Shown: positions 1 to 64,000 of the stretch, in pieces | Numbering within the stretch: position 1 is the first letter of the stretch | Layout of the letters: the number at the start of each line of letters is the position of its first letter | Assembly: GCA_010909165.1 (NCBI GenBank) | Contig: VJWM01000044.1 | Location: forward strand, 744,001 to 808,000 | DNA: 64,000 nt | Direction of reading: 5' to 3' | DNA from: Anthoceros angustus | Lineage: Eukaryota > Plantae > Anthocerotophyta | The notes under the pieces: generated by a model | Database searches by the model: none | Told to the model about the DNA's origin: nothing | What the model saw: only the letters and a program-made list of their open reading frames with translations | Position numbers and translations under genes: made by a program

Positions 1-942
1 CTAGCAGGAGACCATTATCGGTCAGGTGTGCTACGCTCCTGACCTTAGTCTTTCTGCTGTCTCTTTTAGTGAGGGAGGTCTTTGAGCGTAAGCTCACCTT
101 CACTATGTCGTCTTCTTGAGCCGGCCAGCGCCCGGCCTGCAGGGACCACCTCGGTCATTTTGCGAGAAGAGCAGTGTCCCAGACTAAGACAACTGCCTCA
201 CGTTCTGTGTTGGCAGCTGCGGCGGCTGCTGTTGAAAGCTCAGAGGCTCCTAGGAGATGCGGACGCCCTAGGGGAACGACCAACGCCGTCCTTAGGGCGA
301 GGAGGGAGGCACAAACCGCCAACATGGACGGTCCTTCAAGACAGGCACCTGCTGCCGAGCAAGATGAGGGCGCAGCCAAAACTGCTGCTGGTGCTAGCAG
401 AAGGTTCGTTACTCATGATTTCGCCTATTTTAATGAAGAGTCCTCGCCTCCAATCCCTTTCAAGTTCCCAGAGCCTACAAACGAGTATGAAGAAACACAG
501 ATTGTGAGCTGTGGAATGGTGAGGCACCCGAGCACGCCTGTCTGGTACAGGTGCCATGACACTAGCAGGCTTCTGATGAAGCGCCACGCAGTTCACTGCT
601 GCAGGACGTATAAGGGGCACGTCCTGAGCGTGTACAGTAAGGGTCTGCTTCCTTGATTTCTTTGAATATGTCTCAGCATATGCCCTGGTCTATCTTTTCT
701 AAATTGCTCTCACTGGTCGTCCACAGGGTCCACCATTAGGCTAGAAGATGAGAGAATCTCCTATGAGGAGAGAAAGAAAAAGAATTCTCCTTGCTCGAAC
801 GAAAGCTTTTCTTCACCAACTGAGCCTGATTCCGAGAATCCTGTAGAGGAGAGTAGCTCGGAGTCCATCTCCTGAAGGTCTGGAGACAAGAGGTCATATA
901 GCTATCAGTCTGACTACTACAGCCACTCTAGCTACTAGCCAA

Positions 943-1312
943 CTAGGGCTTCTTAGTGCGGCTGAGGAAGTCCTCTGACTTCCCCATGCCAAGACTTTGG
1001 GCATGTTTGTTATGCAGCTTCCTTGAAAGAGCTTTCGTCAACACATCTGCTGGGTTGTCTTGTGTTGCCACATATTCGAGAGCAATCGATCCTGCCTTCA
1101 CTAAATCTCTTATGTAGTGATACTCCACCTCCACATGCTTTGTGCGTGAGTGGAATACAGGGTTCTTGGCCAAGGCAATTGATCCTTGGTTATCTGTATG
1201 TATTGTTGTATAGGAAGGCAATGGTATCCCAAGCTCCTCAAATAGCAACTTACACCAGACGATCTCCTTTGCAGCAGCAGTGAGTACTCTGTACTCAGCT
1301 TCAGTACTGGAG
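943..1312 (-). mobile_element. Ty1/Copia pol C-terminal RNase H remnant (5'-truncated)
   Basis: Translation STEAEY...IHTDNQGSIALAKNPVFHSRTKHVEVEYHYIRD...QDNPADVLTKAL matches the Copia RNase HI motifs; no RT domain upstream of STEAEY. Confidence 0.93.
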
Positions 1313-1699
1313 GGACGCGCCAGGATCATGAGCTCCGGCCGACAACGAGGTATGCTCCCCGGACCCCGTAGTGGGTCAGGACGGCCTAGGTGAAGGTAGT
1401 CTAGTGAGGAGTGGGGAGCCGGAGCGAAGAGAGCTTAACAACATAAAAATAGCTAGTATTGGAGTGAGAATTTTTCGAGGAAGTGCGTTTGCATTTGAGT
1501 TTTGAGAATTGGGTATGTGGAAAGAAGGAATATTTGATGAAGAACAAGAATTAGCTGGAATATGAAGAAATGAAAAGGACACAAACACTTGACAGACACT
1601 TAGAAAAAGAAAAGCATAAGGAAGAAAAGAACGTGGTATACGCATACGATCAACAAAAATATATGTTCTTCACATGTTATTCAATGCAGTCTATTTGCC

Positions 1700-2745
1700 A
1701 CACAATAATCCATTGTCCTGTTGTCCACCAGGCAGTGATACTGCACCTTGGGGCCATGCTTGGCTGCATCCCACTTGGGGATCCTGCCTAACCGTGCATA
1801 CACATCCAACTTCCAATCCACGTCACACTTCAAACCCTTCGACCTCCGAGACAACAACTCATTTATGATGTAACGCACATGGTCCATGAAGGTAAATGTC
1901 TTCCTAGCATCTGCTATGGTGTTGTATGTGGTCCCTGGCTATGATCCTCATCTCTTCCTCAGTGAGTCCAGCGAGCACATATGCATCCATCCACTTGTAC
2001 TCTTCCACCAGTGGGTACAGATGAGACAGCCGGGACCTTGCCTGGAAGGAATGGTTTTCCCCCAAGACGAAAAAAATGTAATCCCCCTTGTCCACTTCTC
2101 AACATCAAAATTCTCTTTGATAGCATATTGTGACGGATCGACAACCACAACCATGGGCAACACACCAGCCACCCGGGGACCATGCTTCAGCTTTTGCATC
2201 AAAGACTAGAGTCTACCCATGCAAGATCCAACTTTCTCACCCTGGCTGCCTGACACAATTCCTCGGGGGGTCTGCAATACTTGATTGGCAGCTTTAGAGT
2301 AGACTCCCACACTCTCTTTATTGTTGTACCGTCCCTTCCCACGTCCCGGCTTGCATCTTCTTTGATGGCAGCAAGCCTATCATTGTCAGTAGCGACCGCG
2401 CTATCCTTGGAATCTCCACAAACTTGGGAAGCGGTTCATCCTCCTCCTCCGACTCTTCGCTCACAATTGCAATTGCAGGCTTCTCCTGTTTTGCCCTTGC
2501 CTTCTTGGCATTGCCACTATTGCGGGCCTACGCCTTCTCCTCGTTTGGTTTGCCATTTGCAGCTCCTCCCCTCTTTCACCCCTTTGATGCCCTCTCCACG
2601 GGCGGCGACTCTGCCTGCACTCTCCTGCGATCCAACACAACCCCTGAAGACCACTGTGAACAATCGTGTAGTGGGGATAGGACCTCGAGGTCATGTTCAT
2701 CATTGTTAGTCTCCTTCAAAGCTTCTGAGCCATCTTCAGCGTCTT
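1700..2745 (-). pseudogene. Degenerate ORF with ParB/Sulfiredoxin-like domain, probably TE-borne
   Basis: Joining frames across about 3 shifts gives KLPIKYCRPP..RVRKLDLAWVDS/LMQKL..GVLPMVVVVDP../FFVLGENHSFQARSRL..AYVLAGLTEEEMRIIARDH/..RKTFTFMDHVRYI, the spacing of a ParB N-terminal domain. The upstream part is charged/low-complexity with stops. Confidence 0.55.
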
Positions 2746-5271
2746 GATCATCTTGTGGGCAAGTCCGCTCACCGGAGCTAGCTATAGGGATAGACCGAGC
2801 GGAGCCCGAAGACCTGCTCCGGCAGACTCAGGACGCCGGGGTAGCTCCGGACCTCCCTCCGTTAGGACCGAAGGGTGGGGGGCTTGCCAGAAGACAGGGG
2901 GAGAATCCCCAAAATCCGGTGATGCTGTCAGCAAAGGCGGAGGAGGATGATTTTCCTTTTGGGGTTGATCTCGTATTGTTGCACTGAATTCTGCTGAGCG
3001 GAGTTTGAATGCGTTGCCCGAGTCATCGAGCGGGTAGACTACCCCGGAGAGGATCATTCTGTGATGACGAGCCCTAACATGTGGTGGTGGTTGCAGGTAC
3101 CGAGGAACCTCAACCCCTGCTCCTCGCGAGCAGGATGGAGAGGTTAAGTGTGCCAGAGCAGTTGCTGGCGACAAGACAGGTAAGCTAGCGTAAAGAGCCC
3201 GGACTGGCCTGGCTTGTGTAGATGTGACTGTGGATTCATTGCGGCATTCTTGCCGCACCGGAGCGTGAAGACATACAGTAGACGGACCACAGAGAGGCGA
3301 GAACGAATGAAGAGTGAAGAACGGGGGAGGTGTGGCATGGGTTAGCGGTGGCTAGCTAAGGGACATGGACGAGTCCTTAAACGTCTGGGAGTACCGGACC
3401 TCGCTGGTAGAACTTGTTATGGAACTCGATAGGAATGAGAGGGAAGAGGTGCGTAGTAGAAGATTCGGGTAGGGGTACGGACTGACCAGAAGCTATAACC
3501 TTAGACGGTTAGTGCTGCGAAGAGTGACCCATAAGGCGGTCAGGTTCATTAAGGGTCGGGTTGTCCTCCAGGTATTTCTTCTGGTATAAGGCGAGATTAG
3601 CCGCACGGGTTCACCTGCGGACCCTGGCCGCTGGCCCGCCTGGTGATGGACCCAGGCGTCATTGTGCCATTTGAGATAGCGTCGCGAGTAGAGCTCCGTA
3701 GGCTGGGGTCTGCTGAATACTCCGACGCCGGAGTTCGAGGTCAAGTGGCTGGGGTAAGTTTGTTAATATCAGTACGAACCGGACGGAAACTCCCCAAAGT
3801 AGTTAGAACTAATAGGGTGACGGTGCGGCACGATACATTCCTTTGGGATCAAATCACATACTACACGATACAGACGTGTTATGCTTGGTGGTCAGCAATC
3901 GTCCCAATGGCTTTCTCCTCTATGGTCCGTGAACAACCTTCATTTTGTAACCCTTGTTCCACCAACCTTTCCAAGAGTCTTCCAACCTGATTGTCCAAGC
4001 CCTGAAACTTTTGGGCCACATAACTATGCATTTCTTCCCTCTGTGCATGAATAAGCTCGAGAATAACCTTCTTGTAGCCTTCCAAACTAGGTAATAGATC
4101 GGCCTTCGACAACCAACCCACACAAGAAACAGGAATTTGCATTGACTTGCAAAAGCAATGAATCAAACCAAGACCTAGAAAGACGCCTCAAAATCTTAAG
4201 CCCATGAGCTTGCCGAATCAAGATCATGTTGCAATTTTCTAGTGATAACATCCTGACGATCAAATCTCTTATCTGTAAGATCATCCATAACGGAATTGAC
4301 CTCATCCTCCTGGCTCTTCTCATCCCCCTCGTCCTCCTAGTCCCATGCCAAAGATGGATGCTTAGCCAAAAGAGACTCATATTTTTCCCTTATGGAAATT
4401 TTCTCCGCCTAAATATTATGTACTCTAATTACCAATACAGATACCCTGTTGTCTTCATATTTATCCTCAATACTACGTAATCTGGTCTCCAACATTGATA
4501 CCCTACTGTCTGTTTTACGCTTGCCAGTTATCACCCTGACTAGCCTGCCAGTTATCACGCTGGCTCTCTGTGGTTTTGCCGCAACCTTGTACTAGATTTT
4601 CCCCGGGTTGATGCCAGTTGGTAGGATCGGGAGATAAGCAACCGTGTTTCTACAATTTTCCCTAGGTTGGAGCCCCGTTTTGCATACTGCAACGCCTACA
4701 TTGGGGTGCCCATGCATTGTGCCTTATGGCAAGCGATGCTTGTAGCTTTTTTGTTTTCTTAGAGAGGATGTACAGTCACTGTATCAATTGGTCTGTCCAT
4801 CTCGACACTCAATTTAAATTTTGAGTGTGATAATCATGAGATGTTATGTCCATAAGGCAAGAAACTTGGAAAGTTGCATAGCCGATTGTGGGGGCAATAT
4901 TGGCTAGGGTCGATTCATGAGATGGATCGTTGGAAAGAAAATAGCAAGAAAGGGGTGGTAATTATTTAGAAAAATGATCAAATAGAATGCCTTATTTTTT
5001 TAACCAAAATAGTAAAAGCCTTGTACATGGGGCAGTCTTGGAGTGGGCGTTTTGGGATAATCCCTTACTCTCATTTATTAGGGTATTTATTTTCCTTCCA
5101 CCATTGCAGGTCCAATCATATCACTTTCTCATTCATCTGTCGTTGTTTTTTAGTTTATTGATTATCGTTGTTGTTTTTTCTTAATTTTTTTGATGTCAAC
5201 TGTTGTTCTTCAGGTCCTGATTTTTCTTTCACAACTGTAGCTTCGACTACTTTTATTTTTTCCTCCTGATC

Positions 5272-5950
5272 TGTCACTACCTCTTCATCAGCTTTTAAAT
5301 CAATCCAAGTTGAGTTTTCTCCTTGTGAGCTAGTCACTACCTCTTCATTGGGTTCTAAATCATTTGAGTCTCCTCCTTGTGAGCTTATCACTACCTCTTG
5401 GTTGGGTTCTAAAGCACTACTTGAGTCTCCTCCTTGTGAGCTCGTTTTGACCTCTTCATTCAGTTCTAAATTACTACTTGAGTTTTCTCCTTGTGAGCTC
5501 ATTTCCACCTCTTCATTCACTTCTAAATCACTACTTGAGTTTTCTCCTTGTGAGCTCATTTCCACCTCTTCATTCAGTTCTAAATCATTGCTTGAGCTTT
5601 CTCCTTGTGAGCTCATTTCCACCTCTTCATTCGGATCTAAATCACCGCTTGAGTCTCCTCCTCTTGAGTTTTCCCCTTGTGAGCTCATTTCCGCCTCTTC
5701 ATTCAGTTCTAAATCACTACTTGAGTTTTCTCCTTGTGAGCTCGTTCCCACCTCTTCATTCGGACCTAAATCACTACTTGAGTCTCCTCCTTGTGAGCTC
5801 GTCATTACCTTTTCATTGACTTCTAAATCAATCCAAGCTAAGTCTCTTCCTTGTGAGCTCATCACTACCTCTTCTTTGGGTTCTAAATCAATCCTTGAGT
5901 TTTCTCCTTGTGAGCTCATCACTACCTCTTCATTGGGCTCTGCGTCAATT
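5272..5950 (-). repeat. ~57-bp tandem repeat, ~11 units, inside an open 321-aa ORF (5155-6120)
   Basis: Recurrent ccttgtgagct..acctcttcatt...tctaaatc; translates to 19-aa units SSQGENSSSDLELNEEVEM. Confidence 0.9.
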
Positions 5951-8900
5951 CTTGAGTCTACTCCTTCTGCTTTGTATGTAGAGTCATCAATGTTAAATTG
6001 GAGACTATCAATATGACTAAGTTCATCTTTCAATTCACTTGCACCTGCTTCAGGTATCTCGATTGGCCTTCCATTAAACCCTTGAGGTGGATAGCCTCTA
6101 ACATCCTCGTGAAGCTGCATTCATAAACATTAGGAAATTCATTGACTAAGACTCATTTCACATTTGGAACTTACAAATAAAAAAGAAAGATTTTGATTCT
6201 ATTTGTATCTAAGGCTCCTGCTTTAACAATATATTTACTCCATCACTTTGTAGGTATTAATAGACAAGTCTCAATCAACTAAAATTCAATCATTTAAGGA
6301 AAGTCAAACACATTAGCCCACTCTCGTCCTTCCGCGTGGTAACTCCAATATGCCATATCAAATGGGAAGAGATTAGGATCATCAAGTATATGTTTTGGTT
6401 GGACGAATGAGTCTTTAGATTGGTTTTTTGAATCGCTAGACATAGAGTTCTCGTGGTCAAGCTTGTCCTTGATTTCCTCATTGACCACGAGCTTGTCCTT
6501 GCTTTTCTCCTTCATCGCATCTTCCCGTTCTTGCTTGGCATTTTTGTCCTCTTTCTCATTTAAGAAGGATGATGACAACACGGGATTGACTTGTCTTTTC
6601 TTATTGTACTTGTCTTGAGTATTCACCTTCTTACTTTCATCTTCCATCTTTCAACCACTATTGTCCTCCAATCTATGAATTAGCTAGGAGGTTGTTCTTC
6701 TAGTTTTGATATTGCAGAAATATTCGGGTTCTTTATCCTCCTTGGGGCTATAAGGATTACTCAACTTGTTGCAAGACGAGGACAATAGCATATATATAGC
6801 TGCTTTAACTTTGGACAACAAAGTTTCTTATATCACTTTAATTACTTAAGGAGAAAGCCTAAGGGTGGATTTCTAAGCGGTTCTAGATTTTGTTGAATGG
6901 AAGTGCCATTGGGTTTCTATGATACCTAGTGTTTCAAATACCATTAGATGTATTTTTATTTAATTATTATAATTAAAAAATCAATGAATAGAAGAAGAAG
7001 TGGACATCACTTGGTGTTTTAAATACTCTTTTGATGTATTTTTATTTTATAATGGGTTTTTATAATGCTCGATGTTTCAAATACCCTTTTCATGTATTTA
7101 AAAATCAACTGGTGCCATTGGATTTCTATAATGCATGCAAGTTCCGATCACCACTTGATTGCACTCAAAGATTCTCAACTCTTCATCTCTCCCCGTTTTG
7201 GAAGGGCAAGTTTGAGTCACCTCTTAAGTGCACTCAAAGATTATCTTCTCTTTAGCTCTCCTCGTCTTGCAAGGTCACCATTGTTTTACAAGGTCACCGT
7301 TTCTGTGCATTTCTAGGCATTCAACTCTTCATCTCTTTTGTTTCATTGCGGTTATGTGCATTTCTAGGCATTTAACTCTTCGTCTATTTTTTTTCATTGC
7401 GATTAGGGAGCCAACTTGATAGTGCAAGCTTGGAGCATCAATCTATCCTTGGAGTATAGCATTTAATTGGATCATGATTTATGTGAGTCGTGGAGTATAG
7501 CATTTATTGGATCAAGGTCTAAGCGAGTTTGGAGCATTCTCCAAGCTCGCACCATCAAGCTATCTCTTGAGTTATATAGCATTTAATTGGTTGATGGTCT
7601 ATGGGAGTTTATCATGAAATTTACTCATAAACTTTTAGGATTTTTTGGAACTTCTCTTAACCAAGGTGAAGTGTACATTGCAGTGATTGGAGCTTTAGTA
7701 CAAGTTGCCCTTGTCAAGTCCTAAGTTGTCCTCCTGGAAAATAATTGTTAGCCATATAAGATCACCCTATATCTTAGGTTAGTATAGTTTTCGTTCCTTT
7801 TAGCCCTCATAACTATTCTCATGTATACGTGTTCTATGTGTTTTTTTTTTAAAGTGATGTAATACAATTTGTGCATGCATTGTGCATAATCTCACATTTG
7901 TAATTAATTAACATGTCCAAGCATTTCGGACAGTCCAATTGGATGATGTATTGCAGCGATGTACTTGAGCTGATGAAGGTCCACTGAGGGTTGGAATGGG
8001 AATGTCCGCCATAGAAATTGTCAATAGCAAAATAGCATAGCTATAGTGCAAGACTCTAATGTAGTGATGCGTAGCTCTAAAACATTGAGATCCTAAAGTT
8101 ACAATATTCCCTATAACCAAGGAAATACGGGTCACCCATATTTTGAAGGAAATATAGGTCACCTATATTTTGAAGGAAATAAGGCTCACCCATATTTTGA
8201 ACCCCCATCGAATTATTTCAAGACACAGGTGAAAACAATGGCAAACACCGGCCTTAGTTGTTTTGTGAGGACAAGTCGTTATGAGGGTTATTCATTAACC
8301 TTGTGTTATGTGTCTAAATCAAGGTGAGCGGGATCATGGAAATCCTCCCTGAGACGAAAGCATAAGTGTATAGCTGCTTTGTCCTTGGACCCTGAAGTTT
8401 CTCAAAGAAAATTAATTAACTAACGAGAAAGCTTCATAGACCACGGTCCACATGCTCTCACATTAATAAATTAATTTAGTTTCAAAAATTTATAATTGAA
8501 TTGCTTTTACACATGCATCACCACTATTGCTAAAACTACACATAAAACTACAATAATGATTGTACCAACCACCACAAAAACATAGCACACTGTAGTTTCA
8601 ATATGTCTGACACACGCAATTGCTTCAACAACACACAACACAATAGTCAAAGTTTTTAAGAAAAAAAATCTGATTGACGCATAAATATAGGAAATACGGT
8701 GGAACGTCCTAGAGATGTTTAGGAACTAGCACAATAGTCAAAGTCCATTATATACTATATTGCTTTAACCACATGCACACAATGAACTCAACTTAGGGTT
8801 TTGCCACGCACTACTACAGTAAGAGAAGTTGCTAACATTCATACATTTGCTAACACACATACATTTGAGGTTTGCCACATACGACTACAACAAGAGAAGA

Positions 8901-10884
8901 CGCTAACATACATACGTTTGAGTTGCATTTCAACATTCACCAACCACACATTAGACCATTGTTCTGCTTTCATGAACATAGTCATTGCTTTCATTCATAA
9001 CTGCAATGGAAGACCAACTTTAAAACTAAAATGGTGGCAGCTTTCAAACTTCTAAGCTTTGTAGTTGGTGCCCCCATGCTCCTCCTTGTTTTGTGCTCTT
9101 ACTTCATTTTCAAGTAGCTATGATATAGGTGAAATGATAGTACACATCTTAATTATCCTAAATACTTATTTAGTTTATAATAGAATATGATTGATTAATT
9201 GACCTAATTAATTATATTTAATTGGTCAATTAAGTAGTTAACGAAACATTGATGTCGTTTTGCTATGGGACACATTCACACAACAGCACATGACTTAAGT
9301 TTCCGAGGAAACAATGTTGTTGTAGTTGAATTTAAAGAATCAACACACTTGTCAATACCTCGTTTTGTGACAAGTGTAATATTTAAAGTTAAATGAAAGA
9401 ACTTTAAATTTTCTTCCGCTTCATCATCTTCATTGCTTCCGGACATAAACCAGACATTCGTCATGAGCATAATCATGTGATGAGAGAATTTGGAAATATG
9501 AAGAAACAACACAGAGAGAATATTATACTTGAGATAATAGACTCAATTCAATACTCTCAGGTTCTAAGTATAATGTTTTTCTTTAATGGTGATTTCAAAG
9601 ACCTATATTTATAAGTAGACTTGATTTTTCCTCATGTTGATATATACATTGGACAAAAGAAAAGAAGATGTTCCTTATAATTTATACTATGCATCTTAAT
9701 ATCCTTATGATAAAAAATGAATATATTTTTCCCAGTCTATATCCGTGTTGAGACGACTGGGAAAAATGCTTCATAAGAAGGTGACATATTCAGACAATGT
9801 ATCATGATGATTAAAAAAGAGTATAGGGATGAAAAGATGAATTATACATACAAAGTCAACTTATGTGCGAAAATGATAGGGTTTTCTTCTCTCCATCTCC
9901 ATTGCGCCATATAAACGAAGTTTGAATGTTTGGCTAAGATAACTCTTATAGAGCCAAAATTTATACCTAGATGATTAGGAAAGTCTACAACTATCAAATA
10001 TCTCATATAAGTAGGATACATATGATCAAAGTCGAAAATCTTAATGAACGAGAAATCTCTAAGATACATATTAATAATACTGATACTCACAAGAAGATAC
10101 CTTATATCATCTCACACAAGAGACCTCACAGTAATGACTCTAAGTTACTTAGAGAGAGTGAAAATACAACTATTTTATAACCATCCAAGGCATGCCATGA
10201 GAATCTTTGGAGACTACTTAAATCTATATTAATCGTAAGTATTGAAGTAATTAACCCCCACACCTAGTGAAGTTTTAAGCTCAACGTCTAAAAGAGGTTG
10301 TTATGGAGTTGCAAATTAATATGAAGTTTATGGAGTTGCAAATTAAGCAAAGCCTTACCGTCATCTAGCCCAAGAAACATGTCAGACTCATTCAAGTTGC
10401 TCTCTCCAAGGGCTCTGAACTTTCTGCAGACAAGGCAGGGCCCAACCTCAGTGGCCAAAATGCTTTATATATTGTATCAATGGGGTTTTACAAGTTTGAA
10501 GAGAATTTACAGAAAGAGATTCAGATGACGTTGAATGATGTGGCGCTCCCACAAAGGGTTCTCAAGCTCCGTCCTACTTTGGCTACAAAAATTGGCTGAA
10601 ATAACGCGTCAGGTTGGAATACCAGACTGACAAAAAGCTATGGGAAATTCTGCTATCAAGTAGGTACTCCCAACAAAATTACCAGAAAGTGGTCCCATTG
10701 CTTCTGCACTTGTAATCTTCAAAAGTTTGTCAGCAGGAACAGAGACCCACAGCTGACCAAGGGCACCCTAAGTCCTCGCCTCATACCATCATAACTTGCA
10801 GGATTACATGAACGAGAGACTCACTTTATCCTGCAGCAGATGTCACGTGCCCACAATCTCTGGGTAAGTCCCTGAAAAGACAAT

Positions 10885-13800
10885 TTACATGGAGGGTGAG
10901 GCCGATCCTGACCTCCAGGACTGCTCACTGGTTGTTTGGGTGTTATCATATGAGGTATTGTTCTCAGCTTCTGGCTCCGATGCGTAGTCCACCACAGCGT
11001 TGGAATCATCCACCTTAATATAACCCGAAGTGTCCAACTCCGTTGCGGAATCCCGGAGCACTGAAAAACTTCTCTCGCCACTCATACGCTCAGCCGGACC
11101 TCCTGCTCTGGGTGTCAAGCTGCTGGTAACACTTGGTGACAGCACCTCAGCAGGCTCTGCCACAAGCAAACCAGGTTTCCGCTCTCCCAGCATCCACTGA
11201 TCACATGATCAAAGGCAACGTTCAAACACAGGAACCCATCCGACTACAGTTTGACGGGCTACCTGTTATACTCACGTGGAACCTCTCTTACCGGATGCAA
11301 AACCAACCTCTCCGTGCTTGCTCCCGGACTGTTTTGACCAGCTGGAGCAGAATCAGGCAGGAGCTGCTCTGGTGGCGTGGATGATGCCGGCAGCTGAGAC
11401 CCATGTGCTGCACCCCCTTGATAGAGATGCATACTCCCCAGCGCTGATGGACCTTGAGGTACTGGCTGGAAACTGTGTCTCAGCCTGCTGAAGTTGAATG
11501 GCTGCTGAGGTGCAGACCTTTCGGAGCCAGAAGTGGAAACCTCTGTCTGGGTGAGGGTAGAGACTCCAGAGTACCCATACATCATATCTTGCTGTGTATG
11601 ATTGTCTCGAGGGTCACTGGATCGGCCAAGCGGAGGGGAAGGTGTACTTGCCATTCTCTGCTCATACATTTCTCCGCTAGTTGCTGTGAAAGAAAGTACG
11701 CCACATGAAAATCAGACCAGTTGAGCTCAAGCGTAAAACTCCAGACCGACATTGCAAAAATCTCGTGTGATGAAATCAAGCTCCCACGAGAGATGTTCAA
11801 CACATAAAACTTCTACAACTTGTATAGCGGCTTGGGAGCTATAAAGGAGTAAGCTACTAAAATGCGATGGTGCGGCCACTATCAGCCGCTGTAAGTCGCT
11901 ATAGTTCAGCCAGTGACAGGCAGGTGAATCTAAAATCTACATCTTTGAGCCAGAGACTCCCTAAACCTGAAAGCACTTTGGAAATCCAAATGCAGCGGGA
12001 AAAGCCCTGAAAAGACTTTAGTAACAAGAAGCGAGTCATACGTTTTTGAAAAGGTTCACCTACACTAACCTGAACCTGCACTTGGAGAGGTCGACAGCGT
12101 GCCTTGCATCATCCCTCCCCCTGGTGGAGAATGCTGTAAGCTGCCAATGTTGTCGCACTCCAAAGCAGCAGCCGATTGTTCTTGCCCCTCATTAACTGTG
12201 CTTGTGTGAGCTCCCATACCATATTGATCCACTGCGTTGCACATGAGCTGCACACCTTGTCCTGCATTCAGGTTGAGCGTCCTTTGGTCGTAGGGGCTGA
12301 TGCCTAAACCTGCAAGATCTGATCCCCCCGTCTCCAGAGCAGGGTTCGCTCTTCCCATGTTGTAACTCGATGGGGCCATGTTGCTAAAAGCTGACGACGG
12401 TGAATTTGGAAGTGCTGCCCCTACCCTTGCAGACTGCAGCACGCTTGCCGCAAACAGATCCTCCGGAGTTGCTTGGACCATCCTGGACAGGTTGCTAGTG
12501 CCAGACGCTTCAATCTGGCTACTCGCTGTTGCACTTGTGCCACCCATTAGATAGTTACCAAGGTTCCATGATCCACTGTTTTGCAACGACCCGGGATGCA
12601 AGGTACTGTAGCTAGTCCCTGGAAAAATTGTCCTAGAACTTTGATATTGGAGTGCTTGATTGTATCGCAGAGTAGCTTGGTCCAAAAGCAGAGGAGAAGG
12701 ACCTTGCATTTTGGCCAAGGGATTCAAGTTTTGCCTGACACAATGCACAAAGATATGAGCAATCGGTCAGCACAAGCCACGAGCACTCGGGCAACACACC
12801 CCAACGATTGTCCAGTAAATAAAAAGGGAGAGGGACAAGAACAAGGAGGTGGAACTCACATGGGGAGGCCTGTCAAGCCCCCTGGCAAACCCTGTAGCCC
12901 TTGCTGCTTAAGCACCAGCTTTTGCGCATTATCCAATTGTTCCCGCTCCCTCTCTGCATTGAACAAAACTTGCGATTATGCAGGCTCGTCTATGCAGGCC
13001 ACTCTTCGGGTCGACAATAAAGCTATAACGGTCTAGCAGTTCACCTTGGCGATGCCGGTTCATGTGTCCTCCCAGAGCTTGCGATTTATCGAAACTTTGA
13101 GAACAAAATCGGCACGCATAAGGCTTAGCAGGTGTTTCTTCAGCCTCGGGCTTCCGCTTCCTCCTTTCTGCAAAACAGATGGGCTCAACAACGAAACCGA
13201 ACACCCGACACCCAACAGACGTTCACCAATCATCACAAACCTCAAATCAGCAGACTTTCCAGCTCACAGAAGTGAGTTGGACACTCCAAGGCAGAAGGTG
13301 CGAAGCAGAAGGTGCGAAGGGCATACCTGGTTTATCCCCCGTTGATGCACTATTTGGGCTCGCAGAATCCGGCTGCGAGCCAGATCCGTGATTTCTCCAT
13401 GAACTGGGATCGGCAACGTCGGGAACGTCGGCTCCGACCTGCGGCACGCCGGAGAGCTGAAGCTGTTGTTGCTGTTGGTGGAGAGACTGTGCCCCTCCGG
13501 AGCTACCGTACACTGCAGCAGCAACAGCACCGGCACCGGCACCCGCAGCGGCTGCAGCACCTTCACCATGCTGCTGCAATTGGGAGAAGGAAGAAGAGGA
13601 GTTCCTGTGGTGGCCGACGTGGGATATCGATGTATCGAATCCCCGGAAAGGATAGGACACCTGGTTCTGCCTCGGCTGAAATAGCGGGTTCTGGTTGAAG
13701 CTCGTGGTTCTGTGAGACGCTTGAAGCCCGGGGTACAAGAGGTTGGCATAGCCAGCAGCCCCCTGAAGATTGCTGCTATCTGTCTGCTGCGCCTCAAACC

Positions 13801-14569
13801 GTCGAGTACCTCCCCCTCCCCTCGCCGCGCTGCCTTCGTCAACGTAGCTGAACTGAGGCGCCTGGCTCGTGTCCAACGACGTGTCTTGAATTCTGTCTGC
13901 AAACCGCCCGGGAGTCTGATAGAACGGGGACGGATTCTCGGAATCGTCCGCCCTTCCTTTAGCCAAAGGGATTGTACCGGAGATGGCCTCTGCCTCTCCC
14001 GAGTCCGCTACCTCATCCACGTGCTCCGCGCTCACGGGAATATTTCCTGCATTCACGCGACAAACTTAGAGGCGGTGCGATGCCAGAGGCGGTGCGATCC
14101 GAGTTCAGGATGAAGACGAAGTAGAATTTGGAGACGGAGACGGAGACGGAGACGGTACCAGGATCCTCGTCCGCAGGCGAGCCGGTCTCTACTCCTCCTT
14201 GCTGATCGTCAGATTGATTCAAGTCCGTTTGGCTCCGAGACCTGTCTCGCAGCACACAGAAGCGAGAAACGCAGAAAAAGCCTTGAGCTAATTGACATCC
14301 ACGATGCAGCAGTCAGCAGAGCAGTCTCACACACGCAGAACTGGCCTGAGGCAATGATTCCAGCAAGGTCCTGAGGACAATCTCGTCTTCCAACAAAATT
14401 GGCATGCAAATGGACACACAGAGATGCGATTCACCGCTTCTGCAAAGAGGTGCAAGAACGAGAGGCGGCGCCAACATGCATTGGATGCAATTGCAGTCGG
14501 GTGAGGAGCAGACCTATCGTTGTGTGGAGCGGCGGTGGAGAGGGGCTGCCTGGGATCCCAAAAGTGCAT
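10885..14569 (-). CDS. JAG: JAGGED/NUBBIN-like single C2H2 zinc-finger transcription factor (multi-exon; start codon uncertain)
   Basis: Exon 13167-13045 YACRFCSQSFDKSQALGGHMNRHRQ splices in phase to the exon starting at 12953 (ERERE QLDNAQKLV), the JAG-type finger plus following helix. An N-terminal exon carries TDLNQSDD (degenerate DLN/EAR-like). Phase-consistent GT-AG exons at ~14569-14514, ~14241-14159, 14046-13327, ~12735-12070, ~11685-11276, ~11156-10885. Confidence 0.75.
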
Positions 14570-15643
14570 AGTAGTTCTGGCGATTCCGGTGAAGGAGTCG
14601 GCTAGCTGGTTATCCAGATCCGAATTCGTTTGCGAGTCCGCCTGGCTTCCGACATAGCTGTCCCCCGTCACCGCGCCCTGGCCCGTCTCCACTGTCACTG
14701 ACTGCGACGGCCCTGTGCGGAGACGACTTCCTGTCTAGGCTCTAGGCGTTCACACGCAACTCACTTCACTGCTTCACTCGGGGTGGCCGTACGGTCCAGA
14801 TGCCCCAGTTGCAGAAACTCAGTCTGCTGGCCTTCCCGGCATAATGAACTCCCGGCACAGCATCGGCCCAACTGCGGATCTGCACTGCGTGTTTGTCCGG
14901 ACTGACCTCCACTGAAACACACAAATAATGATGGTTGCAGAAGTACTGGCTCGAGACGCCACAAATTAGGAAACTTCTTAATCGAGTTGCACGCGCTTTT
15001 AGAAACCATTGCGATCGAATGGCACTTTCGTTTCGAATGCGCGAAACTGCCCGAAACTCCATCGCTTGGTATTTCGGACAAGGAGCTTCCCATGAAGCAA
15101 CGCAAATCGCGATTCCCGATCCTTTCCCCATTCGAATTCGAACGTGGCAGAACGGGAGCCAAGCCCGACACCCGACACCCGACACCCGAGCCCAAACCCT
15201 AAGCCATTTCCAAACACCACACTGGGAAACACTTGAACACCAACACTCCCAGCTAACACCTGCACCTGCTCCTCCGTTTGAATTCAAACGTAGCCTGATG
15301 AACACTCTGCCATTTCCGAACACCAGACCAGACCAGACCAGGGAACGCTTGGAAACAAGAGGGAGCGTTTTCACGCACCACGAGCAAGGGGCCCTCCCAG
15401 GCAGATGACACGCAAGTGAAGTATGTACAGTGATAACGAACAGTGCAGCTCATGGGGCAAAACACAATCATGGCCCGATGCTGAACTAGGAGAACCAAGA
15501 GAGAGTACATAACTAGTAGTACCTACCACCTCCGTCTATGAGCTCCGTGCATATTCTAGGGCATGTTTCTCCTTAGCTCAATTCAGGAGAAAAGCAGCAT
15601 CCGCCCTGCTATACGTCTGCAACCAATCGAATTGCTCAGCCCG

Positions 15644-16270
15644 CTACACATTGGAGGCTGCAGCCAGGGTTTGTGCAGTAGCGCTGTAGCGGACAGCGAG
15701 CTCGCCATACACGCCCTTGTCATCATCACCCTGCAAAAAGCTGTTCCTGGCATTCACCGTGAGCATGACAACTACAAGCCAGAAGAGGGTGGCATCCAGG
15801 GCCAGGAAGGCCGCTGCTCCGAACAGGCCCGGCTTTGCTGTAGGGCAGGATGAGACCGAGTCATTCACAGCATGAAACTTCCGACGCGCGGCTTCAGCTA
15901 CCGTGGCCCATAGTAGCAGGCCCGCTGCCGTCAGGGACAGGGCAAAGGAAAGCACAGAGAAAAACACTAGGCTTTTGCTCTTCAGCAGAGCGCGGACGGG
16001 AACAGACTTCTGGTCGTAAGGATACACCAACGCCACCAGCGAAATGATCAGGGACACCACCAGAAAAACCAGGCCCGCCGTGCCTAAAGCCGGGCTGCTG
16101 TCCTTAGGATAAGAGCAAAATTGAAGGTTTCCAATCACCACCGGCGCAAGAGCAACCTCTGTCGGCTTGGCATTCTCCGCTATCACTCCAAGAATGAAAG
16201 CCGTTACTCCAGAGACCAAGATAGCGTTACTCAAAATCAGAACATCGGAGAACCGCTTCTTCTCCGCCAT
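15644..16270 (-). CDS. DUF1218 family 4-TM membrane protein, intronless
   Basis: MAEKK..AFILGVIAENAKP..CSYPKDSSPALG..CPTAKPGLFGAAAFLALDATLFWLV are typical plant DUF1218 motifs. Confidence 0.9.
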   Translation of the reverse strand: MAEKKRFSDVLILSNAILVSGVTAFILGVIAENAKPTEVALAPVVIGNLQFCSYPKDSSPALGTAGLVFLVVSLIISLVALVYPYDQKSVPVRALLKSKSLVFFSVLSFALSLTAAGLLLWATVAEAARRKFHAVNDSVSSCPTAKPGLFGAAAFLALDATLFWLVVVMLTVNARNSFLQGDDDKGVYGELAVRYSATAQTLAAASNV

Positions 16271-16737
16271 CGCAACTGCTCCTCCCGCTCCTCCTATACC
16301 TTCCCCTCTCCCGCTGCGTCCCCCTCCTCCGCCTGAAGCGATGAAACCCCTGCTCACAGCAAGGCGAAGCCACCGAAAGAGATGTGATCGTCGGGTCTTC
16401 CGCCTGCTGTCCGGATCGTCGGTCTCGGGTCAAGCGGTCAAGCAAGGAAGCCGCAACAGGACAAGACAGCCGGCTTCCGTGTTCACACTGCTCCCGATAA
16501 AATTGAACCCAAAGACAGTACCTGTGTGAAACGGGATCCTTTTTATGCGGCATGGCTGCAGCGTATACATATGTTTAGATTAGGTAGCCAGATGCATTGA
16601 TTCGTTTCGCTAAATGGAATATGCATTGATAAAGCCAGATATATAAAGTACGGTTTGGAGAAAATTAGAATCGCTCGATCCTTTTAGAACCGCTCGATCC
16701 TTTCCGACATGATCCTGATGCTAAAAGCAATTCAGGC

Positions 16738-19700
16738 TTAGACTAGTACATAAACCAGATCCGCTCTGTTCAAAATCGTCTCCTTCGGAGGGTTGGTGAA
16801 GACGTAGGGGTTAGGGGCACCCAGATTGCCAGCAGCTCGATATAGGCCGAGTGCAAGCATGCCTCGGTCACACAACAAGTCCAAGAACAGGTCAGAGTAC
16901 ATTCGGTCGGCATACTGGGGGGGAACAGGAATTTGCTCAAGCACTCTCAGACGCTCCGAGCTCACGCCATCTGCGTCCTCCACAAACCCACCCTCTACAA
17001 GCTGGTCGGCAATGGACCCCGTGTGCTTGTTATAGAAGGAGGATCTCCTGCAGAGCGGCAGTTTCACCAACAAGTGAGACGATGAAGGTTAGTCAACTGT
17101 GCGTCTGCACAAGTGAAAAAGTGGTAGACGAAGTATGAGAGACTCACAGCAAGAAGCCCAGCAAGCTGGAAGACGCCACTTTCCCTGCCATGTACGGAGG
17201 TGTAAAGTGTACAAGCGCATCTCTGTTCCGCCTGTAGTCCTCGTTGGATACCATGGACCGGGGCATGACAAATTGTGGCTTGAGGTAATAGAAACCTAGG
17301 GTGTGTTGCATCTCCACTGTTACCTGCTCGACTTTGCTCTTCATCAACCTTTCAATATTGGCAAGGATGATGATGTTATTCACATCGCTGGTGTAGACTG
17401 CAAGTCGTTTTCTTTTCAGCTGGTTTTCGTTCTCGTCCGATTCTTTGTCATCGGACATGGACCCTTGATCAGCCAGCACCACCACCTTCTCTGCAAGACA
17501 AAGTTCGTATCAATCCCCTGTCGTGCGCATCCTACTGTTCGCTAAGACAGGGTGGAATACGGCAAGCTAGATCGGCAAAAGCTAGCTGTGGGACTGTACC
17601 TGCTTGCAAGACGCCACCTCGCATCAGATCCAACTCGTGTATGGGCGATCCCCTTACAAAATACACTTCGTCGAACACCCCTACTGATCCCCACTGAGTT
17701 GCTGTTGGTTGTCCCGCGTACATGATGACCACAGGAGGGTTGGGAAATCCGGGCTTGCGGAGTTCAGCCAAGAAGTAGTAAATATTGGACGGCCAACCCC
17801 GCTGGCAGCAGACCAGAAGATGTGGGCAATCCAAGCTTACGATGGACAAAGTGTGAGCTTCCAAGTGACTCAAAATCGTATCCTTGTGCCTCTCCAGAAC
17901 AGAAGGTCGGGGCCGTCCATACTGTAGCAATGGAGGCCAGGCTAGAAGCTCCTCAGTGGCCTTTTCCAAGTTTTTCCCTTGAGGATACCGTCCATCCAAG
18001 TCATTCATGCCTCCTCGGCTGAAAGCCTGTTCCCAATCCTCATCGTCACCTGACCCGGCCCTGTCATGAACACTTGCACTGGATGACATTCCCTTCTCCA
18101 GTTTTCCCTCCTGTATCACATTGTGTATAGCAGAACGCAAATGGGTTTTCAAAGCATGATGCCCCTCAGGGCTCTGGACTCGCATAGACCATCGCACTGA
18201 TCCATTTTCATCACTGCCCATCCAGGACTCTCTAGTTAGACCAGCCACAGAGCCCCGCTCTCTCCACTTCTTACTTACTGAGCTGAACAGTTCCAGTTCT
18301 CTGTCTCTTGCAGTGCTTTTGCTCCTCTTCAGTCGCTGTGCAAGTGGATCTTGTTCGTGATCTTCGTACTTGAAATTCGAAATCATATAAGCTATACGTA
18401 GGTTCCAACAGATGCAGAGACCCACATCATCAGGTTGAATAATGTGACCCTTAGGATGCAGTAAAACCCTGCGAACGGTTCGTCCAGTTGCCTCCTCAGT
18501 GGTGGAAACATCCAATGCAAACAAAACCACATTGAAAGAAATGAAAACGAACTCTGCCACCTGCAAGTACGAAACAATCGGCATAACACTTCAGCGGTCA
18601 GTTATACAGGAGAAGTGGGTGCAAGTGGACAGCAGGAATTTCCTCACACTTGAAAGCCATCCTCACCTCCTCATACAGACGGTTGCTGAAAGCTGCAGGC
18701 AGTATCACAGGATAAAACTCGTTATCATAACTATGGAAGTACTCTGACATAAAATGCCCGTCTGGAAACTTCTTCAGCCTGAGCTCAGAAGTAAATGCGT
18801 TGACAATAAAAGTGTACAAACCTCTGACGAAGCAACTGCAACCAGTCCAGGATGCCAAGCATTACTTGCTGTGTAGGCACATTGTGGCTAGTAAAGCCAA
18901 AGATAGGAAACGAGAAAGGTGATGATGTCACATCCTTACTTGCGGGCTAACATTTTGTAATGAAGTTTCGCTGGACAGATGACTTCAATGCCACCTGTCT
19001 GTGTCTCATCCCACACAGCACTAGCTTGTGTCTCTGGTTCGATGACCTCTAGAATGATTCGCACTTGCCCAGCGCAGAAACGGTGCACTGCAAGTGCCCT
19101 GACAATTTGGGCAGCATCCTCTTCGGCTGGATCCTAACGAAGACATTTCCCATCAGACCAGTGGCTGCAATGCATATTGCGCATTGCACAAGGGCATACA
19201 CAGAATCTGAAAGAATCACACTACAAACGACAGTCAAAACTGTAGGGAGGCACCATACTTCAGTTTGCCGATCTGCCAATAGGAAGAAAGCCGATGCCTT
19301 ACTTGCCCTGACACGCTCAAGGTCGGACTCGATTACTGGAGAACCTTCAATGAATGTTACTAGGCCATGATACAGTGACAAGATCTGCTTGAGATCGAAT
19401 CTGGAACAGACAAAACACTGCATCTTTGAAAATGCAAGCAACCAGCTGCTGCTGTGTCAAAGAACCCAAGCTCGCACTGCCTCACTGGATACGGTACCAA
19501 AGCAATGATCCTTACGATGGGCTAAACGGCGCCAAGATAACAACACGGATGGGATATGAATCCAGATCTGAGATACATAGAATCAGCTGATGCGTCATCC
19601 ACCAAGCCAGTGAATGTAACCATCACAGTTGGAGAAAAATTGGCAGGATGGTTGGAGGATACCCTCAGAATGTGTGCAGTTGTAGATCTCTGCCAGAAAC

Positions 19701-21654
19701 TCCTCAATAACCCTAAATGATATGCTCCCACTTATTATCAGAAATTGAGAGTCCAACAAGCCGCCAAATGCACCACCAAAGGGTCTACATGAAGGCAAAA
19801 CCACACCACATGTGAGTTACAAGGGCATTCTCAGTTGAGATGGAGAAACCTGATTGACACATGCATAATGTTGAAGTAAAAAGAACTTGGAAATTCAACC
19901 TCCTTGATGCTAGAGATGTGATCTTCCCAATTTGAATAGGGAGGATGACAAGCGCCACCAAGATGGTCATCACAGCAATAAATTGACCAATTTGTGTTTT
20001 GGGAGTGACATCTCCATAGCCAACAGTTGAAATCTGTCCATGAAAGTCATTCTCCACTGATTACTGCATGACATAGAGCCACAACTATACTTCAGGGAAA
20101 CATGGATGCACGCAGCAGCCAAATCAAAAGGTGCTTTACAACCCAAGAAAGAACTTGACATAGAAGTACATCACATTGCTAGCGATGTCCCACAAAGTCC
20201 ACCTAACTACGATGCACTCACCGTGACAATGAGAAAGTAGAAAGCATTCCAGAAGTCCATACACCCTCTGGGTGGGCATTCGTCCTTGCGTCCATTATAT
20301 TCCACCCACTGTAGAAGACCAGCATCCAGAAAGACTGCACGGAGAATAGAATAGGTATCATCACACAGAGGTAACAGTAACAACAAAGAACAGTGAAAGT
20401 GCTTTCACAGTATGGCTGAGGGGGATTTCACAATTGAAAGCATCAACTAGCCAACTATATTTTCAAACAAATAGCTAATATCACCACTACTTACTCACTC
20501 CAAACGTAGAAACCGTCAAAAGAACGATTTGCTGAGCCACTGAACTTCCAACTATTCCAAGATTGGCTACCAACGAGAAAATTCTGCACACGGTGCACCA
20601 TGCAACCGATAGAGAAAAGAGGTTGAGCCAATCGCTGTGGAAATCAAGTGTCAAAATGATATGAAATCGCTTTGCTTAAAGTCATACCTTACAATTCGAA
20701 GAAATTGCAACAAACGGATGACACTACCACCCGCATTCAACTGCAGCTGGTCCCTAGCAAATCAGTTCGAAGGCTCAGTCTTCATTCCTACTCAATCCAC
20801 TGTCATACGATCCTTCAAAATTCAACTCTCAAGGATTACCTTATGACAAAAATAACCGGTAGTGCACTCAGTAAGTCGATAAGTCCTTTCGTTGACACAA
20901 CATAGGATAATCGCACTGGCTCACTGCAACACATTACAGTAGATATGAGCAGAGGTACAAGATCTTTGCTCAGATTTCCCGCTAGGTATTAAAGCCAAAC
21001 AGCACACATTCCTGCACCACGCGCACCTGTAAACTCGAAGAACGTAGTCTACAACAAATGCGACACTTGCAAAGCTCTGGCATGTCGTCACCCACTTGAT
21101 CCTGACATTGGGATTGTACCTGTGAGGAGCCCATGCGATTGCAATCAGTGATCTGGCACACCCGCCTGCTGTCATCTGTCCATGGACCCTAGGAACCACA
21201 CATCTCAACGAAGGGAAGAAGTGCTCGAGCAGACGTACGTAGAGTACACATACAGAACTCCTGACAGCACAGCGAGAATAAACTCCACCTGCAGCCACAA
21301 AAATGCAGCAGTCAAGCCACAGACTCTGACGGCCGCAAACCTGCATCACGGAATCCCACAACAACCAAAACTCACCATGTGCCACACGTAGCCGACCACG
21401 CCGGTACGCAGCGCCGTTCTCACCCGGACAGTGAGAGGAATTTTTCCATACAGGAAGGAGTCGTGGTATGTGGACAGCACATTGAAACTGGCATCAATGC
21501 GTTTCAGCTTGAGCTTGGTGGCGAGTGCGAAGACGGAGAGGGCCAGATTCTTCGCGGAGCCCACCAGGCCAATTGCATACGGCTGCTCCCTTGCATTCTG
21601 AGTAGCGAGCCCCGTTTCCGACTTGGCGGAGGACTCGGCCTCGCTGGGATCCAT
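16738..21654 (-). CDS. Slo/BK-like voltage-gated K+ channel with RCK domains (multi-exon; start uncertain)
   Basis: S3 IDLLSALP; S4 RLLQFLRIVR; pore helix FWNAFYFLIVT + ISTVGYGDVTPKT (~20034-19995); RCK1 FIEGSPVIESDLERVRASKASAFFLLADR; RCK2 FVRGSPIHELDLMRGG; PYMAG; C-terminal YVFTNPPKETILNRADLVYVLV, characteristic of the Slo family. Confidence 0.9.
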
Positions 21655-22538
21655 GCTCCGGTGCCGGGAGGCGCTCCTGCACGAATGAGGCTCAAGCAAT
21701 CCTCGTCTCCGAATGCCGAGACGTGGAGGAGACGCGGTTCATGGCAGGCTGAATACAAACTTGCTCACCTCCCGCGCTCACCAGCAGGCAGAGCTCCCTC
21801 CAGCTGTCCTGGGGATCAGGGGCGCATCTTCGTTCTCATCGGCTCCGGCCGGGTCCATCCACGGGCGGATGGGATCAAGGTGGCCCTCGCTGTGCACGGC
21901 TTGTGGCAGCCCCGGTCAGCCGCGACCACGTGCCCTGCACACGTCCCGGCGGGGAGGAGCTTGCATTCGCAGGTGCCCAGGCGGGAACAGGGTGAAAGCG
22001 GGCCTGGCACGAGGCCGCCATTCCGCCAAGGGCACGTGGGACGGACGTCACCTGGCTCTTCCCGTGCTGTGCCAAACTCCGGCAGGAAGGAGGAGGAAGA
22101 AGGAAGACGAACGAAGAACGCAAGGCAAAACGCAAAACGCGAAACGGCCAGGGTGAAAGAGAGGAATGAAAAGACGGAGTAGAAGGAAGAGAAATCGGCT
22201 TGATTCGACAAAGTGGCATCACAAAATACAGCCGGGTTGCCGGATCTTACAGACCAAACAATGGGTGGTCTCCAAATACCTTACAATGTGATTGAGAGTG
22301 CGCTCTTGGGAGCGCACTGAAGAATCACGGAAGAATGAACCGCAATAATCTAACACACAAGGAAAGACGCTCTTCTCCGGTTCATCCCAGAGCCAGAGGG
22401 GGAGCAAAAATACTGGTCCTGGACAGGAGGATGCTGCAGCAGATCAAAGAGGGCACCAGGGGGAAAATTGGGTCTGAGGAGTGCCTGTTTGGTGGGTGCA
22501 GACTTCCTGGGTGGGAGGCGGGCAGGCGCTGGCAGGAG

Positions 22539-25500
22539 CTATCTGCCCTCGCGGAGGTCCTCCGAGATGACTGTCGTCCTGGAGAGGTTGTCGTGCTCCG
22601 GGCCTGCAAGACCAGAATAGGGTCCAGAGGAGAAGATGGAGGAGGATGCATCTGACTCGAATGCTTGGGAGCCCTTGCCGAAGTTCCAATTGGGGACGAA
22701 GGCCCTGTTGGAGACGCTGGCCGACGACTCAGACGGGCCCTCTCCTTCCCCGCTGAGACCAGAGTCGGAGGTGACGTGCTGGACGATTTTGAGTGATTGG
22801 ACTACTTCTCCCATGGTGGGCCTCTGGCCTGCCTCAGGGGCCACACAGGCTGCTGCTATGGCCGCAACCTTCTCGAAGTCCTCTTTCGGGTACACGCCCT
22901 TCAGCTTGGGGTCGGCCAGCTCTACATATCTATCTGAGTCTTTGAGGAATGGACGGGCCTGCCAAGTTGCCAAACCACACACACAGCATGACTCATGGGT
23001 TGCTTCCAAGGGACAGAAGTAAGGAAAGTCCAAGGGATTGGCTGGGCTTTAGTCACTCACCCACGTGACAAGATTTTCTTGTCCTGCAGGCTGCGACATG
23101 TCCACTGGCTTCCTGCCGGACAACAGCTCAAGCAACACCACACCGTAACTGTACACGTCGCTCTTCACCAGCAGATGGCCTGTCATTGCATATTCAGGGG
23201 CCACATATCTGCAACACCAGAAAGGTTTTCCTTTAGAGAGATTGATATGGTACCATCACCAAATACTGCAGACAACATACATGCAGCTTCGTGGCATACT
23301 GCAAAAAACAGACGATTTCCTTACCCGAAGGTACCCATCACCCGAGTAGACACGTAATTACTCTGCCCCTCGGGTGCTTGCTTTGCCAAACCAAAATCGG
23401 CCACCTTCGCATTGAAGTTATTTTCCAGGAGGATATTCGATCCCTTGAAGTCTCGGTGAATAACACAAGGCTGGCAGTCCTCATGTAGATAAGCTAATCC
23501 TCGGGCAGCTCCTATTGCAACCTTCATCCTTTTCTCCCAATCCAACGGACCTAGACTCTCCCCCAATGGGCCTGTATTACATACAGCATGCATTCGTCAG
23601 GTATGAGCCAGGATCTTGCTTGTGTAGTACGATATATGGCAGCTAGAAAATTTGCCTTACCGTGAAGCCAGTTTTCAAGGCTTCCGTTGGGAACCAGCTC
23701 GTAGCACAGGAGCTGCTGCATAGAGTCACGGCTGATGAAGTAGCCCACCAGCTTGACAAGATTACGGTGATGAAGTCTGCTGAGCATTTCGACTTCGACA
23801 AGGAACTCCCGATCGCCCTGGTGCCCACCGCCTGTCAGCTTCTTGATTGCCACTGCTGTACCATCTCTCAGAATGCCTTTGTACACCCGACCAAAACCAC
23901 CCTCCCCGAGCACACTTGCAAGCTCGAAGTTGTTGGTTGCCTCTTTCAGCTCGTCGTAGCTGAAAACTCTTGTTCTTGAGGGTTGTGGAAGAGACCCATC
24001 CCCGGAGACCATCTCCCTCGCACTTGAAGTAAAAGATGGAAGAACTGGACATGCACACCAGCGAAAAATGCACCACAAGATCAGACTCTCTAACAGATCC
24101 CACACCATTCTGTACCTGGTAGACAAGACAGGGCATACTTTTGCTGGTGTTGTCATCCACTGACTCGTTGTCTTTACGCCTGAGACATCTCCAGGTGACG
24201 AATGACAGAATAAAGAGAACAAGCAAGCCACCAACTGCAATCGCCACAATGAGCCCAATGTTGGTGCTTTTATTGGTGACCGGTGGTTTTGGCCCTGGAG
24301 ACATGACAGAATCTCAGAACCGTCTTCAATCCCAAACCCAGGAGAGAGACAAGCAAGACAACAAAAGAGAGGAGTGGCAGCACTCACCCGTGTTATGCAG
24401 ATTGGTGAAAAACTCTACTTCAACGCTTTGAAGAACAGAGGGATTCCTCGTCAAGTTGTGCACAGTTGAGCTGAATTGGGCTTCTTCAACATCCGAGAAG
24501 AATCCCTTGTCCACTGGGTAGATATTAAGAGACACGTTTGCTTTGGAAACAACAGCATTCGAGGTCACCTGCTGTATGGAGGCAGAAGAGGAGTAGGGAA
24601 CGTAGCCAAATGAAAAAAGCTGGCTAACGTCCACGGCTAGCTGAGTTGCCATGTCCGGCCGCAATCCCAGCGTCCCCCAGGTGTCTGCACTGTAGTCAGA
24701 CGACTTTGTAGAATTCGAGAAAGTGAGTGTGAACTCCACATGGATGGGGTAGATGCATCCACAAGAGCCCGACAGTTGCCTGTAGCCCAGGGTGGTGCAC
24801 CCGCACTTGTCTGCGAGGCGAACAGCGAGATTTAAAGTGTCAGGAGCCGAGCAATTCAGCCAGCCAGAAGCACAAGCAGCTGCACGCCGTACTGCTGGAA
24901 ACATACCTGTACTGGGAGGCAGGGCAGCCGGTGGTGGGGCAAGCGTGGTCGGAGGTGGTGGTGGAGGAAATTTGACTGGAGGGGGCGGAGGGGACTGGAC
25001 AGGAGGAGGCCCAGCAGGAGGAATAACAGGCGGTGCTGCAGTTGGCGGAAGGGCTGGGGGTGTTGGTGGCAGCTCGGGCGGGGGAGATGTCAGAGGCGGT
25101 TGTGTGCTGGGAGGGACGGTGGGCGAAGGTGGTGGCGGAGCGAGTGGGGGAGTGGGAGGAGTTGCAGGTAATGGCGGGGTTGCTGGTGGAGGAGAGACCT
25201 CTGACGGCGGTACAGCAGGAGGTGGCTGTTCCGGAGGAGAGGGCTGTGGAGGGGTGGCGGCAGGTGGCTGTGCCGAAGGTGGAGACAGTGAAGGGGAGAT
25301 GAGGGAGGTGGAGTTGGAGGCCGGGATGCTGGAGGCGGCCGACCAGCTCGTGGTGGTGGGGCGGGAGGACGTGCCGACGGAGGTGGGGAGGAAACTGGAG
25401 GAGAGGAAGGTGGTGCTGCATTAGGTGCAGTGGGTACAGAAGGTGGAGGAGCAGTGGGTACAGTTGGAGGAGGTGCAGTGGGTACAGAGGGAGGAGGTGC

Positions 25501-28500
25501 ATTGGGCTCAGATGGAGGAGGTGCAGTAGAAGTAGGTGCTGGAGGTGGTGCGTTCTTAGGAGGAGGTGCTCGAGTTGGTGGAGAGGCTGGAGGAGGTGGA
25601 GATGGTGGTGGCTGTGAAGGTGGGGATGCAGGGGAAACTGGTGGAGGAGTAGTAGGTGGTGAGGAAGGAGGTGGACTTGGAAGCTGGGTCGTCGGTGGAG
25701 TTGCTGGTGCAGAAGGAGGTGGGCTTGACGGGGGTTGGGCAGGAGGTGTAGGAGGCGGAGACGAAGCTTTGGGAGGTGGAGTCGCAGGCTGTTGAGGAGT
25801 TTCTGGGGGAGTTGAAGGAGGAGTTGGTGGTACAGAAGGTGGGGAACTGGATGGGGGTGAAGCACCAGGGGTGACATCAGGAGGAGTGGAGTCCTTGGGA
25901 GGAGGTGATAGAACAGAGGGAGGTGGGCTTGGAGGCCCAGATGTTGGAGGAGGTACTGGTACAGTGGGAGGTGGGCTCGGAGGCCCAGAAGTTGGGGGAG
26001 TTCCTGGAGGAGTAGATGGAGGTGAATCTGGAGGCCCTGATACCGGAGGCGTGACTGTTACAGAAGGAGGCGGAGATGGAGGCCCTGACACCGGAGGCGT
26101 GACCGGTATAGAGGGAGGTGCAGATGGAGGCCCAGACGCTGGAGGTGTGACTGGTACAGATGGGGGCTCTGATGCTGGAGGAGTGACTGGTGGAGGCCCT
26201 GACACTGGTGGTGTGACTGGCAGAGAGGGAGGTGCAGAAGGAGGTCCTGCTGCTGGAGGACTGGATGGAGGTTCTACAGGAGTTGCAGGAGGAGAAGTGT
26301 CAGACGGAGGCGGAGACTTGGATGTTGGAGGAGCATTTGGAGGGGGTGCTGAGGGAGGACGACTGGACTTTGGTGGAGTTGTTTCCTGCAATGAAGGCGA
26401 GGGCGTATTAGACTTCGGTGGGTTGGTTGACTGCAATGTAGGAGATGGAGAATCCGACTTGAATGGAGGAGGAGTGTTCGAACGAGAAGGAGGTAGGGGA
26501 TTGGTGGGAGAAGGAGGTGGAGAACCCGGTGCTGGAGGCGGTCCTACAGGCACTGGTCCTTGAGTCTTGGGTGGTTCTAGAGGCGGAGAAGGCGGGGAAG
26601 AGGTTGAGGGTGGAGGAGCAGGAGGAGACTTGGCAGATGGAGGAGAAGCAGGGGGGGAAGCAGGAGGAGACTTAGCGGATGGAGGAGAAGCAGGTGGGGA
26701 AGCAGGAGGAGACTTATCAGACGGGGGAGGAGCAGGAGGAGAGTTGTCAGACGGGGGGGGAGCAGGAGGAGATTTAGCAGACGGGGGTACAGTGGGAGGC
26801 GACAACACGGGAGGAGGCAGATCAGGGGCAGGAGACGGCAATGTTGGAGGATGTGGCACGGGAGGAGGAAGATCAGGAACAGGAGGGGGCAATGTGGGCG
26901 CTGACAGTGTGGGAGGCGACACCACTGGAGGACGAAGATCAGGAACTGGCGGGGGCAATGCGGGAGGAAGATCAGAAGCAGGAGGAGCCAATTTAGGGGG
27001 CGACAACGCAGGAGCAGAAGTTTGAGAAGGCGGGCTTACACTTGGATCCGAAGGAGGTGCAGGCGCCGTGGGAACTTCTCCCAAGCCTCTGGGAGGATTG
27101 GTCCTGCCAGGTGCAGGAGTGATGACAGGCGGAGGTGGTGGACTGGATTTGGAGGAGGGCGGCAAGGCAGGAGGTGCAGGCGGTGAAGCATCAGAAGGTG
27201 GCGGGACATTAGGAGCAGTAGGAGGAGCTGGAGGTGACGCGGGGTCAGTGGACGGGGATGGAACAGGTGTGGCAGTCACAGGAGGAGGCGGGGGTGGAGC
27301 CGAAGGGATCGAGGGGGCCGTAGCAGGTGCAGGAGTGGAAGGTGGTTGGACATCAGGGGAAACAGGCGGTGGTGGTGGAGGTGCCCTCGAAGGAAACGAC
27401 GGTGGTGGAACATCAGGGGAAACGGGAGGAGGCGATGGAGGCGAGTTGGAAGGGATGGTCGGAGGTGGAACATCAGGGGAAACGGGAGCAGGCGCTGGAG
27501 GCGATTTGGAAGGTATGGTTGGAGGTGCAACATCAGGGGGACCAGGCGGAGGCGATGGAGGCGATTTGGAAGGGACAGTCGGAGGAGGGACATCAGGGGA
27601 GACAGGAGGAGGAGCCGGAGGCGACTCGGAAGGAGTCGACGGGGGTGGAACAGCAGGGGAAACAGGGGGAGGAGATGGAGGCGATTTGGAAGGGATGGTC
27701 GGAGGTGGGACATCAGGGGAGACAGAAGGAGGGGCCGGAGGCGACTCGGAAGGAATCGACGGAGGTGGAACATCAGGGGAAACAGGAGGAGAGGCTGGAG
27801 GCGACTCGGAAGGAGTCGACGGGGGTGGAACATCAGGGGGAGGAGGAGGAGGAGCTGGAGGCGACTTGGAAGGAGTCGACGGGGGTGGAACATCGGGGGG
27901 GACAGGAGGAAGAGCTGGAGGCGATTTGGACGAAGGAGTCGACGGCGGTGGAACGTCAGGACTCACAGGGGGAGGCGGCGGAGGCGACTCGGAGGGAGTC
28001 GACGGGGGAGGAACATCAGCGCTCTCAGGAGGAGGCGTCGGCGGAGTGGGTGATAGAGACGGCGCTGCAGGAGGCTTCACGGCAGGGGGAGGGGGAGCAG
28101 GCGGGGACTCCGCAGGGGCGACGATGGAGGAGTCGCAGGAGGTGATCGAGGCGGAGTCTCGGGAGGAGGAGCAGCAGCCGACTTGGACGGAGGAGGGATA
28201 CCATCATCGGAGCCTGAGGGACTGGAGGCGGGAGGAGAAGGAGGAGGCACATTCCTAGAAGGCGGAGCAGGAGGAGCAGACGCCGGAGGAGGAGAATCAA
28301 CAGCCACAGGTACCTGTGCAGGGGGCCCCGAATTGGACGGTGCTTGCAGCATCCGCCGATGCAGAGCATGCGTTCCCACGCCTGCGCCACACAGCCAACA
28401 CCACACCAATCACAAAATGCACCATTCCCCGTCATCTTCACAAGACAAGCACATCAGAATCCAGCGTCATCCAATACTCAATCCAATCTAATCCAATCCA

Positions 28501-28588
28501 AGTCCGGCATCCTACCTCCCGCCGCCCCGCCACATCCCTGCAGCTGCAGCACACACAGCAGCAGCAGCGCCGCTACCAGCCGCAACAT
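22539..28588 (-). CDS. Extensin-like/ALE2-related receptor-like Ser/Thr kinase (At4g02010-type) with very long Pro-rich ectodomain; two apparent 1-bp frameshifts in exon 2
   Basis: Signal peptide exon 28588-28516 ([24 protein letters not shown]); Pro-rich exon 28381-24907; Cys domain exon 24810-24388 (CGC..CGCIYPI); [25 protein letters not shown]; kinase motifs [29 protein letters not shown]|YVAPE; C-terminal SEDLREGR. Confidence 0.92.
27340..28022 (-). repeat. 60-bp coding tandem repeat (~11-12 units) in the RLK ectodomain
   Basis: 20-aa units such as [20 protein letters not shown]; DNA unit ...gcgactcggaaggagtcgacgggggtggaacatcagggga... Confidence 0.9.
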
Positions 28589-28992
28589 AGCTCGCCCCCG
28601 CAACACAGTCCTGGTGCTGCAGTCCCGATCTTGGCATCAAAGGCGCGGCCCCGGCGCATCCAGGCCCCCGGCTCCCGCATCCACACGCCAACGCCAATGC
28701 CAGAGGCGCGCAAACCGGAATATCATGGAGCTGGAGCGCGCAGCTGCAGCTCCTGCTGCTGCTGCTGCTGCTGCAGCCTAGGCTCCTTTCACAGCAATCC
28801 AAACCTACCTCGCACTCTGCAGCGCAGGATCTATCCTATCCCCTATCCCCTATCCCAGCCCCGCCCCGGCCTGCACACACCAGCTGCCAGAGGCTGAGGT
28901 AGCTCAGCCTGCCCGGCTGCCAATGCCATTGCGCCATCGATCCCTTCCCAATCCCCTTCCGTCCCTGCACGATCCGCACTTCCTCAGACTCT

Positions 28993-29095
28993 GAGACGCT
29001 CGAGACGCCGTTGAGACGCTCCTGAGACGCTGGCGAGACGCTGGTCGCACGCTGGTGAGACGCGGACGAGACGGCGATGAGACGCGGATGAGACG
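28993..29095. repeat. Degenerate 11-bp tandem array with GAGACG core upstream of the RLK
   Basis: GAGACG at 28993, 29002, 29013, 29024, 29035, 29057, 29068, 29079, 29090. Confidence 0.8.
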
Positions 29096-32000
29096 CTGCC
29101 TGCTCGCAAGCTGTAGACTAGCCTTGGCCCGGCCTCGCCTGCGTCTGCCTGGCTCGCTGGCTCGCTGGCTCGACTGACTGCAGCAGGCGGCAGGCCCCGT
29201 GCCAAGGCGCCTGGAGCCGAGCCCAGCTGCCCGCAGCCCGCTGCCCGCTGCCCGCTGCCCGGCCCAGGCTAGGTCTGGACCGGACTGTAGGACAGCTGTT
29301 TCGCCGGTTGCGCCGGGGAGATGGGCTCCTGTCCATGACACACACTTGTCTACTGTGCCGCTTTGTCGCCAAGCGGACGGAACTATCCTTCCAGCGCGCT
29401 TTACATTACTAAGCGCGTTAATCGCTGGACCAGGACCGGCCCGGCCGGGGCCTCTGGTTTTTCAAACTCCCCTCCCCGGGCCCCAGGGAAGCCACAGGCT
29501 CGGGTTCATGGTTGATATAGGCGCCATAATGAAATCCCGGGCGGGGCCCGGGCGCCAAGTGTCCCCATTGCCCGCGCCCGGCCCGGCACGCTCACCCCGC
29601 ACCGGCACCGTGCCAGTCGGCATCATGGCGGCGGGGCCATATAACGGAACGGAGCTGCTCTGGCTCGTGCGCCAGGTATTATTGCGGAGTGCTGCTTCCA
29701 CGTCCCTGCCGGAGCCCCCGTTGCCCTTTCTTGCTGTCTCGGAATATGTAACTGGCAGCTGGAAGCAAGCAAGCAAGCAAGCCAGCGAGCAAGCAAGCCA
29801 AACTGCTGTACTGTAAGTAGGCTGATGAAACACCATGACCATATGTATGTGATGGATGTATGGAGTGTATGTAGGCACATACATACCTGGAGACCCATGC
29901 ATGTTGTTGCCAAATGTACGCAACTCCAGCAGCCTTATGAGCTGGGAGTGAGCTGGTGATGACCGCCCTCTGTGGGTGTGGCTCCGGATCCCCTCTTGAC
30001 TTTGCTACTGCCGGCTCGGGGCCAGTTGTGATATGTGTGCTGGAATGGGATCCTGGTGGCATCACAAGGCCGGAGCAAAGTGAGACGTCTGTGCCTGATG
30101 TGTGATGAAGGAGGCGCCTTCTCGGACGACGTGTGGGTCTTCCTTTCTCCCCGCCCAAGGCCTTGGCTATGGCATGTTCATATGTGCATACGTCCATACG
30201 TTTCTAGCTGGGTTGTTACCAGCTTGCACATGGGCTGCATAATGTGCAACATTCGTGAATCTTGTGCATGCGTGGATAATAACATACTTACCTTGGTGTG
30301 TGGTTGTGGGTGCTATTGGTGGGGAGCATCACAAGTGAAGTCAGCCAGGAAGTCCGAGGGTTGCTGTAACTGAGCTGTCGGGAGTGACGGGAGCTGTGAT
30401 TACTTGTATGCATTAGGCAGCTGGTGAGTGTGAATCGTAACCTTGTCTGTACATATGCGGTGTGCAATGTGCATACCGATGTGGCAGGGATGTCAGCCAG
30501 CAGTACGACTGCCAGTTGCTTCCCATTCTCGTCGGCTATTGGAGTCTGGAGTTCAGCCAGTCTGTGGAGGAAAGGTACGTCCCACTATTTCATCACAGTC
30601 TGACTCCTGCGACCGCCTGCCTTACAGCTTTTTATTCTCTCACCTGCTGTGATATTTTAGCCAGGGTATCCAATTGCCTAACAAGAGGAGGGGACGGGGA
30701 CCTGGAGTTCTGGACCTGCAACTTCCGATGCACCAACTTCATTTATCAAGCCCCGCACCCACTTTGCATGGCATCTACAGACGACACCCTGGCATTCCCG
30801 CTCTGTTTCCCAGAGCCATTCCCACCTTACGTTTGAATCCTTGCCATGACGTCAGGGTCGGATAGCAGCATCTGAGAATCCTGAGAGCAAAGGATACGTA
30901 TGTGTATATCTATCCTTTGTATAATGAAGCCACTGGGAGATGCGACTCGAGCAGGAAGAGGGAAACCCTAGCTCTCATGTGACTGACTGACAGCCAGCTG
31001 AAGGGGGAGGATGGGGGACGACGGGCGCCACTGGACTTGCCCAGTCCCTGTGCATGTCAACTTCCTCCACCTTCCCGGATGTCGTGGAGTTGAACTTCCC
31101 ATGCCCCGAGAAGGAGGCAACCTTTTGCATCCTGCAAGCATAGGAAAGGAAACGCCACAACAAAGCTGTAGGTTCTCGTGAAGGAAGGAGCCTTTCCAGC
31201 AAATCCCATCGTGTAATGTCAGACTCCATGTTGTGAGAGCGAGAGGTGCTGCGTCCTCATCACCATCACCGCCCGAGCTGTGACAACGCATGCCATACGC
31301 TGCCGGTGCGAGCCTAAGGCCGGGTGTGCAAGGTCCGAGAAACCCGAGTCTGGAGTACCCGTTTCCCGGAAGCGAAGGACGGGGCTCGCAAAAAAGCGAA
31401 GGTCCTGCGAACAAGTACTGTAGCACACTTGCTTTTCTCTTTCTCCGCTCGCTCCTGTTGCCGCTGCTCCGCTCCCGCCCGAAGATGCCAGCCCGCCTCT
31501 TGCTCGTCGCAGATTTCGCAGATTTGATTCTCCTTGTCCTGCGCAGGTGGAATCATGTGGAGTTCCGCTTTCGTTCCCGCTCCTGATCGCCTGCGCTGTC
31601 CGCGGTTGCTGCGTCTCCGGTCAGGGTTTTAGTGCCATCTTTGTGGCACCTTGGAGCCGGCTGCGGGGAACGTCTCTGCCGCATTGTGAGTGAGGATTGG
31701 CGGCATTTGGCGGGCGGAGCCGCGGTTTTTAGGAAGATTGGAGCTTGCGGGCTACGGGTGTCCTCTATCTATGCCTTTCTTGTGAGTGAAGTGAGTGCGC
31801 AGCTGTTGTGCATCATCGGCCGTGGTCGGGAGCTGTCATGGATCTGCGGCAAAAGTATATTGCAAAGACATACGATGAGTGGAGAATGAGCTGCATTGGA
31901 CTCATGACTCATGTTTACGGATGTTGTTCTTGTGGCGTTGAGTCCAGTCTCGTGACATTGCTGTCAGCTGAGCTTGTTGTGGTGTCCCGTCTCGCAGGAA

Positions 32001-32184
32001 ATCGAAGGAGCTGAGGGAGCGGGGTTGTTTCCATCTGCTTGCGAGCAGCCTGCCGTGCTGTGTATTCAACCGGGCAAGGTTGCTCAGAGTATGAGCCGGG
32101 CGCCCTGATCAGCTGTCCAGGCGCTGTTGTCGGCGGATGTGATACACTCACACCTTTAAGGCTCGGATCTACAGACTTTTGCAT

Positions 32185-33927
32185 ATGTCTATCAGTGAGT
32201 TGCAAGAGCAAAATGCTGCGGCAAGGGCGGATGTGCGTAATCTTAGGGAGCTGCTGCAGCGGCGGCGCCTGGAGCTAGCTGATATGGACGGTTCGTGCTG
32301 TGCTTTTTCCAATTGAATGACGTTGATGTCGTCTTATTCTGAAGCGCTGCCCTCGTCGTAGCGCTAGTGAAGTATGTGTCGCTGAGGTTGTGTTTGTATG
32401 CAGTCGTGACTTATGCGAGGATGGATGGCCGATCCATTATTGATGGAGAGCGATTCTCTCGTGACTTCAAGTATGTTAGAACACTTCAGGGGCACACAGG
32501 CAAGGTAGGGGTTTGCCTTTAGCGTGTAAGCTCTTCTCCGTGTTGTGCTACCGTAGCGTGCCACAGTGTCTCGCCCTAACAGCGTTTTCTTCGACATTGC
32601 CAGATTTATTCACTTGATTGGTCACTCCGCGAAAAGAATCGCATTGTCAGTGCCTCTGGAGATGGAATGCTTATTGTTTGGAACGCCCTAACAAGCCAAA
32701 AGATTCATGCAATAAAGCTGCTCTGTGCTTGGGTAATGGCCTGTGCATTTTCACCGGGAGGCGAAAGAGTTGCCTGTGGTGGACTGGACAATTGCTGCTC
32801 TATTTTCAACTTGAATGCCACACCTGACAGAGATGGAAATTTGCCCGTTTTCAGAGTGCTGACTGGCCACAAGGGCTACCTATCCTGTTGCCGTTTTGTA
32901 CCTGACCAAGATGCTCATATCATCACAAGTTCTGGGGATCAGACTTGCATGCTTTGGGACGCAGAAGCCCAACGCCGAATTGCAACATTCGGTGGTGACA
33001 CTGGTCCAGGCCATACTGGGGATGTCATGAGGTGATTTTAGGGTCCTGTTTCCCCCTTTTTGGATTGGAGATTATGGACGAGGTGGTTTGTCTTGTTGGT
33101 GGAATGCTGGAACCGGTGTTTTTGTTGCGATGGCGAGCAGATTTATGTGTCGACTAATTGGCAGAATGATCTGTTTGTGACTGTTCTTGTTTCCAGTGTA
33201 TCAATCAGCTCGCTCAATTCTAGGATATTTGTTTCGGGTTCCTGTGACATGACAGCAAGATTGTGGGACACCCGAATTGCAAGCAGAGCAACGCACACTT
33301 TTCATGGTCATACGCAAGATGTGAATGCAGTACAGTTTCTGCCCGATGGACTCAGCTTTGGAACTGGTTCAGATGATGGCACTTGCAGAATCTTTGACAC
33401 CCGCACGGTTCATGAGCTACAAAGGTATCCAGATCCATATGCCACTGGGATGGTTTCAAACCCCGTTCGAGATCGTGGACAGGTCACCTGCATGGCTTTC
33501 TCCCACTCCGGGCGACTTATGTTCGCAGGCTACTCAAACGGTGCCTGTCTGGTGTGGGATACAATAATGGCTCAGGTCAGGGGTTACCTTACGGATAGGA
33601 TAGATTTCTTTGCTGTGTTGGTTACTGAGCAAGCTGCTGTGTTGGTACCCTGCAAGATGTACAAGCTCACATCTCCTCTGTTCGGGGTGCGTTTCAGCCT
33701 ATCCATGACTTGGGAGCATCTCATAGGAATCGAGTAAGCTGTCTTGGAATGGCATCTGATGGAAGCGCCCTTTGCACTGGAAGCTGGGACGCCTGCCTCA
33801 AGGTAATTGGTGCCTGTCATGTCTCATTGCGCAGAGGAGGGAGAGCAAGTAGCAAGGTTTCAGAAGAATTCCGGCTGATTATGTGCAGGTCTGGGCGAGC
33901 GATCTGCAAACGAGGGGACAGCAATAA
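32185..33927 (+). CDS. AGB1: Heterotrimeric G-protein beta subunit (WD40), 6 coding exons
   Basis: Exons 32185-32290, 32404-32504, 32604-33031, 33197-33575, 33698-33802, 33889-33927, all GT-AG and in phase; MSISELQE.., RTLQGHTGK|[48 protein letters not shown]. Confidence 0.95.
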
Positions 33928-34310
33928 CACTCAACTCGCTCTTACGAGCCTCAGTGCGGTGCGTGGACGTTTTTACCTCCGGAAGACCTCTGAACAGTCA
34001 TCTGCTACCTGCTCACAACTTATGGAAGTACCCGGCATGACACTTGGCCTAGTAACCGCAGCATGTAGCTTATGATCGAACAGGAATTTCATCATTCCAC
34101 GGTTTCCGAATAGGCGTGGTTTCAACTTGATGAACGTCCCCTCCTTGTAGCAGTTATCAAATGTTGTCGTTACAAAGTCTATTGTATGTTCGTGAATTCC
34201 AATCCCCTTTTACCTGAGTGGTTAGATTCGTAAGTTGTAAAACGTCATGCCCACCTATACCAGGTCTGAACTGTTGAGGGACAGACCAGGCAGAAGAATC
34301 GTCTGCATGG

Positions 34311-36348
34311 TTAAAGCATGGCTTTTATCTGTACACCGGTGTCCTGCTCCCTTTTAGTGTCCTTTAGAGTGTCGGCCACATGCGCAACAACCCCTGCCCC
34401 TTCGTAGTGCATCCACTCGTGCTTCACCTGCAGCGGACAAGCAAACAACTGACTACGTACACCCACATTCAAGCTTCTGCTGACGAATCACGGACGATAA
34501 TCGGCTTACGTGAATATTGTTATGGGCCAGGTAGGGCCACAAAGTAGCATGAAAGCTCACATCCACCTTTCGCCAGCCAACTCGCTGCAAGCCTTTGATC
34601 ATTTCCTCTGCATGCCACACAGCTGATGAGAGCCACCGACTACCAGGACAGCACAGCCAGCCGACCATTCCCTTGGGCAGCAATTAACTTCTAACCTTCC
34701 AGCTTGTCATGATAAGAAGCTTCGGTCTGGCTAGTTGGAGTGGTCTGTGCGGCCTCCTTGGCTTTAGCACCGTCTTCCCCGAAGCTGGGGGAACTGCTCT
34801 TCACTGGAGCGCAATCAACCACCCTCACCACGTGCTTGTACCCCTTCAATGACTGCTTGGGAGGCTGGACGAATAGCGTTGCGTTGCATGCGAACCGCTT
34901 TATTTCTCAGAAATCGATACTAAGAACCTGCAAAGGTTTGGTTACAGAACGGGATCGCACCTTAACCTCGGTTTCTCTCCGGATTGACGAGGTGCGCCAG
35001 CCTACCAAATCTGGGACAAGTCAAGTCAAGGAGACCCTACTCTTTGCAGCTTAGTCTCAGGCAGCTAGCTTGTTCAACCATGGGCTGTGCAGCAAGGATA
35101 CGATCGTAGCTCACATTCGCGTACAGCACCCGCAATTTGAAAGCCCGCAATGCCGATCTGCAGCATGACACAGCAACAGAAACGCCTTTCAGGGCCAATC
35201 AAGTAGAAGCAGAGGAGAGGAGAGGAGAGGAGATGAGAGGAAAACGGAAAAGGGGAAAGGGGCAATAATGAAGCCCACATCAACGCACATGAATTTGCCC
35301 TCCTCGGCATCTGAAGCCATCCGCAAGAGAAGAGGTGGGTCTTTAGCTTTTCCATCTGTCAGAAAAAGTTGTCGTCCAGTGCGTCCGACTAGCAGAGGAG
35401 CCAGGGGCGGCACAAGCTTCTCCAGGACAGGGACCCCTAGGAGGATGGGTAGCTGGGCAGGTCAATTACATCAACGTGGTGTGTGAACTCCAGTCCAAGA
35501 AAGAGGATTCAGACGGTAAAACTGCGTTACATACACGCACTCCCTCACCTGGTTCTTTCCCCTCACTCCAAGATGTGGGGTGGCGAGAGTGATGAGGGTG
35601 ATGGGTTGCAGTCCCGCAATGGTGCCAAGAGGCCCATGCCTCTCATTCTTGCCGTTGCCATCACGAAGCGCTGCAGGTTCGTACAAATCAGCAATCGCGT
35701 ATCGGGTAAAGAGGCCTCCCAGCGAGTGCGCCACAAACGAGATCTTCTTCAGGCTAGGATTCTTGGTGACAACCTGGCGAATCTGCACGGTGAATGATAA
35801 AAACCCAGTGATTCACATCTTGCTCCATCTTCCTCTCGGGTGACAGCGCAACAATTCAGAGTGCATGGAACACAAGCACATGAGGAGAATCACCTCATCC
35901 GCGAGACGTTTTCCCGAGGTGTCGATACCAGTAAGAGTCTGGAGATACGAGTTGACACTGCTAGCTGTGAAGCAGCAGTGAGCCAATATGTTAGCAAGAC
36001 AAGCCCACATCCGATACACAACCATAAGCGATGAAGCAGCCAGACATGCCATAAGCATCTCACCATGGATTAGGTAGCTGGTGCCCAGTTTACCCGTCAG
36101 CTCTCCTTGCACGTATCTCCAGTCCTTCGCGCTGGATGCAAAGGATTCATTCATACAGACCCCCTTCTGGCCATGATGATGCACCTGCTACAGGACGGCT
36201 GTGGAGCATACCTGGCAAGAATTCCGTGGACAAGCACTAAGAGATGGTCGGGTAGTGCATCGGAGCCTTGGGTCTTCACAACCCCATCCACACTCCGACT
36301 CATCGCAGACATGGAAACATGAATTCCTGCCTTCCTGCTGCCAGCCAT
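34311..36348 (-). CDS. DUF676 (putative lipase/serine esterase, ROG1-like) alpha/beta hydrolase; 5' end uncertain
   Basis: PDHLLVLVHGILA, TGIDTSGKRLADE, KISFVAHSLGGLFTRYAI (nucleophile elbow), TLATPHLGVRG, GRTGRQLFLTD, GWRKVDVSFH, AHNNIH|VKHEWMHYEGAGVVAHVAD. Confidence 0.9.
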
Positions 36349-37655
36349 TGCCACAGACTTCAGAATGTCTGAGTACCACGAACCACAATGAACGAAATTG
36401 AGGCGGATCCCACCATCAGTGCCGTGGAGTGCTCAGATTACCGGGTGGCTGCAACAACCAAGGCTCCCACAGCCTCAACCACCCCCAAGATTACAAGAGT
36501 CCCGTAGTAGACAACTAATTGCAGAATCCCCATTGCACAACAGCAGAGGAACAACAGGAATTGTTGAATCAGATCAGAATCCCAAATCAAATCCCAGCCC
36601 CAGCCCCAACCCCAACCCCTGCTTCCTTGCCCCTGGCCCGGGGAAGTTGCGAATCAGAAGTCAGCTGCATTCTTCGTACTAGGAGGCCGATGTGTCCTGC
36701 CTCACTTGTCACACTTCCCGCAGAGGGGCTAGGTCCGGCAGAATCGAGACGTACCGGTAAGGATTGGGACGGAGGACACAACACAGAGTCCTTACAAGCT
36801 GCTGGAGGACGAGAAATTCCAAGGAATCCCATTTCAAACACAAGCACAATCGCAGACGGAAGGGCAAGACAGCAACAGTACGACGTCTACGGGCAGCGGG
36901 TGAGAGAATCTCACTAGTCCGTGGCGCAGCGACGGCGATGCTGAGGCGGCGGCCACCAGAATGCGGCACTAGCAACTGACGATTCCGACGGAAGGTCGCG
37001 CTTTAAAAGCAGAAGCGCCTGGAGATCCCGGTCCCGGGCCCTGGTCCGATCCCCGATCCCATCCCTCCTCCTCCCAAACCCAACGACCCCAGCAGGAGCA
37101 GGAGCAGGAGAAGAAGCAGGAGAGGGAGCAGGCGGCGGGAGGAGAGCCGCACTTGAGACATGGCGGCAGCTGCAGCTGTAGATAAAAGCTGGGCTCCGAG
37201 AAATTCTGGTCTCAGCGTTTGCGTAAAGAGCAGGCCGCGGCGAGGAAACGTGGAGGGCTGGACTTGGCATGGGCACCAGCATGCCCATCGCCCTCGCCCT
37301 CGCCCGCTCCTGCTGCTTGTGCGCTTCACCATTTCAGGCACTTCCATGGTACTTGCCTTGTCATCGGCGCGGTTCCCGCTTTCCGTCACGGCTTTGTCTG
37401 GCCCCGAGCATGGCCATTGGTTTCCCTTCACGCACGTCGGAAATGTGATCGGTTCGTTGAGCCCATCTGCAGCTGGACGCGCTTCCAGATACTGGGAAAT
37501 GGGCACACGTGAGGTTTGCACATGTTTAGCACCATTTAAGAAGGAGCTGTACATGAGACAGGTGCGTTTGCTCAATGAATCTTGCAATGTCTAAGATAGC
37601 CAAACAGGCTGACAAAAAATGGACAATGGCCTCCATGGTTTGGTTGAGAGGGTGA

Positions 37656-40600
37656 CTACATAGGGGGGTCTTCTTGTCGAGGCACATCCCTGATGATACG
37701 CCAGGGTCCGGAAGCTGTCCCAACCCTGTGAGACAGACAGAGAGGAGAGTTCATGGGGTGAAGTGGAGAGTGTGGCATCAAAGGAGGAGACGACGACAGC
37801 GAAGGAGGAATGTGAACCAGCCTAGTTACCTGGCGAAGCCTGCCACCATTCGCAAGGTCATGACGACCGTCAAGCCAATCCAGACTCCCACCAGGCCAAA
37901 TGCCCGAGGCGCCAAAAGGAGGACAAGGATCGACGGGATCGCTGTCAACATCTGCAATTACAATGCGTGACGTTGTAAGCCCTGCCGTTCAAATAGACTC
38001 AAAACTTGGAGAGGTACTTGAGAGACACAAACCATGGTGTATGCCGCGTAAGCGAAGTCGGAAGCTCCATAGTGCAAGCCATCGAAGACAAATGCGAGTG
38101 CATTGATGGGTTGCGTGAAAGCAACGAACTGTTGGAAAGCGATACACCAACAAAATCACTTAGCACCATGGATGATCAATCTCAAAGCCGAGGGATAGAA
38201 GCAGGCTCATACCGGGATCAGATAAGGAATAATTTCCAGAACGCCAGCATCAGTCGTGAACAGCCCGGCCATGGGGCCGGTCCCAAAACCTAGAATAATG
38301 GCAACCACAATTCCAAAAGCCAAACCCATCTGTGCAAATCCAGTACGAGGAAGTCAGAACCAACCAAGTGAAACCGAGCAGCTTGAAAACCAGAGGTACG
38401 GTGTCCCGGATTTCATACCTGCAGTATCCGGATGGCAACCTCCTTCACCCGTTGCGTGTCTCCAGAGGCAAAAGACCCAGCTAAGATTGCCTGCTCAACA
38501 GATACATGCAAACTGAGAGTAAGAACGTCCAGTCTAATACTGGAAACATCACCAGAAGGAAGAAAATCTATGGCTGCCAACGTTGTACCTGACCAGCCAA
38601 TGCCAATGCATCTGAAAGAAGCGACGTTGCTAGCCAAATTTGCAAGCAAATCTGGTGTGCTGCCATTGGAATGGCACCTTGCCTTGCAGCCATGGACGTA
38701 GCCAAGGTCATTGTACATACTATGGCAAGTGTCCGACCAAGTAGAAGCCCACCTGCATTCTCAGCTACATGAGACAAATGCTTTACTGCCACTTTCCGAA
38801 GAAAGATCCATGGAAGTTAACAGTATCATACCTGATTTTAAGAACCGCTCCACTTTCAAGTCACTCCACTTGGGGGGCAACAGAACAACCCGCTGATTCA
38901 GGCTCCACAAGAGCATACCCACAATCAGGTACCTGCCGTAAGGTCAAGCAAGACTTGTGAGAAGTACAAATAAGAGAAGATGTGCAAATCATCTGAGACA
39001 GCACATGTAGAAAACACATAATTCTATGTTCAGTGACTCACTGGGATGCTACAGTCGCAATAGCTGCTCCACTAACCCCATAGTGTAGCGTGAACATTAG
39101 GATAGGATCCAAAATGATATTGGCAATGTTTCCGGCAACTGCAAGGGAAACAGATTTCAGCCAAGCGCAATATACCTAGTAACGGAGGAACAGCAATGCT
39201 AAGATCACCATAATAAATGCTTACCTGTTGAATAGAGAGGCGTCTTGGTATCCTTGAACCCTCGAAAAACACCTTGAACCGCTAGCGAAACTACAACAGC
39301 AGGGGCACCAATAGCCCGTAATGCCAGATATTGTTCAGCAGGAACACGCATAGCGGAGTCCTGCATGACAAGGTAGGCACGCACACCAAAATCATGTCAA
39401 GTGTAACACCAAAGCCCAAGCTGCACCATGTTTGTCAGATGCCTGCTAAATATTGAAAAATAGCTTCAGTCTACTTACAATAGGAATGCCCATAGCATAT
39501 AGAACTGGCCCTGCTGCAAATACAAGGACTGCTGCCTCAAACAACCCAAGACACGAGCCTAAGACCAGTGATGATGAGACTGCCGGCATCATAGGCTTTG
39601 CTGGTCCTGCAGAATTTGTCACAGAGATGCACACAAAGTTGCTCAGGGAAAATACAGACCACAGACAGAATGCGACTTGTACATGTCCAGACAATAGCAT
39701 CAAGCAACAACGCAGCAAACTTACCGGTCGCCTTCAAAAGGGACTCCCTCTCCACTTCTAGCGATCCAGGAGATGCAACTTGATCCAACTCCATACTTTT
39801 ATTTGACTTTTCCACGGCTTCATCTTCGGCCACAAATGATGTGGTAACATTCAACAGAGGGATATTGAACATCTTAGAGACGAGATTGAATATGGAGATG
39901 GAGACACCAACAGCTGCCAGCTCCACTGGACCTGAATCGACAGAATTTACGCACAAGTGCATCAGCTTGTCTGTTTAACAGGACGGGAGCCTCAACAAAA
40001 CTTGTACAGTCGGAAGATAAGAAATGGCATCCTCAATGGGAAACTTCTAGCAATCGCATTTTCACTTCTCTTGACTCTGCTGCTTGGCTAAGAGAACCTA
40101 AGACACAAGGCCGCGACTGTTTGCAACTCTAACTCATCAAGCAGACAAGCCAACCAATACCAAAGGCACCAAATGCCAGTCACAAGCAGAAACATTCAGG
40201 CCAGTGCACAAGAGGAGAAATTAAGAAAGCATGAAAGCAATAGGTGAGGGCTTGATGGCAGTAGACACATGTCTGACACTATTTCCAATACCTATTCGTC
40301 CGATGAAGGCGGAGTCGACCAAAGATGCAAGAGGGTCGGCCGCCAGGGCAAGAACAGCAGGCAAAGCAATGACGGCAATCTCCATGCCAAGCTCATCATT
40401 CCTGAACGCATCGCTGGCAGAACATAAAAATTGCACAAGAGTGTCAACAGAGCTCATTTTCGTTTGCGTAGGGCCTGAGGCTCGCCGGGGAGGCTATGGA
40501 TGGTTTCTACCAGAGCAGCCCGTCCTACTAATGTAGTACCTATTCTCCCTACGTATGCAGTCTCCACAATCTGCGCCGCTGGATCAGCAACCTGAGCTAG

Positions 40601-41786
40601 AATAGCTGGCACAGCAAGAGCAGCAATCTCCCTCCCAACATCGTTGGTCTTGAAAATGTCAAGCAGCGCGCAACTGACGTTCATGCAGGACGACAACTTG
40701 TGTCAGAGGGATGCCAAAATAGAGACACCGTTCTGGTAGAAGTAGCACGCTCTCTGTTGCTCTAGCCTGCCACAGTCAGTGGCCAGTGACGGCTTGCCAC
40801 TGGGAGCTGCACCCAGCTCAGCCTCTCTGCCGAGCAAGATGCTTTACAATTCTGTACCAAAGACCCAGGAATCCCGTGAGTTATCAAGGGTTAATATCAT
40901 GTACCGGGCACTGTGAAAGAGGCCACCGAGAGGACCCCTGCGGTCATCGAAAAGGAAAGGCGACGCATCCGTTCCGTCTGCACCCTCCTGAGTATCCAAA
41001 CGAGCTATCACAGGCTCCGTATTCGTCCTCCGCACACGCGCTGAGCTAAAACCGCCGTGTTTCCGCCTGAAACCCCATCGCACATCATGGAAAACCCTGC
41101 CACTGCATCCTAATTGTCCTCTATCCTCTCCTTGGAAACTTCGTTCCCTTACAAAACCCCTGTTTCTATTCCTGGCCCGGGCCGCAGCCCCCTGGCCGAA
41201 CGCTGGCTGTTCACAGCTCCTGCCATGGCATGTCAACGGGAATCCAGCCGGTTTGGGAGCAGAAACGTGCGAATCCCGGACACCTGCAGCAGAAACAGAA
41301 CACCGAACTCGTCAGGCCCTGGCCATTCCGATTAACTCCGCTACCTCACCAATCATTCTCCATCCCCAGGGCAAGCGAAAAAAAACAGGCTCAGTCCATA
41401 GACCTACTATTCGACCTCAAGCTCAGCTGCGACATTCCTCTCTAAGCAGCAAGTCCACGGAAACGGCTGGACGAAACAACAAGAGCAATGCAGCGAGAGA
41501 CAAGGCACCCCAGATGCAGCTCAGCAGTCAAGGCAATGCCAGGCAGCCAACAGAGCATGAAACACGACTAGATCCGTCCGGCAGCAAGGATCGGCTCCGG
41601 AGTGTGCCAGAGCCACCTCAAATCCCCGCTGCACAAGCAGAGGTGGTGGCTTCTTTCGAGGAGAATGAGGAAACCGGCACAACAAGAGCAGAGACAGCGG
41701 ACGCAGGGCAGCAGGACAGTCAGATGCGGAGCAAAGAAAGACGCACCCGAGGGAGCAAGGGGAGGAGGGCGGAGGGGCAGAGCCAT
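37656..41786 (-). CDS. MATE/DETOXIFICATION transporter of the DTX42-45 clade with predicted transit peptide; contains two alternative TM1 exons
   Basis: GPVELAAVGVSISIFNLVSKMFNIPLLNVTTSFVAED, QGVFRGFKDTKTPL, MAAHQICLQIWLATSLLSDALALAGQ, QPINALAFVFDGLHYGASDF, GTASGPW. Exon 1 (41786-41747) is tentative. Confidence 0.92.
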
Positions 41787-42323
41787 GGCGCGCTCATGAG
41801 ACCGGGCCAGGCAGCGTCAGGTGACAGTGAAAGAGCGTGCCGGTGCGAGGGCGAGGACGAGGGCGTAACGGAGGCAGGCACGAGCTTGGTTTCTATTCCG
41901 AAGGGAGAGAGTGTGGGTGCTTGGCCTTCCTCGCTCACCCCCTCCCCTGCTTCGCAACGCCACACTTTATTGTTATCTAGACGGCGCCCCCTCCCCGTCA
42001 CCCGGGCTTTGCTTCGCGCCCACGCCGACACCGACCACGTGGACGACGAGTGAGCGCATACTTGTATAGGTACAAAACGTATGTGCCTACAGTGTATCGT
42101 ACATGGGTACATACTTGCTTCTATGTAGCCAGTAAAGGATGCTGCTGGACATTCCCATCTCCAAAAGGCCAGAATCTCTTCTCTCTCTTATTCCACGTAG
42201 TCAGGGCCGAATCACAAAAATGAGGTCCAAAGCAACATGTTGGAAGTAAGGAATAATTTCGGTGCTACAAACAACCCGTTTTAAATAGAGAAACGGTTTG
42301 TCAAACTCACAAGACCGGACCTA

Positions 42324-44037
42324 TCAACTGCCCGAACCTGCAGGGATGGCGATTCCAGATGAGGTTGCATCCGCAAGCCTTTCGTGCTCTTTATTTAATA
42401 GCTGCAATGAAAGCAAATCAGCTTCATCTCAGTCAACAACAATGACTCAGACACCAAAACAAGAGGAGCACATTAACATTGCAGTAGTACCTTGTTGTTG
42501 ATCAGATTGTGAAGAGCAACCACGCTACGGATAAGTGCGGAGAGGTAGATAACGAGCATCATATCATTTGTTTTCACTGTCGACCAGCATGGAATGGGTT
42601 AGCGTCACCCTTTGAGAACATGAGGGAAATTCAACCTCAGCTAGAAAAGACTCTGTGCATCAGGACTATGAGTATACCCGCAAAAGCCTTGATCAACTCA
42701 TTTATATTCAGGTTGGGAAGCAGATTAAATACATCCTGCACAGAAAACGAGCAGGTTGTAAGTCACTAAATCATGAGACAGTTGCCCCTGCAGCCGGCAA
42801 GTTTCTACCTGCAGGTGGTATAGGATCTCATGGTTCAGAGGTAGGTGCCCTTCCACAACATGGTCAAGGTACGAGTGGATCTCCTTCAGTCGAGCCTCCA
42901 ACCCCTTCAACGCCACAATCTTTCCTCCTACCTGTGTACCAAACAGACAAACAGTCAGGTAGGAACCAAAAGGGAAGACAGCAGTTCCACAAGGATGCAC
43001 TACCATACCTCTGACGCCAGAGTGCTGACTGTCGCATCCTTCACATCCCTTAGAAGGTGTTCCACTCCTGAAAAATCAAAGACAAAGCATCCGTTTCAGT
43101 GTACCAAGCATGACAAAAGTTCAAACATGCGTCGAGAGAAAACATAAAGCCGTTAATCACATACCGATCTCCTCGGCTTCATAGGCACCAATTTCTGAGG
43201 GAACGTGAACGAAGACTTTTTGACTCTTCTGCGTTGCATCCTGCACCGTCCATCACATGTCAATGTGTGTCGAATGTGAAAACTGCATAATGCCAGTATT
43301 AACGCACCTCACCTCCTTCACTTCTTCAACAGCATAGTATGCCTTGGTCGGAATTCCAAGCTCCCTCGGCTGCACGTCAATGATCACCAAGACAGGGTTT
43401 GGAGCATAACTGCAACCAAAGTTTCAGCTCCCCCCGTCAGCATTTCAACATTTCTTGCTCCTTGATCGATCCAAAAGAAGCTCACAAACCACAACCAAAA
43501 CGTACTCCCGAAAAAGCTCATGAATGTCCAAATCATTCTCCCGCAGCCTGGGACCGGTGCTATACCATCCTACCACCTGCTCCTTTGCTGCACAAATTCA
43601 AACACCAAGCGTCAGCCACCCGACAGACTACTCTGTCGAAAGAAACAGGATACACCGCCCAGCTCCTTCCCTACCGTTAATCCTCTTGAACATGTCAAAC
43701 ATCTGTTCGTGATAGTTGTGATCCAGAAACCAGATACTCGCGTCCTTTTCATCCTCCTCAAACGGCACTGCAAGGCCACCATTCCCCGACCCCGTAAGAA
43801 TGAGTGCATGACCAAACCCTAACCCGAGAGAGCAGGACACATGTGCGCACCGGCGTAGCTGTTTGTAATGTCGAGGCGGCCCCGGAAGGTGGCTCCCAGC
43901 AGCACCCCGAGCACGCGCTTGCGAGTGTCTTTGGCCACCCGATTGTAATTGTCCACGATGCTGAGCAGCACCAGCGGATGCACCACCACCTTCTCAATTG
44001 CGTGCCCCGATCCCGCCTGGCTCACCACCACGTCCAT
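42324..44037 (-). CDS. RPN8: 26S proteasome lid subunit RPN8 (MPN domain, PSMD7)
   Basis: [79 protein letters not shown]|DVFNLLPNL; last exon [10 protein letters not shown]. Confidence 0.96.
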
Positions 44038-44324
44038 CAGGGATTTCCTTGCGTCGACTCTGCTCCGGTCTTGCTCCTGAGAGTCGGCCCTCCTGACGGA
44101 CTGAGTAACTAGCGTTAAATTAGGCACCAGTGTGAACGAGCTTGCCTAACTTGGACCCGCATGATGTATGACTGAGTACAGAACGTCGGCACCAGTGTGA
44201 ACGGGATCCCCTAAGTATGGACCCAAGGGCTTTACTTGGAACACGGGTGATGGTTTTCTGACCAAATGTCTTGATCTGTGTTGCGCCTAAATTTGTTGGA
44301 GCCTGCTGGTGAGCAATTGGAGGG

Positions 44325-46121
44325 ATGTGGGGGCGGGGGCTCGCGCATGTGCGGTTGCTCCTCCGCAGCGGCCTAGGTGCGCGTTGCCATTTCCTCATTT
44401 CAGATCGTTTTGTCAGGGGCAGCCGCTGTTCCGAGATGGGAGGGTATGTCCATTTCCCAGGTCCCACTTGGGCAAGGCTTACATGTGGAATAGTCTGTGA
44501 CTGAGATGGTTGGAATCTGCCGCATATTCAGAGAGTGTGCCGAATTGCGGGGGGACTGCCTCATCGGGTCCGGAAGCGTCTTTGAAGAATGGCTGGCGAT
44601 TCAGGGTACCTGGATCCAAGTATGTTTGTTTGTCTTACACCTATCAGTTCTGAGACGACAGGGACTGAGCACTTGATGTTCGCTAGTGGTTTACTGTGGA
44701 TCTGAGATTAGGGGAATTCGTCATATGTGAAAATCATTTGGCAGGGACCGGGATATGCATTCCGACAGGGGCATGCTTGGAACAACGGTTTTGTGCGTGC
44801 GGAAAGATGACAAGGTGCTGATCATCGGAGACGGTCAAGTTACACTAGGATCCGAGATAATTAAGCCCAACGTGAGAAAAGTCCGCAGAATTGGGGACAA
44901 CGTCATTGGAGGGTTTGCTGGTAAGGTTTACAGTTTGAGGATTGACATCGGAACCATGATGTCGTCACCAATCCAGGTGCGCTTTGACACTTGAGTCCAT
45001 TTGTGGCTGTGTAGGTGCAACTGCCGATTCTTTTACACTGTTTGAAAGATTAGAAACTAAGCTCGAGGAGCATCCTGGTACGTTTGAGACAGTGGCCTGA
45101 CAATACGTTCATCTGCAAAACAAAACGCTTATGTTTGTGGCGTCTGAATTGTTTCCGCTGGTATCATTGCAGGTCAGGTACAGTAGTGCCAGAACATGGC
45201 AGCTTGCTATTAGCTTGCCTATTTGAAACAGATGTGGTTATCGTAGTACGTTGGTATGCACAAGCCAAGAAACTTCTGCTTTGGATAGGTCAATCCTGGA
45301 GTAAGTTTGAAGGTGTGTTGCAAACTGGCAGCTCACTCGTGCGGCTGTAGAGCTTGCAAAAGCATGGAGGACTGACAAGTACTTGAGGCGATTAGATGTG
45401 AGCTCAAGTCTTGCTTTGAATTAATGAAAAGTTTGGGATGTGTACGTGCTGCCAGTCACAGGTACCGTCTAAGACGTATGTTTTCTTCATGCAGGCAGTG
45501 ATGGTAGTAGCGGACTCTGAAATATCACTTACAATTACTGGGAATGGGGATGTTCTGGAGCCTCACGATGGTGTTGTTGGTTAGCTCCTGCAGCATTCTC
45601 GTAGTGTTTCGGGATGGGCTCTTGTCTGCTGTTGGGCCCTGTAGTCGGTTGCGAAGCAAAATGTATTTTGGTTCATAATAGTCTGGCTAGCTTCCTGCCG
45701 GTCAGTAGTGACCACCTTTCTGCTTCTACAGGAATCGGTTCGGGTGGCTCATATGCCTCGGCTGCCGCCAGGGCTCTGATGGACTTGCCAGATATGGATG
45801 CGGAGGCAATTGGTGAGCACCTGAGTTGCACATGGTCTCGAAACCTCTTCACATCTTGTTCCTATGTGGTGCGCTTGAGCTGTTAATCAGTTGTTAGTAA
45901 CAGCTCGAGCATTTCTGACCTCACGTCTTCCTTGTTCATGCTGTGTAGCCAGAAAGGCAATGAAGATTGCAGCAGATTGTTGCATCTACACCAATCACAA
46001 CTGGACTATTGAGCAAGTGCAGTCCAAACAGAAAAAAAGCCAGCCAGTAGAAGTCGCTTCTGCTACCATTTCTGCCGCAGACGATGAAAACTCCAAGAAG
46101 GAAGAGCAGGTTGGCACTTGA
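44325..46121 (+). CDS. hslV: ATP-dependent protease subunit HslV (ClpQ), probably mitochondrial
   Basis: Arg/Leu-rich presequence [16 protein letters not shown]; mature N-terminus G|[25 protein letters not shown]|ATAD; [17 protein letters not shown]; GNGDVLEP; GIGSGGSYA; [12 protein letters not shown]; multiple GT-AG introns. Confidence 0.95.
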
Positions 46122-46429
46122 CAGGACTCTTATGTAGCCACGTATGCTGTGGGGGCGGTCATCCATCTTCTTAAATCATGTCTTGTTCGATTTTGTCAAT
46201 GCGATCCTGCTTTTTTTTTTTTCCAAAGCGCTGCTCGTCGGCAGATCGCCTGAAGCACCCCCGGGGGTACAGAAAGGGATCACCCATGTGTATGCCGTCG
46301 AGGCCACCGGGGTTGGGCTGTAAATCTCTAAATTTTGAAAATATGGTAAGATGGAGATCACATATTTTCTTCATTCACCTGCCTCGCCCATCTTGGGTGA
46401 TTCTTGGTTGGGCATTTTCGTGAGCTGAA

Positions 46430-46501
46430 GTCAAGATAAACCAGGACTGCCTAACTGGGTCGAGTGACTGACCCAGTTAGGCAGTCCTGGTTTATCTTGA
46501 C
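46430..46501. repeat. Perfect 32-bp inverted repeat with 8-nt loop
   Basis: gtcaagataaaccaggactgcctaactgggtc (46430-46461) / gagtgact / gacccagttaggcagtcctggtttatcttgac (46470-46501). Confidence 0.95.
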
Positions 46502-47417
46502 GGATGCAAGCAGGTTCTGGCTGTTGGGTGCATATATGCTCTCCAGATACTTGCTATTCGACCGCACATGTTGCACCAAAATACATGTACAGTACAATCC
46601 TGATCATTTCCGTCTCGGATTGAAGCAATATTTCATGAATAATAACAAAATACCATTTCAAAAGATCCGGTGAGAACGGGTTTGGTGAAGCTACGTGGAG
46701 CACCTTCACTAAAAAAGTTTCCTCCAAGAGATCCGGCTTCTCGAGTCGCAGCATCCGTTGCAGCACGACGACGTCCTGTCGAGATCTCCGATGCCGTTCA
46801 TGTTCATGTTTATATGGGCCGTGAAAATGGATTTGAAATTGAAATTCCCTTCCAGCTTATGTACATACATGCTTCGATTCATAGTAGTACGCCTGACGGT
46901 GTCGCATGCCTCAATGTAGACCGCAACTGGTATGTTCGCTAATAAAAACGATCGCGGACTGAAATTGGTGGTGTGTGGGTGAAATTTAAATTCTAAGTTT
47001 TTAAAATTTTAAATTCAAATTTAAGGATTTTTAATTATAGATCATGAGAAAAGATATTATATTTCAATCGATCATCATAATAAATATTACTCAATCGTTG
47101 TAAATTAGATGTTACACTTTAAACACCTATTTTACAACACCTAATAGGTTATAAATAATGTTGTTTAAAGGACTATCCTGAATAGGAATTAGGAACTAGT
47201 AATCAATATTGTCCAGCCAATTTTGCAGCCAGCGAACTCGCATGGTACTGCAGATTGCCACATGGTGATCAGTCGAAGAAGGTCTCTCGACTAGAGGTTG
47301 CGATCCACATATTTCATTAACTTATAGAAGAAGGCTGGCGAACCCCAAAAATCAAGCCTGCGACAATCAACCAGTGTAGCTGTCAAGGACAAGAGTCCAA
47401 CTGAGAATATCAAAACG

Positions 47418-48607
47418 GTGAAGATTCTAACAGTCTGCCTAGCCAGTCAATTGCAGCAGGACAAGGGGTGGTATCTTGACAGTGGAGCCACCGCCCATAT
47501 CTGCAATGGTAAAGCACAATTCTACAGGCTGGACCTTCGTCCAGTTAAGGAAAGAGTGCTGCTGGGAGATGAGCAGAATCAAACCAGCTTGCCTATTCAA
47601 GCCCTTGGGATCTGTAAATTTCCCCTGCAAGATGGTTCCACTCTTACCCTGGATCATGTCCTTTACGTTCCACATATGGGTAAGAATCTCATGTCTATGA
47701 GTAAGTTGATGCAGCAAGGCACCTTTGAGATCTTTGTCTCAGCAAGAGATTGTTGTTTCTTCAGACCAGAGCTTCCTGGTCATTGTGTCTTCAAAGGTGT
47801 CCCTCATGATGACTTGTATAGACTCTCCATCACAGGAAGTCAAGATCCTACTGCACTCTCCACATGACCACCTGCCATGAAACCAGAAACATTAGCTTCC
47901 CTTTGGCATGCATGACTAGGTCACGTCAACAGAAACAAACTTATTGACATGTCTTCTAAGGACTGCTATAGAGAGCCCTTACCTAAGTGTTTTAAGAACC
48001 TCCCTGCTTGCGATATGCAAGTCACCACAAAACCACAGAGCACTAGGGTCTGAAACCAAAAACTTGACCGGCCACAATTCTGTGCTGGACCTTCGTCGAA
48101 AGAGGCTGGGAGATGAGCAGAATCAAACCATTTTGCCTATTCAAGCCCTTGGATCAGAATTTCCAAGCAAGATGGTTCCACTTACCCGGATCATGTCCTT
48201 TACGTTCCACATATGGGTAAGAATCTCATGTCTATGAGTAAGTTGATGCAGCAAGGCACCTTTGAGATCTTTGTCTCAGCAAGAGATTGTTGTTTCTTCG
48301 CACGAGCTCGGTCATTGTGTCTTCTTCAAAGGTGTCCCTCATGATGACTTGTATAGACTCTCCATCACGGAAGTCAAGATCCCATCTGCACTCTCCACAT
48401 GACCACCGCCATGAAACCGTAAACATTAGCTTCCTTTGGCATGCACTAGGTCACGTCAACAGAAACAAACTTATTGACATGTCTTCTAAGGACTGCTATA
48501 GAGAGCCCTTACCTAAGTGTTTTAAGAACCTCCCTGCTTGCGATATGCAAGTCACCACAAAACCACAGAGCACTAGGGTCTGAAACCAAAAACTTGACCG
48601 GTCACAA
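47418..48607 (+). mobile_element. Ty1/Copia protease + GAG-pre-integrase fragment, tandemly duplicated (~47516-48075 and ~48076-48607)
   Basis: WYLDSGATAHIC (protease DSG), VLYVPHMGKNLMSMSKL, DLYRL, LWHA*LGHVN; the second copy repeats the same DNA with several small deletions. Confidence 0.9.
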
Positions 48608-48939
48608 CAGCCCTAGCCTACACCGGGCTCATCGACGACCGTACATGATGTTGTTTTGGATGGCTGTCACTACCCTCTTTGCCATAATCTCTGCACTCAC
48701 GTACATGTGCAACTGCAACCTGGATGAACAAGTTCGTATTGTTGGCAACTCTCCCTAAGTAGGCGCTGGCACTTGCATCGCGCGTATCAAACTAGACTCC
48801 AAAGAATACACCACATCAATCACGAAGGTGTACAGCTTCGCGAGTTGTCCATAGGTCAACCCTCACACCACCTTCTAGTCCATCTATCGGAGGGTAGGCT
48901 CGCAAGTTCCATCATACTTAGTTACTTCAAGAAAAAGAT

Positions 48940-49430
48940 CATGAATGTTTTTGGAGTTGAGAGAAGCAAGGAATGCATTTAAAATGGCACGTAGAAGCAT
49001 GCGACGTGCCTATAACAAAGTCCTTAGAGACAAACTTATGCACTAGCTGCAAAGGAAGCCGAGACAATTTTAGCAGATAATCCGACAATAGAAAGCTGAG
49101 GATCCCATAATGCAAGCTCAAGCTTGGTTGCAGTATGCTAGAGAGGTTTTTGAATCAATTGAGCCCCAACATAAGATGCCAGTAATGCTTTGGGATCCGA
49201 ATGCAAAGAGTTATTTCGATGAAGCCACAATCCTTAGAGCAATGTCAACCCTCAAGACAGGAAAGATGTTAGACAATGAGGGGATCACCATTGAGCTATT
49301 CAATGCATTGGTACAGGTAGGGCTACAAAAACTTCTACAGACACATATCAACATTCTGTAAAATTTATATCGTAGGTGACCTAATTGAGGTCTAGGGAAT
49401 TTCCATGGCATACCCCATTTACAAGATCGC
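48940..49430 (+). mobile_element. Degenerate non-LTR (LINE) reverse transcriptase N-terminal fragment
   Basis: EATILRAMSTLKTGKMLDNEGITIELFNAL resembles the LINE RT domain-0/1 pattern (lk.gKapG.DGi..E); stops follow. Confidence 0.6.
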
Positions 49431-49548
49431 TATGTGATTGACCACCACCATTCAGTAGTTGTTTGTCTGAAGACAAACAACTACTCAATCACATGTTCTA
49501 TAAACTTTAGAATAAATGTTATGAAATCCATTCAAGGGATTTGGATCT

Positions 49549-50187
49549 TGTCATGCCGTGTGACACTAATCTCTGCACTTGGATTAGCATTCATTTATTT
49601 AATTACTTATCTTTAAGTAAGTAATTAGTATTAGTTAATCTAGATTGCTTATGTTAATTAAGAGATGATTAGTGGTAAATAAACATGGTTAGCAGTAGCT
49701 AAGTGGATAAGCACAAGAAATATGCTTTAGCATATTTCTTGCATATTATATTGTATTCTTAGGATATTTTCAGCATATGCTGATGCCAATAGGATATCTT
49801 AGGAATATGACGATGCCAAGGGCTAGTATATATAGACCCTTTCACAGAGGACAAGCTCATATCATAGCTTGTCCTCTAGATATGCAATGCAAGATTGTTG
49901 TGAGGAGGCCAAAGCTATGACTCCGAGAGCGATGTGTGAGAAATTTGCGTGTTGTTCTCGTGGGGAGATTGTGTTTGTGCCACGATGTCCGAGCTACTCT
50001 CTCCTATTGATATTGGTTTGCACCTATACTTGCGTATTAGATTTGTTTTGCTTGGTTATCTGTTGAGAAAGTGCTCATATGAATGCAAGTGTTGTCTGTT
50101 AAACATGCACCCATCTACCGGTTATAAGAGATTAAATTAAATAAAACCTCATCGGTTAAGATTTACTTTATTTACCTTCTATTGACA
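49549..50187 (+). mobile_element. Possible solo LTR
   Basis: Begins TGTCA and ends TGACA, ~640 bp, AT-rich, internal TATATATA (~49827) and AATAAA; flanks atct/atcc are only an imperfect TSD. Confidence 0.35.
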
Positions 50188-53100
50188 ATCCTGGTCATTC
50201 GTGGCGAAGGGCGGCGCCAATACCGAGCGGTGGAGGTGAGAAGCCGGTGGCATGGGGACCAAGAGTCTTGCTAAGACTCAGAGCCCAGCATCTCTTAGAG
50301 GGAGGGGAAGTGAGTAACATTCTCCCCGAACTCTTGCAGCCAAACTTCATGGAACTTCAAATTTCGTTCACGTAAAATCTTCTCAGTAATTTGGTATTTA
50401 ATCTGTCCTTTTTCGGCACGAAAGCGTGCGCTCGGGATTAGCGAAACACCTGTACACGATGGTTATGTCGGCTACACATCCCGTGTTTTTGGTAATGGAG
50501 CAAACGTATGCTGTAAGTCACAGAATGAGACGGTTGGTCATTCAGGAGTTGATATACAAAAGCTTTTAGTCCATATCTAACTTCTGATTCGGCTTCGGGG
50601 TGCCTATCTTTAAATTTGGAGGTCTTAGCTACTTCAATTACATCATCCTTCCTCAACAACAAGAACAACAAACTTTATTTATGTCCGCTAAAGGTGGAAG
50701 GACCATTATGGGACAGAGATAGTACATTGTAAAAGAGGTAAAAAGTATAGCGCACATACGTACGTCTGAATTAGAGAGGAAATAATTAAGATAGATAAGA
50801 GAAAAAAGAGGCAAAAGTTATAAAAGATGAAAAAAGAGGCAAAGTTATAAAAGCTTAGGGAAATGAAATTATAAGAAAAGGAGAAACTAGCACACTAAAA
50901 AAGAAGAATGTATTGAGCCCGAATGTTAGCATAAGCGGGGCAATAGAATATGAAATGTATTTCACATTCAGGGTCTCGGGAGCAGAGCTTGCATTTAATA
51001 CGTTTTTCTCAAGGAGGGATGGGCTTCAGCTAATGCCACCGATCAGTCTCAATGCGGAGGTGATGGGAGCTAACACGGAATATTGGCCAATAAGCGTAGG
51101 AGTTTGAAGAAGAGAGGAGAACTGAGGAAGCATGAGAGTGTGTTGGGAAACTAAAAGGAGGATTGACTCGAAACTCCTTCTTGTAAAAACAGAGTCCAGG
51201 CTTGAGAGGAGGGGTGGATAAAATAGGGCACCAAGCGAGACAAAGGTATCTCAATTTGAGGCCTGAAGGCAAGAAGGTAGTAAGGGGAAGGGCTCGGGTT
51301 GGCAATATCAAGGAGATGAAGATGGTATAGGAAAGATAATAGACAAAAAAAGCTTTTAAATATACAGGGAAAGGCGACAAATTCATGAAAGAGGATAAAT
51401 AAGGGATCGAGCGTAAGCTCAATTAAAAGAGCTTGTACTTTCTAGGATACAAAGCTTCCTTCTGTTGACGTACACCTCAAACTGTCTTGCGCCGATGGTC
51501 GATGGCCACATAGGGGCATCGGCCATCGCGTGCGGTGCCAAACGATAGGGGAGGCATGGGGATGGACACTCGAACTTTGACATGCCATGGATGGATGATG
51601 CAAGCAAAGCCTCACTCCCTGCACACGCGCGCACATTATTAACGATCACAGGATTAGATCTTTTTCAATTGCTTTCATGCTTTTCAGTAGCATGTCAGTG
51701 TTGTTCGCCTCAAATTGAGGAAACGAGCCTTCCACTCCAAGGTGGTTCAAAGGATGAGGAAAGCACTCCTAAATACAATGGCGCAGTGAGCTTTGTCGAC
51801 TTCGATGTGAAAGCCACATCAATCCCCAAAAAGAACTTTGGTATCTCATTTTTAGGTTTCTTTTTCGCCTCAACTCGTATCCTCACTGTGCCTTCCATCC
51901 CTCTGTTTGCTCGTAATTAGACTCGGATATTGACATGTGCAGGTCGGGTGCAGGCAATGTGCAGCTTGTCCCTTTACACTTGCCTGGGATCCATAATTCA
52001 TCATTATTTAATTACCTAAACTATGACCTCGCAGTGTGCACTTTGACAAAACTCTTGAAGGGGCCCGTTGCCCTACTTAGTCGCACCATGGAGGAAGCAA
52101 TTCGCATTTACTCAACAGCTGGTGGAGAAGAATCCATACTACACAGCACAGAGATCACAAGGGAGTTGGACGATAATGTTCTACCTGGAAGTGCCAGAGA
52201 TTAAGCGAAAGCCGCATGAAAGTGACCTAAATCGGTCGCATGGAGTAAAGAGGCTTCAACAACACTCATTGAAGCCTATAACACCATAATTTTTCAAGGG
52301 GGGGAATAAACCCGATGGGGGTTTTTCTCGAATAACCCCTGAAGAGGGGTTTTCATGGGTCCGAAAGCACGGTTTTTCCCCCATCTCCTGAAAAAACTCG
52401 AAAAAGAAGGGTGCGACCTGACGACCTCACTTCTTTCTATCAATCACTGTCTCCGCCGAATGGTGTTCGCGATCCCTATTCTCTCTGTTTAGGGCAAATT
52501 TAGACCCTTTATGATGACCCTTTCTGCCGGGTAGGCAATACCGTCAACTGGCTAGTGGTCAGAAAATACAAGTGACGAAGGATATTGCAAAACCCACGGA
52601 CAGCTTATATCCGAAATACGTGAACGTGATCTACAACTACATGTGGAATGCTGTGGTACTAGAACAGGTGAACCGTCATACAAGAACGGGACCACATCAA
52701 AGCAGCGCCGAGGGTGTCGGCCAGCCGGCGTACTTGGCACTACGTAGTGTGTGTATGGCAGTAGTTGCCTCAACTCTTGCACGAGAAAGATGCACATCTC
52801 GTCCCTGCGATGGGGGTCAGGGTATGTGACATGACGTAGAAGGGTTCCTCTCAACATGTGAAACCCGAAAGACAATGATTGCCTGACAGTGGCCCGGTCT
52901 TTTTCACTAAGGCCCGTTTCACAAGCCCGGTACATTTTTAGCGCATGTCAGTGACATGTGGCGCGTGTCAGCGCCACGGTGGGCAATGTATACCACCCCT
53001 GGCATGGCCACGGTGGGGGTTTTCCTCGTTCCTCGTTTCACAAGACGGGTATATTTTTTCATATGTGGTCCCACGCTCTTTCACATGGACCCACCATTTT

Positions 53101-53231
53101 ACCCATAGAGGTGTATATAAGGCTCTAGCTTATGCGGTCAAAGGCGTTTCATTTGCTTCTTTTTCTCATAGGTGTGGAGGTTGGAGGTTGGAGCTTGGAT
53201 TTTGAGTGGAGGGCTTCACTTAGGGTTTATC

Positions 53232-54431
53232 ATGGATCCCCATGAACAGAACTTGTGGTGTGTTTTTCTGATGGGCATCATGTTGTATATGGCGTTAGAA
53301 GCTACTTCACATTCTTTGCTTTTGAATTTACAAGCTAGTATTTCTACTACCGTTCATATGTTGCAATACAATGAGGCAGGCACTAGCAGGGGTTCACATG
53401 CACATAGGCGTAGCCGGCGTCATTGGGTCATTCAACGTTCTCAAATGTTCTGCCACAGCAGCCTTATGGGGACATACACTGCAGAGTTGTTCAAGAACAG
53501 GATGCGTGTAAGTAGACCTACCTTTGACTTCATTTGTATGAAGTTGGCATCTATACTTCAAAAACAAGATAGAATTACTAGAGATGCAGTCCCAGTGGAT
53601 GCTCGAGTATCCATTAGTTTAATGCGCTTGGCTGGTGGGGATAGGTTGTCCACTATTGCTGACCTGTACGGGTATGGTACATCTACTGTTCAAGGTATCG
53701 TATTACAATTTTGCAATGCTCTTAGGGATATCTTGCATGATGTGTATATCCAATGGCCATCCAGAAGTAAGATGGAGATGTATGCAACTGAGTTTGAGGC
53801 ATTGAGAGGAATTCCTTATGTTATAGGAGCAGTAGATGGTAGCCATATTCCTATCATAGCACCAAAAGAGTACCATGCTGACTATTATTGTAGGAAGGGG
53901 TTTCATAGTTGCTTGCTTCAATTAGTAGTGAATGCAAAAGGAATGGTTTGGGATTATGATTTCGGTTGGGCAAGTAGCATGAATGATTGGAACTTGTGGG
54001 AGCGGTCGAAAATTGGAAAGAGATGTGCAGCATGTATGCTAGATGAGTTTGCCTTAGTGGGAGATGCAGGTTATTGGCCTCGAGTACATCTATTAACTCC
54101 ATTCCGTGGGCATAAAGATGGATTTACACCGGAGAAAGCCAATTGGAATTTTATTCAATCTAGTACTCGGATGGTGGTGGAAAGGACATACGACATGCTG
54201 AAAAGTAGGTTTCGTATTTTGCTAAAAAGAAATGATATGAAGTTGAAAAATGTGCCTTGTGTTGTTAGTGCATGCCTAGTATTGCATAACATGTGTGTGG
54301 AGCGTAATGATGGCTTTGAGGATGAATGGTTCAATCAAGCTACTCTTGAACTTCAAAGCCCGCTTCTAGCAATCATCGCGGACTCCACTGCAACAAGAAG
54401 CTTCAAGGGCAGCTGTAGAGACTTTGTATGA
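53232..54431 (+). CDS. Harbinger DDE transposase (HARBI1/DDE_Tnp_4 family)
   Basis: FKNRMRVSRPTF, HTH region LAGGDRLSTIADLYG, GAVDGSHI, YYCRKGFHS, MNDW, LVGDAGY, RMVVERT, ACLVLHNMC. The C-terminus may continue by frameshift into 54424-54720. Confidence 0.92.
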   Translation: MDPHEQNLWCVFLMGIMLYMALEATSHSLLLNLQASISTTVHMLQYNEAGTSRGSHAHRRSRRHWVIQRSQMFCHSSLMGTYTAELFKNRMRVSRPTFDFICMKLASILQKQDRITRDAVPVDARVSISLMRLAGGDRLSTIADLYGYGTSTVQGIVLQFCNALRDILHDVYIQWPSRSKMEMYATEFEALRGIPYVIGAVDGSHIPIIAPKEYHADYYCRKGFHSCLLQLVVNAKGMVWDYDFGWASSMNDWNLWERSKIGKRCAACMLDEFALVGDAGYWPRVHLLTPFRGHKDGFTPEKANWNFIQSSTRMVVERTYDMLKSRFRILLKRNDMKLKNVPCVVSACLVLHNMCVERNDGFEDEWFNQATLELQSPLLAIIADSTATRSFKGSCRDFV

Positions 54432-54749
54432 AATCAACAATGCATATAATAAGCATGGGCAAAGACGAAATATGGTGAATGTGGAAGACCATGCCGATGG
54501 TGGAGACCAAAACCCATATGCAAGGGCTGGTTATAGACAAGGTGTGGCACGTCGGAGGGCTTTAGCCAAAAGCTTGTATGAATTGCGCTTGAAAAGACGG
54601 GCAAACGAGGTTTTGGGTCCAGAGTCTGAGACGGAGAACAAGGTGAACAATAAAACTAAAACACTTAAATTTCCAAAACCAGCCCTTGGCTCAAAGTCCG
54701 AGACCGAAGGTGAACAATAGAAACTAGAAATGCAAATTCTACCAAAACT

Positions 54750-55760
54750 AGCTCATGTGTTCTGCTTTGTGCATCAAGTATGTTGCCAAGTTGCCAAGTG
54801 TGTCGTTCATGGATTGGAGTAAAGTCAACCGCTTCAACGCCTTGTACTCTTGTAATAAACATTCGTGTGCTTGGCCATCTGTTCCATAGTTGCCGCCTTG
54901 GGTCTCCCTTTCTTGCCTTGTTCTCTTTTGGCCACATGTTAGCAGGCTTGACCATCCGATTCTGGTGTATGGGCTCACCATCCGTGGTGGCTCAGTTCAC
55001 TCTCCAAACCATCGTGACATCCAAAAAGTAGAGCCCATGGTAGAGTCCACAGAGCCCCCGGCGTAGCAAATGTCCTAGGAAGGAGCCATGTGCATGGCAA
55101 TTGACCACGTGACGCTTACCATGGTATTCATCCATGAGATCAAAAACTTACATTTATCGACCTTCCATGCCCACTTGTCTTGTTCTCGCTTTGTCCTTCC
55201 CGTAATCCTTCATAAGGCTCTTGTGCTTGACGACATGCCTCGTAATCCTTGTCGAACCGGCAGACCGCACACAATCTGCAGAGCTTGTTCCACGTCGATA
55301 CCTTGCTTGGGTGCTTTGTTGAAATCCTCCTCCATAGAACCCCTAAGGTGGATCAAGTGGATGGTATGGTGTTCATCCATTGTGGACCCTTCCACCACTT
55401 GTCCTTGAACTGATCCTCCCTTCAAGTTCCAAGTGTTTTTGCTTTTCCCCACGCTTCTTTGACCTGTGCTGTCCGTGAAATTGGAACCTCATGACCGGTT
55501 TCTAGGTCAATGACATTGCAAGCTGCTTTGAAACCGAGCCTAGCATGACACTTCCAAGCAGAGGCATTGAGAATGCTTGCCGCTCATGAGGGAGCATCCT
55601 TGTGATATTTGTTGATTTGGAGGTTGGCTCCACGTGAGAGGACTGCTCAAAGTTGTAGCTTTGAACCGCCGACTCCCGAGCCAAATAGATAACTTGAAAA
55701 GTTTGGGAAGGCTGCCTTTTGTAGTGAAGACTCACCACCATGACCTTGTTGCCCAGCCAT
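54750..55760 (-). pseudogene. Frameshifted Harbinger ORF1 (Myb/SANT trihelix DNA-binding protein)
   Basis: Across frames at ~55390-55160: DEHHTIHLIHLRGSMEEDFNKAPKQG / WNKLCRL..DKDYEACR / SLMKDYGKDKAR, which fits a trihelix pattern; position convergent to the transposase is typical. Confidence 0.65.
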
Positions 55761-55994
55761 AGCCAAACCTAAAAGCCTAGAAACCTGCCAAACCTGTTGA
55801 GACAGAGAGCTTGTTATGTCAAGCCGAGGTCAACCAAAAACTTTAGAGAGCCCGTTGTGCCATCCAAAAATTCGATTGCCACTGAATACCTTGGAATTAC
55901 CTCACAGCAAGGCTGCGAGCGCGTGGCGACGATGGGCAGATCCCTCCACACGGCACACGAAGTCAAGGACGCTCTTCGAGCACTCTTCGCGCTC

Positions 55995-56162
55995 AACGGC
56001 GGCATTCTCCTCCACGGCTCAATGGCGGCACTCTCCTCGCGGCTCAACGGCGGCACTCTCCTCTGCGGCTCAAAGGCGGGCACTCTCCTCTGCGGCTCAA
56101 AGGCGGGCACTCTCCTCTGCGGCTCAAAGCGGGCACTCTCCTCTGCGGCTCAAAGCGGGCAC
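55995..56162. repeat. 26-27-bp tandem repeat (~6 units) inside the Harbinger element
   Basis: Units ggcactctcctctgcggctcaaa(g)gcg. Confidence 0.85.
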
Positions 56163-56819
56163 TTTCTCCGGCCCGCCTCGAGAGCGGCCTTCATACCTTG
56201 GGCGTGTTCGTGCTAGTTTTGTAAGCGCCCTTTCGCATGTTGGATAACATCACAAAAAAAACTCATAAAAATAAGAATTGACCTGCTATGCCATTGGTCC
56301 ATGCAGGGTACATAATATGTCAGAAAACACCGGCGGACTTGCCCGGTGTTTTCGACATCGAAAACACCGCCGTGGCATCCACGTAAGGGCTGTGGTGGGT
56401 TATTTAGTCCTTGTGAACCGGGTACAAATTGACCCTCCAATCATATGAGGTGTGTCAGGATTTATACCAGGCTTGTGAAACGGGCCTAACAAACGGTAAT
56501 GCCCAACGGTCAGAGCAGCTTCCTCCCTAACTGCATGTTATTACATATGACCACTGGTACACAGGAGCAATGGGCGCAAGCCGGCCGGCGCCCAATTTTC
56601 TTGTCGGTCGCTGCAGTGGAGAGGCACAACCATCCAAGTAAACCCTAAACTCTAAAACCATAAACTAAACCAACACGATTGACTTTCGTCCCCCCTTCTC
56701 CCACCGTGAGCCGTATGTTACTCATCCCTAGAGTTGACACCTTCGTCATCACTGGGCCTTGCTTCTCCAGCATTGTCATCACTATCTTTGGCACTTTGAC
56801 TAGCAGGTTGTATGAAACC

Positions 56820-57480
56820 TCACAATTTGCCTAACTTATTTTTTATCGCCTTTTTGTCCACCACATACAAATATTTCCGTGAGTTCAACACGAACCCATA
56901 GTATAGGATGATAGTTTCATGCACAAACACCTCCTGTATGTTTTTGGGGTAATAGGCCTTATTTCCTTTCTTCGGGTGTACCATACCAGATTGGTTCCCA
57001 CTTCCACGGACTATGTATTCCTGCACATATCTGCCTTCATATGCATCTGTGTGTTCGGTCCGATACCAGTGGATAAGAAAGTGAGGGCGGGGTGCATCCA
57101 ACTTCACATTAGTGACCTCCCCAATCCAAAATGGTCTGTAACGTGTGTCCGTGGTGCAAGGCACCCCCAGAAACACCCCCTTTCGTATTTCTGTTATATC
57201 GCCATTCAATCGTGCCATTTCACGCTGTTGCCTCCCGAGGTTTTGATATGCCCCCACGTACATATCACGTTGTGGGAGGTCCCTCAATAATGCTTCCTCT
57301 AGCAAAGCTTCATCAGGTACTTCAAGGCTGGTCATGTTTCATCGTCGGAAAACCAATTCCAAGGACGCTGCAAAATGAGGCCGATGTGGTTCTTCACAAT
57401 AACAGCGATCTCTTTCTGGTCCACCCAAAAGTCTTCCCACCATTGGTATTCTTCAGCTGTGACATATGGTCGTAGTCCTC
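56820..57480 (-). pseudogene. TE-like ORF remnant with SH3/Tudor-like C-terminal domain
   Basis: RPFWIGEVTNV..FLIHWY..ILYYGFVLNSRKYL is a beta-barrel-like pattern; the upstream frame (EEYQWWEDFW) is broken; TE context. Confidence 0.4.
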
Positions 57481-58658
57481 AGTCAACACTTTCACCTCTG
57501 GCGATGGTGTGTACTATATTAACAAGCCTTCCTAAGGTTTTTATTAAAACCAACCACACATGAAGTTAAAATTGAGCTATGCAGCAGAGCCAGATCTGAT
57601 ATAAACCATGACAAATATTAGCTTTACACTTACGTTATTCATAGTGAAATATAGTCCCAAAATATCACCAGTAATTCTGGAATCACAGGCCGCCCCTATT
57701 TTCCAGTCACCAAGCTACCTCAACAATCTCGAACTATCCAGACTCTGGAAGGCGGACAATGTACTCGCAGGCGCTTGCTGATACACAACCTCACCCTAAA
57801 TGCCCTAACGACGACATCTAGGGTGAGATTGTGGGCCCCGGCAACCGGCGGTCGAAAGCATGTAGTGTGCAACGGACGGATGCCTGTAGAAGTCGAAACC
57901 AAAAAACCAGTCTTGACTAGGACACGTCGACGGTGGTCAGAGGCACCGTGGCTCCACCACCGGTGCCGTATGTAAAACCACCCCTAACACAGCGATTTTC
58001 TGGCACTTCATTAAAGCTAACTGCACTCAGGGCGCAGTGAACTTGTCGTCTCCGATGTGAAAGCCAAATGAGACTTCAACGCCATAAGCTTTCCCCCATA
58101 AGAAGCTAACTGCACTTTGCATGGAGCTTGTTGTCTTCGATGTGAAAGCCAAATGATACTTCAGCGAGTGAGCCTTCCCGCGTGTTGCATGGCTCACAGT
58201 GTCAGGGATGAACTATTGGATGAGGCTCTGGCCCGGGCGACAATGCTGCCGCAAATCCTCAACTCCAGAATCCTCTGACATGTGTTGCGGAATTGCTCAA
58301 CTTGTTTTCCAGTTAAGGTGCAAGATCTTTCAGTTTCCCGCATCCTTGTGCTCGCAACCCCGGCGCCACTTTAAGGTTGCAAGACGCGCTCTCAGCTCCA
58401 GCGGGGCCCGCGAGAACCACGTGGTCAAGCCACATGCGAGCTTACCACAATGCTGTGCAAGGTAAGAGACCTGCAGGCGGGAAAATTGGCGCAATGGCAG
58501 GCTCCCGACCGCACGGAAATGGTGGCCACAGGAGTCAGGCACTTTTCTTTCATCAGACACACGCACGCCTGTTGGTGGAGGAGGGGAACTCGCCTCTTGG
58601 ACTGCTGGCTCTTCGAGGCAGACAGGTCTTGGATTGTCAGCTCGTAGCCATGCGCACA

Positions 58659-61600
58659 CTATCGTCCACACTTGCTGTTCGAAGTTCCCTTCTTCGAGGA
58701 GAAGTTGAGGGATCTGCGCACAAGGCTTACAGTGCCGACTCTCCCACTCGCTGGGCCACGACTTGCGTCGGCCTTCGGCAGAGAGCTCGCACGTTTCTTC
58801 GCACAGGCTGGCTTACTACCCACCGGCACAAAGACTGCGATAACCTGCAAAGCATGGCACATACGTACTATGAAACTTACTCCGGGCCCTCGCTTCTTGA
58901 GCAAGAGCTGAATCTGGGCAGCAACATGAAACCCACAGATGCGGACGTACCTCACACTCTGGGTCGACTTCCACGCAATCGTCCGCCTCCCCAGCTTTGT
59001 CTTGCGCTTTATTCCATGGCTGGAATGCCCCTGGTAGCATGGAATGCTGCAGAAAAACACCTCCGTGAGTCGAGCTCTATCAGAACTGTGATCATGGACT
59101 GTCAGGGAGTGTTAAGACAATCGGAAAGAGGGCACAGCAGACATACCTGAAGCCAGAAGAAAAAGCCTCGCAGCAAGGCCAGTTGTTCTGCCATGTCTCT
59201 AGCGGATGACAGTTTCTCAGAAAGTCCTGGATAATCCAGAAGCCAGTCAGTACCACGGCGAAGGTTGCGGACTGGTACGTATGCTATGTTTCAACCACGC
59301 TCACCTGGGTAATGATCGAGGTATGAAAACCCTTTCTCTGTTGTCCTGCAAACGACAACCCTTTGTCGCATTTGGCGTACCTTTTCCTTGGGCTTCCTGC
59401 GCTTCGCCAGGTCCATTCTGTCGAGTAGCTCTTGCTCATTGAATGGCTCATTCAGAAACGCATCAAGCTTCTCCTGAAACTCATTGCCTTTCTGACCAAA
59501 GGGCCACCGTTTTTCTTCAGACGGCTCAGGGACCGATAGCTAGAAACGCACATACTCACGGATCAGAAAGGTGCACCAGCATGAAAATTAGGAAACGGAG
59601 GGAAGCTGCGATGCAAACCTTAGCTACTCCTTCCCTAACCCTCTTTTTGGAAGGGGTGGGTTTCCACTGATCTAAGCTCCCTCTGCTCCTCGTGATTCGA
59701 CGAAGCTGCCTTTTCACAGCTGGTGACGTCAAGCTGCCAACCTTGTTTCCATCCTTCTTTTCAGGCTCCGAATCACTCAAACAGATAACATTCCTTTCAG
59801 TCGTGGTGGGTGTGTCAAAATACCCACAATCACAATAGTCTCCAGAGTCCTCTTCCTCCAGTATAACACCACCTCCTCCCGAGCAACCAGGCGTAGCAGC
59901 TGCCGTTTCCTCTGAACATAGACCAGAAATTTGTGACATATCTCCAACATCTGCTTCGCCGACCTGCTGCGAAGCCATTACCTCAAGAAATTCCTCAAAA
60001 CCAGTTCTGTCCTCCTCCATTCCCACTGGCTCAAAACCAGAACCGAATCCGATTTCCGCATGCATGCCTCTCCCATTCGTAGAACTCGTTTTCTGAACCA
60101 TTCCATCCTGGACGGACAATGCTATTTCTGATATTCCTTTTTTGGAGGAGCGAATATCTGCCACTGGACCAGTCACTGCGGCAGGTACGTCTTCTCCTAG
60201 CTCCAACTTCGCCACTTCGAGCTCGTGGGCTAGTAGTCCACAGCTAGGCCTCGGATCCTCACCAACTTGCTGTGTCCCGGCTGCATCAAACAAAACCTCC
60301 TCTACCTCGAACTTCACATCCTCGTAACTCCAAGCTAGTGCTGAGCCAACAGTAGCATTTGAATCCTCTACATCACTAACGCTGGGTGTTGGGTCCTCAC
60401 TAACGCTGGGCGTCGAGTCCTCACAGACTCGATACGTTCCGGCCCCATCGAGGACATCATCGACAATCTCCGACTTCACGGTCTTGAGAATCTGACATCC
60501 AGGTGGCGCACCAGCAGCACTAGAATGAGCTCCAACATGACCATCGGATTTGGGTCCCCCCGAGGCTCGACCTGCTTCGCCAACTGTGACATCCTCAGCT
60601 CCCGCCATTTTCAGAGTTCCGAAACTCCAATCTGCAGCTGTTGCCGCAACAGGGGCATCCTCAGCTGCCTCCACCTTCACAGCGTTAAAACTCCAACCCC
60701 CAGTTCCAGCGGCAGCAGGGACATCCGCCGCTGCTCCCAAGCTCACATTGTCCGCTGTTCCAGCCACCTCCATCTCTACCCTCACACTTCCGACTCTGCA
60801 ATTCGCAGCCGGGCCTGGGCCCTCACCGGGTGGCAAACGTGCTCGAAGAGACGAGCGCTCCAAAACCGCCTCAAATCCGGAATGTTCCAACAAATCAGGC
60901 GGGCTCATACTCATCATACCACCGCGTTCCCACCGGAAGGCCTCAAAGACCAACCCACCGCGAGCTTCCCCGCAGGTTCCCAAATCCCCACACCCAGCAT
61001 ATTCACCCTCCCCCTCTTCCTGCTCCTGCTCCTGCCCCAGGCTCCCAGCCCCCCCATCCGAGGTCCAGCCGCGGCCTCGCTTCCGCGCAGCCAGCGCGTC
61101 CTGCCCCTCGCCCGTCACCTGGTTCACCAGATAGTCATGCACGTTGGTGAAGCCGTGGCTCTTGGCTTCGTGTATGAGGAGGCCTGTGGGCTCCAACCCT
61201 TGGGCCTTGCGACAAGGCCCACAATTGCAGCTGCAAACACCACCCCACCACCCGTAAGCAGCAGCAGCAGGAATTGGAGAAGGAAAGCAGCACCCAGCGG
61301 TAGCTCACTTCACCCACCAATTCTTGCAGCCAGGCCCGCAGCCGCCGCGGCACTTGGGGCAGACCCACAGCACCTGGGGCGCCGTTTCCGCGTCCGCGGC
61401 CTCGCCATTGCGGTTCATGAGACACCGCCAACAGTACTTGACGGAGCAGCAGGGCCTGGAGCAGCGCACATGCCTGTCCACCGTCTTCTGCCGGCACCAG
61501 TGACAGGTTTCCCCGAGAACGGAATCATATATTTTGTTGTGCCTGACAAAACGTCCCGGGTTGCTCTGTCTTCTCTTCTTCGGCCGCGGGCTCTCCTCCA

Positions 61601-61835
61601 AGACCAGGACTCCCTCGCCGCTGCTCCTCCTCCTCCTCCCCCCCCTCTTCCCCTTACTCTTGCCAAAACTCCCGCCGTCACCCACAATGCCTGGGCTCAA
61701 AGCAGCAGTCCCGCCCACCTCCTCTCTCTCTTCCTCCTTCCCTTCCTCCTTCCCTTCCTCCTTCTGTTTCTCCTTCACCTGCTCGTCGTCCGGCCCGCCC
61801 TCGCGCCCAGCCAGGGACTTCAATACTGCGCCCAT
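58659..61835 (-). CDS. zf-4CXXC_R1 (CDCA7-type) zinc-finger protein fused to a plant C-terminal 'LLRGFFFWLQ' domain
   Basis: IYDSVLGETCHWCRQKT..CSRPCC..YCWRCLMNRNGE..WVCPKCRG..|CNCGPCRKAQGLEPTGLLIHEAKSHGFTNVHDYL. Exon to 59619 splices in phase to LSVPEP..EFQEKLDAFLNEPF..SYLDHYP|GLSEKL..LALLRGFFFWLQ|HSMLPGAFQPW; last exon ends at 58659. Confidence 0.85.
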
Positions 61836-62118
61836 CGCGAAGGGGCCTCAGCACACCATCACCCGCTCCTTTGAGGAGACACGAGCCCTGTAGCCGCGCG
61901 AGAGGCCTTCCTGAGTCAGGCTGCGCAATGGCTGAGAGCTCCTCAAGCAATGGCTGCAGCGATTGCCGCAATTTCGCAAAAGGAAGAGCAGCTGCGAGAG
62001 CTCTCCATCCACACCTCGAGCGTAGAGCTCCCGGGTCAGGCCATCTGAAGTTGACGAGCACACAGACAGAGCCGTTGCGACTGCGACGGTAACCCGACGA
62101 GTTTAGCAGGGGAATTGT

Positions 62119-62198
62119 GAAATCCAGAAATCCTGAAATCCAGAAATCCAGAAATCCAGAAATCCAGAAATCCTGAAATCCTGAAATCCAGAAATCCA
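62119..62198. repeat. Octamer tandem repeat (GAAATCCW)x10
   Basis: Ten contiguous gaaatcca/gaaatcct units ~280 bp upstream of the zf-4CXXC gene ATG. Confidence 0.95.
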
Positions 62199-63110
62199 CA
62201 ACACGGGGCTCAATTCCAGACCCCCGGCCGGCCCATTTGTGGTGCCTTTAAGTAGCCCGGATCGTCCCGGCGCTCGTCATTGCGGTTGGGGGTTGGGAAT
62301 CATCTATGTGCCCAAAACTACGAGATCGAGCGAATCGTTCATTTTACATGGTGTATGAAATATGTGGTGCCTGTCCTGTTTTAAACTGCGATTTTATGTT
62401 TGGGATTATTTTCTTAGGAAACGCCTCCGAAGAGTTCATAGAAGGCGCAAGATTTGTTGCAAGCTTTGAGCCTTACATCGGGAGCTATCTCGAAGGAAGT
62501 GAAGTTATCATAGCAACTGGCCCAGTCGATCCAAGAAATTTGGCCCTACATATACTATTCTTGCTACAGATACTATTCTTGGAACTCTAGTTTAACATCA
62601 AATCTGTTTTGGAGTATGACTCCATAAGGGTTTAGGGGTTTATTTACTATGCACCTCGGAATTATGCACCACTAGTGTATTTGCATGAAAGCTTAGAAAG
62701 AACTAGCATCCCAACAAGCCAGTTTCCTAAAGAGCACGCTTGTTTCCCAAGAGCGAGTCAAAGTTTCTCAAGAGGAGGCTGCTTTCCCAAAGAGCGCTTT
62801 AGTTGAGCGAGACCCAAAAGCGCAAGACCTTTGTTAAGTTATATTAAGTTAAGTTTCCAAAGAGCGTACTCGTTTCCCAAAGAGTGTACTAATTTCCCAA
62901 GGAGGTAATGGTGTGGCAAACAGGGTGTTGATTTGATTTGCTAGAGAACATGATGATTTCCGAAGAACGCGCTCTTGCAAAGGATGTGCTCATTCCGTGC
63001 ACAGCGCGCTGATAGGACATGTAAATAGTAAGATTATTTGTTTTATTTATAGTTGAGGAGACTCGCGTGCTTCTAAACTCACCCAAGGGAGTATTGCATC
63101 CAAATACTGG

Positions 63111-64000
63111 CACTACAAGAGAAAGACCCCTTTTTACAACACAATTTGCAACGTATTTTACAACTATTTTTCAATGAGGTGTTATAAAATCCTTTGCACT
63201 TAAACCACTTCATGGCGTTGTAAAATGCTGACATGGCGGATGACATGGCACTTAACCATTACCCGGCTAATCGGCTGCCAGGTCATGTACCCGACGGGTA
63301 CGGAATTTACAATGGCCTTTACAACCTTCGAGGTTTCCTATAGTTATTTCTCAATGATTTGCAACGGATTGTACGACGACTAGTACAACAAAATTTCCAA
63401 CACTTAAAGATGTCTTAGTGATTTACAATAGTCTTTGCAGTGTGAGTTACAACACGGCTTAGTGATTTACAACGTTCGTTTATAATATGATTTACTACGA
63501 TTTTACAACAGCTTGAACAACACAAACTACAACCTTAATTGAAAAACGTATTTACAACACAACTTACAACATGCATCAAAATTAGTGCAATGCCTATTAC
63601 AACACGTATTGCAACATAAGTTACAACATGAATTCCAATTCGTGCAATGTAAATTACAACACTTATTACAACAGGTTGAGACGTCTCAAACATTTACAAA
63701 AACTAATGCAACGTAAATTACAACACATATTACAATTTATGTTTTAAAATTGTATCTAGAATATATAAACAACGTTGTATTTTGTAATTTGCAATCCTAT
63801 TGTAACTTACATAGGTGGGGGATTTTATTGAGGTGAACAAACGATCCTATTGTAACTTACATTGCACTCTTATTGTAGTTTACGTTGCAATTTTAAAACA
63901 TAAGTTGTAATACCTATTGTAATTTACGTTGCACTCCTATTGTAGTCGGTAAGGCGGGGAGGGGAGGGGAGGGGGCAAGTGTTATTCGAAATGACAAGAC
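63111..64000 (+). mobile_element. Terminus of a CACTA (En/Spm) element running off the window
   Basis: Starts CACTACAAGA, followed by many TTACAAC-type subterminal repeats that switch to the inverted orientation (TTGTAA) after ~63770. Confidence 0.8.

What the first reader, a model, noticed from the sequence alone, without database searches (positions are those of the whole stretch)
40292..40673. Mutually exclusive homologous exons switch TM1 of a MATE transporter between DTX45-like and DTX42/43/44-like forms
Seen: two tandem minus-strand exons encode the same segment. Exon A 40673-40540 (134 nt): CALLDIFKTNDVGREIAALAVPAILAQVADPAAQIVETAYVGRI. Exon B 40413-40292 (122 nt): DAFRNDELGMEIAVIALPAVLALAADPLASLVDSAFIGRI. 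Both have AG/GT borders, start in phase 2 and end in phase 1, matching the upstream donor (40905, phase 2) and downstream acceptor (39931, phase 1). Including both or neither shifts the frame, so exactly one must be used. Both are stop-free yet strongly diverged, implying an old duplication under selection. Established: TM1 of DinF-like MATEs carries the conserved cation/H+-coupling Asp, and mutually exclusive exons are rare in plants. From memory, Arabidopsis DTX45 has 'METAYIGRLG' whereas FRD3/DTX42/44 have '[VI]DTAF[VI]G', mirroring A (E) and B (D). Inference: one gene yields two transporter types that angiosperms encode as separate paralogs, possibly an ancestral splicing switch later resolved by gene duplication.
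Basis: partly seen in the sequence, partly recalled or inferred. Interest (0 to 1): 0.88.

Follow-up and report, generated by a model that had tools for sequence, protein, structure and literature searches.

The report
Ancient either-or exon pair in MATE transporter
A probable hornwort's membrane-transporter gene carries two old, diverged copies of the exon for its first membrane helix, only one of which can be used per protein; liverwort and moss relatives have the same pair, and other plants seem to have repeatedly split it into two separate genes.

Summary
Exons A (40673-40540, 134 nt) and B (40413-40292, 122 nt) lie in tandem on the minus strand. They have AG/GT borders and identical phases, and are 50% identical as protein. 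Using both or neither breaks the frame.

Exon A is intact in a second hornwort, where it is under purifying selection (dN/dS 0.22, p about 0.003). An A-like exon also lies upstream of a 122-nt B exon in the liverwort Calypogeia and in a Sphagnum gene, where it carries a 1-nt frameshift.

A tree of helix 1 alone separates A exons, DTX45-type genes and Closterium from B exons and DTX42/43/44-type genes (97/96). The rest of the protein rejects a single DTX45-type clade (AU p 4e-67), and DTX44 and DTX45 bodies are sisters. This fits an old exon pair resolved several times by gene duplication and loss of one exon from each copy.

The swap changes the main proton-binding Asp of helix 1 to Glu.

There is no RNA proof that A is spliced to exon 3. 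One RNA contig from the related hornwort joins B to exon 3 and retains A with the A-B intron.

The scan noted either-or exon pairs in other genes of this genome, but not in this gene.

The parts
40905..41311 (-). Upstream coding exon, of which only the 3' part is certain. The open frame ends in the donor 40905|GT and leaves 2 nt of a split codon. The 5' end and the start codon are not determined, because this open stretch holds no ATG.
   Evidence: The 'PL.GLF' motif just before helix 1 is shared with Riccia P0031 and Calypogeia P0159. The donor is conserved in L002.
40674..40713 (-). Conserved last 40 nt of intron 1, which is the acceptor region of exon A. Its pyrimidine tract is weak.
   Evidence: It is 83% identical to L002, against 51% for the rest of intron 1. 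A similar TTGTYGYCCTGC motif lies upstream of the Calypogeia A-like exon (read by eye).
40540..40673 (-). Exon A, 134 nt: alternative helix 1 of the DTX45 type (Q, Q, E, Y at the four diagnostic sites).
   Evidence: It has the same length and borders in L002, with dN/dS 0.22. It groups with type-ii helix 1 sequences.
40414..40539 (-). Intron between A and B, 126 nt and unusually conserved. It holds an ATG in frame with exon B.
   Evidence: It is 77% identical to L002, against 51-56% for the flanking introns. It is retained in RNA contig L001. The in-frame ATG is present only in the two hornworts.
40292..40413 (-). Exon B, 122 nt: alternative helix 1 of the DTX42/43/44 type (L, S, D, F), with both helix-1 Asp residues.
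   Evidence: It is 85% identical to Riccia P0031. A 122-nt exon is also found in L002, Calypogeia L006 and Sphagnum L008. RNA contig L001 shows B spliced to exon 3.
39932..40291 (-). Intron between exon B and exon 3. It is poorly conserved.
   Evidence: 56% identity to L002.
39725..39931 (-). Exon 3, shared by both forms: helix 2 plus a variable loop. Acceptor AG|39931.
   Evidence: It was the query, and its helix 2 is of the DTX44-like kind.
37659..39601 (-). Remaining shared exons of the MATE gene (helices 3-12 and the C-terminus).
   Evidence: Mapped exon by exon with Riccia P0031 and the related hornwort cDNA L001.

Best explanation
The gene is a DinF-type plant MATE transporter, related to the citrate-MATE / DTX42-45 group. 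Its first membrane helix is encoded twice, by two tandem exons that arose from a very old exon duplication. Each exon shifts the frame by the same amount, so a full-length protein needs exactly one of them. Exon 1 is joined either to A or to B, and the chosen exon is joined to exon 3. Using both or neither gives an early stop, and such an mRNA is probably removed by nonsense-mediated decay. Exon B gives the DTX42/43/44-type helix, which carries the helix-1 Asp that pairs with a helix-5 Asp as the main protonation site. Exon A gives the DTX45-type helix, with that Asp replaced by Glu and three neighbouring cavity residues changed, so the two proteins should differ in proton coupling or substrate handling. 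The pair predates the split of hornworts, liverworts and mosses. In several lineages the gene was duplicated and each copy kept one exon, which produced separate DTX45-type and DTX44-type genes. What is shown: the anatomy, the frame logic, conservation and selection in hornworts, the pair in three bryophyte lineages, and the conflict between the helix-1 tree and the body tree. What is inferred: present-day use of exon A, NMD of the wrong forms, and the functional difference.
For: Anatomy and frame. In the second hornwort (L002) both exons have the same lengths and AG/GT borders. For exon A dS is 0.49, dN is 0.105 and omega is 0.22; the binomial p is 0.001-0.005 and the simulation p is 0.003. 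The A-B intron (77% identity) and the last 40 nt of intron 1 (83%) are conserved, against 51-56% for other intron sequence. This is the usual mark of regulated alternative exons. Calypogeia fissa L006/L007 has a 146-nt A-like exon with the same phases, a 115-nt intron and a 122-nt B exon. The donors ATAG|GTACT and ATAG|GTATTGG and the B acceptor ATGTTCTGCCAG are shared with the hornworts. Sphagnum L008 has an A-like exon 151 nt upstream of a 122-nt B exon. The helix-1 tree splits 30 type-i sequences, the 2 hornwort B exons and Mesotaenium from 16 type-ii sequences, the 4 A exons and 4 Closterium-type sequences (3 named Closterium, 1 unnamed Logan protein), with support 97/96. On the body tree the starred branches force at least 4 changes of helix-1 type, and none of 200 bootstrap trees makes type ii one clade. 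Sphagnum type ii is sister to Sphagnum type i (95/88), and seed-plant DTX44 and DTX45 form one clade (100/100). The AU test rejects a single type-ii clade (delta lnL 179, p 4e-67). On function, HvAACT1 D99 in helix 1 (the Asp of the VDTAF motif, PfMATE D41) pairs with D296 in helix 5 as the main protonation site, and D99A lowers transport (PMC12358922). P0160 matches HvAACT1 at E 7e-142.
Against: No transcript with A joined to exon 3 was seen. The single RNA contig available (L001, related hornwort) joins B to exon 3 and carries A only together with the retained A-B intron. The acceptor of A has a weak pyrimidine tract. The related hornwort has Gln instead of Glu at the key site of exon A. The Sphagnum A-like exon has a 1-nt frameshift and no acceptor in the right phase, and the Calypogeia A-like exon is strongly diverged. 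On the 35 helix-1 columns, a hornwort-only origin of A and B is disfavoured but not formally rejected (AU p 0.07). Riccia and one Physcomitrium gene have no A exon. Whether hornworts also have a dedicated DTX45-type gene could not be checked.
Confidence: 0.62

Rival explanations
1. Exon A is an unused relic in this hornwort. Only B is ever spliced in, and A survives by chance or through very recent loss of use.
For: Only the B-to-exon-3 junction was seen in RNA. A has a weak pyrimidine tract. The key Glu is Gln in the relative. The Sphagnum copy is frameshifted.
Against: Between the two hornworts dS is 0.49 but dN only 0.105, and a simulation of 22 random substitutions gives p 0.003 for so few amino-acid changes without a stop. 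Length, phase and both splice sites are kept. The flanking intron sequence is conserved. The DTX45-type residues have been kept since before hornworts and liverworts split.
Confidence: 0.14
2. Exon A acts as a regulatory poison exon. Its inclusion together with B, or retention of the A-B intron, gives a premature stop and lowers output of the B protein. A is not translated into a working transporter.
For: Including both exons gives a stop at the last codon of B. The RNA contig L001 carries A, the intron and B together, and there the frame of A stops inside the intron. The intron sequence around A is conserved.
Against: A poison exon needs no constraint at the amino-acid level, yet dN/dS is 0.22. 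It also needs no retention of the four DTX45-type cavity residues, nor the same phase as B across three bryophyte lineages. Dedicated genes that use only the A-type helix exist, so this helix works in a protein.
Confidence: 0.1
3. The region is an alternative 5' end. Some transcripts start near exon A, read through the A-B intron, and are translated from the ATG inside that intron. This would give a B-type protein without the N-terminal (probably transit) peptide.
For: L001 begins 17 nt inside exon A, and the ORF called on it (P0160) starts at the intronic ATG. That ATG and its open frame are present in both hornworts.
Against: Of the 4 substitutions in those 15 codons, 3 change the amino acid (read by eye), so the stretch does not look coding. 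Calypogeia and Sphagnum have no in-frame ATG there. The idea does not explain protein-level selection on exon A. It could coexist with the main explanation.
Confidence: 0.08
4. The DTX45-like residues of exon A arose by convergence after a bryophyte or hornwort-specific exon duplication, and DTX45-type genes elsewhere arose independently several times.
For: The AU test does not formally reject a hornwort-only A+B clade on 35 columns (p 0.07). The four diagnostic residues line one cavity and could co-evolve.
Against: This needs the same four-residue combination to arise at least 4 times on the body tree and again in the A exons of three bryophyte lineages. The helix-1 tree has a 97/96 branch separating the two types. 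The Sphagnum type-i gene, which is sister to the Sphagnum type-ii gene, still holds an A-like exon.
Confidence: 0.06

Closest known systems
Mutually exclusive exons born from tandem exon duplication (animal examples such as Dscam and ion-channel genes)
   Same: The exons are adjacent and homologous, have equal phase and encode the same structural segment. Double inclusion or double skipping breaks the frame. The surrounding intron sequence is conserved.
   Different: This case is in a land plant, where such pairs are rarely documented. No competing RNA structure was found. At 126 nt the intron between the exons is not too short to be spliced, so exclusivity may rest on frame and decay alone. 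Use of exon A is not yet shown.
Subfunctionalization of splice forms after gene duplication (Lambert et al. 2015, PMC4417111, vertebrates)
   Same: An alternatively spliced ancestor appears to be replaced by two genes, each fixed for one form. Here these are the DTX45-type and DTX44-type genes.
   Different: Here the resolution seems to have happened at least four times in different plant lineages, while three bryophyte lineages keep the unresolved or half-resolved gene.
HvAACT1 / FRD3-type citrate MATE transporters (crystal structure 9l7l, PMC12358922)
   Same: The DinF-like fold is the same: P0160 matches at E 7e-142. Exon B keeps both helix-1 Asp residues and both Pro residues, and the helix-5 Asp partner of D99 is kept.
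   Different: The hornwort gene has Asn at the D289 position. It also offers a second helix 1 with Glu (Gln in the relative) in place of D99. The substrate is unknown.
Angiosperm DTX44 and DTX45 (annotated as chloroplastic MATE proteins)
   Same: The helix-1 motifs of B and A match those of DTX44 and DTX45 respectively.
   Different: In angiosperms these are two genes whose bodies are sisters. DTX45 has also changed helix 2 and lost the helix-5 Asp. The hornwort has one shared body of the DTX44-like kind.

Membership tests
MATE transporters (Pfam PF01554), DinF-like plant group DTX42-45 | MatE domain and twelve-helix architecture | tested here: met
   Single exons are too short to pass on their own: exon 8 scores 15.8 bits against a cut-off of 24.9. 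The related hornwort's protein P0160 carries PF01554 and matches HvAACT1 at E 7e-142. All exons map to Riccia P0031.
MATE transporters, DinF-like | Helix-1 Asp (PfMATE D41 / HvAACT1 D99) paired with a helix-5 Asp | tested here: met
   This is met for the exon B form: the Asp of the VDSAF motif, and the Asp of ILDP in helix 5 (residue roles from PMC12358922). Exon A has Glu here, and Gln in L002.
Mutually exclusive exon pair | Adjacent homologous exons with identical phases and valid splice sites | tested here: met
   The same holds in L002 and in Calypogeia L006.
Mutually exclusive exon pair | Inclusion of both or of neither destroys the reading frame | tested here: met
   134 nt and 122 nt are both 2 mod 3. 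The resulting stops are shown.
Mutually exclusive exon pair | Mature transcripts contain A alone or B alone | not testable with these tools
The one RNA contig (L001) shows B joined to exon 3 and shows no A-to-exon-3 junction.
DTX45-type helix 1 | Gln, Gln, Glu and Tyr at the four sites where the DTX42/43/44 type has Leu, Ser, Asp and Phe | tested here: met
   Exon A has Q, Q, E, Y and exon B has L, S, D, F. The tree split has 97/96 support. L002 has Q, Q, Q, Y.
DTX45 gene clade | The rest of the protein groups with DTX45-type genes | tested here: not met
   DTX45-type genes are not one clade on the body alignment (AU p 4e-67). The hornwort body branches near the base of the land-plant sequences, and its helix 2 is DTX44-like.

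The most novel reading that the evidence does not exclude
A single MATE gene with an either-or pair of helix-1 exons existed in the ancestor of land plants, and perhaps earlier, since Zygnematophyceae show both helix types. The separate DTX45-type and DTX44-type genes of mosses, lycophytes, ferns and seed plants would then be at least four independent resolutions of that one splicing switch, each by duplication followed by loss of one exon from each copy. On this reading hornworts and leafy liverworts still run the original switch, and Sphagnum is caught half-way.
Probability: 0.45. Interest if true: 0.82.

Novelty: new member of a known kind. Interest (0 to 1): 0.72.

Why it matters
Documented mutually exclusive exons are rare in plants, and I found no paper on one in a MATE transporter. 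If real, this pair swaps the helix that holds the main proton-binding residue of a DinF-type MATE, so it is a natural experiment on how coupling is tuned. It would also change how the DTX42-45 family tree is read: the DTX45 type would be an exon state inherited from a splicing switch, not a single old gene clade. Finally, it would give a plant example, with living intermediates, of alternative splice forms being turned into separate genes again and again. The scan's own notes list other candidate either-or exon pairs in this genome, so hornworts may be an unusually good place to study this process.

Tried and rejected
I did not trim or alter the stretch and stopped there.

2. Pfam on single exon peptides gave nothing for A, B or exon 3, because they are too short.

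3. A protein search with the open stretch around exon A found nothing. Hornwort proteins are almost absent from that collection, so the blank says little.

4. Docking/selector RNA pairing between the introns: duplex energies were no better than shuffles (z about 0; -1.65 at best). RNAalifold of the A-B intron in two hornworts gave no compensatory pair. A short helix I saw by eye between the two acceptor regions is not supported.

5. Steric exclusion is rejected as the cause of exclusivity, because the 126-nt intron is long enough to be spliced.

6. I searched my protein set for pairs with the same body but a different helix 1, which would be annotated isoforms. There were none; the best pair was 56% identical.

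7. Genomic loci for Marchantia, Selaginella, Sphagnum fallax and the Diphasiastrum type-ii gene were not on record.

The natural protein P0160 of the related hornwort stood in for the gene body, and the exon peptides were used one at a time by reference.
Full report
**Observation**

On the minus strand the window holds an intron-rich MATE transporter gene, running from above 41.1 kb down to about 37.66 kb.

- Exon A is 40673-40540 (134 nt) and exon B is 40413-40292 (122 nt). Each is preceded by CAG and followed by GT.
- Each starts with one base that completes a codon and ends with one base that opens one. This fits the upstream donor (40905|GT, two bases pending) and the downstream acceptor (AG|39931).
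- The peptides are 20/40 identical and 32/40 similar without gaps (E 3e-10).
- The DNA flanks do not align, so the duplication is old.
- With both exons included, B is read out of frame and ends in TAG at its last codon. With neither, exon 3 stops after 18 codons. A full-length protein therefore needs exactly one of the two.

**What the gene is**

Single exons are too short for Pfam. A phmmer search of 1.84 billion representatives with exon 3, by reference, returned plant MATE proteins and fragments. The nearest named full-length relatives are:

- Riccia and Marchantia ('MATE family, citrate exporter');
- Physcomitrium 'DETOXIFICATION 42';
- Selaginella 'DETOXIFICATION 44'.

The closest relative of all is P0160. 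This protein was called on a 1,713-nt spliced Logan RNA contig (L001). An 11.5-kb genomic contig (L002) from the same project carries the orthologous gene and the same downstream DUF676 gene. P0160 matches the barley citrate transporter HvAACT1, a solved structure, at E 7e-142. Earlier notes of this scan call the genome a probable hornwort. I did not test that directly, but the body of P0160 branches outside mosses, liverworts and vascular plants.

Exon peptides were used singly by reference, and P0160, a natural sequence, stood in for the gene body.

**Is exon A alive?**

In L002 both exons have the same lengths (134 and 122 nt) and the same AG/GT borders.

- Exon A differs at 22 of 132 codon-aligned bases but at only 9 of 44 residues. 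dS is 0.49, dN is 0.105 and dN/dS is 0.22.
- A binomial test gives p 0.001-0.005. Placing 22 random substitutions gives so few amino-acid changes without a stop in only 0.3% of trials.
- Exon B has dN/dS 0.32.
- Intron sequence around the pair is conserved well above background. The A-B intron is 77% identical and the last 40 nt of intron 1 are 83% identical, against 51-56% for the rest of intron 1 and for the intron after B. That pattern is typical of regulated alternative exons.

Against use of A:

- The only RNA evidence, L001, is colinear with the genome from 17 nt inside exon A, through the A-B intron and exon B. It is then spliced from B to exon 3, and ten further introns are spliced out as well.
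- L001 thus shows that B is used and that the A-B intron is selectively retained. This is what a splicing intermediate of the 'B' route would look like. It shows no junction from A to exon 3.
- The ORF call P0160 starts at an ATG inside that intron. The ATG is shared by the two hornworts but absent in Calypogeia and Sphagnum. Three of the four substitutions in those 15 codons change the amino acid (read by eye), so I do not take it as coding.
- Read-level tests were not possible.

**The pair is much older than hornworts**

- *Calypogeia fissa* (liverwort). Both gene copies (L006, L007) have an A-like exon of 146 nt with the same phases, followed by a 115-nt intron and a 122-nt B exon. The donor ATAG|GTACT after A, the donor ATAG|GTATTGG after B, and the 12 bases ATGTTCTGCCAG before B are shared with the hornworts. 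One annotated Calypogeia protein (P0159) includes both copies by using an AG inside exon B. This is an annotation artefact that gives two first helices.
- *Sphagnum troendelagicum* (moss). The type-i gene L008 has an A-like exon ending in the same ATAG|GTACT donor. It is followed by a 151-nt intron and again a 122-nt B exon. This A copy has a 1-nt frameshift and no acceptor in the right phase.
- *Genes without the pair.* A separate Sphagnum gene (L009) has only the A-type exon. Riccia (L005) and one Physcomitrium gene (L003) have only B.

**Two helix types, one mixed-up gene tree**

Across 200-odd relatives, helix 1 comes in two clear kinds.

- Type i has Leu, Ser, Asp and Phe at four sites. 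It is found in proteins named DTX42, 43 and 44 and in exon B.
- Type ii has Gln, Gln, Glu and Tyr at the same sites. It is found in proteins named DTX45 and in exon A. The related hornwort's exon A has Gln at the third site.

A careful tree of the 35 helix-1 columns puts all 30 type-i sequences, both hornwort B exons and Mesotaenium on one side of a 97/96 branch. All 16 type-ii sequences, the four A exons and the four Closterium-type sequences (3 named Closterium, 1 unnamed Logan protein) fall on the other side. Forcing the hornwort A and B exons into one clade costs 16.8 lnL units, but with so few columns the AU p is 0.07. That is disfavoured, not formally rejected.

The rest of the protein (430 columns, helix 2 to the C-terminus) tells a different story.

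- Sphagnum type ii sits inside the moss clade, sister to the Sphagnum type-i gene that still holds the A relic (95/88).
- Seed-plant DTX44 and DTX45 form one clade (100/100), apart from DTX42/43.
- Starred branches force at least four changes of helix type.
- No bootstrap tree makes type ii one clade. The AU test rejects that clade (delta lnL 179, p 4e-67).

The simplest reading is this. The ancestor had both exons in one gene, and that gene was duplicated several times. Each time, one copy kept A and the other kept B. Convergence of four residues at least four times, or wholesale gene conversion of bodies but not of helix 1, are the alternatives, and they seem less likely given the living tandem pairs.

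**What the switch would do**

In HvAACT1 the helix-1 Asp D99 (PfMATE D41) pairs with the helix-5 Asp D296 as the main protonation site. D92 and P93 form a second site and the hinge of helix 1. D92A, D99A and P93A each lower citrate efflux (PMC12358922).

- Exon B keeps D92, P93 and D99.
- Exon A keeps D92 and P93 but has Glu at D99 (Gln in L002). It also changes three nearby residues.
- The shared body keeps the D296 partner. Most dedicated type-ii genes have lost it: Phe or Leu in DTX45, Ser, Gly or Phe in fern-like and other sequences, and Glu in Sphagnum.

I infer that the two forms differ in proton coupling, pH response or substrate. This is inference only.

**Mechanism of choice**

I found no support for competing RNA structures. 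At 126 nt the intron is long enough to be spliced, so exclusivity at the protein level probably rests on frame plus decay of the wrong forms. The acceptor of A has a weak pyrimidine tract and that of B a U-rich one. B is therefore likely the default, and A would need activation.

**Novelty and verdict**

- Full-text searches found no report of mutually exclusive exons in a plant MATE, nor any exon-level history of DTX44/45.
- The general phenomena are known: exon pairs from tandem duplication, and splice forms turned into paralogues (PMC4417111).
- I therefore file this as a new member of a known kind, though a rich one. It is an old pair with unresolved, half-resolved and resolved states in living plants.
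- The anatomy and the comparative evidence are strong. The missing piece is a transcript that joins A to exon 3.

Noticed in passing
L006:7471-7853 (Calypogeia fissa, protein P0159): The deposited protein model includes both helix-1 copies in tandem by using an AG inside exon B. This gives a 13-helix protein and is very likely an annotation artefact of an unrecognised either-or pair. The sister copy P0158 skips the A-like exon.
   Followed up: yes
L008:4654-4761 (Sphagnum troendelagicum): The A-like exon upstream of the B exon has a 1-nt deletion (CTT-CC-ATT) that shifts the frame, yet its 3' half is 72% identical to the helix 1 of Sphagnum's dedicated type-ii gene. This is either a very recent loss or an assembly error.
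   Followed up: partly
L001:1-372 against L002:4861-5232: The RNA contig of the related hornwort keeps the A-B intron while ten downstream introns are spliced out. The ORF caller then started the protein at an ATG inside that intron. The same ATG is at window 40457-40455.
   Followed up: partly
helix 5, window about 39139-39041 (minus strand); alignment: The helix-5 Asp that pairs with the helix-1 Asp is kept in the hornwort and in most type-i genes, but is replaced in most dedicated DTX45-type genes (Phe, Leu, Ser, Gly or Glu). It is also replaced in Marchantia and Riccia (Cys) and in Adiantum (Val).
   Followed up: partly
proteins P0104, P0300, P0311 (Closterium); P0280 (Mesotaenium); P0281 (Spirogloea): Zygnematophycean algae already show both helix-1 kinds. 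Closterium has the Gln/Glu kind, and Mesotaenium and Spirogloea have the Ser/Asp kind. The two types may therefore predate land plants. Their gene structures were not examined.
   Followed up: no
window about 34300-36200 (minus strand); L002:9617-10299: A DUF676 (putative lipase-like) gene lies just downstream of the MATE gene in both the window and the related hornwort contig, so the neighbourhood is syntenic.
   Followed up: no
proteins P0151 (Miscanthus, 1038 aa) and P0152 (Escallonia, 850 aa): These deposited proteins contain two complete helix-1/helix-2 units far apart. They are probably fused models of tandem MATE genes and are unrelated to the exon pair.
   Followed up: no
window 40905-41311 and upstream to about 41800: The open frame of the upstream exon holds no ATG in either hornwort, so at least one more 5' coding exon must exist. 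An 'MALPL...' open frame at about 41786 is a candidate but was not tested.
   Followed up: partly
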